A DNA stretch of 63,806 nt, filler included, from Reclinomonas americana ATCC 50394 (lineage: Eukaryota): NCBI GenBank assembly GCA_048213135.1. It is 18 parts of 18 records of this genome, joined end to end, with 100 filler letters (N's around TTAATTAATTAA, not from the genome) between each part and the next. Parts side by side here need not be neighbours in the genome. Positions count along the whole stretch, not along the records: positions 23,569 to 26,223 come from AFZH01022925.1; 17 more parts are not named here. One strand, 5' to 3'. Below the pieces are notes generated by a model that worked only from the letters and a program-made list of their open reading frames with translations, searched no databases and was not told where the DNA came from. The translations under genes were made by a program, and so were the position numbers. Below, piece after piece: positions 1-63,806 of this stretch (position 1 is the stretch's first letter; each line of letters opens with the position of its first letter).

Positions 1-176
1 CGCTCTCTCTCTCTCGTGTGCATTGATGACACTGAGAGAGACACAGTGCGGCGATGATGATGGCTTGTGCAACAACAACAGGAACACCATACGACGTCCT
101 GCTCTCTCTCTCTCTCTCTCTAGATCTCTTATTGCTATTCCCGCTATTGAGAGACACTGATCTATGCATCGCGCAG

Positions 177-2489
177 GATCTGTGTGCCCCGGATTTCGTG
201 CTGTGTGCCAGCGAGTTGCATCACCTGTGTCGGTGAGTGAGAAAGATGAGAGTCGTGTGCTATCATGCTGGCTTCCTGACAAGGTTGCCGCAGTGAGCAC
301 GTGACGGAGGCTGGAGTGGATCTGTGTGGTGATGGAGTCACATCGCTGGCCACGCTGAAGGAGGCTCCACGACGAAACCAGATATCGTACGGCAATGTGA
401 AGGTTGCGTTCTTTGGTCGCTCGTCATACAAGTCGCCAGTGATGTTGACTTGTGAGAGGCACCACAGATCACTTGCCCACTGTGCCACGCACCCATGGTT
501 TGTGTGTTTCGGTGTGCTTCTCTCTCCGTCTTGCACACCCCGACTGTTACTCTCTCCCTTGCCCTCAGTGCCTTCCCTCAGTTTGCCTCCCTTTTCTCCA
601 CCCCTCCTTCTCTGTTCTCTTCTCTTTTCCTCTCCCTCCCTCTTCAACTTCTACTCTCTCGCCTCCTCACTACCTCTCCCGCGTACGTTGTCGCCCATCC
701 CTTTCCCCTTCTGTGGTGTCTTTCTCTCTCTCTCTCTCTTGTCCCTCTCATTTTCTCTGTCGTTCTCTCATTTTCTGTGCACCCTGTCTCCCGCTACCTC
801 CCTCTCATTCCAGGTGTCTTCCCTCGTTCTCCTCGCACCCTCTTACTCTCAGCCTATAATCTCACTCTGGATGAACAGACGGTGGGCGACTATTACCGCA
901 CACATGGCCTCACGCAGTGCCCGTATGCCTGCGAGCGGTGTGGACAGCAGATGACACTCGATCGCACGGCGGAGCACGAGTGGAGTGGATGCTTGCGCGA
1001 GTGTCCACTCGGGTGTGGAGCGAGGATGGCGCTGAGTGAGATGGTGGAGCACAGCTGGAGTGGGTGCATGCGAGTGTGTCCGCGTGGGTGTCAGCAGCTG
1101 TGCTCGCTGGCGGATATGCAGAGGCATCTTGGTGAGTGCTTTGAAGGAGAGAGAGGCGTGACTTGACACTAATTGTTCTCTTGTGGCAGAAACGGAGTGC
1201 CGACTGCAGCATACAGTGTGTCGTGGTGGTGAACTGGGGTGTGGATGGCGTGGAATCATTGGCGAGAGGGAGGAGCATGAGCGAGTGTGCGATGTGTTGC
1301 GAGTGGAGCGACCGCTGCGAGAGGTGAGTTTGGAATGATGCTGCTGGCCAAATCATGCTGCTGATGTAGCTCGCGCGCGCGTGTGCACAGCTGCATGGCC
1401 GAGTGCGAGAGCTGTCACAACTGGTGGCTCAGGAGAGAGAGGCAAGGCTAGCCGCCGATGAGCGACTGGTCGATTGTGTGGGAATGCTTGTCGAGTGTCG
1501 TAATCAGCTGGCCGGTGAGCGACGTGCGAGACAAGCGACAGATGAGCGTCTTGCTGTATGCACGGAGCGGCTCGCTGTGTGCACTGAGCAACTTGGATCC
1601 GAGCGACGCATGCGGGAGGCACTCGAGAGAGGTGTTGCTGAGGTCTGCGGTTTCTTTCTATGGGTCATGTACGATCATCGGTCCTAATAATGTCTCGTGT
1701 TCGTCTGCAGCTGCTTGATCGTCTCAAACCGCTGGAGGAGCGTGAAAGAGCGATCCACGAACGAGAGACAGATGAAAGAGAACGGCTAGCGAGAGAGCAG
1801 GAGGAGCGAGAGCGGCAGGCCAGAGAGCGAGAGGAGCGAGAGCGGCAGGCCAGAGAGCGAGAGGAGCGGGAGCGATCGGAACGGAAGATTGACAGCGATC
1901 TGCTGAGTGCGGCGGATGGACGAGTGGTGCTGCAATGGGTGCGGCAAGCACGTGGTGGTGGGAGTGTGCCCAAGTTGACGCTGCTGTTTAAGGGCAGTCG
2001 AGATGGATTTGCGGCCGCCACATTCCATCAGCGATGTGACAATCGTGGGTGAGTGATTGAGGGAAGGGAGAGCTTGTTGCACACGGTGATTGATTGGTGT
2101 GCAGAGCGACGCTGACAGTGGTCAAGTCGTCGACGGGACGAGTGTGTGGCGGATACACACCTGTGTCGTGGCGGTCAGGAGACGCGTGTACAGCTGACCC
2201 CTCCGGCGCCAGTTATTTGTTCTCAGCATCGTGGAGTGGTGCAAGTGCCCGACGCTTTGCACTGAAGGACGATCAGAAACAGAAGGCCGTTTATCACCAC
2301 TCTAACTATGGACCAGTTTTCTACGGTGGAAGTGACCTTTGCTTGTTCGACAAGTGCAACAGCGACAACAGCAGCTACAGCAACCCTCTTTCGTACCAGA
2401 GCACCGACGGCGGAGCATTGGACAGGACGACACTGATGGGATCGCGGAACTTCCAAGTGGCCGACTACGAAGTCTTTCTCGTTGAGTGA
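177..2489 (+). CDS. RING-like/TRAF-type zinc finger - coiled coil - TLDc protein, copy A (5' partial, multi-exon)
   Basis: Spliced exons DLCAPDFVLCASELHHLCR|EHVTEAG..NVK|ITCPLCHAPM|TVGDYY..CPYACERC..EHEWSGCLRECPLGC (TRAF-like Cys/His fingers), E/R-rich coil, then TLDc motifs LLFKGSRDGF..FHQRCDNRG|ATLTVVKS..GGYT..W..GPVF..FQVADYEVF*; GT-AG introns. Confidence 0.85.
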
Positions 2490-2639
2490 ATGATCGATGA
2501 TGGAGAGTGACATTCCTGCATGTACAGCAACTTCTCTGGCACGCATCAGCAGCAGCTCTGCAGCTCTCACGACGCTTGATTTTGATGCGGGACACGATTG
2601 ACATTCATTTATCACAAGGCGAGAAGTGAGCTGGGGTGA

Positions 2640-2940
2640 ATGGGTTTCGAGGCCGTGCGTGAGGGTGGTGGAGAAGGCAGTGGCTCGGCCTCTGCTCCTC
2701 CTCCTCCTCCTCCTGCCTCGGATGAACAGATTGTTCTCGAGCAGCAAGTGATGCGACTCAGTGATGAGGAACAATATGTGTTTCGCGTGGTGCGCGCTGT
2801 GCATCGTCGTCCTCCTTCAGAGGAGGGAGAGGAGGAGGATGTGAAGCCACCGCGTGTGTGGATGGAGCAAGTCGCGCAAGAGTCGCGAGTATTGGCGGAC
2901 GAGTATCTGTGCCCAGTGTGTTTGGTGAGTGTGTGTGAAG

Positions 2941-3009
<69 letters not shown>

Positions 3010-5680
3010 NNNNNNNNNNNNNNNNNNNNNNNNNNNNNNNNNNNNNNNNNNNNTTAATTAATTAANNNNNNNNNNNNNNNNNNNNNNNNNNNNNNNNNNN
3101 NNNNNNNNNGAGAGAGAGCGAGAAGAAGAAGAGGTAGGGCAAGATGCAGAGCCCGCATTCGATGCTCCTCTCTCTCTCTCTCTCTGTTGTTTGTGTGCAT
3201 TGATGGCACTGACAGTGCCGTGAGATGATGATGACTTGCACAACAACAACAGCAACAACATACACGACGTCGTGTTCTCTCTCTCTCTCTTTCCCGCTAT
3301 TGAGAGACACTGATCTCTGCATCGCGCAGGACCTGTGTGCTCCGGATTTCGTGCTGTGTGCCAGCGAGTTGCATCACCTGTGCCGGTGAGTAAGTGAGGA
3401 GAGTAGCGCTTCATGCTGGCTTCCTGACAAGGGTGACGCGCAGTGAGCATGTGACAGAAGCTGGAGTGGATCTGTGTGGCGATGGAGTCACATCGCTGGC
3501 CACGCTGAAGGAGGCCTCGCGACGGAACCACATATCCTTTGGCAACGTGAAGGTTGCGTTCTTTGGTCGCTCGTCATACAAGTCGCCAGTGATGTTGAAT
3601 TGTGAGAGGCACCACAGGTCACTTGTCCACTGTGCCATGCACCCATGGTTTGTGTGTTTCTTTATCCCTCTCCCTCCATCTTGCACACTCCGTCGGTTTC
3701 TCTCTCCCTTGCACTCAATACCTTCCCTCAGTTTGCCTCCCATTTCTCCACCCCTCCTTCTCTGTTCTCTTCTCTTTTCCTCTCCCTCCCTCTTCAACTT
3801 CTACTCCCTCGCCTCCTGTCTACCTCTCCCTGGTACGTTGTCGCAGATCCCTTTCCCTTTCTGTGGTGTCTTTCTCTCTCTCTTGTCCCTTTCATTGTCA
3901 GTGTCATTCTCTCATTTTCTTTGCACCCTGACATTCTCTCCTTCTATCTTTCGCTGCCTCTCTTGCCCTCCTTTCATGTATGGTGTCTTCCCTCGTACTC
4001 TTCGCTCCCTCTCAATCTCATTGTCTAATCTGTCCTCTCACTCTGGATGAACAGACGGTGGGCGACTATTACCGCACACATGCTCTGACGCAGTGTCCGT
4101 ATGCCTGCGAGCGGTGTGGAGAGCAGATGACACTCGATCGCACGGTGGAGCATGAGTGGAGTGGATGCTTGCGGGAGTGTCCTCTCGGTTGCGGAGCGAG
4201 GATGGCACTGAGTGAGATGGTGGAACACAGTTGGAGTGGGTGCATGCGGTCGTGCCCACGTGGATGTCAGCAGCGCTGTTCATTGGCGGATTTGCAGCGG
4301 CATCTTGGTGAGTGCTGTGAAAGAGAGAAGAGTGTATCGTGACACTGATGTGGTGTCTCTGTGGCAGAAACGGAGTGCCGACTGCAGCACACGGTGTGCC
4401 GAGGTGATGAACTGGGGTGTGGATGGCGTGGAATCATTGGGGAGAGGGAGGAGCATGAGCGAGTGTGCGACGTGTTGCGAGTGGAGCGACCGCTGCGAGA
4501 GGTTTGTTTTCGGAGATGGGCAATGCTGCCTGTCATTCGTGCAGCTAATGTGGGTCGTACTTGTGTGCGCAGCTGCATGGCCGAGTGCGAGAGCTGTCGC
4601 AGATGGTGGCTGAAAGCAGGGAGCAACTGGCTCAGGAGAGTCAGGCGAGACAAGCTGTTGAGGAGCGACTGGTCGATTGTGTGGGGATGCTTGTCGAGTG
4701 TCGCCAGCAACTCACTGGTGAGCAACGGGCGAGGCAAGCGACAGATGAGCGGCTCGCTGTGTGCACCGAGCAACTAGGATCGGAGCGTCGCATGCGTGAA
4801 GCTCTCGAGAGAGGAGTTGCTGAGGTCTTTTGCGATGAATTTGGCTTGTACATCGCTCCTCTTCTCATTTCATTCTCCTGTTTATCTGCAGCTGCTTGAT
4901 CGTCTCAAACCGCTGGAGGAGCGTGAAAGAGCGATCCAGGAACGAGAGACGGCTGAGCGGGAGCGGCTGGCCAGAGAGCAGGAGGAGCGCGAGCGGCAAG
5001 CCAGAGAGCGAGAGGAACGGGAGCGGCAGGCCAGGGAACAAGAGGAGCGGGAGCGAGCGGAACGGAAGATTGACAGTGATCTGCTGAGTGCTGTGGATGG
5101 AAGAGTGGTGCTGGAGTGGGTGCAGCAGGCGCGAGGCGGGAAGGTGCCCAAGTTGACGTTGCTGTTCAAGGGCAGTCGAGATGGGTTTGCGGCAGCCACA
5201 TTCCATCAGAAATGTGACAATCGCGGGTGAGTGGTTTGGAGAAAGGGAAGAGTGGTTGTTTGCTCGGTGACCGACGTGGCTGTGCGCAGAGCGACGCTGA
5301 CTGTGGCCAAGTCGTCGACAGGACGAGTGTGTGGCGGATACACACCTGTGTCGTGGCAATCTCCCGCAATAGGCGCTTACGCCGTCGATTCATCTGGCAC
5401 CAGCTTCTTGTTCTCGGCGTCGTGGAGTGGAGCAAGTGTCCGACGCTTTGCACTCAAGGACGATCAGAAACAATATGCCGTTGTTCACGGTTCTGGATAT
5501 GGGCCTACATTCGGTGGAGGGCACAGCCTTATCCTGTATGACAACTGCAACAGCAACAGCGGCAGCTACAGCAACCCTGTCTCGTACCAGAGCACCGACA
5601 GAGGAGCATTGGACAACACGACACTGATGGGATCGCGGAACTTCCAAGTGGCCGACTACGAAGTCTTCCTCGTTGAATGA
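2640..5680 (+). CDS. RING-like/TRAF-type zinc finger - coiled coil - TLDc protein, copy B (spans linker at 3054)
   Basis: ATG 2640; exon 1 ends EYLCPVCL|gtgagt; after the gap the exon series matches copy A, ending ..FQVADYEVFLVE* at 5680. Confidence 0.85.
3010..3109. other. Artificial contig linker (N-run + TTAATTAATTAA + N-run); first of 17
   Basis: Identical 12-mer with stops in all frames at 3054, 8509, 12318, 13419, 17617, 20149, 23513, 26268, 28191, 31470, 33733, 39080, 43094, 44928, 48488, 56139, 58533. Confidence 0.97.
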
Positions 5681-5848
5681 ATGAGCGCTGTTGGTGAGCC
5701 GCTACTTTAAACCGCCTTCTATGCAGCAGCAAAAACAGCAGTCGCACTTTGCAGCTCACATCTCTCTCTCTCTCTCTCTCGTGTGTACCAGACTGACATG
5801 ATAAAGAAAGTTGTGAAAAAGTACATTAGCCTTCCTGCCACTACGCCT

Positions 5849-7530
5849 CTACATTCGCGCATACTCGTCATAGCTGCCGCTATCGTCCCCGGCCGCCAGC
5901 AGCTTCTCATTTAACCTTATCCACTCCTGAATCTCCTGCTGCGCCGAGCCAAACACGCGCTTCATCTCCTCCGTCGTTTGCCACTGCTGCGTGGTCTGCG
6001 CCTCGCGCTGCTCCAGCAGGTAGCGCACCATTTGATTCTTCACCGCCAGCGTCTCCACCAGACTCGAATACGACTCCATCAGGGCCTTGCGCAGGGCCAC
6101 CTCGCGGGGCAGGTCGTCGGCCACCACAGTGATGGCTTCTTGGAAGGGTTTGTCGCAGAGGCGTCGACATTCGGCCACGTAGTCCTGCGGGAAGGGGGAA
6201 GGGAGAAGGAGGAGAAGGAGGAGAGGGCAACAAAGTGTGAGTTATATTAATGTGCTGGACGCCCAGCCACGCCTGTTGAAACGGCCCTTGGTTGTAGGAG
6301 AGACGCAACATGGTACTTGGCAAGGAACATTTCCATGGCGGGCGACGGAGAGTTCCACGTGGATGACAGGGAGTCGGCAAAGTGTTGAATTTCATCGAGG
6401 TCGCGCTGCGTACGTGAGTTGCAATGAGGTCGAGCATACAGCGGGACACGACACAGTGGAGACGAAACATGTAGCAGATGCATGTCGCGCTCCAGCGCTG
6501 ATCGCTTCTCCTGCTCACGCCAGCGAAGTCTCTCGATGATTCCGTCGCAGTCAGCGCGTGTTTCGTCTTCAATTCTGTGGGGAGACAACAAGGGATGAGA
6601 CGAGGCGGAGAAGGAGAAGAAGGGAAGGAGATTGTGCAAGGAGACAGACTGCATCCTCCGACACTGTCAGTGATATCAACTCTGTGCTCATTCTGAAAAA
6701 TGCAATCATATCAGACAGTTCTGCATTGATTGCACCTCCAGGGACTTGAACAGAGAGTTAAAGGACCAAAAGCAGCAAGATCATCGCCCAGTGCACACTC
6801 TCCCAAGAACGCGAATAACGCTCCCATGGTAACACTCAGAATTCATAGAGCAGAGGCTGAACAAAGTTGATAAACATGCAGCTCACACTCTCTGCAAGAC
6901 TACAGACATTGCTCATAGATCAGAGGCTGAACAAAGTTGATACACATGTAGCAACTCTCTCTGCAAGACTACAGACAATGACATCGAAACACGACAGAGA
7001 CGAATGCAGTGCGACGCACACCTGCAGCAGAAATCACTGAACAGGCGATCGCACCAGAAGTTGCGCTACTCCCGCGCAACAGACAGTAACAACAACATCT
7101 AACCGCTTCTACAACGACTCAGACGATCACGATGAACACGAAGCATGACACAGAGAAATCGTAGAAGGACTGTCTGTCATGACAGCCGACGACTCGAAAC
7201 TGCGCAACGCAAGTTTGGCGAGACGCGAAAGAAACACACTTCCTTTCCCTCCTGCATCCCTTTCCCTTCTCTCTCCCTCTCCCTCCTCCCTCCCGCGAGA
7301 CTCACAATGCACGCTGCCGATGCACAACATCCACTCGCTCCTCCAACCTCTGCAGCTGCACGCGCAAACGATCGCGCTTCGCCAGCAGCGGTCCGTGGAT
7401 GAGATTCATCAGCACGCCGAGCTGCACGCGAAAGTCTTGCGCCACACGCGGGTCCACAGGCTTGTCCGGGACAGGTGGTGGAGCGGGGGCAGCGGGTGGA
7501 GGTGGTGGTGGTGGTGGGGCTGCGAAGGGG
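5849..7530 (-). CDS. Coiled-coil protein, C-terminal exons (resembles the tail of protist B-box proteins)
   Basis: Exons ..AKRDRLRVQLQRLEERVDVV.., IEDETRADCDGIIERLRWREQEKRSALERD, ..DLDEIQHFADSL.., ..CRRLCDKPFQEAITVVADDLPREV..YARM*; the B-box itself is not seen. Confidence 0.5.
6843..6978. repeat. Two-copy ~70-bp direct repeat (intronic)
   Basis: tcataga-cagaggctgaacaaagttgata-acatg..ctctctgcaagactacagaca occurs twice. Confidence 0.8.
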
Positions 7531-7839
7531 AGGGAGAAGGAGGGAGTGAGAAAGGGAGACAAGGAAATGAGTGATACAGAAGCGGAGAATGAGTGCGTGT
7601 GGGAAGGGAACGACGTGCAGCAGAGAAGGGGGCAGAGACAGTGAGCAGAATGGAGGCAAGCAGCTGGGAGAGAAGACAACGAGGTGGAACGGATAAAGCA
7701 GCTGGGAAAGAAAGCAACGAGGCGTGACTGCTGAAGCAGCTGGGAGCAGAGTGGACGGAGAAGCACAGACAGAAAAAAGAGAAAGGAAGAGGAGAGGAAA
7801 GCAAGCAGATGCAGCATGGATGCAAGAGAAACGCAGAAG

Positions 7840-8464
7840 CTGAAGGAGTGGAGAGGACAGCGAGAGCAGTAGAGAGAAGGATAGAACGAAAGAATACAAG
7901 AAGGCAAGAGATAGGAGTAAAGGAGTGGAGAGGACAGCACAAGAGAGGAAGAAATGAGGGCAGCGAAGCAGGAGAAGACAAGGCAGTGGCAAAGAGAAAG
8001 GAGTGATCACAAGACTGGGATGACTGAGCTGCAAGGAGAGGAGTGAAGGCAGTGCGATCCAGGCGAGGCAAGAGAAGAAAGACAATGTGCAGAGACGAGA
8101 AACTGGGCTGCATAGGCAAGAGTGAGAGGCAAGAGGACGAATGAATGTGGGCACGAGTGAAAGGAGGAAAGTGGAAGACGGGAGTTAAAGGAGTGAAGAG
8201 GACAGCGAGGCAAAGAGAGAGGAGTGACCACAAGATTAGAACGATTGAGCTGCAAAGAGAGGGGTGAAGGCAACGCAATCAAGCGAGACAGAGACGAGAA
8301 ACTGGGCTGCACAGGCATGAGTGAGGAGCAAGAGAAAGAATGAGAAGTGATGGACAGGAGTGAAAGGAGGAAAGAGAGAGAGACAGGAGTAAAGGAGTGA
8401 AGAGGACAGCACAAGAGAGGAAGAGGTGAACACAAGATTGGAATGACTGAGCTGCAAAGAGAGG
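7840..8464. repeat. Degenerate ~200-220-bp purine-rich tandem repeat
   Basis: Recurring cacaaga..tgagctgcaa (about 8008, 8230, 8431), gagacgagaaactgggctgca and ggagtg-agaggacagc motifs. Confidence 0.7.
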
Positions 8465-8564
8465 NNNNNNNNNNNNNNNNNNNNNNNNNNNNNNNNNNNN
8501 NNNNNNNNTTAATTAATTAANNNNNNNNNNNNNNNNNNNNNNNNNNNNNNNNNNNNNNNNNNNN

Positions 8565-9095
8565 AGACTGAGAGAGAAAGAAGGGGGAGAGAGACTGAGA
8601 GTGAAAGAGAAGGGAGAGAGAGATTGAGAGTGAAAGAAGGGAGAGAGAGAGACTGAGAGAGAAAGAGAAGCGGGAGAGAGATTGAGAGAAAGAGAAGCGG
8701 GAAAGAGACTGAGAGTGAAAGAAGCGGGAGAGAGACTGAGAGAGAAAGAGAAGGGAGAGAGAGACTGAGAGAGAAGCGGGAGAGAGATTGAGAGAAAGAG
8801 AAGCGGGAGAGAGATTGAGAGAAAGAGAAGCGGGAGAGAGAGACTGAGAGTGAAAGAAGGGGGAGAGGGACTGAGAGATAAAGAGAAGCGGGAGAGAGAC
8901 TGAGAGAGAAAGAGGAGGGGAGAGAGACTGAGAGTGAAAGAAGGGGGAGAGAGACTGAGAGAGAAAGAAAAGCGGGAGAGAGATTGAGAGAAATAGAAGC
9001 GGGAGAGAGACTGAGAGTGAAAGAGAAGGGGGAGAGAGACTGAGAGAGAAAGAGAAGCGGGAGAGAGATTGAGAGAAAGAGAAGCGGGAGAGAGA
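8565..9095. repeat. GA-rich minisatellite, left half
   Basis: ~25-30-bp units such as gagagaga(c/t)tgagag(a/t)gaaagagaagcgg. Confidence 0.9.
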
Positions 9096-9116
9096 CCCCG
9101 GTAGACCGCGACCCAG
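9096..9116 (+). repeat. Left terminal inverted repeat
   Basis: ccccggtagaccgcgacccag. Confidence 0.85.
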
Positions 9117-9546
9117 CAAACCTCGGATTCCGCACTGTCGGGCAGGTTTTCCGTCGTTTTCCGCGCATTTCTGCACGATCACAGCCTTTTGGGACCGGCA
9201 GTTGGTGGACGTTCTTCATGCATCCGGTGAGAGAAGAGAGCGGTTTGCAGACTGATGATGTGTCGCGCGGTGTTGTGCAGTGTACACTGCTAATTATCGC
9301 ATTCCCAACACTCCGAACCCATGTCTCTCACTCTCGCTGAGTCGAACTGACTCTCTGATCGTCTCTCCCACTCAGACGTCAGCCATGCTGACTTGGTGCA
9401 CGAAGCGCTCACAGTCACAGCCTTCATTGAGAGCATCATCAGCAGCACGGTTGCAAGGACACATGCATCAGCCTCTCTCTCTCTCTCTCTGCGTCTCTCT
9501 CGCACTATCCTGTGTGGTTGTGGGTGGGTGGGCGGGCCACCACTCG

Positions 9547-9581
<35 letters not shown>

Positions 9582-10949
9582 TCACTCTCTGCAGCTGTCA
9601 TTCGGTGCGCGTGACTGCTGATGGTGTCCGCAAACAAACAAGCAAAGTCTACGCTCTTCTACTCCACTGTACACGCACTGCTGACATGCGTGTGTGTGGC
9701 ATCTCACCCGTACCCTGATGATCCATACGGCCTCTCAGTGCGGCACAGGCCACTGCGAGTGTCGAGTGCGTGAGATGACGGATGTCGGCACGCAAGTGCT
9801 GCAGTGCATGGACAACCTCACATATACATGCACAGAAGAACTTGCTATGGCACACTCGAGCGACACACAAACACACGCGCACACACACACGAAGACGAGC
9901 GCGCGGAAACGACACAAGTGAAGAAGAGCGACGGGAATCTTGAAAATTCACTTGCTTTACTGTCTTGCACCGACGTGCTCCCGCGAGGGTTGCCCGTTGC
10001 GTGGTGCGTCTTGCTGTCTGTCAGACAGCAGTGTGTGCGCTGGGAGCTGATGCGCACGTGCAGAGAGAGAGAGAGAGCGTGCGCTTCGTGTGCAATTGTG
10101 TACATTGGCTGTCTTGTTGTCGTTGCAGCACAGGCAGGAGCGAGTGCCTGAGCGAGTGCCTAAACGAGTGCGAGAGGGAGTGAGAGAGAGCGAGAGAAAG
10201 GGGAGGAGCTTGCGTGTGTGTGTGTGTTTGTGTGTGACACAAGAGCGGGAGAGTGGCTGCATGTGTGTCATACGCGCGCGTGTTTGCGCTCCATGTGAGT
10301 GTGAGAGAGTGTGTGTGTGTGAGAGAGAGAGCGTGCTTGTGTGCTTAGGAGGGAGTAGTAGAGTGGCTGTGTTGCACTGTGCTGCGTTGTTGCTGCTGCT
10401 GCACGAACGAGTGGTTGAGTGAGTGCGAGGAAATGTGAGAGAGAGAGAGAGAGCGAGCGTGCTTGTATGCTTGTGAGGACAAGAGCGAGAGAATGTGTGT
10501 GTGTGTGTGCGCGCGCTTGTGTATGTGTGCGTGTGTGTGTGAGAGAGAGAGAGGAGGGAGAACGAATCGAGTACCCGTGTGCGTGCGCCTTGTCTCCTCA
10601 GCATTCGTCGCGCGTGCACATCTATGGCTGCTGCCTTGTAGCAGCTTTGCCGGTGGGCTCTGCTGAAAACAAGACGCAGCCAACGGACGCCGCCGTCGTC
10701 GGCCGGCGCAGCAAGTTGTCGAGATTATCCGAAATTCGCAGTGGTGAGCCTTGTCTCGACTGTGTGGTTGAGGCTTCGGTGCAAACACGTCCAACGTCGC
10801 GGGTGCAGGCACCGCCCATTATGTGTGTCTCGTTGATGCGTGTCGATGTGCGGACCACTGAATGAAAGCATCATGATATCGTGTTCATGACAAACAAGCT
10901 GTTATTGATCGATGTGCCCGTGTGCGACGATTGGTGCAAAGATCTTCAA

Positions 10950-12060
10950 GGGCCCTGTGTGCCACGCCAATCCAGTGACAAGTTAAGGTCGGTACTGAAG
11001 TATTCTCATGTCGCTTCGTGGCAAAAACGACATGAAACGTGCTCCAGCCGCAGAATCTGAGTCAATTTGCTAAGAGTTTGCACTCAAAGTCGGCCAAAGC
11101 ATTTCTTCGACCCTGTTTCGTGATCCTGAAGGGCACAAAGAAAAAGGCGAAGTGCGCTGGAAACCGCATGTCTCACTGAGTGCGGAGCATGCTTGGTTGG
11201 GGTCGTAGTGCAAGTGGGAGAGGAGCTGCGGAGGAATACATTCCAGAAATTTTCCACTCGACCGGCCGACCGCAAAAACCCACTGATTAATCATTTCCCA
11301 TCAGTGGCTCAGCGTCTATCAGCGACCAACACTAACTTGCCACTGTGACTCAAAGGAAGACACGATTCTCAGGGCAGCCATCATTCATTTGGAGATCGTA
11401 CAATCGCCGACTGGCCATGGGGCCGAGTGTGCTTGCGGCGACACTCTGCCAGTGAGCAATGAAGCGATTGCTGATGTCGTTGAGAGGCAAGCCCTGCTTC
11501 TCGGCTGCTCGCACTTGAGCGGGGAGCTCACGACGGCGGTTGACGAGCGTCTCATTCGCGTGCTGGAAGAGAACATCGTCTGCCACCTCGCTCCTCGACG
11601 CGGCACCACAGCGCTGAAGAGCAAGGCGGAGACAGTGGACAGCTCTGCTCCTGCAGCTGGACTCCCGCAGCGACTGCAGGTGGTGCACTCCAGCTTTCGT
11701 GGTGGCTCCAAAGGCAACATCGCCGCTCAGTGCCTCGCAAAGCGCTGCTGCCGTCGCCACCTGCACGTTTGTTATTGCCAAATTCGTGTGAGGGGCACAC
11801 TTGGAATCACACGCAACGCACACTTACAACGACAGACTTGAGGCCAGTGAGATCTCGGAGGAGCAGCCGATTTGAGCAGGTTGGTCTGGAGGGTGGAGGA
11901 GCGGAGGGCGGCGCGAGGGTGTTATCCGGCTCCACTGTCTGCGATGATTATCACGCCTCGTTGGTCGGGCAAGTTCACAGCTACTGCGCATGCAGAGGGT
12001 ACGAACCGATGCTGGCACTCGGCAGATTATGCAGCGAGGCGCGGTGTCGGTGTGTGTGAG
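10950..12060 (+). pseudogene. Possible decayed transposase fragments inside the TIR element
   Basis: Complex, stop-interrupted sequence; fragments KSLHSKSAKAFLRPCFVILKG, RQALLLG..TAVDERLIRVL and LVGQVHSY only weakly recall EnSpm-type transposases. Confidence 0.25.
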
Positions 12061-13243
12061 AGAAGGAATCAATCTCCGACATGCATGCATCGTAAATGCA
12101 GTGGTCGCGCCAGAGAGCGCGGATGCAGCACTCGTTGAGTACGCATCCTCGAGGCACATTACTCGCTGACCTACGCAGTCGACAGAAAGGTTGAGAGGAG
12201 ACTCGCACACTCACAGACAAGTGTGTGCACCTTACGAGTGTTTGACGTACGCCGATTCCGTCCACAGCTCCCCNNNNNNNNNNNNNNNNNNNNNNNNNNN
12301 NNNNNNNNNNNNNNNNNTTAATTAATTAANNNNNNNNNNNNNNNNNNNNNNNNNNNNNNNNNNNNNNNNNNNNCCAGTGCCCCCGCATACTTCACTTCTC
12401 GCGGTCGACGATGCGTGTGTCCTTGCTCCCTTGACGCACTGCAACGGCACTCACTGGGCGACTCGGCACCACTCTCGCTGGAGCTCATTCAGGAGGGACA
12501 AACACTGGTGACAGATCCGTCTGTCGCGCTGCGCTCGCGTCGGATATCCGCTTCTTGTTTGTGCTTTGTGAGAAAGCATCACGCGCGCGACCCATGTGGC
12601 CGGAAGCATCGAGCGCGCTCGGCCTGTGAGCGTGGTGTGAAAGCGACACTCGTGGTACCGGCTGCGAGTGCGTGAGCTTGTTGCTGTGTCTTCGATCTGC
12701 ACGCAGAAACGCGACTCCAACTGACGCGCGCGCACAGATGCAAGGCGCAGATGGCACCTGTGGCTCGCATGGAGGCTGCATTCTCTGCAGGTGAGCATAC
12801 GCGTGTGCATGTGTGATTGCAACTCTGTGTGTGTGTGGTTGTGCACAGCAGGAGAAGGGGTGCAGAGGTTTTGATGTTCGCGCGCAGTGAAATGCATGTT
12901 TGTGTGTGGAGTTGGCGCCAACACTGACACATTGCTTTGTCGCCCCTTCTCTGCGCCAGGCGAAGCTGATGATGTGGGTAAGTCGATGTCAAATCACGCA
13001 ATGCATTATGACAGCTAGCAGTCGATGCAACTCTCATGGTGTGCTCCTCCACTGCAGGAGTTCTCTGCAGCTGGCTGGCACCGATGGATGCCCTGCAGCT
13101 GGGCGTGACGGCATTCGAGGATGGACAAGGCCCACCGTTGATGTTGCGTTATTGTGTGTTGTGATCGCTCTCCTGCACGCGATACCGTCGTCTCCTCGTC
13201 TCTTCTCCTCTCTCTCTCTCTCTCTCTCCCTCCTCTGTGTCGC

Positions 13244-13374
13244 GGCCTGCGTGGTTGGGTGGGTATGCTGCCTGTCTCGTCGTCTCTTGCTGTGTGCCGC
13301 AGCCTGCGTGGTTGGGTGGGTGTGCTGCCTGTCTCGCCGTCTCTTGCTGTGTGCCGCAGCCTGCGTGGATGGTT
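13244..13374. repeat. ~57-bp tandem repeat inside the element, cut by gap
   Basis: gcctgcgtggttgggtgggt(a/g)tgctgcctgtctcg-cgtctcttgctgtgtgccgca, two copies plus a partial. Confidence 0.8.
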
Positions 13375-14539
13375 NNNNNNNNNNNNNNNNNNNNNNNNNN
13401 NNNNNNNNNNNNNNNNNNTTAATTAATTAANNNNNNNNNNNNNNNNNNNNNNNNNNNNNNNNNNNNNNNNNNNNTGGGTGTGTGTTCTCTCTCCAATCTG
13501 TCGCTCTATGTGCTTGGATACTTGTACATGCGCGTGAGGATGAGCTCGCACGGTACACTGTTGCTGAACTAATTTGCTCATACGCTTCGTACAGAATGAC
13601 TTCTTCCTACCTGGCCGTGCGCAGTCGGCTTCTGCCGTCGCTGAGATTGAGCGGCGACCATGGTCGGCCTGTTCCACGGTTCTCGCTGCGCGCGGGCACG
13701 GCAAGTGTGCCCCGGCTGTCGCAGCAACGCCAGCACGAGGGCGCCTGTACACGTCCAACGTGGACATGGCGGCCACCGTGTGCTGCTTGCGCCTGTGCCC
13801 AGCATGCAGAGAGTATTGAATCATGCAGAGAGTATTGAATGTCAATGAATGAATGCATGACTCGTTGGCACAAACAAATGCGGGGCGTGCGGTGTGCGGT
13901 GGTGGTGGTAGGCAGCCGGTAGTACGGGCTGCTGCGGCGCGCTCCGCACACGGCGGAATCCCTCGGATTCTGAAAGCGAGGTGCGTAATCCCTGGTGTCC
14001 AACTGGATGTAAGCGGATTACATGAAATCACGAAGGATTCCGCACTCTTTGGCACAGAAACCTTCGTGACACCACCGGATTGCGTCGCACTTAACCTCTG
14101 GCCTCTCCCTCTCTTGCGTTCAGCAGATGAGCGAAAAAACGACTAAGTCCGACAATGCAACTGCACATCAAAGAACTCGAGAAGTACAACACCACACGCC
14201 TGTGATCGCGGTTCACTGGGTGGAACATAAACTCCCACACACACTCTGCTGTGAAGGAGGGCAAACAAGCGACTGTGCGTCGAGCATGCACGGCAAATGC
14301 CCCCTGGAGATGACCAAAAATGGCAATGCACCACAAAACACACTGCCAGAGGGAACCACAGCGCACGCACCTGGTGCGCAACAGTGAGTTCTCCAAGGTG
14401 GTGCACGTCAGAGGTCGCGCCACTCCACGGGAGAGGAGAGAGGTGGGAGTTTGCTCACTGAGCACACCGCGACAACTGAATCCAGGACGGGGGAAATCCG
14501 GGCATTTTCCGGCAGAATCCGCCAAATGAGCGTGGGATC

Positions 14540-14560
14540 CTGGGTCGCGGTCTTCCGGGG
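14540..14560 (-). repeat. Right terminal inverted repeat
   Basis: Reverse complement is ccccggaagaccgcgacccag. Confidence 0.85.
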
Positions 14561-15480
14561 AGATTGAGAGAAAGAGAAGCTGGAGAGAGATTGAGAGAAA
14601 TAGAAGCGGGAGAGAGACTGAGAGTGAAAGAGAAGGGGGAGAGAGACTGAGAGAGAAAGAGAAGCGGGAGAGAGACTGAGAGTGAGAGAAGGGGGAGAGA
14701 GACTGAGAGAGAAAGAAGGGGGAGAGAGACTGAGAGAAAGAGAAGCGGGAGAGAGACTGAGAGAGAGAGAAGGGGGAGAGAGACTGAGAGAGAAGCGGGA
14801 GAGAGATTGAGAGTGAAAGAAGCGGGAGAGAGATTGAGAGTGAAAGAAGGGGGAGCTCGAGAGAGACTGAGAGAGAAGCGGGAGAGAGATTGAGAGTGAA
14901 AGAAGGGGGAGAGAGACTGAGAGAGAAGCGGGAGAGAGATTGAGAGAGAAGCGGGAGAGAGATTGAGAGAAAGAGAAGCGGGAGAGAGATTGAGAGAAAG
15001 AGAAGCGGGAAAGAGATTGAGAGAAAGAGAAGCTGGAGAGAGATTGAGAGAAAGAGAAGCGGGAGAGAGAGATTGAGAGTGAAAGAAGGGGGAGAGAGAC
15101 TGAGAGAGAAAGAAAAGGGGGAGAGAGATTGAGAGTGAAAGAAGCGGGAGAGAGACTGAGAGAGAAAGAGAAGCGGGAGAAAGTCTGAGAGAGAAAGAAG
15201 GGGGAGAGAGACTGAGAGTGAGAGAAGGGGGAGAGAGACAGAGAGAGAAAGAGAAGCGGGAGAGGGACTGAGAGAGAAAGAAGCGGGAGAGAGACTGAGA
15301 GAGAAAGAGAAGGGGGAGAGAGACTGAGAGTGAAAGAAGGGGGAGAGAGACTGAGAGAGAAAGAGAAGCGGGAGAGAGATTGAGAGAAAGAGAAGCGGGA
15401 GAGAGAGACTGAGAGAGAAAGAAGGGGGAGAGAGACTGAGAGAGAGAAGGGGGAGAGAGACTGAGAGAGAGAGAGAAAGG
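14561..15480. repeat. GA-rich minisatellite, right half
   Basis: Same units and orientation as 8565-9095. Confidence 0.9.
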
Positions 15481-17767
15481 AGAAGTGAGCACGCGGCAAC
15501 TTACAGTCACTGTGGATGTTGAGGAGGATGCGGTGAAAGAGAACGAGAGACTGGCGCGCGGGAGACATACAGACAATCTGAAGCGCGCAAGGAGAGAGAG
15601 AGGAGGGGGAGAAGAAGAATAGAGTACGAGACACGAAAAAATGAACTTACATGAGAAAGAAAACCGCGCGCGACGACGATGAAGAAGACGAGTCGAGGCG
15701 AGAAGGCGGATTACCAGCACGCACTGCGCGAGTAACCCATCTCACTCGCATGAGCAAGCGAGCACGAGAAAGAGAGACTGAGGATTGGATGGAGACGAGT
15801 GACTGGGAATGGGAGCGGGAACAAAATCGATCAACCTGTAGATAAGGGAAAATTGAAGAGAGGCCAACTTGAGCGACACGGCAACCACCCGCAACAGAGA
15901 CGCGCGCGCCGGCGGAGGAGCAACGAGAAGGGACAGGAGCAGTGAGAGAGGAGAGAAAGGCCAATCGGGGAAAGGCGGCAAGAGGAGCAAGGTGAAGATA
16001 AAAAGAGAAGGAACAGGGGGATGTTGAACCGTGCATGGGAAGAGTGGAAAAGGAAGTGAAGGAGAATAAAGAAAGTATTGCTACAGTGCGTCACAAAATA
16101 GACAGAAGACTGACGCGGGAAAACATGTAGATAGAGAGATGGAGAGAGCAGAGAGGAAGAGTGAGAGAGAGAAGAGAGAGGAGAGAGATGGCGAGAGAGA
16201 GAGAAAGCAAACGCAGACCTTTTACCAAGTCGATCGTTCCAAAGATACATCACCATGAACAGCAAGGTGGGAACCGTGTACGTGACCTCGACGGCTCATT
16301 GCGTGAAAGTGACACGATTGGCGGTGTTGCTGCATCGCTGCTGCTGCGCACGCAACACAACAAGAGATACGCGAGTGAGAAAGTGAGCAGGACAAGAATA
16401 CAACGATTCCTCATCCACTCCCCACACATCCACACTCGCACACACCTCATATAGTCGTCGCCAGCGCCCTGCACTCTCCCTTCTCATTGGGAAGGACGCC
16501 GGGAAGGCATGGAGATGACTCCAGGCTTGCTGCTCGCCAAGCAAACGGTAGTCGAGGAGATGCAGTGGAGATCAGCAGGGACGGAACAGAACGGGAGTTG
16601 TGCTTCGTGGATACTTGCACATCAACATGAGCATCTGCGTGAACAGGAACCAATGCGGCTGCGAGTGAGCATGCAGCACGAGAAGAGAGAGCGATAGAGA
16701 GAGAGAGAGACAGAGAGAGAGATCACCTTCTCAGTTCCATAGCTGCGCTGCAACACACACTTACTCTTCAACCGTCTCAACAAACCAACGACTTTTCAAG
16801 GCAGTGACAACAATCAAACTCACACACAAACTCGTCCAGTGCATTGCAAAACGAGTACGCGGGAAGGGAAACAAGGACACGGGGTGCGACGCGCGAGTGT
16901 TTGTGGCACGACTGTGACGATATGCGTCGGTGTGCGTGTGATGCAACCAAACCACAAATCGATTGGCGAGTACATATGAAGTGAACAGCGAAAAGAGTGA
17001 GCGAGAGAGCGAGAGAAAGGGAGAGCGCGAGAGAGAAAGAGAAAGCGCGGGAGAGAAAGAGAAAGCATGGGAGAGATGTGAGGTGAGAGTAAAGAGAAAA
17101 AGAGCTGTACACGAGTGACGAAGTGTGAACGGGGGAGGGAGGGATCCGTTAAGGTGGAGATGTAGCGTGCGCTGACGGGCGGGAATGGAGTGAGAATAAG
17201 CGGATGGTGGATGAACAACGCTGCATGCACGTTGACAACCGCAAGAGGCGAAGAAAGGAAGAGAGGCTTTCTCACTCTCTTCTCTCTCTCTTCACTCTCT
17301 CTCTCTCTTTCTCTCTCTCTCTCTTCACTCTCTTCTCTCTCTTCTCTTTCTCTTCTCTCTCTCTCTTCTCTCTCTCTTCTCTCTCAATCTCCCTCTCTAT
17401 CACTCGCTCTGGCTGGTATGAGACGACAACATACACATCCACACTTCAACTGGTCGCCCTGCATCACTCGTACTTAACTCGTTTCACCATCGCCTTCCTC
17501 TTCAATTCCCAACACGTCCAGCAGCGCTCCGTCTGTCTCTCTCACCGTCTCTCTCTCTCTCTCTCTCTCTCTNNNNNNNNNNNNNNNNNNNNNNNNNNNN
17601 NNNNNNNNNNNNNNNNTTAATTAATTAANNNNNNNNNNNNNNNNNNNNNNNNNNNNNNNNNNNNNNNNNNNNCTACTACTACGTACGTCGTCGTCGTCTC
17701 TCTCTACTACTTACTACTACTCTCTCCTCCTCTCTACTACTACCTACTCACCCGACGCCGCGTCGTC

Positions 17768-17835
<68 letters not shown>

Positions 17836-18233
17836 CCTCTCTCCTCCCTCTCTCTCTCCTTCTCTCTCCTTCTCTCTCCTTCTCTCTCTTTCTCTCACAC
17901 ACACACTCATCCGAACTCAGCTCCTACCGAGGACAGCAACTGCGCAGTGCAAGTGCGTTCGCCTTGGCGGGACTCTCTCGATCGTCCCTCTCCCTCCTCT
18001 CTCTCTCTCTCTCTCCCTCGTCGCACAAATGCACGCAAACCAACACAAGCGTATACACAGACGACACGCAAACGACATGTAGTGCTCACCGTTTCCCACA
18101 AGAACACACGACAATCACCACGGGACAGGAAAAGAACACTGAAGATCGCAGAACTTGCACGCAAACGCACGGACTCACCCACATGCACACACACACACAC
18201 ACAAACAAACACAAACACACGCAACACACACAG

Positions 18234-18274
<41 letters not shown>

Positions 18275-18344
18275 CACGTAAACACGAGACACAAGAACAG
18301 CGTAACGCGCGCACAGGACGAGGCGACGTCTCGCTGAACTTGCG

Positions 18345-19997
18345 CGTGTTACGCCTTGACCTATGTGGCTCACGTGGGTTCTTCCTGATGGCGAGACGAC
18401 GGCCTCCAACATGCGCTCATTAAACCACTTGCCCCAACAAGATGCAGATGGTGTTCCAGAGGGCGGCGGAAGTGTCCTGATCGATTGCGCCGCCTCTGGT
18501 GTTCACCACACACACCACTGCACACACCAGTGCACAGTGCTTGCTCTGCTCTCCACCAACACCTTGCTCGGTCTCTGGAGTACACGCTGTGTGCGTCAGT
18601 GGCGAGAGCACCCACTCTGTCACCTTGCGGTCGATGCGCGATCGTGTTTCGCGTTGACCTGCGTGGCTCACATGGGTTCTTCCTGATGGCGAGACGATGG
18701 CCTCCAACATGCGCCCATAGAACCACTTGCCCCAACAAGATGCAGATGGTGTTCCAGAGGGTGGCGGAAGTGTCCTGAACCAGAGACTCTTGATTGCGCC
18801 GCCTCTGGTGTTCACCACACACACCACTGCACACACCAGTGCACAGTGCTTGCTCTGCTCTCCACCAACACCTTGCTCGGTCTCTGGAGTACACGCTGTG
18901 TGCGTCAGTGGCGAGAGCACCCACTCTGTCACCTTGCGGTCGCTGCGCGATCGTGTTACGCCTTGACCTGCGTGGCTCACATGGGTTCTTCCTGATGGCA
19001 AGACAACGGCCTCCAACATGCGCCCATAGAACCACTTGCCCCAACAAAATGCAGACGGTGTTCCAGTGGGCGGCAGAAGTGTCCTGAACCAGAGACTCTC
19101 GATTGCGCCGCCTCTGGTGTTCACCACACTCGCCACTGCACACACGCATACACAGTGCTTGCTCTGCTCTCCACCAACACCTTGCTCGGACTCTGGAGTG
19201 CACGCTGTGTGCGTCAGTGGCGTCAGCACCCACTCTGTCATCTTGTGGTCGATGCGCGATCGTGTTACGCCTTGACCTGCGTGGCTCACATGGGTTCTCC
19301 CTGATGGCAAGACGACGGCCTCCAACATGCGCCCATAGAACCACTTGCCCCAACAAAATGCAGATGGTGTTCCAGTGGGCGGCGGAAGTGTCCTGATCGA
19401 TAGACACTTGATTGCACCGCCTCTGGTGTTCACCACACTCACCACTGCACACACGCATACGCAGTGCTTGCTCTGCTCTCCACCAACACCTTGATCGGAC
19501 TCTGGAGTGCACGCTGTGTGCGTCAGTGGCGAGAGCACCCACTCTGTCACCTTGCGGTCGATGCGCGATCGTGTTTCGCCTTGACCTACGTGGCTCACAT
19601 GGGCTCTTCCTGATGGCGAGACGACGGCCTCCAACATGCGCCCATAGAACCACTTGCCCCAACAAAATGCAGACGGTGTTCCAGAGGGCGGCGGAAGTGA
19701 GACACTTGATTGCGCCGCCTCTGGTGTTCACCACACTCGCCACTGCACACACGCATACACAGTGCTTGCTCTGCTCTCCACCAACACCTTGCTCGGACTC
19801 TGGAGTGCACGCTGTGTGCGTCAGTGGCGTCAGCACCCACTCTGTCATCTTGTGATTGATGTGTGATCGTGTTTCGCCTTGACCTACGTGGCTCACATGG
19901 GCTCTTCCTGATGGCAAGACAACGGCCTCCAACATGCGCTCATGAAACCACTTGCCCTTTCTCGGTGGAGGCGGTGTTCCAGGGGGCGGCGGAAGTG
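18345..19997. repeat. Tandem satellite, ~309-bp unit, ~5.3 copies
   Basis: ttgacct-(c/t)gtggctcac recurs with spacings of about 298, 309, 309, 309, 298; the two short units each lack 11 nt near ggaagtgtcctga. Confidence 0.95.
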
Positions 19998-20029
19998 CGC
20001 GCGCTGGTGTCCTGCGTCGATCTTTTGTG

Positions 20030-20091
<62 letters not shown>

Positions 20092-20204
20092 GACGACGTA
20101 CGTANNNNNNNNNNNNNNNNNNNNNNNNNNNNNNNNNNNNNNNNNNNNTTAATTAATTAANNNNNNNNNNNNNNNNNNNNNNNNNNNNNNNNNNNNNNNN
20201 NNNN

Positions 20205-21593
20205 CTGGCGACAAGGTTGGTCGATCGATTGCATCTTGTGAAGTGTGACGACGAACCTGACACCGCTGCGGTCACAGAACGACGGCACGGAGCATGCTGT
20301 GCGCTGTGCCTTTACTCTCTTCCGTAAGGCAGCCGATCTCGGGCATGTGACGGCCCAGTTCAATGTCGGTAACATGCTACTCGAGGGACAAGGAACGACG
20401 CGAGATGTGCCGCTGGTCTGATTAGATTTGATCTCACGCTCATTCATTTGCTCGCCGACAACGGTGAATCTCAACGCGCGCGCGCACATGCACATGGATG
20501 GCACAGGCAGCCGAGTACTACCGAATGGCGGTCAATGCGTCGCCACCGAAGAAACCGCCGCTCACCCCTGAGCAGCGGGCAGAGCGCGATATGATGCTGC
20601 TGGAGGCGCAACGAGCACGTGAGAGCTTCGAGCCCGACTGGGATCCAGTGGATCGCACTGAGAATGTGCGTGGTGGTGCTGCTGCGGGCGTCTGCGCGGA
20701 AGTGCCCACCGCAACTCATTGTGTTTGTCGTCGTGACACAGAATATCGTCATTGGATGGGCTGCGCCAGGCGAATTGTTTGCCGGCACCGAGCCCGACGA
20801 GAACGAGATGCCGCCGTGGACGCTGCCGCCGGTGACTGTGGAGGACGAAATGTCGCTGCTGCACAAGCTGTGGAATTCCCATGGTGGGGGGTTTTCGTCG
20901 CCCGACGATGCGGAACGAGTGCCGGGTCACGCGCTCGCCGCATTCAATTTGGCGATCCTGTACGAGCGCGGCGAAATCTCCGTTCACTCGGAAATGGCGC
21001 GCAATCACTTTGTGCTGAGGTTGGTTTGCCAGTGGTGCTGTGTTGGTTCGCTCCGCTGTGCGACGCACTGATCTCCCGAGGACATGCACAGATACTTGCG
21101 ACTGTCGTCGAATGGCAACTGCCCGCTGGCCAACATCAAGCTGTCCAACATGTACCGCGATGGCACGGGCGGCGTGGAGCGCGACTTGCGACTGGCTGGC
21201 GTGTTCATGGCGCGCAATTACCGTGTGGCCGAGACTGCACCACAAACGATGGAGTCGCTGTTGGACTTGTGGGCACTGGGACCGCACGCCCGTGAGGCGC
21301 GGCTGGAGACGATGCGTGTGCTCCGTCTCAAGATGCACCAGGGCGACCCGCGTGCTTTTTGTGTAATGGGCCAACTGTACTTGACTGGGGCGGCGGGCTT
21401 GCCGCGCTCGCTACCGCGCGCAGTGCACTTGTTGCAGGCGTCGGCCGCCAGCGGGTGGCGCGAGGCCGTGGAATGGCTCGATGCCATTGCCGAAATGATG
21501 CCGCCAGTGTCACGCGTTTTGCTGGAGACCGACAGTGCTACGCAGCCGGCGCCAGTGCCACCACCACCGCCACCACTATCACAACAATCATAA
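20205..21593 (+). CDS. SEL1-like repeat protein (5' partial)
   Basis: LFRKAADLGHVTAQFNVGNMLLEGQGTTRD..AAEYYRMA; AAFNLAILYERG; LSNMYRDGTGGVERDLRLA; MGQLYLTGAAGLPRSLPRAVHLLQASAASG. Confidence 0.85.
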
Positions 21594-21696
21594 TGCAGCA
21601 TAGATTTTCAATCCGAAGCACGGATGGCAGATGGTAAGCACGAGAAAAAAAGAGGGGGAGGACAGTGAGACGGGCGAGAGCAGAGCGACGGCTGCA

Positions 21697-23006
21697 TCAC
21701 AGGCATGGTGTGCCAAAGGCGCGAATGCGGGAGATGCCACCGTCGGGGAACATGGTCAGACGCAGGTGGGTGATTGGACCAGCCTCCGGGTCGGCGTCAA
21801 AGTGATGAATGTGATCGGCGCGCAGCTGCGTGCGTGGCAACACCGGACGCCAGTTGAAAATCGGAAGCTCGCCATTCAACATGTGCAAGTCGTCCGTATC
21901 CGCCTGGCAGCCATCAACCTGTTCCGCACGCGCGCCGGTCGATGAGACCTCGTAAGCGCATCATCAAACTGGAGCACAGAACTCACCTGGCATGACTCCG
22001 GGTAGTTGCCCTTGAAGTGTGCCGTGTCGATCACCAACCGGCGAACCACGCCCGTCGTGCCGAGCTTGAGGATGGCCCAGTCGGAACCCGGAGCCACGAC
22101 CAAGCCCGAGGCCTGGTCCATGACCAGCACCGGCGGTCGCGTCAGCTTGCGAGCCGTCTCCCATCCGTCGCCCATGTTGATGCCACGGCCGGGTTGAATG
22201 AGGTTGCGCGGCTCGCCAAAGTGCTTGTCGCTGCAGCCGAGCGCCACACCGCCAGACTCGACGGCCGCCAGGTCCACTTCCTCATCGCCAGCGCGCCACT
22301 GCACCGCCACGTCGCCCCACACACGAAGGCGCGCAATGCCACCGTCGGGGAACATGTTGAGGCGCAGATGCGTGTACCGCTTGTCGCTGTCGACCTCGAA
22401 GAACTGGCGGCGCGAGTCCTCGTAGCCCGGCTCGAGCGGAGTGAACGGCACCAGCTCATCCCACTTGTCACTCTCCAAGCGATTGGCCAGCTCGAATTCC
22501 TCCGGCGTCGCCGCCACGCCGCACCGCTTCCCCCAGCCACGCAGCGGCGCCAGACGCTCATCGTCGGCACTCAAGCTCGTGGCGTACACACTGGCGCGCG
22601 GTGCATGATTTCCCGTGAAGAACGCCGTGTCGATCTCAATGCCGCGAATGCGCCCCGGCATGCCCAGCTCCAAGATGCACCAATCGTGACCGGCGGTGCG
22701 ACGCCGACGCGACTCCCACCCATCCATCCACTTGCCGAACGGCGTGTACACATCCACACGGAACTCGGGCTCGCTCGACAACATGAGACGATAGGCGCCG
22801 GCAAACCACTCGTCGCTGGCAAACAACACTCGCCCACCCGTGCGCTCCGCCGCCAAGTCGGTGAGCGGGCGCGAGCTCAACCACTCGGGAACCGCGCCCA
22901 CTGCGCCCGCGCCAACCGGGCGCTTGGCGCCGCCGCGGATCACCACACACGGGACCTTTTGCGCCACCTCATCCGTCACCACTCCCGACACGTGAATGCC
23001 TTCCAT
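21697..23006 (-). CDS. ALLC: Allantoicase (allantoate amidinohydrolase)
   Basis: Two allantoicase repeats: SDEWFA..GKWMDGWESRRRR..GHDWCI..DTAFFTGN..THLRLNMFPDGGIARLRVWG and SDKHFG..MGDGWETARK..DTAHFKGNYPESC..THLRLTMFPDGGISRIRAFG; one intron at 21919-21986. Confidence 0.97.
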
Positions 23007-23078
23007 GATTGCGCTTTGAGTGACGAGCGAGTGATCCTGTCCTGCTACTTGCATTATCTCAAGTTAAGTTCCGAAGCA
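23007..23078. promoter_or_regulatory. 72-bp divergent intergenic region, putative bidirectional promoter
   Basis: Lies between the allantoicase ATG (23006, -) and allantoinase ATG (23079, +); TTATC (GATAA on -) at 23054-23058. Confidence 0.6.
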
Positions 23079-23805
23079 ATGCGCGAGGGACCTGCGCTGC
23101 AGCAACGCAGCAGCACCAATGCGAACAACGCCAGCAACAACAACACCAACACCGCCACGGCGACGACGACTGCTGTGACGACACGAAGTGCACGTCATGC
23201 GTGGTATCTGCACCCGGCGCTGTTTGTGACTCTGCTGGCAGTGGCCAGTGTGGTTCTCCTGCACAACCACATGTCGCATGAGGTGCCAGCTAGTGGTACT
23301 GTCGAGCCTCAGGAAGTAGAGAAGGTCGAAGAGCCACCAGTGCCGCCAGTGGCGGAGGGCAAGATCCGACCATTTGCGCTCGTGTCTCGTCGCGTGCTGA
23401 CCGACAGTGATGACGTGCGTGCGGCGGCGGTGCTGGTCAACGAGGACGGCATTGTGGAGCGCGTGCTANNNNNNNNNNNNNNNNNNNNNNNNNNNNNNNN
23501 NNNNNNNNNNNNTTAATTAATTAANNNNNNNNNNNNNNNNNNNNNNNNNNNNNNNNNNNNNNNNNNNNGTGTGGGATCCCGACGCGCCCTACACCATTGA
23601 TCCGTCGCGCACGTTCCACCGACACAAGCGCTCGCCGTTTGACAATGTGCACGTGCACGGTGTGATCCACAAGACGTACGTGCGCGGCCGCCTGGTGCAC
23701 GTGGACAGCGAAGAGGATATTGCGGAGGAGGAGAGTGTCGAAACGTCGGGCCCGGGCAAGCTGATGTATCGCGACCCGGCCACTGGCAACATCCGTCTCG
23801 ACTGA
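23079..23805 (+). CDS. Allantoinase (amidohydrolase); middle lost in the gap
   Basis: N-terminal hydrophobic segment, then FALVSRRVLT..AAVLVNEDGIVERV; after the gap VWDPDAPYTID..FHRHKRSPF..VHGVIHKTYVRGRLV, typical of allantoinase/dihydroorotase-family C-termini; gene context favours allantoinase; metal-binding His residues not visible. Confidence 0.8.
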
Positions 23806-23917
23806 GGTCGAAGCGTGCGCATGAACGACTTGGGGGGGAGCGTTTTTATCTCTCGTGTGACGTTGCAATGCAACACGCCATTTTTTGTGAGTCGCTCTGC
23901 TCCTCCGAATCCACTCA

Positions 23918-25683
23918 TCACTCGCTCGCTCCCATGCTCTCCTCAAAGGCCGCCACCGCGCCCGAACCGTCCTTGTATCCCAAATGAGCAAGAGCCTCCT
24001 CCAGAGCGGCCAGAGCCTGTCGTGGGTGCGCAGAATTCGGTCTCGCCGATGGACCTGGATGCAAACAACAGCGCACACATGATTAGTTGTCCACATGCAC
24101 ACACAAAAGCACTGCGAGGTTGCACGCAACCCATGGTGCCGATGCGGAAGTAGCGCGTCTTGATCTCCTTGTGCAGACCACCGGCAATAACGACTCCGCG
24201 CGCTCCCACCGCCGGCAGCAGGTTCGGCAGGGTGACACTTTCGGGTCCGTCGGGCAGGTAGACGCACGTCAGTGTGTTGGCCGCATGCGCAGCGTCAGTG
24301 GGCACCAGGCGCAGACCGAGCGCAGCAATGGCGGCACGCATGGCACGACCGACACGACGCTGCTCGTCAAAGCGGCGATCGATACCGCCATCCACATTCA
24401 GCAGCTGGTCCAGGCCCACCGACAGCTGCTGCACGAGATTCACCGCTGGCGTGGCAAAGTAGCTCGGCGTACCAGCCTCGTAGGCCTTCATGATGGGCTC
24501 CCATCGTGCCCAGTCGGCGTAGTATGAGGAGCAGCGGCCCTTGGCGGTGCGTGCCTGCAAGGCCCGCGGACGAACCATCAGCAGGCACAGGCCAGGCGGC
24601 ACACCGATGCATCTGCGGGCGTGTTCAGCACGGTGACGCAAGCGGACGAGGCGGAGTACAGCAACGGAACTTTTGCGAGCCCGTCATGGCCATATCCACG
24701 CCCCACTCTTGCATGCGCAGCTCCTCGCCACCAATGGAGCACACTGTCACACACACACACACACACACACGCACACACACACACACCAGAATGAGTACGC
24801 GCGCGCTGTGCACGGGCAGAAAGTCGCGCACTTACCTCCATCGACAGCCACCAGCGTATCGGGCGACACCGCCTGCACCAACTCGGCAATCGCCTTCGGG
24901 TCCGTGCGCACACCAGTCGACGTGTCCACGTGCGTGACGGTGATCATCTTGAACGGACCCTCCGTCTCCAGCAACTGGCGCACAAGTGCCAGCGACGGCA
25001 CTCCGCCAACACCAGCCTCGGCACGCGCATGAACCACCACTGCACCATACGTCTGCATATGCACCTCTACTTGTAAGGAAAAAAACAACATACACCACCA
25101 ACACGGCAATTGCACACCTCGAGGCAATCGCCAAAGCTGCACACAGCGTCAGCATCTCAGCTTTGCTATAGACAGAGCGCACAATGCAAGACGAGACGAC
25201 TCACCTGTCACCAAAGTACCTGCAACACCGCAGCGCAGCGGGTGTGAGTGCAAGCAGTGGTGGTGGTGACAATGGAGCTCTATTGTGGCGACACTCACCC
25301 TGTATTCACCACCAACACCTTATCGCCGGCCTCCACCACATTCGACGCAATCGAGTCCCACCCGAGACTCCCGGAGCCCGTGATAACAAACGGCTGACCG
25401 TCGGCTGCCAGAAACACATCGCGCTGCCCGAGATGCAATCACAAATCATCAGACTTGACCTTTTGTCTCTCTCTCTTGCGCTCTCTCACGTCGCACGTGC
25501 CATCTGTGTCAGACACTTGCCAAACACTCGAATGAAGCCTGCATCCACATGCGAGGTGCCGCCGAGACGCACACCGCCCATCAGCACATCCTCATCGAAC
25601 TCAATCGGACCCGGAATCATCAGTGTGCGTCGCCCCTCGGCAAGCACACTGGGAGAAGAAGAAGAAGAAGACGAGGAAGCCAT
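23918..25683 (-). CDS. AGX1: Class V PLP aminotransferase, alanine:glyoxylate aminotransferase (fungal AGX1-like)
   Basis: TLMIPGPIEFDEDVL..SHV; QPFVITGSGSLGWD; TGYFGDSFGDCLETYG; TVTHVDTSTGV; VDGVCSIGGEELRM..TGSQK (PLP lysine)..GVPPGL; SYFATPAVNL; AGGLHKEIKTRYFRIG..ALEEALAHLGY; multi-exon. Confidence 0.9.
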
Positions 25684-25751
25684 GTTATCAACGCAAGCTG
25701 TGTGTGAACGAAGTCCTTCTGTCCGTCGACTTTGTCATTCGTTGTTGTCAC
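25684..25751. promoter_or_regulatory. 68-bp divergent intergenic region, putative bidirectional promoter
   Basis: Lies between the aminotransferase ATG (25683, -) and ureidoglycolate lyase ATG (25752, +); TTATC at 25685-25689. Confidence 0.6.
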
Positions 25752-26223
25752 ATGAGCTCTCGCGTCGTGCTTCCTGTGGAGCCTCTCAGTCGCGAGGCAT
25801 TTGCGGCGTTTGGGGATGTGATTGAGCCGGAGAATGCCGAGCGCACGTACCCGATCAATGCCGGCACCACCACGCGGTTCCACAATGTGGCGCCGGCGGT
25901 GGAGGTGCATCCGGAGGTGGGGCGCGGTCGCACTCTGCTGTCGATTTTCCGCGCCCAGCCGCGCCAGTTGCCGATGCGCATTGAGATTATGGAGCGGCAT
26001 CCGTTGGGCAGTCAGGCGTTTGTGCCCATGGTCAGTGAGCACGGCCTGATGCCGTTCTTGGTGGTCGTCGGCCCGCCGGATCCAGAGTCTGCCGAGGTTC
26101 ATCTCGCCCCACTCCTCTGCTCTGCTCTGGAGTGCGTCTAACCCCCATGTACAGTGCGACACGAGCAAGCTGCGTGCATTCATCACGGATGGGCGGCAGG
26201 GCGTGAACTATGCGCCCGGCACG
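25752..26223 (+). CDS. allA: Ureidoglycolate lyase (AllA/DAL3 family), 3' partial
   Basis: EPLSREAFAAFGDVIE..INAGTTTRFH..SIFRAQP..MERHPLGSQAFVP..FLVVVG|..LRAFITDGRQGVNYAPGT; intron 26097-26154 with ctaac branch site. Confidence 0.93.
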
Positions 26224-26323
26224 NNNNNNNNNNNNNNNNNNNNNNNNNNNNNNNNNNNNNNNNNNNNTTAATTAATTAANNNNNNNNNNNNNNNNNNNNN
26301 NNNNNNNNNNNNNNNNNNNNNNN

Positions 26324-27410
26324 AAAGATGTCGGCGATAGCCGCCGCTTGAGCGGACTTCGCACGAGCGCGCGGCCGCGGAACTTGGCCGCTGCCGACGG
26401 CGACGACTGCACCGCCGGTTGGCGGTTCCTACGGATGCGACAGAGGAGGAGATGAGCCCGCGCACGGGAATGCGGAAAAATACATTGACCAACCGTAATC
26501 TATCGTCGTGATCCACGGCATCGGCAAAGTGAATGATGAATGTGGCCATGCGATGGTACTCCTTCTGCAGCTGCACGGCATGCGAGGGTGGTGGAGGTCA
26601 GCAGCGATACGCCAATCACAACCGTCGCGACGATGCACGGAACCTTTGGACTGTACAACCAACTCTGCAGTCGACTCTTGCAAATGTGCAGGCGACTGCG
26701 TCGAGCCGGGTCCCATGCCAGTGGCGACGCAGCAGCCAGTGCGTCTCGCAAGTCGGCGCGCGTCAACACGCTGCAGCAAGCTGTGCGCAACAAAGCGCAG
26801 ATATCAGACGACAGAAACATACCGACCAGCATGTCACAGTGTGTCATCATCAAACGCAGTACCTGGCCAGTCGCGATCGGGAAACGGAACGTTGAGAATG
26901 AGGCACAGTGCATGCACCAGCACATAGTACTCCTCTGTCGGGTACGCTTGCACCACACAGCGGATCACATATCGCGTGTACTTTTCGAGTTCCTGACTGC
27001 TCCTCCCCCCACAGTGCGTGTGAGCAACGCCACTGTGTGCACGTGTACAATGGACACTGCATGCAGCCACGCAACTGCGCAAGGCGCATCAAGTCCTGCA
27101 CATGATGCGACGCACCACCACCTGCAGTGGCCATCATCCGCTTCGTCATCGCCATCAACTCATCGCCATTCTGCGCCTCCTCGCTCTCTCTTCCCGCCAC
27201 CGCGCCTGTGCGAATGACCACCGCCGGTGATGACAGCAGCATGCCAGTGTGCATGGACGACATGGGCGACAGTGGCGGGGGCGACAGAGAGGAGGAGGGC
27301 GAGGGTGAGCGCGCGCCATGCTGCACATCGTCGTCGCCCGCGACACCGCCTCGACTCCCGGCTGACTGACGGCGCGTCTCTAGCCGCCGCACAGTGGCGT
27401 CCGAGAGCAT
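26324..27410 (-). CDS. Uncharacterised multi-exon protein, divergent from DDB1 (3' partial)
   Basis: Exon-like segments ELEKYTRYVIRCVVQAYPTEEYYVLVHALCLILNVPF and QLQKEYHRMATFIIHFADAVDHDDRLRLVNVFFRIP; start uncertain. Confidence 0.45.
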
Positions 27411-27514
27411 TCTCTCCACACGCTCTCCCGCGCTGCCTTTTCTCTGTCTGCATTCCGACTGATGAACCAACCCCAGTTGTCTTTGTGGCCCTTTGTGTGC
27501 GGGCTGGTGGTGTG

Positions 27515-30500
27515 ATGGCGACCTCGTACGTGGTGACTGCGCAGCGGCCGACGTGCGTGTACGACTCGATTACTTGCTCGTTGGTGGGCGGTGCGAGTCT
27601 CAATCTGGTGCTGAACAAGTGCACTTCGATCGAGATCTACTCGGTGTGCAACGGAGGCTTGCAGCCGCTCGAGGATGTGCCGGTGTATGGCCGCATTGCG
27701 TCGCTGCATGCCTTCCGTCCGCCAGTTGCGTGTTTGTGTGACACTCCGCGTGTGCTGCTCGGTGTTTGCGATGCGTGCGTGTGTGAGGACATCTCCCTCT
27801 GCTGCGCCCTGCGGGCACTGCTTCTGTCGCTTCGCGTGTTTGACCGGCGTCTTTTGCGGCTGTGTAGGGACACGAACAGGACCTGTTGTTCTTCTTGACG
27901 GAAAAGTACAGCTATGCGGTGTTGCGGTACAATGCGGCGACTCGGGCAATGGAGACGTGCGCCTATGGTGACGCGCAGGTGCGTTTGTGTCACACCGTGG
28001 TGTCTCTGAGGACGTTAGTGGTGGTGGTGGTGTGTGTGACACGTGCTCTCGTGCCTGAGCAGGATCGCATCGGACGACCGACGGAGAAGGGACCGACAGG
28101 AGTGGTGGATCCGCTGTGTCGCATCATTGGACTGCACATGTACGACNNNNNNNNNNNNNNNNNNNNNNNNNNNNNNNNNNNNNNNNNNNNTTAATTAATT
28201 AANNNNNNNNNNNNNNNNNNNNNNNNNNNNNNNNNNNNNNNNNNNNGTGTGTGGGAGAGGATTGGTGATAGAAGCGTGTGACAGTTTACATTGATGCGTT
28301 TCTTCCAGACGAGCTTGGCCTCCTCCATCTCGTACCTCGACAACTCGTTTGTCTTTGTGGGCTCCTGCTACGGCGACTCGCAGCTCATCCGGCTGAATGC
28401 GGAGAAGAACATTGACGAGTCCTACGTGGAAGTGGTGGACACATTCGTGAATCTGGCCCCGATCCAAGACATGTGTGTGGTGGACGTGGAGCGGCAGGGT
28501 CAGGTTCGCGGAATGCACACATTATATACATGGAGCACGAATGAGTGCAGTGCTGTGCTCACGCGGTCTCCCCCCCATTCTCACACAGGGTCAACTTGTC
28601 ACGTGCTCGGGCTGCTTCAAGGACGGCTCACTGCGCATTGTTCGCGTGGGTGTCGGAATCAATGAGCAGGCCGAGATCGAATTGCCGGGTATCAAGGTGC
28701 GCAGTGCGCTCTGCCACTTGCAGGTCTCCAGCCGGTGCGTAACCATAAGAGTCGTGCAGGGCATGTGGAGTCTGCGACCGAGTTCAGTCGACGACCGTGA
28801 AAAGTACATTGTGTTCTCGTTCATTGGCGAGACTCGCATTCTGGGCATGAGCGGTGCGTGCTTTTTTTGTTTTTGCTCCTAGTGCTCGTATTTGCTTATC
28901 GACTTTCTTCTGTGTGTGCGCAGATGCACAAGTCATGGAGGAGATGGATATCGACGGCTTCGACCTGAGTCGACAGAGCCTGTACTGTGCCAACACCACC
29001 AACGACTGTGCACTGCAAGTGACAGAGGTGGCAGTTCGACTGATCAGCCTGCAAGAGCCAGCGCTTCTCTCCGAGTGGTCACCACCGAGCGAGTGGACCA
29101 TCAACCTTGCGGCCTCCAACAATGGCCAGTTGGTGTTGGCAGTCGGTGGTCACACCCTGGTCTACTTGCGCGTCGAGGGTCGTGAGATTGTGGAGATCAG
29201 GTCAGTGCGTGTCCTCAACTGAACTGTCGGCGGCGGGTGATCTTACTCGTGATGTGCAGTCGCCGAACCATGGAGCGTGAAATCTCGTGTGTGGATCTGA
29301 GCTCGCTGAGCAGCGAATCCGACGACAGTCCTGTGTGCGCCGTTGGCCTGTGGGACGACATCAGTGTGCACATTGTGCGACTGCCTGGCTTTGAGCCGGT
29401 GACACAGGAGAATCTTGGCGGAGGTCTGTTGTCTCGTCGGGTAGAAGGAGAGTGATGTCGTGGTGCCACTCACATGGTCGCCGCTTGTACTTTCCAGAGT
29501 ACATTGCACGCTCGGTACTGCTGGCGTCCTTTGAGGGCATCTCGTACCTGCTGTGCGGCTTGGGTGATGGTCACTTTTGCCATTTCCGCGTCGATCTCGA
29601 CACGTACGCACTCACTGATCGGAAGCGCATCTCGCTCGGCACCAAGCCAACCATGCTGCACCGTTTCACTCACCGGGTACGTCACGCGGATTGTTGTTGT
29701 TGCGAGTACGGGAGCTTGAGGGTGGCCCTGAACATCGCGTGTCAACGCTCACAGGGTCAATCGCACGTGTTCGCCGTGTCGGATCGACCGACTGTTGTGT
29801 ACTCCAACAGCAGCAAGCTACTGTACTCAAACGTCAATCTGCGCGAGGTCGGCAGCATGTGTTCGTTCAATTCAGACTCGTCACCCGACTGCCTGGCTAT
29901 CGCCACCGATGCCAAGTTGGTCATCGGCACCATTGATGACATTCAGAAGTTGCATGTGCGCTCCGTTTACTTGGGCGAGCAGCCGCGGCGAATTGCACAT
30001 CAAGTTCCGTGTGGCGCGAGACGAGACTGAGAGAAGGAAAGTGTTGCTGACGTATGCCGTGTAGGAAGCGAGTCAGACGTTCCTTGTCGCCACGTCGCAG
30101 TTCCGTTTGGACGAGACGGAGACGGAGCACGAGTACAGCTTCCTGAAGCTGTTTGACGAGAAGACGTTTGACGTGCTCAATGAGCACGCACTAGAGGAAA
30201 TGGAGACTGTGTTTGCTGTCCAGTCGGTGCATCTGGGCGACGACCCCACACCGTACTATGTCGTCGGTACGGCGGTAGTGAGCGACGAGGTGAGTAATGA
30301 CTGCGTTTTTATCGGCGAGCGTTGTTTGTGTGTTTTTTACTGAATACTGGTACAGGAGCCGGAGCCGACCCGCGGCCGCATCTGTGTGTTCGAAGTAAGA
30401 GACCGCTCGCTCGTTCTCGTCACCGCTCGCACAACACGCGGAGCCGTGTACGCATTGCGTTCATTCTCCGGCGGCCGTCTGCTGTCGACAATCAACAGCC

Positions 30501-31340
30501 GAGTTGCGGATGCGCCTTCCGAGTTTGTGCATTCATTTCCGTGTTCCTTACACCCGTCGTGCCATGCGGCTAGTTGCAAATGTGGCGCTGGGAGGATCAG
30601 GAGGGTGGCTCGCACGAGCTCTCCTCCGAGGCGCAGGCCAGTGGCCAAGTTCTCAGCCTCTCGGCAAAGACTCGTGGCGACTTTATTCTGTGCATGGATC
30701 TGATGAAGTCGGTCAGCGTCTACTTGTACGAGGCCACCGATGCTCAGTTGAAGGAGGTGAGATCCCAACCGCCCGTCTCGCGCAACCCATGTGACATTGA
30801 TTTGTGCCCGCACATAAAATATAGGTGGCACGCGATCACAGCTCCACATGGCCAACCGCCTGCGAGTTCATCGATGACGACGCCTTCCTCGCCGCCGACA
30901 CTGGCAACAATTTGTACTCGCTGCGAAAGGTGACGCTGAGCTGTCGCATGGTGTTGTACAGTACACGTCGATTGACACGTTGCTGTGGTGTAGAACCCGG
31001 AGGCCACCTCCGAGGAGGAACGCAAGAAGCTGGACATTATCGGCAAGTATCACCTTGGTGATCAAGTGAATGTGCTCACACCAGGTCAGTTGCTGTCGCC
31101 CGTCATTGCTCGTGTGTTGTTTGTGGTGACTGACCCGCGGCGGCATGCAGGCTCGTTGGTGATGAAGTTGCCGGAGTCTGAGGGCCTCTCGGTGTGCCCC
31201 ACGATCCTGTACGCGACTGTCAGCGGTGCCATTGGACTCGTCGCACTGCTGCCGGAGGAGGACTTCCGGCTGCTGCACGCCGTGCAGCGCAAGCTCAACG
31301 AGGGCATTATTGGCGGTGTCGGTGGCCTCAGTCACGACCA
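27515..31340 (+). CDS. DDB1: DNA damage-binding protein 1 (CUL4 adaptor), many introns, interrupted by gap, 3' partial
   Basis: [120 protein letters not shown]. Confidence 0.97.
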
Positions 31341-31525
31341 GTTGTGTCTCTCTTTTGCTCATGATTCAGTGATGAGAGTGCGCCTCCTCATTGCTCTTTC
31401 TCTCTCTCTCTCTCCTACTTTCCCCNNNNNNNNNNNNNNNNNNNNNNNNNNNNNNNNNNNNNNNNNNNNTTAATTAATTAANNNNNNNNNNNNNNNNNNN
31501 NNNNNNNNNNNNNNNNNNNNNNNNN

Positions 31526-33688
31526 ACCCATGTCTGCCTCTCGCGTGACGGGTGCCACTCGCGCAACGGCGGCTGCCCCGCACTTGCCGTCGCCGCCGCC
31601 AGCAGCAGCACCGTCGTTGTCGTCGAGTGGGCGGCGTCCTGTGAGTGCACCGGCCACTCGGCAGCCGTCGCCAGGCCGCGATCTGTTGCGCACGCGGTGG
31701 TCTGTGTACTCGAGAGCGTATGGTGTGATGTTGACTTTCTCTCCCCTGGTCGTCTAGGCATCATGGCGCGCCGACTCCACCGCCAGCGTCGGGCAGAAGC
31801 GGACTGCGCACTGTGCGGCAAGTGTACAGTTGTGTGTCGCCTTCTCTCTCTTTCTGTGTGTGTATTTGTGGCTTCTGTACCTGTAATAATGACACCCTAC
31901 CTGCTGCCGCAGAGCAAGAGAGTGACAGCGGACGCAAGACGAAGAAGAAGAAGAAGAAGGGCGGGCGGAGCAAGAAGGAGTCGGCTGGGAGCGATGGTGG
32001 TCAGCGTGGCAGTAAACGCCGGCACCACCGTTCGGATGAGGAGCTGACGCCGCGCGCGAGACCGGTGTCGGCGTCGCGCAGCAGAACGAATTTCCCGGGT
32101 GAGCGGCCCGGCAGTGCGAGTCATGGCTCGTCGCGTTACATTCCCGGTTTGGAGCATGCTGACAGTGCGGGAGCGTTCTTGCCGGCCGCCAATGGATCCT
32201 CTCATGGCCCGTACGTCGGTCCGGGCAAGTATGGCGGTGCCGATGGCGTAGGGGTGGCTCACGACGATGACGATGACGATGGTCCGTCGCCGTGGGAGCA
32301 ATTGCAGGAACTGCAGGGCAGAATACGCGAGTGCTCCGATGTCTCGCAACTGATTGATTTGAGAGTTGCGTGGGAGATAGAGATAGAGAGAGAGAGGCAG
32401 GGAGAGAGGTGTGCAGCTGATCTGAACTCGGGGTGTGTGTGCGCGCACAGGTTCAGAGTGTTGCGCTGACGAGACTGTGCTACGGCCCGGTACACGTCAA
32501 CGTACTGCGTGCGTACATTGCTCTCGCCCAGGCGTATCTGGCTGCAGGGCAGGGAAAGATGGCCCTCGTTCACGTGCACACGGCACGCAACTTGCGACGA
32601 GAGATTCCCGAAATCTACTCGAGGTACCTCATGCCGGCACTGATTTGCACACATGCTCTCAGCCTCAGCATTTGCGGAGAGTTGCGTGTGGGCGGGCATC
32701 TGCGCCATCGATTCTCAAGCACCGGCAACTCACCTTTGGTGTGTGGCAACAGCAAAGACAAGGCCTTGCGACTGCTCGAAAAGGCCACCGAGTATCAGAT
32801 TGCACTGCGCGGTGAGAATCACCCTGGCGAGTTTGCCATTCGCATGGCGCAGGGTCGCCTGTGTGCCGAAATGCAGCACCCCAAGCACGCCCTGGCCTTC
32901 TTCGCCAAGGCTCGAGAAATCAAGCAACAAGAGGACCCGAATCACCTCGATTTGGCCGATGTGTACTCGCAGATCGCCAAGGTGTGTTTCGCTAGGCTGC
33001 TCGCCTCGCGGTCATGTTGTGTGCTAATGTCGCGGTGAGGCAGATTTACATGGCGGAGAAAATGGTGGACGAGGTGTTGTTTATGCTGCAAGAGGCCAAG
33101 CGGATTTACATTTACAACGACGCCACACACACGTTGCGTCAACTGCTGCCCACCGCATGTCGTTTGTGATGGTGATGCTTACCGCTGTGTGCTGTGGTGG
33201 TGCAGGTCTGATTTTGGCAACATTTGCTTCCGTCTCATGGAGGTGCACACGTTGCTGGACCAGTACGAAGAGGCGCAGGAGGAGGGCATGCTGGCGCACC
33301 GCATCATCCAGGACATTTACGGGCAGAACAGCCGGCGCGCCGTGCAAGTGCGTTGCTCGTCCCGTTGGATCTCTTTGTTGACCGTGACGATCTGACTGAC
33401 GAGAGTGCGTACAGATTGCCAAGCAACTCGCCTTTGTGTACGTCAAGTCTGGTATGTTCCGCGAGGCCGTCGAACTCATCCAGGCTGTGATCGAGGACGA
33501 AAAGATGTGCGTCAACTCTGCTGCCCGCCACCTCTGTCGCTTTTCGGTTCCGTTGGCTGACTGCGTATGTGTGTATGTGTAGTTTGTACGGGCCGGCATC
33601 GAGTGTGGTCGCAGCGTCACTCAAGTTGCTCGGCGCGGCATTGGTAGCCTTGGAAGATGCGCCGGCTGCGCTGATGGCCTACCGCGGT
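31526..33688 (+). CDS. TPR protein, TTC23-like (partial)
   Basis: SVALTRLCYGPVHVNVLRAYIALAQAYL; KALRLLEKA..LRGENHP; HLDLADVYSQIA; repeated TPR-like helices. Confidence 0.65.
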
Positions 33689-33788
33689 NNNNNNNNNNNN
33701 NNNNNNNNNNNNNNNNNNNNNNNNNNNNNNNNTTAATTAATTAANNNNNNNNNNNNNNNNNNNNNNNNNNNNNNNNNNNNNNNNNNNN

Positions 33789-34518
33789 GGGGGAGGAGGA
33801 GGAGGAGGGTAGCTGTGTCGCGCAGCAGAGTGTGACGGGAAGGAAAAGTGAGCGCACAGCCACTCGGAGTGTGCTGCAAAGGGCTCGAGCGTAACTGCAT
33901 GGCAGGATGAAAGGGCAGCGCAGCTGGCGGCGGCAGCGACGGTGGAAACGAGGACTGCCCTGCTTCGTCGTACGCCGGAGCCTCCTCCGCAGCATCCATC
34001 CGCATGCGCCCCGTGCTGTACGTGCTTCCGCGGCCACGCTGCTGACGGTTGTGTTGTCGGTGGTGATCTCTGACCACTTGACCCCGGAAATGCGGTGGCG
34101 CAAAGTCGTGCGCCGGCCTCTCTTCATGCGCCGATGGCGGCAGTCGCTGATCGTGCTCAGACTCGTAGTGACGACTGTGCCGCGGGCGAACAAAGGCTGC
34201 ACGCGATGCACCGCCACTGTCGCCGTCGTCATCATGCTGCGCCGTGGTTGCATACAGCGACGCAGAGCGGTACACGGGCGGCCGTGAGGGTGGAGGGGGT
34301 GAGGTGGAGTGTGCAGGATTCGGTCGATACGGCTCGTGGCTTCCACGGTGTTGATGATGATGATGATGATAATGTTGTTGCTGGGGGTGGTGGTGGTGGT
34401 GGTGGTGGTGGTGGTGAGGCAAAGGTGGAGCTGGTGGGGGTGAGGAGGAGGATGGCTGGTTGTGACGGGTGGCGTGGCGCTCGCCCCGCACGTATGCAGA
34501 CCGTGGCTCCTGTGACAT
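33789..34518 (-). CDS. Low-complexity His/Pro-rich N-terminus of an unknown protein (3' partial)
   Basis: ORF from MSQEPRSAY with poly-H and poly-P, running to a probable intron and the gap. Confidence 0.45.
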
Positions 34519-34730
34519 GCTCGTGTGTGAGTGAGTGCATCCGTCGACCAATTGGATCCACACCGAGACGTTTCACATATTACAGGTTGGCGGCAGCGCG
34601 CATGATAGCATATCGACGGTGGGAGGAGCGAGGAAAACACATGACCACGTAGGAAAGAGAATGGAGGGAGGGTGGAAGACAACACAACACCAATAAAAAA
34701 ATGAGAAGCAAATATCATGCATGAACCTCG

Positions 34731-36270
34731 TCAGATCTCTTCGTCCTCGATCTCCGACTCGGCGTCCATCTGTTCGTACTCGCGGCCATCGCCGGCCTCA
34801 GCGGCACCAACCGGTGCCTGCAGGTGGAAATCGAAAGACGGAGCAGCAGCTTGCATGTCGGCAGGTTCGCTGAAGAAAACGGGGACATGGCCACGGCCGA
34901 CTGTCGCAGACGGGAATTCGAAACCCATCAGATGCTGCGGGGAACGCACAAACACGCACTCAGTTAGCACTGTGTGGCGTGCATGTGGACACACACAGAG
35001 GATGTGTCTCACCACTGCAGTGCCCTGCGGCACCGTGTACGGCAGCGACAGAACGTGAGGTTGTGCGCCTTGGTCCGAAAGTGGTGAGGCAGGTGCGGTT
35101 GTTGCGGAAGTTGTTGGACACCTGGGCTGGCGAGCTCGGCCTTGCCAGTTTCGAATCTACAGCGCACAAAGCATCATTGTGAGGCACGGTGGAAACCACA
35201 GAACAGATGCCTCTCAACGATACCTTGCGACGCTTGTTGTCGCACTCGTCGTCATCGTCGTCATCATCAACATGGGCGTGGCCGCGTCCATAATTCCCGT
35301 CGCCCTCTCCGTCCTCGGCACTCGCACCTCGGCCACGCTTGTTGTCGCGTGGCTCAGAGTCGAGGAGGAGAGCGGGATTCATGGTCTCCAACGCTGCGGC
35401 GGAATGGCGGACGACTTGGCGAACGCGCTGCTGCGCTTCGCGAACGGTTTCAACGTGTCCAGCCGGCGCCGAGGCCGACGGCGAGTGTCGCCCAAGCATA
35501 AAGTTCAGCTGAGGAGGTGGTGTACGCGTAGATGCTGGCGCAGGCCACAGCGCTGGCCCGCGGACATGTGCACGGTAATGGGGCGCCGACACCAATACAG
35601 CCGGCGCCGGTGGCGGTGGCGGTGGCGGCGGGAGCACAGCTGGCGGCGCAGTGGCATGTCGACGACTCACGCGGCCAGGCGTGGTGATGAACAACGCTTC
35701 AGGCACGCCCAAGAACCCTAGCGGAGAAATGAGATCCTCCAGATTTAGAAGGTGCAGTTGGCGAGAAAAAAATACAACAACAACATGCGTAACTCGTGGT
35801 CGCTGCGGGCACGCGGTCACCGGCAATGTTTGCGGCGGCGTCTTCGTCCATCATCCTGACGCTGGATAGCTGCTGCCCATCCTCAGCGGAGAACAGCGTG
35901 ATCTGAGCCAGACGGTAGGAGATTGCAGTCCGCGGGGACGGCTCGGCTGCAAGATTCCGCGTGCACTTGTGAGACTCGAAGCAAACAAATAGGGAGGAGA
36001 GCGAGGGCACAGGCGGTACATGTACGCAACGTTCGACTCGCTCCTGCACCGCGGCTGGTTGGTCTTGATCGCTGGCCACCGGAAGTGGGGTGACGATCGT
36101 GTTGCGTGGTGGTGAGACGGTGCCGGCGGCGTTACCAGCAGCCGCCTCCTGGTTCGTCAGAGCCAAATGAGTCAGGGGATCCTGTGGAGACACGGGAGAG
36201 AGAGAGCGAGAGAGTGAGACACGCGCAGAGGCACAAAACAGACAGTCGAGCAGTGCTTCGTGCATTTGCT
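34731..36270 (-). CDS. Uncharacterised multi-exon, largely disordered protein
   Basis: Exon-like ORFs flanked by GT/AG (HLLNLEDLISPLGFLG.., DNKRRK, last exon ..EYEQMDAESEIEDEEI*); start uncertain. Confidence 0.4.
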
Positions 36271-36860
36271 CTCTACGCAGTGATGTGCATGTGTTGTCTC
36301 TCTCTCTCTCTCTCATGTGTGTGTGCGGGATTATTCCGCGTGAGAAGATGGTGGTGTTGCGTGCTCTCACCATCAACGAATAAAAGAAAAGCAACCAGAT
36401 ATACTTGATTTGGACATCGTGGCGCTCCGAGCGCAAGGCAAGTGGCGTTGGGAGTGTTGCACCGGACGACGAAAACGGATAATGGCCGCAAGATTCTTTT
36501 TTATTTGCAGCTCTCCCCTGTCGCATCCACACAAGCCACTCATCGATGCAGCACGCACTCGGTCTCTCCCTGTGCAACATCCGCGGTCGCACGCGCGCAC
36601 TTGCACGTGCACGCGCTGCAGATGACGTGCATGCGCAGGCAATAATTTTTCCGCATGCATGCACATCGCTGCGCTGCAAGCGTGTGCGGAGCACTAGCTC
36701 TTGTGCGCTCTGCAGTGCCTCCGTTGATTGCGCATTGCGCGGTCGCGTCAAGCGCTCGCCGTTCGATATTGATGGTGGAAACGCACAAAACAGGCGGGCT
36801 GTGGGGCATTGCCCCTTCTTTCCCGCCATTTTGTGCGCTGCACTTCATTCTCTCACATCC

Positions 36861-38794
36861 ATGCGCGGCGTGTTTCTCCTCCTCCTGCTGCTGGTGTGCA
36901 TCGGTGCCTCGGCAGTCGCAGGTGTGTTTCCCCATCATGGCTCTCTCTGCGTGTGCCGACTGAGTCAACCCACACCCTGTGCAGAGACAACACCACATGC
37001 GGTGTTGCCGACCACTCCCGTCGGTGCAGTTCTCCACGATCTCGCCCTGTCGCATGGATGGCCAGTGAATCGCATGCAGCCGCTGGTCGATGCCTTGGCA
37101 GAGAAGGTCATATCTGTGCACATCACAAACCTTGTTGCACGCACGCGACACTGACGAATGCGATGCAGTTGATCACGCAAGCGCGGCACGTGCTGGAGAA
37201 CCGCGATGTGGTGCGCGAGACAGTGCAGTCAAAGGTCGTGGAACGTGTGTTGTGGAAGTACCTGGCGCCACTGCTCGACAAATTGGAGGTGAGCTGCTGT
37301 GCGACGACCGACCTGCGTCTGTCGTTTCTGACCATGTTTGACACCAGCAAGAGCAGCAGCGCCGTCAGTCGGTCTTGGCGAGTGGAGTGGACACGCGGTC
37401 GTGGGATCCGCTGACGCTGAACTGGATGGTGCTGTCTGTCTGGTTATATTTTCTGCACTGTTTAGTAACCCCACCCCCATGTTGCACAGGATCCGGCCAT
37501 TGTTCTGCGACAGAGCAACACCTCGCCTTCGTTTCTCCTGGCTCTCCGGGAGGAGCCAGACGTTTTTGCGCAGGTGCCGATCATGAACGCTGCTCTCCCC
37601 GTGGAGCATTGCACTCACCGTCCTCCGGCAGTGTGTTCGCGGCAGCGGTATTCCTGGCGTGCTCGAGACGGCCGTGTTTCATCGCGTGCTGAGTAAGCAC
37701 TGTCGCGCATCGCGGCCTGCAGACCAACCACCGCCGCTGGTGGTGGACGTGGCAGTTTCGTATCGTCGTGGTGCTGCGAGCTGCATACAACATCAGCTCA
37801 CCCTGTTGTGCAGGGATACTCCTCATTCTTCACCATGATGGCGGCTGCGTACGGCTGCCGCAGCACGTTCATTGTCACCGACGCCGATCAGTACGCGCTT
37901 GCTCACCTCAACCGCGACCTGAACCGCTTCAGTGAGGAGCAAGTCAAGATCTACTACAACGAAGTGATTGACACGACGGGCCAGTCGTTCTTCCACATTG
38001 TCAAGGTGCGACAAGACGAGCATTGCGGTCGGCATCTCGCTGCGTTGCTGATAGCCTGCGCGCTCTTTCGTAGGGTGATTTGAAGAAGAAGAGCGCACCG
38101 ATGATGTCTGTGCGTCTGGATGATGCGATTCACGAGGATGTGCTGCTGGTGTGTGTATGTGTGTGTGTGTGCAGCTACTCCGTGTTTTTAAAGTCTTCAG
38201 TCGCTCATCACTTTCCTGTGCCAGCTGCGTATCCACGTCGGCGGTCCGGAATTGCTGGCATACCGCGGAGCGAGCGGCCTATTCGAAAAGCACCGAGTAA
38301 TGCACATGCTTACGCATTTCTTCGAGGAGAGCGTTGCGTATCTCTTCGACAGCCGGTCTCCCCCTGTTATCGCTCTCAGCGCAGTGTGTTCTGGGTAGCT
38401 CCTCGACCAGGAGGCCAAGTTGGCTGCGCTGTGGGAGCTCTTTGACATGCAGTCGACCGGGCACAACACACCAGCCGCTCGTGCTGTCAACTTCCGCGAG
38501 GTGCTCACGCACACGCCGCTCGACACTGTGGATCTGGACCCCGCCGATGCATGCAACGTTGCGCGTCATAGGTTTTCATGTCCAAGCTGCACCAATCCTC
38601 AACGTTGTTCTCGTATGGTGATGGCGGTGATGCAGTTGTCGGAGATCGATCGGTCTTGGACAACTGTGCCACAGCAGTACCTGTGGTTCTCCAGCGAAAC
38701 TGGTGAGATTGAGCGCTTGAATCGAGCAAAGGAGCGACTGCCTGCCGGCAAACTTGCCTCTGGCGGCCTCTCATGTAGAGCAGCGGCTGCCTGA
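36861..38794 (+). CDS. Secreted FkbM-like (Methyltransf_21) SAM methyltransferase-fold protein
   Basis: Signal peptide MRGVFLLLLLLVCIGASAVA; LVVDVA..GYSSFFTMMAAAYG; VRLDDAIHEDVLL|LRIHVGGPELLAYRGA resembles the FkbM LDD..LLKIDVEGxE motif. Confidence 0.6.
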
Positions 38795-38868
38795 TCCCAG
38801 TGAAAAGGAGGGAGAGGAAGGAGTGGAATACAAATGAACGGAAGTATTCAGCGACCGATTAGATTTCG

Positions 38869-40533
38869 ATGGAGGGGAGAGACGCTCGTCTCCCGTTGGT
38901 ATATCATCCGGGTACGCATGCCGAGCTGCCAGCACCTGGTGGGGCGAGTCACCTGCTCATCGCTATCACTGACACACACAGAGTACGCTATCAGCTTTTG
39001 GGGACTAGAAAAGCACGTCGCATGTGATCATTTGCNNNNNNNNNNNNNNNNNNNNNNNNNNNNNNNNNNNNNNNNNNNNTTAATTAATTAANNNNNNNNN
39101 NNNNNNNNNNNNNNNNNNNNNNNNNNNNNNNNNNNTCCGCCCGTTCCGTCTGCAGGTCAACGGTGGGTCCCCTGTGTGCCTTCTGCCTTGTCTGCCCGTG
39201 CTCTTATCGCTGGTCGTGTCAGGAACCTTGCTGGCCTCCCGGCTCGCGGTGGAGCGTGGCTGGGCTATCAACCTTGGTGGCGGCTTCCATCATGCGTCGT
39301 CTGCGCACGGAGGTGGTTTCTGTGTGTATGCCGACATCACCATGGCCGTGCGCATGCTGCAGAGGTGTGCTTCCTTAATGTATCGGTGCTGTCGGGTGGT
39401 GTTTGTTGTCACTGACGGGCTGAGCGCAGGGAGCGGCTGGCGCACCGCGTGTTGATTGTTGATCTGGACGCCCATCAGGTTTGTGTGCTTCTTTTTTGGC
39501 GTGCTCTATACGTGCTGCTGAGCACTGTATGTGTGTGCTGCCACAGGGCAACGGGCACGAAAGAGATCGAATGGATGGGCTCATGGTGGTGCGACCTGAC
39601 GAATACCAGGTGATTGTGAGTTGTGTCTCTCGACCACCTGCAGACAACTGACGACGTAGCGCCGACTACTACAGGATGAGCCGGCAGCGCGAGATGAAGT
39701 GGAGGCAAGTCTAGTCATCGGTGTTCACTTCTGTCCGCTCGCGATCGTAGTGTGATGACATGAGACACTGGCGCCACAGAATGCCGTCTACGTGTTTGAC
39801 GCTTTCAACCACCAGGTACTACTGTCATGTCTGCGCGCGACGATGCTGTGCATGCTTGTTTCATCATACCTTTTGCATTTGCACAGATCTACCCAGCGGA
39901 TCACGTGGCTCGCCGCGGTTGTGATCGAATGCTGTTGTGCACCGGCCGCATGGAGACGCAAGAGTACCTGGAGCGCGTGCAGACCGAGTTGGTGCTGGCC
40001 GTCAACGCCTTTGAGCCGGATTTCATCTTGTACAACGCTGGTACAGGTACATCCAGTACTGCGGCGCTGCGCCGTTCATGTTGCTTCTCACCCCTCTCTC
40101 TTGTCGAAGATATTCTTGTTGGCGATCCTCTCGGCAGCATGTCGATATCGCACGAGGGAGTCATCCAACGAGACGAGCTTGTTTTTCGACTTGCCTTTGA
40201 GCGTCGCTTGCCGATCGTCATGGTACGTGGGCACGTGCTGTGTGGGTGGCGCAGCACAGCGTGCACTGATCGTTTGCGCGCGCATACTACATGACCACAT
40301 TAAAGGTGCTTTCTGGCGGCTACCAACGCGAAACAGCACAGCTGATTGCAGACTCGATCGTCAACCTCGTGCACACGTTTCGGCTCGATGAAGCTGGCGC
40401 CGCCGTTGACGCCGCGGCGGCAGAGCACGGTCGCCATTCTCCAGAGCCAGTGGCCGTGTTTGCCGTGGACGATGTGGACACGGGGAGTACAGGCAGTGAG
40501 CAGTTGCAGAGCGGCAGCCACCGACCTCGATGA
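38869..40533 (+). CDS. HDAC11: Class IV histone deacetylase (HDAC11-like), spans linker at 39080
   Basis: PLVYHP.YAISFWGLEK; GWAINLGGGFHHAS..GGGFCVYADI; IVDLDAHQ|GNGHERD; YNAGT|DILVGDPLG; RDELVF; VLSGGYQ. Confidence 0.93.
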
Positions 40534-40573
40534 GTCCGTCGGACGAGTGAAGCGACCTGAGAACACAAGCATC

Positions 40574-41003
40574 ATGCAAGACGCCTTCGATGTGATTGCC
40601 GGTCGCAGTGATCCAGTGACCCCCAGCAGTGTGTGGCGCCACCGCCTGCGTCCGGCCTCTGTGTCGCCTGGCTCGGCCTCGCTCATGACGGCCGCCGCTG
40701 ACCGCGCCGCACACGCAGTAAACGCCACCACCACCACTACCACTACCACGACTACCACCACTGCTGCCAGTGCTGCCGCCGCCGGTGGCAGTGGGCGTGG
40801 ATCCTCGTCGCTTCTGGTGGCGAGTGCTGGTGGTGTGGGTGCGGGAGTGGGTCTTGACTTGAGTGATGCATCGTCGGCGCCCTCGTCGAGCAGTCGACCG
40901 CGCAGACTGTTTGGCGCGGGCGAGTTCCCACCAGTAGAGACTACCATGCGAGTGGCGGGGCCGCAGCGCGATCAGAGCCAGCATGAGCGTCCTGTGCGAT
41001 TGC

Positions 41004-41038
<35 letters not shown>

Positions 41039-41541
41039 ATGCATTCGAATCATCATTTTCTTCATTGATTGTGACTTGTGTGCGTCGGTGCAGGGTGCGG
41101 CAGGAGGCACCGGAGAAGCCGCAGAAAGTGTTTGGGCCTGGGGGTAGTGGACTTCCACCTGCGCCGGCTGGCTCAGGTGGCAGTGGATCTGCGCCGGCCA
41201 AGTTGCCCGACGTGCGCAACTGGCTCATGTGGTGTCTCGACTGTCTCGGGCTGCGACGCCGTGTGGTCCACCTGTTGACCTACGATCGCAGCGTGGAGTA
41301 CTGGACCGGTCACCAGGCGTCCATTGCACGGCCTGTGGTGCCGGCGGAGCAGGGCATGGGCTTGGCACGGTGGGCCGACATGGGTCTGGAAGCCTTGCGG
41401 TCGGAGATTGGCAGACTGGAGGCGGAGCGCGATGTAGCACGTACACGCGAGGACTGGGCGGCGCTGGCACGACTCAGTCGAGATCTGGCCGACATTATTC
41501 ACCTGCGGGAGTCGCGAATCGCATCGCGCCACGCAGAATGA
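40574..41541 (+). CDS. Uncharacterised two-exon protein with a C-terminal UVR-like helical hairpin
   Basis: Low-complexity N-terminus; LRSEIGRLEAERDVARTREDWAALARLSRDL. Confidence 0.45.
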
Positions 41542-43049
41542 GAATGCCAACCAACACGCACACGCGTGGGAAAATGAATGTACCGGCAGAACGTGAAACT
41601 TGCGCCGGTCGCTGTTGCTGGTGTGTTCGAGCAAACACCAGGAACGTGTTGAAGGGCCCACATGCTACGCTGGCGGGTGACATGCCGAGCGGTCTGCGAC
41701 GACGGAGTTCGACCTGGTGTGGCAGCAGCACATCGTGCTGCACGGCCAACCCCGCGTGCGCTGCCTTGGCCTCCGATGCATCGTCCGTGGTGGCGGTTTC
41801 GGCAGAGTGCGGTATTCCACACTGGCCCAACTGGTTGCAACCGCACGTGAACAGCGTGCCGTCGCGCGTCAGAAACGCTGTGTGGCGATGACCGGCCGCC
41901 ACCGACACAACCTCGCTGTCGAGTTCGCCACCGAAGCAGTCGAGGAGAGTCGGCTGCAGCACCGAGTGCGCAGACGCGATGCCCAGCTGTCCGTTGTGCG
42001 AGCCACCAAACACGTACACATCACCGTGCGCCGTCAGCACCTGTGAGAGGCGAGATAAGGTCAGGGTGCGTGTGACACTGATTCTCTGCACGCATGCGTA
42101 CGCAACAACCGTGTGAAAGAGGCCGAGGGCACAGTCGACAATTTGCAGACCATCAAGCGCCTCCACCAGCACCGGTCGCGAAACACCACTGGCGGCGTCT
42201 GCATACTCGACACCCAGCTGCGCACGAGGACAAGTCAGCAGCAATCGAGAGAGCGACGAACAGGGGAGGTCACGATACACGCTGCGCTACCTGTCCGTAG
42301 TGGTTCAGGCCCCACATCCACAGACCAAACGCTCCCTCAGACGACCACACGGCGCAGTGGTGCCCCGGACCAGCAGCGCACCGAGTCCAGACACCGTCAG
42401 CCGACTGATGTGTGCCCTCAAGCGCGCAGTACGCGGCAGCCTCGCTCGCACCGCGCAAGGTCGTGCTGACAAACAGCTTTCCCTCCTTGCTCAGCAGCAC
42501 CGAGATGCAGCCGGGCGCCGCAGCCACGTCGATCAGGCCATCGCCAACCACTGGTTCCGCATTTGCCGGAGGCACATGCGGATCGAATTCAGCGACACCA
42601 TCGCCGCCGGCGATCGGAAACTCCACTCGCCACTCAAACGCCTGTCCGTCACCTACCACGAACGCACGCGTATGAGATCGCACTGGCGAATGCGACGAGA
42701 CCAACTGCAACGCCCGTGCGACGTACTCATGAGTGCAACCACATGCGAAGGCCCGAGCGCCACCTTTCGCACGCCGACAGTGGTGGCAACAGGTGGTGCA
42801 CGATGACCGCCGGGAGCGATCCACGAGACGCACTGCTGAGCATCGTCATCGGTGGCAACGGTCAGCATGGTGAACGCATTGCAGGCGACGCTGGTCACTG
42901 CGGCTCCTGCTGGAATGCTGGGCCATGGCAACGGAAGCAGACCGCCTTCGTCGTCGTCGCTCGATGACATCAGCCCAGTGCGACGAAAGCCACAACCCCA
43001 CAGCATCTACGTAAGAAAGACAGGTAGTGTCCTGTACGCTCAAGAGAGC
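41495..43049 (-). CDS. RCC1-repeat protein (5' partial)
   Basis: LWMWGLNHYGQ|LG; CALGLFHT; VYVFGGSHNGQLG; VAAGHRHTAFLTRDGTLFTCGCNQLGQCG; VACGPFNT. Confidence 0.9.
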
Positions 43050-43149
43050 NNNNNNNNNNNNNNNNNNNNNNNNNNNNNNNNNNNNNNNNNNNNTTAATTA
43101 ATTAANNNNNNNNNNNNNNNNNNNNNNNNNNNNNNNNNNNNNNNNNNNN

Positions 43150-45281
43150 CGTGACCAAACGAGCAGCTGGAGAGCATATAAACGGCACAGTGACGCACAG
43201 TGCCCTTGAAGGATCGCAGACCACCCAGCATGGTTGCAATGCCCTTGATTTGTTGCGACGCTCCAAAGTCGGCCAGTTTGCACGTGCCGTCTTGGTCAAT
43301 GAGAATATTTGCCCCCTTCACATCACGGTGCACGATCCGTCTTTCGTGCAGGTATGCCAGACCCTGCAGCAGCTGTCTTGTGTAGCTGTGACGGTGTGCA
43401 AGTAAGCAAGATGAGTACGTGGACAAAGTACAATGAGCTTGACAGACTCAACTGCTGGATGACTTCCTCTGGCAGCGGACCGAATTGCTTAATCAGCGAC
43501 GACAGAGAACCACCTGACGAGTGGACAAGTGTCACACACAAACGCACGCACGAGATGTCGCAAAAACCGGGATGACAACACAGGAAGCACTGACCAGCGA
43601 TGAACTCCAGAAACACACGCAAGACGTTGCCTTCACGCTCCGAACCGCGGTAACCGACAACATTGGGATGACGGATCTGCTGCAAGATGGAGATTTCTCG
43701 CTGCAACTGGGTCACTTGCTCGATGATCATCTCGCTGGTGCCCTGGATGCGGAACTCCTTGACGGCGAGCAACTCGCCCCGGAAATGGTTGAGACCCATG
43801 AATACGGCACCAAAACTACCCTGCCCAATCATGTTCTGCACATTGTAACCGAGAAGACGTGAGAACTACTCGCAGCGGCGACTGTTGAACGAGATCGCAG
43901 GTACAAAACTCCCTTGGTCCAGTTGACGACCTCTGGCAAATCAGCACCTTCCTGCGTCGTGTGACCAAACTGTTAAGTGAGGGAAGGGAGGGCAAAGAGC
44001 AGCGACTGGAGAGCGCAAACACATCATCAACACGCAACATCAGTGTATAGATCATCGTCGAGCTCGCTGCCGGTCTCGTTGTGCATTCGGCGACCACCTG
44101 ACCGAGAGCGCGATAGCAGTCCCTGACCACCCGAACTCTTCGTGTCGGAGGAATCAATACCACCAGACTGCTGACGTGCAGGATCAACATCCTCCAGCTC
44201 CGAAGCTGAACTGTGCCCCACACTCAAGTACTCCGACTCGACGTTTGGCATGAGTGTGTATGAATTAGAGGAGTTCGTTTGCAGGCTGGGTCGCTGAACA
44301 ATGGGGGAGCCAGAGTGTGATGAGCGACCGGAGGTTGGCACAGGTCCCTGCAGGGACGCAAAATGAGCACATTATTCACCAACGACCCACCAATACGATA
44401 TCCTTCTCGGCACTCACCCGCCCCTCCGGAGACAGCGCAGCAGATGGCCCAGCGCTCAGACGAATAGAAGAGGCCTGGAGTGCACTCTTCATGTTCCGCA
44501 GGCTGCGCACGGCAGCGAGCGGAAGCGAGCTCTCCAGCATGTGCTCCGCATTCGCCGACGTTGACGTGAGGTACGCTGACACAGCCTCGCCTTGCAGACC
44601 GGGAGCGTCCTCGTCGACTCTGGTGTGCGACAATCCCCAATCACCAAAAAATGAGGCCTGAACTGGCAGCAGTGACGACGTAGAAGGCATCAGCCGAACC
44701 CTGTCTGCTTCTTAAACGCCTGCCATGCCTGGTCCGTGGCAGCGAGATTGGTCTTCGACGACGGTGCCAGCTGCCGAGGCATGTGCATAATGCTCTTTTG
44801 CCTCCCGAGACTGGCGACAGACATGTCTCTGCGCGGCGCGATGAGAGTCCTCGCTCAGCCCGAAAGCAATCGCACGGCATGACNNNNNNNNNNNNNNNNN
44901 NNNNNNNNNNNNNNNNNNNNNNNNNNNTTAATTAATTAANNNNNNNNNNNNNNNNNNNNNNNNNNNNNNNNNNNNNNNNNNNNAGAGCAGGAAAATGAGC
45001 AGAACGCGACCGAACACACAAATGTGTGTCTGGATGTTGTGTGTGCGTGTGTGTGTGTTTGTGTGTCGTGTGCCACAATCAAGAGAGCATACGCAACGAC
45101 GAGTGGGCGACGAGGCAAACGCTGTTTTCGGAGTGCTCATCACACTTGCTCTCCGCTGATCATCGCCACCCGTGTTGGCCGCCTCCACGCCAACGGCTTT
45201 TCCCGCCGGCTGCCGCGCGCTAACCGGCGTCACAGCCGCTGACGTGTCGCGGCGACACGATGAAGCATTCACCGCGCCCAT
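43150..45281 (-). CDS. STE11/NPK1-type MAP3K (3' partial; link to N-terminal exon across the 44928 gap is inferred)
   Basis: [68 protein letters not shown]. Confidence 0.9.
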
Positions 45282-45312
45282 TGATAAGCAAACTGTCGGA
45301 TTATCAAGACGT

Positions 45313-48257
45313 TTAATAATTGTCCTGCGCAAATTCGCTAAGACTTTGTTGAGGACTTCTCCAGCTCCATTGCATCGCCACACCGCGTTTGAAGCGCACC
45401 AGCAGATCCGGCGCCTCGCCGTCGCTCTCTGGAGTCGGAAGTGGAGCCTTTAGTGCCGACGCGAACCACTGTAGAGTGGCGTTAAGGGGGAGAGAAACTG
45501 CCGTGACACGATGACCACAAACGCAACCGAGTCGACATCGGCGGAGCGAGACGCGACGAATACAATAGCATGCGGGTGCGCAGCAACTGCAGCTTGCAGC
45601 TCGTCCCACACGCTGCGCAACAGCACGTGAGCAGCGCTGTGGATTGGCCGCACGAGAGATCACTCACCGCAGCTCGGCGACTTCGGTCACTGGTCCGGCA
45701 CTCGCCGGGAGAACAATACCAACTACTAATGCCTCTGTGCACAAGCGAGATTTCAGGGTACGAATGAAATGACAACAACGAAATGGCGCTGAGCTCAACT
45801 TGACTCGCGCAGACGCAGCCGAGAGGCGGAAAGCGAGTTGAGGACCAGGCCCTGCACAGGTGACACGGCCATTAGCGCACGACATCGTTCACTCTGAGAA
45901 TCGACAGCGTGGCGACGAACTCGTATTCTGCCGACGCTTTCCAGCCAGCGAACGAGTTCCACCTGCCCACAATCGTCAACTCAACTGCGTCACAACGCCC
46001 TCTCCTGCTTGCCGTACCTGGTCGCGCAATGTGGCACCGGCGGCGCAAAACACATGGACTCTGTCGACATTAACAACAGCCACGACAGGGCCTGTGGAGG
46101 GCGAAGCGCACTCCGGCTCGGTACCTCCACCAAGCGCGCTGATGGCAGCAAGTGACGGAACAAAGGCGAATGTCAAGTCGTTCAACTTTGGGTTCCCGGC
46201 AACAGCGGCAAACGTCGTCTGCACACCGTGCTGTGAGAAAACGGCACTGGATGGCAGGCATGTGAAACAACAGTACCATGGAGGGGTCATTCCACACTTG
46301 GGCAATCGAGGGCATCTCTTCGCCTACTGCCAGAACGACGAGGGGCCCAGAGAGCCAAGGTGACCACGACGACGCGTCCTCGGCGGAAAGTTGAAGAGGA
46401 TTGCTGCAGCAATTAGCCAACGATTGAGTCTCAAGCACGTGCAAGGAGAATGGCAGTCACCCGAGCAGCCATCGACGCAACATCTTATCAAACTGCGAGT
46501 GCACAAAGTTGGATATCTGTTCTGCAGCGAGCTGTGGTGACGATGCGCCGACGCCGGCAGTGCTGATTTTCGATGCTCCCTCAACACGCCTGCAGAAAAA
46601 AAAAGAACGCAAAACGTAGGCATAAGGTGCACGACAGAGAATGAACGGTCACGATGTGGGCTCCGGACCACACAAGGACGGGGACCGAGTGCGAGGTAAA
46701 CGTGCGGCACAGCGCTGCTGGTCAACATGAGCATAATCAGTACACCAAGACGGATGTGCGGACCCAGACGTACCAAGGTGTTGTGTGCAGTTGATGCGGG
46801 CGACGCGCACAACTGAGGGCACTTGCACGTCGAACAGAGCTCGATCCAGAATCGCACAGTTCTGCAGAAACCCTGAAAAAAGACATGCTGGTGAGGAACA
46901 GCACCGCGGCACAGCAAACCTTGCACTGGGGTGAGTCACTGGAACTGTGCCGAGAAAAGTCAGCAACAGCAGTGTGTGACCGCAACGACAATGCTGACGC
47001 AACAGGAAGAGAATCCACGGGCCGTGCTTCATCTCGGCAGTGAATGCGTCCTCATGCACCTGCACAGGCACACTGAGCACCGAAAAGAGAGAATCACATC
47101 GAAACACCTCTCCACAAGTGCGCACCGTTGCACCGTCAACGCACACGCTCGACGCCACGCAGTTTGCGTGCACAGTATCCGTGTCGCCATCAACCAGGCT
47201 CGCCAACGACTAATATTGCAAGTCACCGTCGACAAGCATAAGCGACCGGCATTGCTATGTGGGACATGGAAAGCAACACGCACACAAACCTTGGCCGTCA
47301 TCAGCTTGGTGCGCGACTCGCGAGACTCCGAGTCCAAACGAATGCGCATCTGCAGAAGCTCGTCGTAAACAAACACGCAGACGCCAAACAGCAGCGGAGA
47401 CAACACGGGCGAGCACCTGAGCGTTGGTGACGGTAACAGAGGGACCAACAGCCATCACCATGGCATCGTAGAGATGGCTGCGCATGTCGGGTTCATACTC
47501 ACGAGAATCGAGAAACTCTGTGACTGCCGCGGCAACGCGTTGACCGCGCCGCACGACCATCGTCACCTGCTCCTCGCCCACTGTCAACGGCACAGTCACG
47601 TCCACCATGGCACGATGCAGTGCCATACCCTGCTCGCGAAAACACAGCGGATCAGCATGGAAATCGCCACACAAGCAAGGCTTCGTCCCCTGCGCTCACC
47701 GCAATGGTGCGCCCCGACGCACGCTGCGACGAGTAACGCACAGCGTGAGTCACAAGACCACACGACAACAGCGACGCCACACACACACACACACACACAC
47801 AGTCTCACGCGCACACCGTGAACTGCAGCGCATTGCCGTCGACGCGTGTCTCATCACTGCCATTGTCGCTGTCGCTGCCAACAGTGGAGGAGGCACCCGA
47901 CGGAGACTGGCGCAGCGCATGCTGCTGCAACCACACAGGCAACACTGCGGCAATCACCGCCTCCACAGCAGCAGCAGCCTCTTCACTCGCACCCGCCGCC
48001 GCCAGTCCATTCTCTCGCACAAAGTGCTGCGCGGCGGGCGCAATGGCCCCTCGCGCTGCCTCCCTCAAGCCTCCATCGTCGCTGTTGTTGTCGGCGGCAG
48101 TGTGGAGGAGAGACAAAGGCACGCGGATCACCAGAGGCTGTTCGCGACCGCGGACAGACAGCTGCACGTCTATCGTGTTGTCTTCGTCGTGTGCAGAGGA
48201 AGCGACGACACATGCCACGAGGAGAATGCAAAGCGTGCTGACGATGGTGGCACGCAT
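45313..48257 (-). CDS. Secreted multi-exon protein, possibly with thioredoxin-like folds
   Basis: Signal peptide MRATIVSTLCILLVACVVASSA; VPLTVGEEQVTMVVRRGQ..AVTEF; HGPWILF; last exon ..SLSEFAQDNY*. Confidence 0.45.
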
Positions 48258-48713
48258 TAAAGTGCGAGTTTGCGATGGCTGTGCGCGGGAACAGGGATAG
48301 GACGGAAATTTCGATCTCCTCATCATGCTTCTGCCGGTGAGCACTTCTCCTCTCCTCCCTCTTTCTCTCTCTCACTCTCGCTCCTCTCCCTGCCTCGCCT
48401 GCTAGTGATTCACGAGTGGGAAAGGCGGGGGTGAGAAACGCACNNNNNNNNNNNNNNNNNNNNNNNNNNNNNNNNNNNNNNNNNNNNTTAATTAATTAAN
48501 NNNNNNNNNNNNNNNNNNNNNNNNNNNNNNNNNNNNNNNNNNNGTGAGTGTTTGAGGGAGAAGAAGGCGAATTTTCGTGTTTGCTTTCGCGGCTTTTGCA
48601 TTGTGCGTGCGTGCGGGAACGTGGTGTGGGCACTGTTGCTGTGCACTCTCTTTCTACAGCAACGGGACTCCACGATCAGCAGGAGTAGAGGGAGTTCTTC
48701 TGCGCCGTGTCGC

Positions 48714-51700
48714 ATGGCCGCGGCTGCTCTGCCAGCGGCGGTTGACCCACACCTTGTCCTCGGTGATGAGGTGATGGTGGTGGGCGAGGCACCGCATGAG
48801 GAGCGCTTCGTGTTTCGCGTGGTGCTGGCGGTGAATCGACCGGCGGTGAAGAGTGTTACTCCGCCGCCGGTTTGCATGGAGACTGTGGTGGATGGGTGTC
48901 GGCGGATGGCGCAGGAGTATGAGTGTCCAGTTTGCAGGGTGAGGGTGGGGGAGAGGGAAGGGAGGTGTGTGTGTGTGTGTGTGCATGAGGGAGTGAGAGA
49001 TGGAAGGGGAGAGGGAGAGTGTGCGGCAGAGAGAGCGAGTGTGTGTGAGAGAGAGCGTGGGATGAATAGGAGAGAAGTTGTGAGAGTATGTGTGAGAGAC
49101 AGGAAGAGGGAGGTAGAATGAGAGAGAGAGAGAGAGGAGGGAGAGAAGAAAGAGAGACAGAGAAACTTGATGTGAACTTATATAATCATGCCTCCAGGAC
49201 CTATGCCAGGCAGACTTCGTGATTTGTTCCAACGAGGTCCACTACATGTGTCGGTGAGTGCAGGATGAGAGGAAGACAGAGCACCTGACTTTGGAGACTG
49301 ACTGGGGCCCGGGTTGTTCAGGGAGCACTTGAGCGAAGCACCTCAGGGCGCCAACTGGTGCGGATGTGGTGTCACATCGGCGGCAAACGCGGTGGAGCCC
49401 ATTCGGCGGTCAAAGATGACGTATTCGAATCTTGAGGTGCGATTATGCGAGTCGTGATGCCCGGAAAAGCAGAACACTGACCTCCTGGTGTCTTTCGATG
49501 TAGATACTGTGCCCAAATTGTCGGCAGCGCATGGTTCTCATTCATCGTAATCGTGTCCATGACCTGCTCGTACCATGTTCAGTCACACATTTCTTTGTGC
49601 AGACCATTGGAGACTACCACAGTACTGCACACGCAATGTCCGTTTGTCACTATGGATGCAACTTGTGTGGCGCTGCCATGCCGCTCAACCGCGCTGCGGA
49701 GCATGCGTGGAGCGGATGCCTTCGCGATTGTCCGAGTGGATGTGGTGCGCGCGTGTCTCTGAGCGAGATGGTGCAACACAGTCGCAATGTGTGTATGATC
49801 CCTTGCCCGCGCTGTGGCGTCGGAAGCACGATGACGAACATGCGACAGCACTTGGGTGCGTTTCCTGAATTGTGTTGCAATGGAGTCGGTTGTCTCATGT
49901 CGGCGTGTTGCAGTGGGTGAGTGCGCCATGACGCCAATGGCTTGCCACGCGGCCGATCTCGGCTGCATGGTGCGAGGTCCTCGGCGAGATGTCCGAGCAC
50001 ATGAACTGGTGTGCGACTTACTGGGTGTGGAGCAGCCTCTGCGTGCGGTGCGGCAACGCAACATCGTATTCTCTGAAGTCTGAGACGCTCACTTTGCTCC
50101 CTACTTGCAGCTGTCTAATCGGGTGCATCAGTTGACGAATTCTCTAATGCACCTGGAAGATGAAGTCCGCACCAGGGACCAGCGTAATACGGAAAGATTG
50201 ATGCAACTGCAAGAAGCTTTTGATCGACAACTTGCTGCCGAGGCGCGCGAAAAAGAGAGACTACAAGAGGCTATGGAGCGTCAGCTGCAGGCACATAGCC
50301 TACTTCTACGTGACCAACAGGAGGCATTTGAGCAGCAACTTAATCAGGTGTGGCAGTCTTCAACGGCAGGTTGTTGATTTTACTCATCCGCCCGTCACAA
50401 TAGCTTCTTGCTCGTTTTGTCCCGTTGGAAGCTCGTCATCTGGAGAGGGCTGCCGCACGAGTGGAAGAACAGCGTCGCCAACAAGAAGCTGCTTTGCAAG
50501 TTGAAGAGCACCGTCGCAGGAAGGCGGATGCATCACTTCAGCTGAAGGTCCGTTATCCTATTAGAGAAGACGGTCGATTCCGTTTGCTAATGACATGTGC
50601 GCTTATTTTAATGTTCGTTGATGGTGACACCGACTACGTAATATAATGCAGCAGGTGTGTATGCGTCGGACAACCTGTGTATGTGTGCGTATGTGGGATA
50701 GAGAAATCGAGAAATTGAGCGCTCGCGTGCAAGGAGTGTGGCGTGTTGTGATTTTAAATTCGTCGCTCACTGATAAGTGTTCGCGACAATGGTTATTACT
50801 CAGAGAGTTGAGTTTGCGTGTGAGGCTTGGGAGAGTTCGTTGAGATGACTTAATTTGTACGTATGCAGGAAGGAGAGAGCTCCAATCCTGCGACCTACGC
50901 ACTGATGGAGATGAAGTTACTGAAAACTTGCTTGGAGGAGGAAACGCTGATGTGGCAGCTGTCTGCGTGTGGTCCGGCGAACGGGCCCGCACTCATTGCG
51001 AGTGACATGAGTCCGGAGGAGTTGCGCTACAAGTTGTATACAGAATTTATCATGGATCCTGTTTCTTATGTTACGTGCACCTTGCGACTCTCTTCTCGTT
51101 GCTCACGCGCACTTATGTGTATACATTGCGCGTAGGTGCATTTGGAGAATCAGCTCGTACTGTATCAACAGGAGCAGTACAAAAAGCTGTTGCTTTATGT
51201 GCGGCAGCAGGTGGTAGAGATGGAACATGAAGTGACTCAGTCTGGCGACAGCGTGTCTATTGGTGAGTTGTGACTGTGCGTCGTATTCGTCAATGCATGC
51301 ACCGTATTATACATACCATTGTAGGTACAGGATCAGGTGGAATATCAGGACCTGGAGGATGTTTGCACGAGGTTTGAGCATTTTTGCATAAGAGTCTGAG
51401 TGTGAGGAAGAGAAAAGAGAATTTGTATTTTAGTGCGTGAAAGTGTGTGTTCAGTAGAAGATGCAACGACTGCTTCATCGTCTCTGATTCCCACATCATA
51501 GACTGTGTCCACTGGAACAGAGGTAGCCGCACCGGCAGGCTCGACACCAGCAGCCAAACTGCCTCTGTCGAGTTTTGCAATCGGCAACGACACCTTGACG
51601 ATGTCGGCAGCTTCAAGTAACACACTACCGACTCAAATGGCGTTCCCATCGATCGCCGCTGAACCCAGAGGTGCGCTCAGACTTGGTGGCCATTCGCTTG

Positions 51701-52230
51701 GTGGCGCTGCAGGCGGCGGAAGTGCGTCGTCTGGAGCGCTGTATTCAGGAGAGAGTGGAGGTTCTGGGGGCAAGCAGCTCCAGATGGTAGCTTGTGGTGT
51801 GTCATCCACTGCTGCAAGTCCCCTTTTCCTCGGAGGCACTGGCCGAGGAACCAGATCGCTTGCGTCGCCGCCGTCTGCTAGCGGCGCTTTCCCAGCTGCA
51901 GGCAAGGCGTTTGCTTTCCGCCCTTCGAACCCGCTGTCTGGCGGTACAGGCCAATCAGTAATGCCTCCGACACAAGCGGGTCCATCCACGGCTTCGTTCT
52001 GCCCCTCGGCAGTGCCTGGTATGCAGCCCCACAAGGCCATTGAACACACCCTTGTGGAGCTGGCAAACTTCCTGAAAGCTCACCATTCCGAGGTGACTGA
52101 GGAAGAAATTGGCGATGGCGTGGACGATGATGTCGGTGATGGCGATACCGATAATGATGGCGATGCGGACGATGCCGACGATGACGACGATGACGACGAT
52201 GATGACTTTTATGATGATGATGATGACTAA
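48714..52230 (+). CDS. RING-like/TRAF zinc-finger paralog C with NUP42/CG1-like motif and acidic tail instead of TLDc
   Basis: Same N-terminal exons and intron positions as copies A/B (EYECPVCR|DLCQADFVICSNEVHYMCR|EH..|ILCPNCRQRM|TIGDY..EHAWSGCLRDCPSGCG); coil; WQLSACGP..DMSPEELRY; Ser/Gly-rich region; poly-D stop at 52230. Confidence 0.75.
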
Positions 52231-52534
52231 TGTTTAGTTATTTGTGAAATAACGAGTATTCGATGTATCTATATCTGGAGAGAGACACTGATCTGGTGGA
52301 CGGTGAGAGAAGACAGAGAAAACTCAGAGCAGGACGGTTACGATGAGACGAGCGAGTGGGGGGAGAGACACAGATGTGCACAACATTGCAGATCTGCTAA
52401 GTTTTGCTTTGTTGTAGACTTGCAGGATTACTATTGCGCACACAGAAAGATGAGACAGAGTCCACCCTCGATGGCCCCCATCATTTACGATTCATTCACA
52501 TCTGCATGACACCTGCTGCGGTGTCCACACCGGA

Positions 52535-55500
52535 CTAATGCTGCAGTCCAGTTCGCCACACGCACTCAAGATGCGCCCTCAGCTCTTCATCGGCGAGGAG
52601 ATCTGCATGACCTCGCTCCGCCAGCTTGCCAAACAACTCCTCCAGCGAGCGTACTCCGATCCCCGACTGCTCCACCACGTCACGTACGTCCCGGACCATC
52701 TTCTTCAACTCAACAGGCTGCTGCAGTCGCCCAGCCAACGACGTTTCCAACATCTCTTCAGTGGCACAATTGACATTCACAGTCACTGTTGACAGCACGC
52801 ACCAGGATTAGTGAAAATGCAATCAACATTAATCAGCGAGGTAAACAAGAACAGGCGCAACAGAATGACTTGGCGAACAGTTCAAACATCGGACCATGGT
52901 AGGATCCAAAGTTGTCACCATCCACTATCCAGGCAGGGAGTTTCGATGTCTCCATCACGTCGCCCGCGCGGTGCAGACCGACGGTGAAGCACACCGGCAA
53001 CACTTTCCGCGCACGGAACAGATTAGCAATCAGCTGCAACCACCAACAACAGTCAGCAGCAAAGTAACAATTGCAGAATAAACATCTCTTTTTACCTTCA
53101 GCTTCTTTTCAGCATCAGTCGACGAATGACTCTTGCGTTGGTCAAGGAGTACAACATACTCGTACTTCTTCCCTTCGTACTTGGCTGGTCGGCTCAGCGC
53201 GACGCACACCACGATATCAACACCTTGCTGGCCGTCCTTGCACATCCACACGTTGATCGGCTGTGCAGCACGAGCAAGAAATGGAATCAGACGCTGCGAA
53301 GAAGCAGATCCACAAAAGGAGATAGCATCACCGTTGCTGACTTGCAGTGTCTCAAAATCTCGTCCACGCCTCCCTTGTCTTCCAGCATCCGGGGAAGCTG
53401 GTTAACCTGCCGGGCAGTAAGCATTTCCATCACAAGCGCGCCAAGGAGTGCGTGGTATCCATCCCACCTTGTAGAGCTGAGTCGGCAGAGAAGTACCGTT
53501 GCTCAGTGCGCCAATTCGCTCCACAACAGTCGGCGGCAACTCCGGTATCGTGATCTCCAGCTCCCACAGGTCGCGTTGTTTGGCACACCAAGGCTCCGCC
53601 GACTCATACGGCGGAGTGAAGCCGCACAACAGTCGCTCAAGAGACACTACTTTGCATACACGGTCACTCGATGGACGGTGATGCACCAGCAGGAGGAGGT
53701 GGAGAAAGTATGCAAACTCCACGAAGCGCGAGCTGGTGGACTGCAAATGTAGAAACCTGAGTCACATGGATCTGGAGGAGAAAGAGAAGACTCCAGACTC
53801 CAACAGAACTAAACACACCTGGTCTCCCCTCGTGCAGACCAAACACACTGCTGCAAAGCATCGCTGGTACAGCGTGTCCGGATAATGGTCCCAGGTTGCG
53901 AAAGGTACCCGAACCGACGCGAATCGCCAATCGATATCGTACGGATACGCCGGTATATACACACGGCCGGTCATCTCGTGTGGTGCGAGATCGCGACTAG
54001 ATGCGGCGAAACCAGCCAATGCCGGTCGCAGAATGGGGTCATCGAAAGCAGTGAGCATGTGCCCAGCAGCGGAATAACACGTCACATTGTTCGTCAGCCA
54101 CTCAGGGCACAGAGCTGCACATGAGTGAGACGAGCGATGCAAACACCGGTGCCGTGCAACACTCGCCATTGCTGTTCAGCTCCACTTCGCCCGACAGTAG
54201 CGCGCTCCGCAACGCACCAGCCGACTTGAGTGCGGTAGAGAGTGGATTACTGGATTTCACAACGACGTGCTCTGTGCAAGAGTGAGTACCAGGCAAAGCG
54301 AGCCTTGTTGAATGTCAAGCACCACGCACCCGCAATGTTCAGCAGAATGCACTTTCCCCAACTCCCTGGATGACCAGCAAGCGATTGCAGAGTGGCTACA
54401 ATTTGCGGAGAGCGTCTCCACGGCAGCTTGCCTGTGCGTGGTGGTGTCTGCTGCATACATCCAGCGTGCAAGAAGACGAGAAGAGCAAGGTAACACAAAC
54501 CAGCGAATGTAAAATCAATCATATTCTCAACGCTATGCGCTGGCAATAGCGGGACCGGCACCGGCACCACGAATCCATAGCCTGGCATGAGGATGTTGCG
54601 TTCCAGTCCAGTGTCGACGCCTGCAAACACTGGGAGGGTCTGGTATTCATGGTGGCCGGCCAGGAGTTTATCTTGGCAGGTGAGAGTGACGCTGCGTAGG
54701 AAATCACGACGAACGTCGACTGGCAGCTCCATGTTCTGTGTCATTATGTGGTCGATATCGTCGACGCACACCATCATCCAGATCCTGGCAACATATGAGA
54801 CACGCGCAGAGTGCGGTCGTAGGTCGGAGAGCTTCGCACGAACGCACCTCTTGCTGTCAATATCCGGAGAACGCAGCTGCTTGGCGTCCACGGCCACGGC
54901 TCGGAGAACCTCCCACAGTGTCAGCCGCCAACCCAAGTCACCGAGAGCATTCATGAAATCCGAAAACGGAAGCTTGGGGCACGCATAGTTTCGCAGAACA
55001 CGGGCGGCGAAACCCGGAGCATGATACAAATACTGACGGTCTTTCTCGAGAGGCAGGAATCCGTCGCTGTCGCCGTACGTGACGAAGAGCGGAAGCATTA
55101 CAGAGCCAGCAGGGAGTTCTGCGCACCACACAAAGAGGAGAAAGAAATACACCACGCAACACGCACATTCAAGATACAACCACGCACCAAACACACAGAC
55201 CAACAACGTATGAAATCACAACAGTTAGTAAACTGAAAAGAAGATTGCACGCCAACAACTCACTCTTGATGAATTCCATGGGCAGTTCCTGCAAGAATCT
55301 CGACTTGCCACATCCAGGAGCCGCCACAACAACTGCCACGTGAGCGCACTGCTTGTCAATGCATTGCGCAGCACCCGCCTCAGCGGAGTAGAAAACCGCC
55401 GGCCCGAACGCTCCGGCGACCGTCTCCAAAGACTGCTGGCGACATTGCCACTCGTACGGAAAATCGGCCCCAAACGACTGCACAAAGTGGCGTGATGCGT

Positions 55501-55990
55501 CACGCACAACGGCAGCCGTCTCGGCAGGCACGCTCGCAGTCGGTCCGCCGAACAGGAGGCGACGGCGACGATCGTCGGCAGGAAGCAGCATGTCATCAGG
55601 CACGCGGTCGCGCACCACGGACCAGAGCTCGCCTGTCGAAACAACTGTTCATTGGAGAGAAGGGGTGAGAGAATGATTGTGGAGAAGAGCTGACAGCACA
55701 GCTACCACGTACAGCTTGCTGTTTCTACGGCACGCAGCAGTCTGTCTTCGTACTCGAGATCGAGTTTTTTGTCGCGCAGCAGGTACTTTGCACTGGACAA
55801 CGAACACTCAACGGAATACCACTTCCTCGCCATATTGATCCAATGATCCTTTTCTGTGTCGTCGCTTGTTGACGTCATCGCCTTCTCTGCCTCGGTCTTC
55901 AGCTTTTTAGCTTCGGCGATGTCGCTTGCGTTCTGCAGTAATTCGATCTTCGTTGTCTCAATGGCCTGCTGCACCTTGCTGTATCGCCGA
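52535..55990 (-). CDS. Crinkler/RHS-like effector: helical header - P-loop NTPase - restriction-endonuclease fold - helix-hairpin-helix (5' partial)
   Basis: Walker A AAPGCGKS; FVTY; Walker B MVCVDD; LAGHP; FAVHQLALR; KDGQQGVD..LLDQRK; FGSYHGPMF; VNVNCATEEML; most junctions splice with GT-AG, one or two unresolved. Confidence 0.75.
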
Positions 55991-57050
55991 GGAGGGGAAT
56001 CTGCGATGGGGAAACAGGGGAAGGGGGGAAGGAGAATGGGAAGGGAGGAGGAGGAGGAGGAGGAGGAGGAGGAGAGAGGAGGAGGAGGAGGAGGNNNNNN
56101 NNNNNNNNNNNNNNNNNNNNNNNNNNNNNNNNNNNNNNTTAATTAATTAANNNNNNNNNNNNNNNNNNNNNNNNNNNNNNNNNNNNNNNNNNNNGGAAGG
56201 GGAAGGGAGAAGGGGAAGGGGAAGGGAGGGGAAGGGGGAAGGGGGAAGGGGGAAGGGGAAGGAGGAAGGGGAAGGAGGAAGGGGAAGAGCAAGGGGGAAG
56301 AGCAAGAGAGAAGACAAAGGGGGAAGACAAAGGGGGAAGGTCAAGGTACAGAGCAAGGGGGGAAAGGGGGAAGACGGAGGGGGCAGAGAAGGGAGAAGAG
56401 TGAGGAAGAAGAGTGAGGAGGAAGAGAAGGGAGAAGAGAGGAGGAAGAGAAGGGAGAAGAGAGAGGAGGAAGAGGAGGGGGAAGAGAAGAGAGAAGAGAA
56501 GGGGAAGAGAAGGGGAAGAGAAGGGGGAAGAGAAGAGGAAGAGAAGGGGAAGAGAAGAGGAAGAGAAGAGGAAGAGAAGAGGAAAAGAAGGGGGAAAGAA
56601 GAGAAATGAGGGAAGGGGAAGGCAGATGTGGAGAGAGAGAGAGAGCAGACGAGAATAAAAACGCTCATGAATGGAATGCACGCACCAGCTGCCGACATGA
56701 ACGATCGCTGATGTAGCATGCGCAGGCTGCGGGTGTGACTCGGTGACTCGAACCGGACTGAACGCAAATGCGTGTATTGCGGTGCGAGAGCAGCTGCAAA
56801 GAAATGCACGACAATGAGTACAGAAAATCAAAGGGCATGGAGGGTGATAAACCAAGCAGGGAAACAACGACAATGACAGCAACGACAAGAAAAAACAAGC
56901 ACTCAGAATAATGTAAGGTGCGTGTCAGACACGTCGAACAGTCGCAATAGTCTGATAACAAGAAATCAAGAATGCTTCTCACACTGTCGCGTTCTGGAGG
57001 AAACGCAACACTCACACTCACTCATAGTATACGCGAATGAGGAGAATGGA

Positions 57051-57700
57051 TCACGTTGGAGGGGAGAGAGAGTCAATGATGCAAACACCGAAGAAGTGCA
57101 GACAAAAAAAGACGCAACAGCGCACTGAACCAGGATACACATTGGGCGAACCTGACCAATGCCCGCGACTTGCAGAGATAGGCGCGACGACTGCAGGTGA
57201 GAGCGGGTGCATATAATTCAAAATGAGAGTGGAAAAAAGAAAGGGAGACGCGGGTACTGACCTCGAGCTCCACGCCCACACGGTTTGGCCACATTGGCTG
57301 TCACAGGGCGCAGGAACGCTGCTCCTACGCGTCGAAGCATCTCAACGGCGTAGAAATGGAGATTGACGGGACGAGCGGACACATCTCCTTCAAAAGAAGG
57401 AGCTCGTCAGACCGGTCACCTGGCTTGTTGATCTTGCTTAGCCGCTTGACCAGTTGCTTGCACTTGGCACCAGTGGATTGCACCTCTTCGAGTAGATGCT
57501 GGAGGCGTCGTTCAGAGTTGGTTGCGCTCTCAGCACGCTGGCCACCACCAGCACGAGCACCACCGCCGCCACCACCGTCACGTTTCGCCTGGCGCCGCTC
57601 CATGTACTTGTTTCGAAGCTGCTCGTTGAGAGCGACCGTCATTTGATACATTGCCTCGCCAAGGGTGGCAACCAGTCTTCATTCTTGGAAAGACAAAGCA
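57051..57700 (-). CDS. Uncharacterised coiled-coil exon(s)
   Basis: ORF ..ALNEQLRNKYMERRQAK..RRLQHLLEEVQ..LLLLKEM; boundaries unclear. Confidence 0.35.
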
Positions 57701-58230
57701 AGGAGATCACCTATACAAAGTCGATTTGGCGAGGAGACGAAGGTGTTGCGAAGCAATGCCGTCTCGACATCGCTGTAGAGCTTGCTGCGGAGGCAACGAT
57801 GGTGACTTGCAAGTCCTGCATGGTGCGTATGGGTGAGACAGGAAACCGTGTGCAAGTGGCAATGAAAGAGCAACTAGGGGGAGTGAACGACAGGCGACGA
57901 AAACGTGGCGGCAGATCTAGAGAGACAGGGTGCGAGAAAAACGAGGAGGGGAGAGACGGTGAGACGGCGGAGAGAAAAGGAGACCTCGGCGAGAGAGAGA
58001 GAGATTGGCAGAGACGAAGCCGGAGAGGGAAAGGGGAGAGAGGGCGAAGAGAGGGAGGAGAGACTGAGAGGAGAGAAAGGGATAGAGAGAAAAGATAGCT
58101 CTGGGAGTCGAGGTAGATGAAGAATTCATGTACGAACATTCTCACCACTCTGACAATGGCATGCCGATTCGGAACTTCCCAGCACACCCGAACGCCCAGA
58201 CAGTCCAGCGCGTCTCTTTCCCCCACTACA

Positions 58231-61200
58231 CTAATACAAGGCGTCGCTGAAATCGGGCAGGAATGATCCGAGTATTCGCTCCGTCAGCTCGCTCTCCCCG
58301 TCCCCCCGAAGCACGTGAATCGACTTGTCAGAGGCTTGGACGGTGATATTGTCCATGGTGGCAGTCTTGTTGGAGGTGCCAGCGAGATCGTTCCGCGTGT
58401 CGCACTGCACTTCTTCGCCGCTTGCCAGCGACCACACACGCACCGTCTTGTCCGAACTCTTGCTCACGACATGCTGGCAGTCGGGTGTNNNNNNNNNNNN
58501 NNNNNNNNNNNNNNNNNNNNNNNNNNNNNNNNTTAATTAATTAANNNNNNNNNNNNNNNNNNNNNNNNNNNNNNNNNNNNNNNNNNNNCTCGCACCGTGG
58601 AGTCGGCACTTCCACTCACAATACACCTACTGTCGGGCGTGACGGCGACAGACAACACTCGCCCCGTGTGCCCACTCAGTTGTCGCACCTCTTCTCCAGT
58701 CACCAGTGACCACACGCGCACTTTGTCGTCATTACTCCCACTGACAATGTGCTTGGCATCGGGAGTGACGGCGACACTTCCCACCCCCAGACGGTGTCCC
58801 TTGAACCGGTGGACCTGTTCTCCAGTCGCCACAGACCACACTCGCACTGATTCGTCGCCACTGCCACTCACAATGTATTTGCCATCGGGTGTGACGGCGA
58901 CAGACCGCACTTCACGAGTGTGCCCTTCAAATCGTTGCAACTCCTCGCCACTCGCCAGCGACCACAAACGCACAATGTCGTCATCACCTCCACTCACAAC
59001 AAACTGACCATCGGGGGTGACGGCAACAGAGTACACCACGCCTTCTTGTCCGTCCATCTGTCGCACTTCTTCCCCAGTCGCCGTGGACCACACTCGGATT
59101 GTCTCGTCAGGACTCGCGCTCACCATGTGCCGACCGTCGGGGGTCACGGCGATGGAACACACCGAATCCGTGTGCCCCACCATTGGCTTTCTCGGCCACT
59201 TCACATCCGTCACCTTCGCCCCGCGGAAATCTGCCTCCTTGGCAAACGCAGAGCACACATTCACCCCTCGCAGATCCGCCCCCCTCCACACCGTCCTATG
59301 CATCACCGCATCTCTCAAGTCCGCACCCCTCACTCGCACCCCCGACAGATCGCGCCCACTAAACGACACCTCCGCAAGGCACAGTGCACTCGCCGCACTC
59401 GATGCCACTGCCGCGATTCGCTCCTGGTCGCGCGAGAGAGCAACGGCGTACCACAGTGCAGGTTGCAGCGAGTGATCAGCGCGCACTTGCTCGCCAATGA
59501 ACGAAAGAATGGAGTTGAGTCCCTGCGATCAACAGTGAGGTTGTGAGAACGGCGACCGCGTACGGAGATGAAGAATCACACTCACTTCATCTGAGGTGAG
59601 CAACGCTCGTTGACCAGAGAAGCTGCAACAGAGCCGGTCGACTCGTTCCTAAGAGCCATTGAAGGAATCAGCATACAATAGCTGGAAGAACATGCCAAGC
59701 AGCGACACACTGCTTTGCTCACCTCCAGCTCAACGTCCTCGTTGGCCAGCACTTGTACATCGGCTAGCCACGCTTGTGCTGCGAAATACTCCAGCACTGA
59801 CTTGTGCATGAACTCCACTCGCTGCTGCGACACGCCGAGACGGCTCCACTTTAACAACGCCTGCATGATCTAGTGAGAGCGTGAAAAAAGACGAATGCGT
59901 GGCTGGCCAACAAGACGTAACAGCGCGAGCGAGCGAATTTTGCAACGGGTCATCACGAGCAAACCACTTGTCCCACACCTGTTGCTCTGCCATAACTCCC
60001 TGCATCCAGTGTCACAAGAAAGTCAGACAGAGTAGCGGGGGAAGGGGATAATGAAAGCGAGTGAGAGGTTGCACAACACTGAATGGATACAACGACGACG
60101 ATAGAATATCCATGCGAAAAGTGAGGGAAGGGAATAACGAGAGCGAGTGAAAGGTTGTACAACACAGAGTGGATACAACGCCGACGGCAGGATATCCATG
60201 CGAAAAGTGGGGGAAGGGGATAATGAGAGCGAGTGAGAGGTTGTACAACACTGAATGGATACAAAGACGACGGTAGGATATCCATACAAAGTTGGGGAAG
60301 GGGATAACGAGAGCGGGTGAGAGGTTGTACAACAATGAATGGATACAACGACGACGGCAGGATACATACAAAGTGGGAGAAGGGGATAGCGAGAGCGAGT
60401 GAGAGGTTGCACAACAGTGAATGGATACAAAGACGACGACAGGATACATGTTAAGTAGAGAAGGGGATAAAGAGAGCGAGTGAGAGGATGCACAATACTG
60501 AATGGATACAAAGACGACGGCAGGATATCCATACAATAAGTGGGGGAAGAAGACCAACGACGGTGTGCGTCGGCACAGACTCGAATGCAGATGAGCACAA
60601 TGAACGCGCAACTATACAGATGCAAGCTCCTTCGTCTAAGAAGGGACTCACGAGTAAGAGACGGAGAGCGAAAGAAAGAGAAACATCCCACACGCGCCGT
60701 TCACGTTTCCGGGTGGGGGCACAAGCATACATCTGCCTGAGCATCTACGAACCTCAATTCGACCCTGCCGCACAGACGTCAGCGAGTGCTGCATCATCTC
60801 TCCGGCAAGATCCGAGCAAAAGTCCCAAACACGCTGGCAGAATGTCTCTTCTGAGTCGTCATCGCCGAAAAGCTGCGCAGAGTTTCAATTGTGAGACGGC
60901 GTGGGGAAGGGAAAGAGTGGGGGAAGGAGTGGGGGAAGGAGAAGGGCGAAGGAGAAGGGCGAAGGAGAAGGGGGAAGGGAAGGGAAAGAGAAGGGGGAAG
61001 AGAAGGGGGAAGAGAAGGGGGAAGAGAAAGGGGAAGAGAAAGGGGGAAGAGCAAGGGGGAAAGAGAACAGGGGGGCAATGAAGAAAAAGAGTGGGGAAAG
61101 AGAAGGGGGAAGAGTTTGGAGGAAGGGGACTTGGGAAGTTTCTCTCTCTCTCTCTCACCTGCCGAATGTTCACACGATAATGCTCAAACTCCCAGCGCAA

Positions 61201-63700
61201 TTTGTGCTTGGCAAAAGCCTCGTACAACCGCGCACGGGTCACTCGTGTCATTGGCAAACCGCCACCGTCGGTTCCCATGCGCTCCAAATCCCCCATTACC
61301 AGCACAATCATGTTCAACATCAGGGGCTATTGTGGGAAGGGGGTGGGGGAGAGGAAGAAATGAGAACAATGGAGGTGATGGAAAACGGTCTTTTGCATTT
61401 CCGACTCACCGACGTGGCCAGTCCGTCCAGTCCCGGTGTACGCTCGATTTGCTGCTTGAGCTGTTGCCAGGTGCGCGGATGACTCGCACGTGACTCGACA
61501 AACCTGCCCGCTACAATCATGAGACTAGAATCAATAAGAGTTATGGTGTGCGCTGTCACTCAACTTTTGCAGAAACATGTCAATGTCGTCCTTTGAGAAC
61601 AGCCGCAACATGCATCGGGCCAGCGTACGTTCTGGCTCTCTGTATCGCTCCTCCCGCGACAGCAGTGGGTCCACTGGTACAAAGTGCTCCTCGGCCCAAA
61701 AGTTGCCGAGGCGGCTGATGAGCTCGCGTCGCACTGACACCACGAGGAGCACATTCGGCCACAGCTGCGAAAGGGGGAAAGTAAGACGACTTTTGATGAA
61801 CTGCTTGCCATCTCTCGGGAGATTACGCAACGTGCATTTCGTGGAAAACGTACAGGTTGCCCGGTGGATCGCCGCACTCGTCGTATCCATCGAGCACGAG
61901 CACGACTGTGCCAATGTGACGGAGCTGTACAGGAAAAGAGGGATATGAATAGACTGGAAGTTTTTGCGAAGGAAGACAGAATAGGCTACCTCCTCCTCGG
62001 TTACTTGCAGTTGCTCGTCATCCAGCGCTGCGTTGGCCTCACGGAGGAGGTGAGGCAACAGGGCGCCTGGACGGCGCAGCACTTTCTCGCGATCAATGCC
62101 AGCCAGACGAGCCGACAGTACCAGTGTGTCGGTGCGATAATGGAGGCGAGTGGTCAGCTGGCGTAGCAAGACAGATTTTCCGCCTCCGGACCAGCCGGCA
62201 ATCACCAGCACCTGGTGAGGGGGAAGGGATGGGAGGGGAAGGATGAGGGGAGGGGAGGGGAGGGGAGGGGAGAGGGAGGGAGGGGGGAGGGGGGCGGGGG
62301 GGGGAGCGGAGGGAGAGGGAGAGGGAGGGGGGAGGAAGAGAGGGAGAAGAGGGAGAGGGAGAGAGAGATGACGCGTGAAAGGCATTGGGAATGAGACAGG
62401 GAGCGGACGGGAAGGGATAAGAGAGTAAGATGCCGTTGGGCATCAGTGATGCAGTGTGATACGTAGAGAGGAAAGGAGAATGGGAGAGGCTGGAGAAATA
62501 GAGAGAAGAGGAGAGAGCAGGAATGGATTGGCTGGGAGACAGAGTGCATTGGTGAGGGGGAAGACACTGGAAGGGAAACGAAAAGAGAGTGAGCTGCCGT
62601 GGGGCATCGGTGAGACAGTGTGATACGTGGAGAGGAAAGGAGAACGGGAAACAGACAGGGAGGAGAGAGAATGAATGGATTGGCTGTGAGCAAGAGTGCA
62701 TTGTTGAGGGAGAAGGCACTGGATGAGAAGGGAAAGAGAGTGGGATGCCTTGGGCTATTGGTGAGACAGTGTGACAAGTGGAGAGGAAAGGAGAACGTGT
62801 GAGGATGGAGAAATAGAGAGGGGAGGAGAGAGCATGAATGAATTGGTCGTGAGCAAGAGTGCATTGTTGAGGGAGAAGACACTGGATGAGAAAAGAGAGT
62901 GGGATGCCGTGGGGCATCGGTGAGACAGTGTGATAAGTGGAGAGGAAAGGAGAACGGGAGAGGTTGTTCACATAGAGGGGAGGAGAGAGCATGAATGAAT
63001 TGGTCGTGAGCAAGAGTGCTTCGTTGAGGGAGAAGACACTGGATGGGAAGGGAAAAGAAAGTAGGATGCCGTGGGGCATCGGTGAAACAGTGTGACAAGT
63101 GGAATCGGACAGCATCAGCAAGTCACACGATCAGGACCTTCCCCCCTTTCTCACTCTCTCTCATCTTCCTTTTTCTCCCCTCCTCCTCCTCCCCACATGA
63201 CGCACCTTGTCGGTGGGCTTTGCACGGTTCACAAAATCGTCAAGCACATTGTCTGCCAGCTGCGCCGTGGCACGACCCCCGACAGAGTCGGCCTCTGCCG
63301 TTGTCGAGTTGGCCCACAGAGGCACCTGACATTCGACGTCACTCAAGGAGACGCACATGCACGACGAGCGCAGATAGCAACGAAACGAGGCACTCCAGCG
63401 CACCGAGGTCGTTGGGATCATTGGCCAGGGGAAGCACGACCTTCATCGCAGTGGCTTCGTGGAGAGCGGCAATTGCAATCTTTTGCTGGAGCGGCGACGT
63501 CGCCAAGACTTGCTCCGGCGCATACGCATGCTCAGAAGAAGGTGAATACTTGGGAGCCGCAGCTGGCACGGAATCCAGCGGGTGGGCGGTGTCGTCCTTG
63601 ACGGCAGCGGGGCGCGAGACACCACAGCCACCACCTCGCAGCGTGAGACGACCATGATGGCGGTGATGATGATGATGTTGCGCAATCTGAAGCTTCGATG
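58231..63700 (-). CDS. NACHT-like STAND NTPase - pentapeptide repeat - WD40 protein (NLR-like; 5' partial, spans linker at 58533)
   Basis: Walker A GWSGGGKS; Walker B VLVLDGYDE; LVVSVR; PLML; LYEAF; EFMHKSVLEYFAA; pentapeptides FSGRDLSGVRVRGADLRDA..GADLRGV; WD40s GHT..V.SVAVTPDG..IVSGS.D..VRVWS. Confidence 0.9.
60030..60545. repeat. Intronic tandem repeat, ~82-86-bp unit, ~6 copies
   Basis: gaaggggata..gagcgagtgagaggttg-acaaca-tgaatggatacaa-gacgacg..gata recurs. Confidence 0.9.
62410..63105. repeat. Intronic tandem repeat, ~150-165-bp unit, ~4.5 copies
   Basis: gatgccgtggggcatcggtgagacagtgtga..gagcaagagtgcattgttgagggagaagacactgga recurs. Confidence 0.9.
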
Positions 63701-63758
63701 CCGATGCACTGCATTCCTCACGTGAGCTCACTCTCTCACACTCACACACACGCACACT

Positions 63759-63761
<3 letters not shown>

Positions 63762-63806
<45 letters not shown>
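63762..63806. repeat. (CT)n microsatellite; similar tracts occur near many contig ends (e.g. 2944-3009, 17769-17830, 20033-20090)
   Basis: Perfect dinucleotide runs. Confidence 0.95.

What the first reader, a model, noticed from the sequence alone, without database searches (positions are those of the whole stretch)
21697..26223. Eukaryotic allantoin-degradation gene cluster, apparently independent of the yeast DAL cluster
Seen: four adjacent genes (allantoicase -, allantoinase +, AGX1-like aminotransferase -, ureidoglycolate lyase +) with spacers of 72, ~112 and 68 bp and no intervening gene; three have visible introns. Known: allantoinase, allantoicase and ureidoglycolate lyase convert allantoin to allantoate, ureidoglycolate, then glyoxylate, releasing 2 urea; the classic eukaryotic cluster is DAL1/2/3/4/7 in Saccharomyces. 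Inference: this is a convergently assembled metabolic cluster in an apparently non-fungal protist. The two halves join through one gap inside allantoinase, whose N- and C-terminal parts flank the gap in the right order and strand.
Basis: partly seen in the sequence, partly recalled or inferred. Interest (0 to 1): 0.9.

Follow-up and report, generated by a model that had tools for sequence, protein, structure and literature searches.

The report
Allantoin-to-glycine gene cluster in a protist
Four neighbouring genes of a stramenopile-like microbial eukaryote appear to encode the whole route from allantoin to urea and glycine, a rare non-fungal parallel to the yeast DAL cluster, but one gene is mostly lost in an assembly gap.

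Summary
Coordinates, strands and the 72, 112 and 68 bp spacers are exact. Three genes carry introns: 1, 7 and 1.

Allantoicase, AllA-type ureidoglycolate lyase and an AGX1-like aminotransferase are confirmed by profile and PDB searches.

The "allantoinase" is the weak point. Only its last 48 conserved residues are testable. They match an allantoinase profile (hhalign 97.4%; NCBIfam allantoinase ranks first). The N-terminal ORF is not significant. About 360 residues lie in a placeholder gap.

The window is a scaffold of 18 contigs. Another gene runs correctly across a different gap, which supports the contig order.

The allantoicase groups with stramenopile algae. The lyase is most similar to proteobacterial enzymes, yet has an intron. 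Bacteria link allantoinase-allantoicase and allantoicase-lyase, but never with the aminotransferase.

A Nannochloropsis-like contig lacks the cluster. Six literature searches found no such protist cluster.

Verdict: a probably real, independently built allantoin cluster in which an aminotransferase takes the place of yeast DAL7. Co-regulation and conservation are untested.

The parts
21697..21918 (-). Allantoicase exon 2, including the stop codon at 21697-21699
   Evidence: Pfam PF03561 4.7e-15 at profile positions 80-154 of 155. Splice model.
21919..21986 (-). Allantoicase intron, 68 nt, GTGAGT..AG
   Evidence: The exon-1 frame stops if read through. Homology resumes in another frame.
21987..23006 (-). 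Allantoicase exon 1, with ATG at 23006. An in-frame upstream ATG at 23054 is also possible.
   Evidence: PF03561 5.8e-77 with two repeats. TIGR02961 scores 352 bits against a cut-off of 277.9.
23007..23078 (.). Divergent spacer of 72 bp between allantoicase and the putative allantoinase
   Evidence: Read directly from the sequence. GC content is 0.47.
23079..23468 (+). Putative allantoinase N-terminal ORF of 130 codons. It has a low-complexity stretch, then a hydrophobic helix-like stretch, and its last ~30 residues can be aligned to the first strands of allantoinase.
   Evidence: The frame is open from the ATG to the contig end. It aligns at profile positions 8-34 of 456 but without significance: -0.8 bits and hhalign probability 0.5%. 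No Pfam, NCBIfam or PDB match.
23469..23568 (.). Scaffold gap placeholder (44 N, TTAATTAATTAA, 44 N) that hides about 360 residues of the amidohydrolase
   Evidence: Profile positions 35-393 are absent from the whole window.
23569..23805 (+). C-terminal end of a cyclic amidohydrolase, best read as allantoinase, including the stop codon
   Evidence: NCBIfam TIGR03178 3.3e-06 ranks first of 16 families. My own HMM of 39 allantoinases gives 36 bits at positions 394-441. hhalign gives 97.4%, E 1.1e-11.
23806..23917 (.). Convergent spacer of 112 bp
   Evidence: Read directly from the sequence.
23918..25683 (-). AGX1-like class-V aminotransferase gene. Exons: 25683-25501, 25423-25299, 25219-25205, 25136-25118, 25064-24836, 24743-24671, 24612-24131, 24054-23918. 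Introns are 53-92 nt.
   Evidence: The spliced model is an open frame of 420 codons. Exon 7 has yeast AGX1 (2bkw) as best PDB hit at 3.9e-21. For exon 5, 2bkw is the only PDB hit, at 4.3e-07.
25684..25751 (.). Divergent spacer of 68 bp between the aminotransferase and the ureidoglycolate lyase
   Evidence: Read directly from the sequence.
25752..26096 (+). Ureidoglycolate lyase (AllA type) exon 1
   Evidence: PF04115 2.9e-31. NCBIfam ureidoglycolate lyase models reach 6.7e-32. PDB 2bdr 2.8e-23.
26097..26154 (+). Ureidoglycolate lyase intron, 58 nt, GTTCAT..AG
   Evidence: There is a stop at 26139-26141 if read through, and homology resumes in another frame. The relative P0241 diverges at the same residue.
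26155..26223 (+). Ureidoglycolate lyase exon 2, cut by the next gap. About 40 residues are missing.
   Evidence: PF04115 positions 99-124 of 162, 20.8 bits, below the cut-off of 23 on its own.

Best explanation
The locus is a compact catabolic gene cluster of a eukaryote whose allantoicase groups with stramenopile algae.

Pathway (inferred from family membership, no assay):
- Allantoinase opens allantoin to allantoate.
- Allantoicase releases urea and ureidoglycolate.
- The AllA-type lyase releases a second urea and glyoxylate.
- The AGX1-like aminotransferase converts the toxic glyoxylate to glycine.

Arrangement (shown):
- The genes form two head-to-head pairs. Allantoicase faces allantoinase across at most 72 bp. 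The aminotransferase faces the lyase across 68 bp. The two pairs meet tail to tail across 112 bp.
- Each pair would have to share a very short bidirectional promoter region.
- The gene that makes glyoxylate sits directly beside the gene that removes it.

Origin (inferred): the cluster was built within this lineage from genes of different ancestry. The allantoicase is of eukaryotic type. The lyase is bacterial-like but has acquired an intron and host-like codon composition. It is not a transferred operon and is unrelated by descent to the yeast DAL cluster.

Not shown: the allantoinase assignment beyond its C-terminus, the contig join, the enzymatic roles and co-regulation.
For: Gene families:
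- Allantoicase: PF03561 5.8e-77, and TIGR02961 352 bits against a cut-off of 277.9.
- Lyase: PF04115 2.9e-31, and PDB AllA structures at 2.8e-23 to 3e-19.
- Aminotransferase: two separate exons each have yeast AGX1 (2bkw) as best PDB hit, at 3.9e-21 and 4.3e-07. PucG reaches only 4.6e-05.
- The 8-exon aminotransferase model is open over 420 codons and joins an SQK motif across intron 6.

Amidohydrolase C-fragment:
- The allantoinase equivalog ranks first of 16 NCBIfam families.
- My HMM gives 36 bits. It is the only significant hit among 1425 six-frame pieces of the window.
- hhalign gives 97.4% against 20 allantoinases. Residues that are invariant or nearly invariant in that alignment (H, H, K, P, G, T, G) are kept.
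- The profile sequences are true allantoinases. All 12 of 12 tested score 540-598 bits on TIGR03178, cut-off 357.85.

Eukaryotic nature and scaffold order:
- Nine spliceosomal-type introns of 53-92 nt.
- Typical eukaryotic neighbours.
- An RSE1/DDB1-like gene runs N-to-C across the gap at 28147-28246.

Ancestry:
- The 120 listed allantoicase hits carry only eukaryotic or no organism names, with stramenopiles at the top at 57-61% identity.
- The tree separates eukaryotes from 8 bacterial rows (SH-aLRT 97). It places the window inside ochrophytes.
- Of the 120 best lyase hits, 12 carry organism names, all bacteria.
- One Logan relative, P0241, is 64% identical. It shares a 3-residue insert and diverges at the same intron site. 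The two form a clade with support 97/94.
- Third-position GC of the lyase (0.78) equals that of its neighbours.

Not a bacterial operon:
- The aminotransferase was found in 0 of 80 metagenome loci and 0 of 48 genome loci.
- No close bacterial relative of the aminotransferase was found.
Against: - About 360 residues of the allantoinase, including every catalytic residue, are not in the window.
- The margin over the best dihydroorotase model is only about 5 bits.
- The N-terminal ORF is not significantly amidohydrolase-like.
- The two gaps have unknown true length and could hide other genes. How the scaffold was ordered is unknown.
- The lyase lacks its last ~40 residues, so its intactness is unknown.
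- The first aminotransferase intron needs a GC-AG boundary or a local sequence error.
- Pfam itself gave no hit for any aminotransferase piece, even at E up to 10.
- The two divergent spacers share no motif beyond chance. There are 9 shared 5-mers against a shuffle mean of 7.9, and 1 shared 6-mer against 2.1.
- Linkage is absent in the only two eukaryote-like contigs of relatives that could be examined.
- The lyase tree is an unresolved polytomy, so a bacterial origin is not demonstrated.
- Placement of the organism rests on one gene. The decisive branch has SH-aLRT 89 and is not starred.
Confidence: 0.68

Rival explanations
1. The scaffold join is wrong or was guided by homology. Contig A (allantoicase plus an unrelated ORF start) and contig B (amidohydrolase end, aminotransferase, lyase) would then be two separate loci, and there is no single four-gene cluster.
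For: The gap is a fixed 100-bp placeholder, like all 17 in the window. The N-terminal ORF has no significant similarity to allantoinase. No read or contig bridging the gap could be obtained.
Against: Another gene crosses a different placeholder in the correct order and strand. Two contigs that both carry steps of one pathway, one ending in an open frame and the next beginning with the matching C-terminus on the same strand, would be a remarkable accident. Contig B alone still links three pathway genes.
Confidence: 0.1
2. The amidohydrolase is not allantoinase but another cyclic amidohydrolase, such as a dihydroorotase-like protein, a hydantoinase/dihydropyrimidinase or a hydantoin-propionate amidohydrolase. 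The locus would then hold only the downstream half of the pathway.
For: Only 48 residues are informative. Dihydroorotase PRK09059 scores 21.4 bits and ErtD 19.0 bits, against 26.2 for allantoinase. The weak PDB hits are to dihydropyrimidinase-related protein 5 and a hydantoinase, at E 0.13-0.3.
Against: Both allantoinase equivalogs rank above all other families. The score rises to 36 bits and 97.4% probability against verified allantoinases, with their nearly invariant HRHK..P motif kept. The neighbours are the next three steps of the pathway.
Confidence: 0.1
3. The locus is a bacterial purine-catabolism operon, either contaminant DNA or a recent wholesale transfer, and not a eukaryotic assembly.
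For: Allantoinase lies next to allantoicase in 51 of 80 metagenome loci. Allantoicase lies next to the lyase in 38 of 48 bacterial genome loci. The lyase is up to 63% identical to Pseudogulbenkiania.
Against: There are nine introns and the gene pairs are divergent rather than co-directional. The allantoicase is 57-61% identical to stramenopile proteins but only 36-48% identical to the bacterial and metagenome copies. It lies on the eukaryotic side of a branch with support 97. The aminotransferase is absent from all 128 bacterial or metagenome loci. Codon composition is uniform across the genes.
Confidence: 0.02
4. The aminotransferase does not serve glyoxylate removal. It would act elsewhere, for example as a serine-pyruvate or PucG-like ureidoglycine aminotransferase, and its position would be incidental in a very compact genome.
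For: Substrate specificity in class-V aminotransferases cannot be read from sequence. The best NCBIfam hits are BhcA (aspartate-glyoxylate) and pyridoxamine-pyruvate transaminase, both far below their cut-offs. Unrelated genes in this window are also only about 100 bp apart.
Against: Yeast AGX1 is the best or the only solved homologue for two separate exons. PucG scores about 52 bits lower. The allantoicase route produces no ureidoglycine (established biochemistry). The gene sits head to head with the glyoxylate-forming lyase.
Confidence: 0.1

Closest known systems
Saccharomyces DAL cluster (DAL1, DAL4, DAL2, DCG1, DAL7, DAL3)
   Same: Both are eukaryotic clusters for allantoin breakdown. Both contain allantoinase, allantoicase and an AllA/DAL3-type ureidoglycolate lyase, plus a gene that removes glyoxylate. 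Glyoxylate toxicity has been proposed as the selective force for linkage of DAL3 and DAL7 (passages of PMC2776167).
   Different: The lineage differs: the allantoicase groups with stramenopiles. Glyoxylate is removed by an AGX1-like aminotransferase, not by malate synthase. No permease or DCG1 homologue was seen. The genes have introns and sit in two head-to-head pairs at most 72 bp apart. A subtelomeric position is unknown.
Bacterial allantoinase-allantoicase and allantoicase-AllA operons
   Same: The same enzyme families are neighbours. Allantoinase lies directly upstream of allantoicase in 51 of 80 metagenome loci. The lyase lies beside allantoicase, mostly directly downstream on the same strand, in 38 of 48 genome loci. 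The lyase here is 55-63% identical to proteobacterial ones.
   Different: The bacterial genes are mostly co-directional and intron-less. The aminotransferase is in none of these loci. The allantoicase here is of the eukaryotic type.
Bacillus subtilis puc system with PucG aminotransferase
   Same: A class-V aminotransferase is embedded in purine catabolism and uses glyoxylate as amino acceptor. Its role is recalled; the PDB entry 3isl is named 'Purine catabolism protein pucG'.
   Different: PucG belongs to the allantoate amidohydrolase/ureidoglycine branch, as I recall. The gene here resembles AGX1 far more (78.8 against 26.6 bits). It accompanies allantoicase, which bypasses ureidoglycine.
Malate-synthase-like ureidoglycolate lyase of metazoa, Amoebozoa and SAR (PMC10120013)
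   Same: It catalyses the same reaction, in eukaryotes that have allantoicase (passages and section 11).
   Different: This locus uses the unrelated cupin-type AllA enzyme. Whether the genome also keeps the malate-synthase-like gene could not be tested, because no genome is held.
Nutrient-assimilation gene neighbourhoods of algae (nitrate, urea, urease)
   Same: These are small clusters of nitrogen-acquisition genes in photosynthetic protists (passages of PMC7826186).
   Different: None of the five previously reported clusters that the paper says its analysis recovered concerns allantoin. That study covered green algae only.

Membership tests
Allantoicase (PF03561 / TIGR02961) | Two allantoicase repeats and a score above the curated cut-offs | tested here: met
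   Two matched stretches, 257.2 bits against 27. TIGR02961 scores 352 against 277.9 on exon 1 alone.
Allantoinase (TIGR03178, cyclic amidohydrolase) | Whole-protein score above the curated cut-off | tested here: inconclusive
   The fragment scores 26.2 bits against a cut-off of 357.85. It cannot pass because about 80% of the protein lies in the gap.
Allantoinase (TIGR03178, cyclic amidohydrolase) | C-terminal segment carrying the HRHK..P[Y/F] block of verified allantoinases | tested here: met
   hhalign 97.4%, 42% identity over 48 columns. H427, H429, K430 and P433 are nearly invariant, and G441, T446 and G450 invariant, in alignment A1, and all are kept. The invariant Y434 is F here.
Allantoinase (TIGR03178, cyclic amidohydrolase) | Metal-binding histidines and carboxylated lysine of the barrel | not testable with these tools
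   Profile positions 35-393 are absent from all 1425 six-frame pieces of the window.
Allantoinase (TIGR03178, cyclic amidohydrolase) | N-terminal strands of the adjacent domain | tested here: inconclusive
   The ORF aligns at the expected place (profile positions 8-34) but scores -0.8 bits and 0.5% probability.
AllA-type ureidoglycolate lyase (PF04115) | Score above the Pfam cut-off and similarity to solved AllA proteins | tested here: met
   108.7 bits against 23. PDB 2bdr, 1xsr, 1yqc and 1xsq at 2.8e-23 to 3e-19. NCBIfam scores stay below their cut-offs because the gene is truncated.
AGX1-like alanine-glyoxylate aminotransferase (class V) | Closest solved relative is AGX1/AGXT, not PucG or PhnW | tested here: met
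   2bkw is first for exon 7 (3.9e-21) and the only hit for exon 5 (4.3e-07).
AGX1-like alanine-glyoxylate aminotransferase (class V) | Pfam Aminotran_5 match | tested here: inconclusive
   No Pfam hit for 3 pieces at E<=0.01 or for 3 pieces at E<=10. The pieces are single exons. An Atlas lead points to Aminotran_5 clusters at score 0.94.
AGX1-like alanine-glyoxylate aminotransferase (class V) | PLP-binding lysine | tested here: inconclusive
   The spliced model contains SQK followed by IGVPPGL, in register with the 2bkw alignment that starts at IGAPAGL. That this K is the PLP lysine is recalled, not tested.
Yeast DAL cluster | Contains DAL4 permease, DAL7 malate synthase and DCG1 beside DAL1-3 | tested here: not met
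   None of these families was found among 167 ORFs of 133 residues or more across the window. An aminotransferase occupies the glyoxylate-removing role.
Yeast DAL cluster | Saccharomycetaceae lineage (descent from the relocation event) | tested here: not met
   The allantoicase lies among stramenopile sequences. No fungal sequence is among the 120 listed hits.
Bacterial purine-catabolism operon | Co-directional, intron-less genes | tested here: not met
   Two divergent pairs and nine introns.

The most novel reading that the evidence does not exclude
A photosynthetic-stramenopile-like protist independently assembled a complete allantoin-to-glycine cluster. It did so by bringing a native allantoicase and allantoinase together with an AGX1-type aminotransferase and a cupin-type ureidoglycolate lyase acquired from bacteria. 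That lyase would replace or supplement the malate-synthase-like lyase that SAR eukaryotes normally use. The glyoxylate-forming and glyoxylate-removing genes share one 68-bp bidirectional promoter. This would be a second, mechanistically different eukaryotic case in which selection against a toxic intermediate drove clustering, as proposed for DAL3 and DAL7 in yeast.
Probability: 0.4. Interest if true: 0.75.

Novelty: new variant of a known kind. Interest (0 to 1): 0.55.

Why it matters
Catabolic gene clusters are well documented in fungi and bacteria but rare in other eukaryotes. The yeast DAL cluster is the textbook case for 'birth of a cluster by relocation', and for the idea that toxic glyoxylate selects for linkage of its producer and its consumer (passages of PMC2776167).

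An unrelated protist lineage that links the same three enzymes to a different glyoxylate-consuming enzyme would be an independent replicate of that natural experiment. Here the producer and consumer also sit head to head.

The locus would also show a bacterial-type enzyme recruited into a eukaryotic cluster. It would give two very short bidirectional promoter regions that could be tested for nitrogen regulation.

A 2026 review of uric-acid catabolism lists clustering only for bacteria and yeast (abstract and passages of PMC13751858).

Tried and rejected
- **Whole genome:** none is held for this window. The missing barrel, a malate-synthase-like lyase, urease and a permease could therefore not be sought.
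- **Sequencing runs:** one run was listed (DNA?, share 0.06) and no RNA holder was listed. Laid on the N-free contig 23569-26223, the run gave one 333-nt contig at 24445-24736 with 9 differences. There were no loose ends and nothing at the contig ends.
- **C-fragment against 5.8 billion proteins ('longer'):** 20 candidates, none with E<=0.001.
- **Pfam:** no hit for either amidohydrolase fragment or any aminotransferase piece.
- **PDB, amidohydrolase fragments:** the N-fragment gave only a chance hit to flightin at E 0.39. The C-fragment gave only E 0.13-0.3.
- **ESM Atlas:** the C-fragment returned unnamed fragment clusters, the nearest named one being Amidohydro_1 at 0.88. The aminotransferase exon returned Aminotran_5 clusters. 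Both are leads only.
- **Earlier findings of the scan:** nothing in 4 look-ups.
- **Aminotransferase in bacterial and archaeal genomes:** no relative by the pattern search.
- **Donor of the lyase:** the tree of 50 rows gives a polytomy.
- **Shared promoter motif:** none beyond chance. GATAA occurs in both divergent spacers (23054-23058 and 25685-25689). Each copy lies at or beside an ATG, and this was a post-hoc look.
- **Flanking gene at 26324-27410 (minus):** no family found.
- **Considered and dropped:** using the single exhaustive protein search on the C-fragment.
- **Not attempted:** no structure prediction or complex prediction was run.

Full report
**The assembly.** The window is not continuous sequence. 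It holds 34 runs of exactly 44 N in 17 pairs, each pair enclosing TTAATTAATTAA. So 18 contigs are joined by fixed 100-bp placeholders. The finding spans contig A (20205-23468) and contig B (23569-26223). The placeholder length says nothing about the real distance.

One independent check of contig order was possible. An RSE1/DDB1/CPSF160-like gene starts at 27515, with the first propeller at profile positions 3-58. It continues after the gap at 28147-28246 with the second propeller (28451-28879 and 29395-30027) and the CPSF_A region (30994-31425). All parts lie on the plus strand in N-to-C order. At least that join is therefore real, and it too must hide several hundred bases.

**The observation.**
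- Allantoicase lies on the minus strand. Exon 1 is 23006-21987, followed by a 68-nt GTGAGT..AG intron, and exon 2 is 21918-21697.
- A plus-strand ORF runs from ATG 23079 to the contig end.
- After the gap, a plus-strand frame ends with a stop at 23803-23805.
- The aminotransferase lies on the minus strand from ATG 25683 to the stop at 23918-23920.
- The lyase lies on the plus strand from ATG 25752. It has a 58-nt intron at 26097-26154 and is cut at 26223.
- The spacers are 72, 112 and 68 bp.

An in-frame ATG at 23054 could shorten the first spacer to 24 bp. The tight spacing is a property of this genome, not of the locus. The Sel1-repeat gene ends 103 bp from the allantoicase stop. An unrelated divergent pair (27410 and 27515) is 104 bp apart.

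**Three firm gene assignments.**
- Allantoicase: PF03561 at 5.8e-77 with two repeats, exon 2 at 4.7e-15, and TIGR02961 at 352 bits against a cut-off of 277.9.
- Lyase: PF04115 at 2.9e-31, NCBIfam ureidoglycolate lyase models to 6.7e-32, and four solved AllA proteins at 2.8e-23 to 3e-19. Exon 2 continues the profile at positions 99-124.
- Aminotransferase: I built an 8-exon model with introns of 53-92 nt. Six introns are GT-AG. The first needs GC-AG or reflects a local error. The model is an open 420-codon frame with an SQK motif joined across intron 6.

Pfam gave nothing for single aminotransferase exons. However, exon 7 has yeast AGX1 (2bkw) as best of 11 PDB hits at 3.9e-21, with PucG at only 4.6e-05. 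For exon 5, 2bkw is the only PDB hit, at 4.3e-07.

**The allantoinase question.** Only two end pieces exist.

The 78-residue C-fragment has 48 conserved residues.
- In NCBIfam the two allantoinase equivalogs rank first at 26.2 and 23.0 bits. Next come a dihydroorotase at 21.4, ErtD at 19.0 and dihydropyrimidinase at 15.7.
- A metagenome scan for allantoicase relatives gave further leverage by accident. In 51 of 80 loci, a gene whose C-terminus matches the fragment ends just upstream of allantoicase. Identity is 25-45% and E reaches 3.6e-12 within that small set.
- Twelve of twelve such ORFs tested are TIGR03178 allantoinases at 540-598 bits.
- An HMM of the 39 full-length ones (12 cut ORFs dropped) scores the fragment at 36 bits, at positions 394-441 of 456.
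- hhalign against 20 of them gives 97.4% probability and E 1.1e-11. The nearly invariant HRHK..P block is kept.
- These loci were selected for having allantoicase, so they do not by themselves exclude other amidohydrolases. The NCBIfam ranking is the discriminating test, and its margin is small.

The N-terminal ORF aligns at the right place (profile positions 8-34) but without significance: -0.8 bits and hhalign probability 0.5%. No other of the 1425 six-frame pieces of the window matches the profile. The barrel is therefore simply missing.

I put the allantoinase reading at about 0.85, helped by the pathway context.

**Whose genes are these?** The locus is eukaryotic. It has nine introns, and the window holds TLDc, RCC1, kinase, WD40, HDAC and RSE1-type genes.

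The 120 listed allantoicase hits carry only eukaryotic or no organism names. Stramenopiles top the list: Nannochloropsis 57%, Tribonema 61%, brown algae and oomycetes. That these taxa are stramenopiles is my own knowledge.

I built a tree of 54 rows: 44 of the 120 hits, chosen to cover named stramenopiles, animals and unnamed entries; 8 bacterial copies; locus L001; and the window. It separates eukaryotes from bacteria (SH-aLRT 97). It places the window inside the ochrophyte part, sister to Tribonema plus brown algae, with support 89, which is not starred. This is single-gene evidence for 'non-fungal protist'.

**The lyase is different.** Of its 120 best hits, 12 carry organism names and all are bacteria. 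None is eukaryotic. Against bacterial genomes it reaches 63% identity with Pseudogulbenkiania and 59-60% with Azoarcus and Undibacterium.

An exhaustive search found one closer relative, P0241, at 64% identity from a Logan contig of 1919 nt. P0241 shares a 3-residue insert (EHGL.PF) seen in none of the 58 other aligned rows I printed. It diverges into read-through sequence exactly where the window's intron begins. At least one other eukaryote therefore has this gene with the same intron.

In a tree with 48 bacterial genome copies, the two form a clade (97/94) that emerges from an unresolved polytomy. Third-position GC is 0.78, like its neighbours.

The literature states that SAR eukaryotes, like metazoa, carry a malate-synthase-like lyase (PMC10120013, passages and section 11). 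A bacterial origin of this cupin-type lyase is thus plausible but not shown.

**Relation to bacterial clusters.** Allantoinase-allantoicase linkage (51 of 80 loci) and allantoicase-lyase linkage (13 of 80 metagenome loci, 38 of 48 genome loci) are common in bacteria. The aminotransferase is in none of these 128 loci, and no close bacterial relative of it was found. Divergent orientation, introns and the eukaryotic allantoicase rule out a transferred operon.

**Conservation.** Only two eukaryote-like contigs of relatives could be inspected.
- L001 encodes an allantoicase almost identical to the Nannochloropsis gaditana protein. It is flanked by PPR, EF-hand proline dehydrogenase and poly(A) polymerase genes. 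It has no allantoinase, aminotransferase or lyase within 1.6 kb upstream or 10 kb downstream.
- L002 has 39% GC and an intron-like break in its allantoicase. It also lacks the other genes in its 5.7 kb right flank.

So 0 of 2 show linkage. This fits a lineage-restricted assembly but does not date it.

**Regulation.** No RNA data could be had. The two divergent spacers share no k-mer excess. GATAA occurs in both and is enriched in the window as a whole, at 48 against 30.7 expected. I treat this as a note, not as evidence.

**Mechanism proposed.** The route is allantoin to allantoate, then to ureidoglycolate plus urea, then to glyoxylate plus urea, then to glycine. The last two genes share a 68-bp head-to-head spacer. 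The enzymatic steps follow from family membership (established biochemistry) and are not assayed. No C-terminal SKL-like signal is visible on the three complete C-termini. The putative allantoinase starts with a hydrophobic helix-like stretch, so a membrane-anchored first step and cytosolic later steps are a guess.

**Known or new?** Six full-text searches found no description of an allantoin cluster in a protist or alga.
- A 2026 review names clustering only in bacteria and yeast (PMC13751858, abstract and passages).
- A survey of green-algal gene neighbourhoods says its analysis recovered five previously reported clusters: urease assembly, urea assimilation, photorespiration, nitrate metabolism and Fe-hydrogenase assembly. 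None concerns allantoin (PMC7826186, passages).
- The library lacks most subscription journals, and I saw no supplements.

I rate the finding a new variant of a known kind. It is a eukaryotic allantoin cluster like DAL, but of separate origin. It has an aminotransferase in the role of DAL7 and a bacterial-like lyase.

**Verdict.** The cluster is probably real (0.68), moderately interesting (0.55), and worth closing the two gaps.

Noticed in passing
window, 17 places (e.g. 3010-3109, 23469-23568, 58489-58588): Every gap is the same 100-bp unit: 44 N, TTAATTAATTAA, 44 N. This is a six-frame stop linker, so gap lengths are placeholders and the window is a scaffold of 18 contigs.
   Followed up: yes
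window 27515-31425 (+): A large RSE1/DDB1/CPSF160-like gene with several introns runs across the gap at 28147-28246 in the correct order. More of its first propeller is missing than the placeholder can hold.
   Followed up: partly
window 25424-25500 (-): The first intron of the aminotransferase needs a GC-AG boundary (GCACGT..CAG) to keep homology and frame. The alternative GTGAGA donor 10 nt downstream of it is out of frame, so a local sequence error is possible.
   Followed up: partly
window 24744-24835 (-): Aminotransferase intron 5 consists largely of a (GT)n/(CA)n microsatellite. The read-laying tool skipped 24737-24792 as a repeat.
   Followed up: no
window 23054-23058 and 25685-25689: GATAA lies in both divergent spacers, each time at or beside an ATG (GATAATG and GATAACATG on the minus strand). 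The window as a whole has 48 copies against 30.7 expected, and no shuffle of 100 reaches 48.
   Followed up: partly
protein P0241 (Logan contig of 1919 nt, not fetchable): This is a 64%-identical ureidoglycolate lyase with the same 3-residue insert and the same intron position. It shows that a second eukaryote carries this bacterial-like gene. Its neighbours could not be seen.
   Followed up: partly
L001:1633-2871 and flanks: A metagenome contig encodes an allantoicase nearly identical to that of Nannochloropsis gaditana. Here the gene has no intron and is flanked by PPR, EF-hand proline dehydrogenase and poly(A) polymerase genes.
   Followed up: yes
window 24445-24736: The only public-run contig that matched (333 nt) differs at 9 of 292 positions. 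This hints at another strain or allele, or at error-rich reads.
   Followed up: no
window 26324-27410 (-): The gene next to the cluster beyond the second gap has several exons and a serine/proline-rich N-terminus. It matched no Pfam family, and its function is unknown.
   Followed up: partly
window 21996-23468 (+): A frame of about 490 codons, open up to the gap, runs antisense through the whole allantoicase gene and is continuous with the putative allantoinase start. Open frames alone are weak evidence in this GC-rich DNA.
   Followed up: no

Follow-up and report, generated by a model that had tools for sequence, protein, structure and literature searches.

A candidate glyoxylate outlet in a eukaryotic allantoin gene cluster: an AGX1/archaeal-type aminotransferase gene divergent from ureidoglycolate lyase

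RESULTS

A class V aminotransferase gene of the AGX1/archaeal-AGT type (hereafter AGT) was found to be the third of four closely spaced genes, the others encoding an allantoicase, an allantoinase-like enzyme (its gene split by a gap) and a ureidoglycolate lyase (UGL). The reading we lean toward is that an intact enzyme of this type was recruited to a compact four-gene allantoin cluster, in which it would convert glyoxylate to glycine. As the outlet for the glyoxylate that the pathway is predicted to release, the AGT is a plausible candidate, and this role survived each available test. The physical linkage of an AGT to allantoin genes is the new aspect here, the use of purine-derived glyoxylate by AGTs being already known. 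Throughout, the window means the whole 63,806-nt stretch of DNA that was analysed, a draft scaffold of eukaryotic origin in which contigs are joined by 44N+TTAATTAATTAA+44N linkers; the coordinates of the features are collected in Table 1.

Table 1. Coordinates of the AGT gene and of the neighbouring allantoin genes, counted along the window.
Feature	Position	Strand	Details
AGT gene (AGX1/archaeal-AGT type class V aminotransferase)	23918..25683	-	8 exons, 416 aa; gene model, junction alignment, profile and PDB ranking
AGT exon 1	25501..25683	-	61 codons; GC donor for intron 1
AGT exon 2	25299..25423	-	125 nt; GSGS(L)GWD motif
AGT exon 3	25205..25219	-	15-nt micro-exon, ..YFGD..
AGT exon 4	25118..25136	-	19-nt micro-exon, ..FGDCLE
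AGT exon 5	24836..25052	-	217 nt; THVDTSTGV motif and start of VDGVCS
AGT exon 6	24671..24743	-	73 nt; GSQK with PLP lysine
AGT exon 7	24131..24612	-	482 nt, 160 in-frame codons; YFATP and YFRIGTMG
AGT exon 8	23918..24054	-	includes stop codon; C-terminus ...EESMGASE
Divergent AGT-UGL spacer	25684..25751	.	68 bp between start codons, head to head
UGL (DAL3/AllA type) exon 1	25752..26096	+	PF04115 E 2.9e-31; NCBIfam ureidoglycolate lyase 6e-32
UGL exon 2	26155..26223	+	PF04115 positions 103-124, E 1.4e-4; cut off before C-terminus by linker gap at 26224-26323
Allantoinase-like cyclic amidohydrolase, C-terminal end	23569..23805	+	NCBIfam TIGR03178 allantoinase 3.3e-6
Same allantoinase-like gene, N-terminal part	23079..23468	+	runs into gap; Atlas leads to amidohydrolase N-terminal domains
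Allantoicase	21697..23054	-	PF03561 7e-77; 57-61% identity to stramenopile allantoicases

The AGT gene is intact and interrupted by seven introns

The contig that bears the AGT gene spans positions 23569-26223. With the ATG at 25683 and the stop codon at 23918-23920, a coding sequence of 1251 nt could be assembled on the minus strand, and the gene called at this place in the initial annotation is accordingly real. The introns are 58-92 nt long and have GT-AG ends, except for intron 1, which is of the GC-AG type. Other possible donors of the GT type were inspected by eye for this intron, and none kept both the frame and the alignment to CLTQM/RDVF, so the GC donor stands. When the spliced product was compared with 10 homologues (identity 49-55%), it aligned over all seven junctions, the only gaps at a junction being due to five extra residues in a single homologue (P0002). 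The first of the two micro-exons is required to restore a conserved GYFGDSFG block that the oomycete proteins have as well. Relative to the bacterial homologues, exon 1 adds a Ser-rich N-terminal extension of 14 residues, while the C-terminus falls at the same end point as theirs.

Bacterial contamination was rejected as a source because the AGT gene has seven introns of spliceosomal type. A foreign DNA contig of 333 nt, unspliced and from a single DNA-like run, is 97% identical to the gene and runs from within exon 6 through intron 6 into exon 7. Of the seven differences listed for it, five are intronic (intron 6) and the two exonic ones are both synonymous, a pattern that fits purifying selection.

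The predicted protein groups with glyoxylate aminotransferases

Against a profile of 15 homologues, whose members carry PF00266, the AGT scored 511.6 bits (E 6e-158; profile positions 4-380 of 392), a match far beyond chance. The window protein keeps 83 of the 91 columns that are invariant among the 15 homologues, including those holding VDGVCS (residues 184-189) and GSQKC (residues 208-212). In YFRIGTMG (residues 365-372) the Arg is conserved, and Thr stands where all the homologues have His (RIGHMG), one of the eight changed columns. We take GSQK, VDGVCS and YFRIG to be the elements that, in AGTs of solved structure, provide the PLP lysine, the Asp and the Arg binding the substrate carboxylate. 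Searched singly against Pfam, four AGT exon pieces gave no match at E ≤ 0.01.

Comparison with AGX1, AGXT and PucG was made by HMMER score ranking against the PDB, together with a tree of the AGT clade itself. The largest exon, exon 7, matched yeast AGX1 best (2bkw, 3.9e-21), followed by 3zrp (8e-19), 6pk1 (6.1e-8) and PucG (3isl, 4.6e-5). With the clade profile, the top scores went to the Sulfolobus AGT (3zrp, 355 bits) and AGX1 (2bkw, 348 bits), and the lower ones were 231 (SGAT), 228, 219 (PucG), 193 (human AGXT) and 166 bits (HpxJ). The initial description of the gene as AGX1-like agrees with both rankings, by which the closest solved structures of the predicted protein are bona fide glyoxylate aminotransferases. 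AGX1 and the Sulfolobus solfataricus AGT share a class V, fold-type I subgroup with the window AGT, and their SQK, VD..CS, YFATP and Y.RIG.M motifs align with it; the window protein nevertheless resembles the oomycete/bacterial clade to which it belongs far more than either of them.

Within that clade, a quick maximum-likelihood tree placed the window AGT as sister to the oomycete AGTs (SH-aLRT 100). The oomycete proteins, among them those of Thraustotheca (P0001), Achlya (P0002) and Saprolegnia (P0015), are 51-55% identical to it, and they have in common with it the GYFGDSFG block and a QKCIGVP block, both missing from the bacterial homologues. A search of metagenomes for close AGT relatives, with exon 7 as query, gave 597 pattern matches, of which 0 were confirmed.

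The AGT gene lies among allantoicase, allantoinase-like and UGL genes

The AGT was initially described as lying head-to-head with a glyoxylate-producing lyase, and the neighbour did prove to be a UGL of the PF04115 family, starting with an ATG at 25752 on the plus strand; its second exon, after an intron at 26097-26154, continues the same Pfam model as the first. The spacer between the two start codons presumably acts as a bidirectional promoter for both genes, which could thereby be co-regulated. A shared promoter motif was considered and rejected: each divergent spacer holds one WGATAR-like site, and one hexamer is common to the spacers, but this is near the chance count and the sites abut the start codons.

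On its other side, the AGT gene converges with the allantoinase-like gene, the stop codon of which (23803-23805) lies 112 bp from that of the AGT. One contig thus carries the AGT, the UGL and the allantoinase-like C-terminus, and the neighbouring contig is tied in via the split allantoinase-like gene, of which only the two ends are present, the middle falling in the linker gap at 23469-23568. The C-terminal fragment scored 26 bits with TIGR03178 against a cut-off of 358, with dihydroorotase next, and gave weak dihydropyrimidinase/hydantoinase matches in the PDB (E 0.13-0.3). Neither fragment had a Pfam match, the N-terminal part, which has a hydrophobic segment at residues ~43-61, had no NCBIfam match, and a homologue search with the allantoinase-like fragment found nothing. 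The allantoicase gene points away from the allantoinase-like one, the distance between their start codons being 24 or 72 bp, and has at least two exons (~23054 or 23006 to ~21975, and ~21880 to 21697).

We also searched the window for genes known from the yeast DAL cluster. No Pfam family for malate synthase, allantoin permease or racemase was found among stop-to-stop ORFs of at least 110 aa (267 + 2), nor in 17 further pieces (16 of 22 shorter flank ORFs plus UGL exon 2), a scan that could miss such a gene if it lay in a gap or in short exons. The window yielded no further AGT, and no allantoate amidohydrolase among its ORFs of at least 110 aa. The initial formula of an aminotransferase, not malate synthase, fits what was found in the window; it cannot be extended from there to the organism, the rest of whose genome may encode a malate synthase or another AGT.

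Proposed role of the AGT and alternative readings

Allantoicase gives ureidoglycolate and urea, which is established pathway knowledge (available sections of PMC13751858). With UGL and allantoicase both identified by Pfam, the pathway is therefore expected to yield glyoxylate directly, with no ureidoglycine. The allantoinase-like enzyme, allantoicase and UGL would together break allantoin down to glyoxylate and two molecules of urea, and the AGT, transcribed divergently from UGL, would transaminate this glyoxylate to glycine with Ala, Ser or Asp as amino donor, a choice that cannot be read from the sequence. Such a reaction would remove the reactive aldehyde and salvage its carbon, the job done by the malate synthase DAL7 in the yeast DAL cluster.

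The strongest competing reading, although an unlikely one in our judgement, is that the AGT is a general-purpose glyoxylate/serine aminotransferase, serving glycine-serine metabolism or glycolate-derived glyoxylate, and a chance neighbour in a gene-dense region. The oomycete orthologues are unlinked to allantoicase, and the protein should therefore have a life outside purine catabolism; moreover, only a single AGT copy was seen in the window. Unrelated neighbours are close too, a Sel1 gene lying only ~100 bp away, and since intergenic distances are short throughout the stretch, the 68-bp spacing alone is not special. However, the AGT gene does not sit at the edge of the cluster, but between the allantoinase-like gene and UGL, with a spacer common to it and the latter. 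With one or a few AGTs among ~10^4 genes, adjacency to UGL by chance would have odds of roughly 10^-4 to 10^-3, and the product of this particular neighbour is the predicted substrate of the AGT. These points favour the glyoxylate outlet over chance proximity.

It is very improbable that the AGT, as a class V transaminase, acts on a substrate pair other than one with glyoxylate, such as pyridoxamine-pyruvate or 2-aminoethylphosphonate-pyruvate, and is unrelated to the pathway. The NCBIfam models for pyridoxamine-pyruvate transaminase and PhnW/AEP transaminase do come second and third for exon 7 and the homologues, but far below their cut-offs, these matches amounting to 51-193 bits against cut-offs of 360-600. 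The best NCBIfam model was that of the BhcA aspartate-glyoxylate enzyme (NF045640), which scored 172.6-239.2 bits with the homologues and 55.5 bits with exon 7, far below its cut-off of 650 bits. By far the closest characterised proteins are glyoxylate aminotransferases, and the genomic context would supply glyoxylate.

Least credible is a PucG/HpxJ-like (S)-ureidoglycine-glyoxylate aminotransferase, turning ureidoglycine into oxalurate as in the purine clusters of Bacillus and Klebsiella: PucG (B. subtilis, 3isl) and HpxJ (K. pneumoniae, 3nnk) are the aminotransferases known from purine clusters (PMC13751858, in the sections available), belong to the same class V superfamily, resemble the window AGT in lying in a purine/allantoin cluster and in using glyoxylate as acceptor (predicted here), and PucG is still detected by exon 7, but both score far below AGX1 and the Sulfolobus AGT with the clade profile. 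Their clusters use allantoate amidohydrolase (pucF/hpxK), as stated in the same sections of PMC13751858, whereas the window cluster has an allantoicase; with no allantoate amidohydrolase found in the window, ureidoglycine should therefore not be made locally.

The linkage looks lineage-specific

None of 80 bacterial AGT-homologue loci had allantoicase, UGL or allantoinase fragments within ±8 kb, and none of 80 metagenomic allantoicase loci had any AGT relative. At the latter loci UGL was present in 14/80, and allantoinase-like relatives, just upstream of allantoicase, in 46/80. For the loci examined, the idea that the cluster descends from a bacterial operon was rejected. In the oomycetes, AGT and allantoicase lie on contigs of unequal length in all seven species listed for both proteins. 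The linkage of the AGT to the allantoin genes hence looks lineage-specific, and not like a by-product of ancestry.

C-termini and compartment

As first read from the spliced sequence, the AGT lacks an SKL-type PTS1: its gene model ends in ASE, with no [SAC][KRH][LM]-type tripeptide. The window allantoicase ends in ...RIRAFGTPCL and likewise has no PTS1-like tripeptide (PCL), while PTS1-like ends are the rule among named stramenopile allantoicases, at 23 of 27 (19 strict, 4 loose). The missing signal on both proteins fits a non-peroxisomal pathway, and a site of action outside the peroxisome is probable for the AGT and for at least the allantoicase; the absence of a canonical PTS1 is also compatible with peroxisomal import. 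The oomycete AGTs carry a Cys-rich C-terminal extension of ~50 residues (10/10 examined), the end of which, a hydrophobic helix plus basic residues, resembles a tail anchor. The window AGT stops before it.

A more far-reaching scenario, which we put forward tentatively and with less confidence than the glyoxylate-outlet role, is that the host lineage, a relative of oomycetes and ochrophytes, independently assembled a DAL-like cluster, in which an AGT gene that already existed was relocated beside UGL and transamination to glycine, not malate synthase, came to dispose of glyoxylate, while the end of the pathway left the peroxisome, the allantoicase losing its PTS1 and the AGT being without the oomycete tail anchor.

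Comparison with the yeast DAL cluster and other systems

The yeast DAL cluster consists of DAL1, DAL2, DAL3, DAL4, DAL7 and DCG1, and its malate synthase has been explained as a means to dispose of excess glyoxylate (both in the accessible parts of PMC3646786, PMC13751858 and PMC10120013). The window resembles it as a eukaryotic cluster with an allantoinase (here allantoinase-like), an allantoicase, a DAL3-type UGL and a putative glyoxylate consumer. In the DAL cluster this consumer is malate synthase, which forms malate and needs acetyl-CoA, whereas in the window it is an aminotransferase predicted to form glycine. Further differences are that the window sequence showed no recognisable permease or racemase, that the intron-bearing genes are arranged as two divergent pairs, and that the host is not a fungus, with AGT and allantoicase nearest to stramenopile proteins. 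AGX1 itself, unlike the window AGT, lies outside the DAL cluster (PMC13751858 and PMC3646786, as far as their available text goes).

Clusters for primary catabolism in eukaryotes are described for yeast only in the available portions of PMC3646786, PMC13751858 and PMC10120013, with DAL as the textbook case. A full-text literature search, with most subscription journals outside its scope, found no description of a eukaryotic allantoin cluster that contains an AGT. If our reading is true, a second eukaryotic cluster has formed around the same intermediate with a different detoxifying enzyme, and would serve as an independent replicate of the DAL argument. Such a cluster would strengthen the view that genes become linked so that the removal of a reactive intermediate matches its production. 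Under the more far-reaching scenario above, it would be a convergent second case, this time in a non-fungal eukaryote, of genes clustered around a toxic intermediate. For this lineage, purine-breakdown carbon is predicted to end in glycine rather than malate, and there is a hint that clustering was accompanied by a change of compartment.

The value of the case thus lies in genome organisation and its evolution; the chemistry, an AGT acting on purine-derived glyoxylate, is not new. For Nephromyces and Cardiosporidium, AGXT has been proposed as the glyoxylate outlet (urate to glyoxylate to glycine and pyruvate), and it is expressed above malate synthase, which is also present (available sections of PMC6320678). 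That proposal is based on transcriptomes of an apicomplexan, with no physical clustering stated in those sections, and the chemistry it proposes is the same as that proposed here for the window.

A spliced aminotransferase gene within an allantoin gene cluster

The window, a eukaryotic draft scaffold, consists of contigs of 2-8 kb joined by 17 linkers (44 N, TTAATTAATTAA, and 44 N), and the aminotransferase gene (AGT) lies on the contig at 23569-26223. Its open reading frame, from an ATG at 25683 to a stop at 23918-23920 on the minus strand, was readable only with seven introns of 58-92 nt. All seven have an AG acceptor and six a GT donor; the exception, intron 1 (25424-25500, minus strand), is of the GC-AG type with the donor GCACGT. 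The 416-aa product aligned continuously with ten homologues over all junctions, with junction gaps only where the homologue P0002 has five inserted residues, and the two micro-exons together restored the conserved block GYFGDSFGDCLETYGA. Against a profile of 15 homologues, the product scored 511.6 bits (E 6e-158, positions 4-380 of 392), and 83 of the 91 columns invariant in these homologues were kept. The initial annotation had given the same coordinates, strand, and C-terminus (...EESMGASE*), and the spliced gene model showed it to be exactly right in these.

Part of the stretch was found in a single public run, DNA-like, as one unspliced 333-nt contig approximately 97% identical over 24445-24736. 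Five of its seven listed differences from the window fell inside the 58-nt intron 6 (binomial tail for at least 5 of 7, 0.0045, in a small sample), while the two exonic differences were third-position and synonymous, a pattern that hints at independent support for the gene model.

The cluster order was allantoicase (reverse), an allantoinase-like gene (forward), AGT (reverse), and the ureidoglycolate lyase gene UGL (forward), flanked by a Sel1-repeat gene and DDB1. UGL has a 58-nt intron, and its exon 2 matches PF04115 positions 103-124 before being cut by a scaffold gap. The allantoinase-like gene starts on the preceding contig (ATG 23079), its middle falls in the gap between that contig and the AGT contig, and its C-terminal end converges on AGT with the stops 112 bp apart. 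The top NCBIfam match of this cyclic amidohydrolase end was allantoinase TIGR03178 (3.3e-6), and the gene is a probable allantoinase. Malate synthase, permease, urease, and a second class V aminotransferase were not found among the 269 stop-to-stop ORFs of at least 110 aa in the window, and tblastn of the window with two AGT homologues gave no match outside the AGT locus.

Features of the window, with positions, strands, and remarks
Feature	Position	Strand	Remark
AGT exon 1	25683-25501	-	gene model
AGT exon 2	25423-25299	-	gene model
AGT exon 3	25219-25205	-	15 nt, micro-exon
AGT exon 4	25136-25118	-	19 nt, micro-exon
AGT exon 5	25052-24836	-	gene model
AGT exon 6	24743-24671	-	gene model
AGT exon 7	24612-24131	-	gene model
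AGT exon 8	24054-23918	-	gene model
UGL, DAL3/AllA type	ATG 25752	+	PF04115 2.9e-31; NCBIfam 6e-32
Allantoicase		-	PF03561 7e-77; divergent from allantoinase-like gene, 24 or 72 bp between the two start codons
Allantoinase-like gene, start	23079-23468	+	N/T-rich low-complexity stretch, then hydrophobic segment (residues ~43-61)
WGATAR-like site	23054-23059		allantoicase spacer
WGATAR-like site	25685-25690		AGT spacer
DDB1/CPSF160-type gene	27218-31425	+	multi-exon, over three contigs
Repeat-containing frame	18373-20103	-	592 residues, stop-free
TLDc-domain ORF	2094-2486	+	PF07534, 8.7e-10
TLDc-domain ORF	5231-5677	+	PF07534, 1.3e-12

Family and relatives of the aminotransferase

Four separate exon pieces of AGT gave no Pfam match at E ≤ 0.01, and no NCBIfam model was passed by the AGT clade, the best being BhcA (Asp:glyoxylate), where the scores were 172.6-239.2 bits and the cut-off is 650. 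Searched alone against the PDB, exon 7 matched yeast AGX1 (2bkw, E 3.9e-21), Sulfolobus AGT (3zrp, 8e-19), Arabidopsis SGAT (6pk1, 6.1e-8), and PucG (3isl, 4.6e-5). The solved structures were also ranked by a profile of 15 AGT relatives, which gave 3zrp 355 bits, 2bkw 348, SGAT 231, Anabaena AGT 228, PucG 219, human AGXT 193, and HpxJ 166. In the alignment, AGT retains the lysine of SQK, the aspartate of VDGVCS, and the arginine of YFRIG, which we take to be residues with catalytic roles in AGT structures; the His in the RIGHMG of homologues is Thr in the window's protein. The structure ranking and these retained residues place the predicted product among the class V aminotransferases, in the AGX1/archaeal-AGT subgroup, but do not tell its amino donor.

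A homologue search with exon 7 yielded 509 proteins at E ≤ 1e-5, and the comparisons rest on the best 120 of these. The top listed matches were from oomycetes (Thraustotheca 59%, Achlya, Lagenidium, and Saprolegnia 58% each, over exon 7), with Myxococcota and Chloroflexota proteins also among the best listed (54-57%), and no protein identical to the window's AGT was among the matches listed. A quick ML tree was built from 73 rows, comprising AGT itself, 26 named matches, and every second unnamed match of 300-470 aa, with other listed rows omitted. In it, AGT was sister to 10 oomycete and 2 unnamed proteins (SH-aLRT 100), and the bacterial rows all lay across the split from this group; the long end branch of AGT (0.56) makes its exact position less sure. 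For the window's allantoicase, too, the best matches were stramenopile proteins, with 61% identity in Tribonema, 59% in Ectocarpus, 57% in Nannochloropsis, and 54-57% in oomycetes. The host is thus a eukaryote with stramenopile affinities, and the collections searched contained no sequenced organism close to it.

Origin of the linkage

Of the bacterial loci encoding the closest prokaryotic AGT homologues (best 80 of 532 confirmed, ±8 kb), 0/80 had a relative of the allantoicase, the UGL, or the allantoinase fragments found in the window. Among metagenomic loci with allantoicase relatives (best 80 of 581 confirmed), AGT relatives at E ≤ 1e-5 were found in 0/80, UGL in 14/80, and an allantoinase-like gene in 46/80, as relatives of the window's fragment that end shortly upstream of the allantoicase. 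In all seven oomycetes listed for both proteins (Thraustotheca, Achlya, Lagenidium, Pythium oligandrum, Hyaloperonospora brassicae, Nothophytophthora, and Phytophthora lilii), AGT and allantoicase were on contigs of differing size, the sole basis for concluding that they do not share a contig there. Because of these two null results and the oomycete contig separation, AGT would thus have joined the allantoin gene set in the window's lineage, and would not derive from a bacterial operon or an oomycete arrangement among the loci examined.

One metagenome contig (L081, 10856 bases) encodes an allantoicase 57% identical to the window's, the other metagenomic loci (best 80 of 581) showing 41-48%. 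It may be of eukaryotic origin; its flanks within the 10856 bases contained no AGT, UGL, or allantoinase-like match.

Subcellular location

The AGT product ends in ASE, and its only N-terminal extra relative to bacterial homologues is a 14-residue Ser-rich extension. All ten oomycete orthologues examined (P0001, P0002, P0005, P0015, P0040, P0050, P0056, P0069, P0078, and P0092) carry a C-terminal extension of approximately 50 residues, with a Cys-rich stretch (..GCPVP.(K/R)CQ..), a helix of hydrophobic residues, and a basic terminus, which looks like a tail anchor and is absent from the aligned window and bacterial proteins. The C-terminus of the window's allantoicase, encoded at 21697-21760 on the minus strand, is ...RIRAFGTPCL*, with no PTS1-like tripeptide (PCL). 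PTS1-like ends (SRL, ARL, GRL, or similar) were present in 23 of 27 named stramenopile allantoicases, strict in 19 and loose (GRL, PRL type) in 4. Two cluster members therefore lack signals found in their relatives, which fits the non-peroxisomal location first proposed for AGT but is not proof of it.

Proposed route of glyoxylate

The established pathway, as outlined in PMC13751858 and PMC3646786, runs from allantoin to allantoate, to ureidoglycolate and urea, and to glyoxylate and urea. The cluster's three catabolic enzymes would perform these steps, and AGT, by its predicted activity, would convert glyoxylate to glycine. Since allantoicase is present and not allantoate amidohydrolase, no ureidoglycine would be formed, and a PucG-like role for AGT is unlikely. 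The AGT and UGL start codons lie 68 bp apart, and we infer co-regulation through this divergent spacer, although a spacing of approximately 100 bp is also seen beside unrelated genes, making the distance alone weak evidence.

PMC3646786, PMC13751858, and PMC10120013 give the DAL cluster of yeast, which includes the malate synthase DAL7, as the eukaryotic example, and state that the allantoin genes of Aspergillus nidulans and Cryptococcus are not clustered. From expression data, PMC6320678 proposes that in Nephromyces purine-derived glyoxylate probably leaves mainly through AGXT. No description of AGT inside a eukaryotic allantoin cluster was found in the full-text literature, coverage of which was incomplete. 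The initial proposal of an aminotransferase as glyoxylate sink agrees with all sequence tests run and is partly supported.

Additional features of the window

Near the start of the allantoinase-like gene, the mean Kyte-Doolittle value of the hydrophobic segment reaches up to 2.1; this possible signal anchor hints at a membrane or secretory location for the enzyme, the first of the pathway. In each divergent spacer, one WGATAR-like site adjoins or overlaps a minus-strand start codon (that of AGT, and that of allantoicase if its start is 23054), and both share the hexamer CTGTCC; these occurrences are near chance level, and start-codon context alone may explain them. Directly downstream of the cluster, the DDB1/CPSF160-type gene encodes RSE1/DDB1 beta-propellers and a CPSF_A region.

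The repeat-containing frame, for which Pfam gave no convincing match, comprises about four near-identical units of approximately 130 residues (..WNT(V/I)CILLGQVVLWAHVGGRRLAIRKNPCEPRRSRRNTIAHRPQGDRVG..), which at the DNA level makes a tandem repeat with a unit of approximately 400 bp; the end of the frame, at the edge of the contig, is a (GA)n microsatellite. The two TLDc-domain ORFs, approximately 3 kb apart on neighbouring contigs, may be tandem paralogues.
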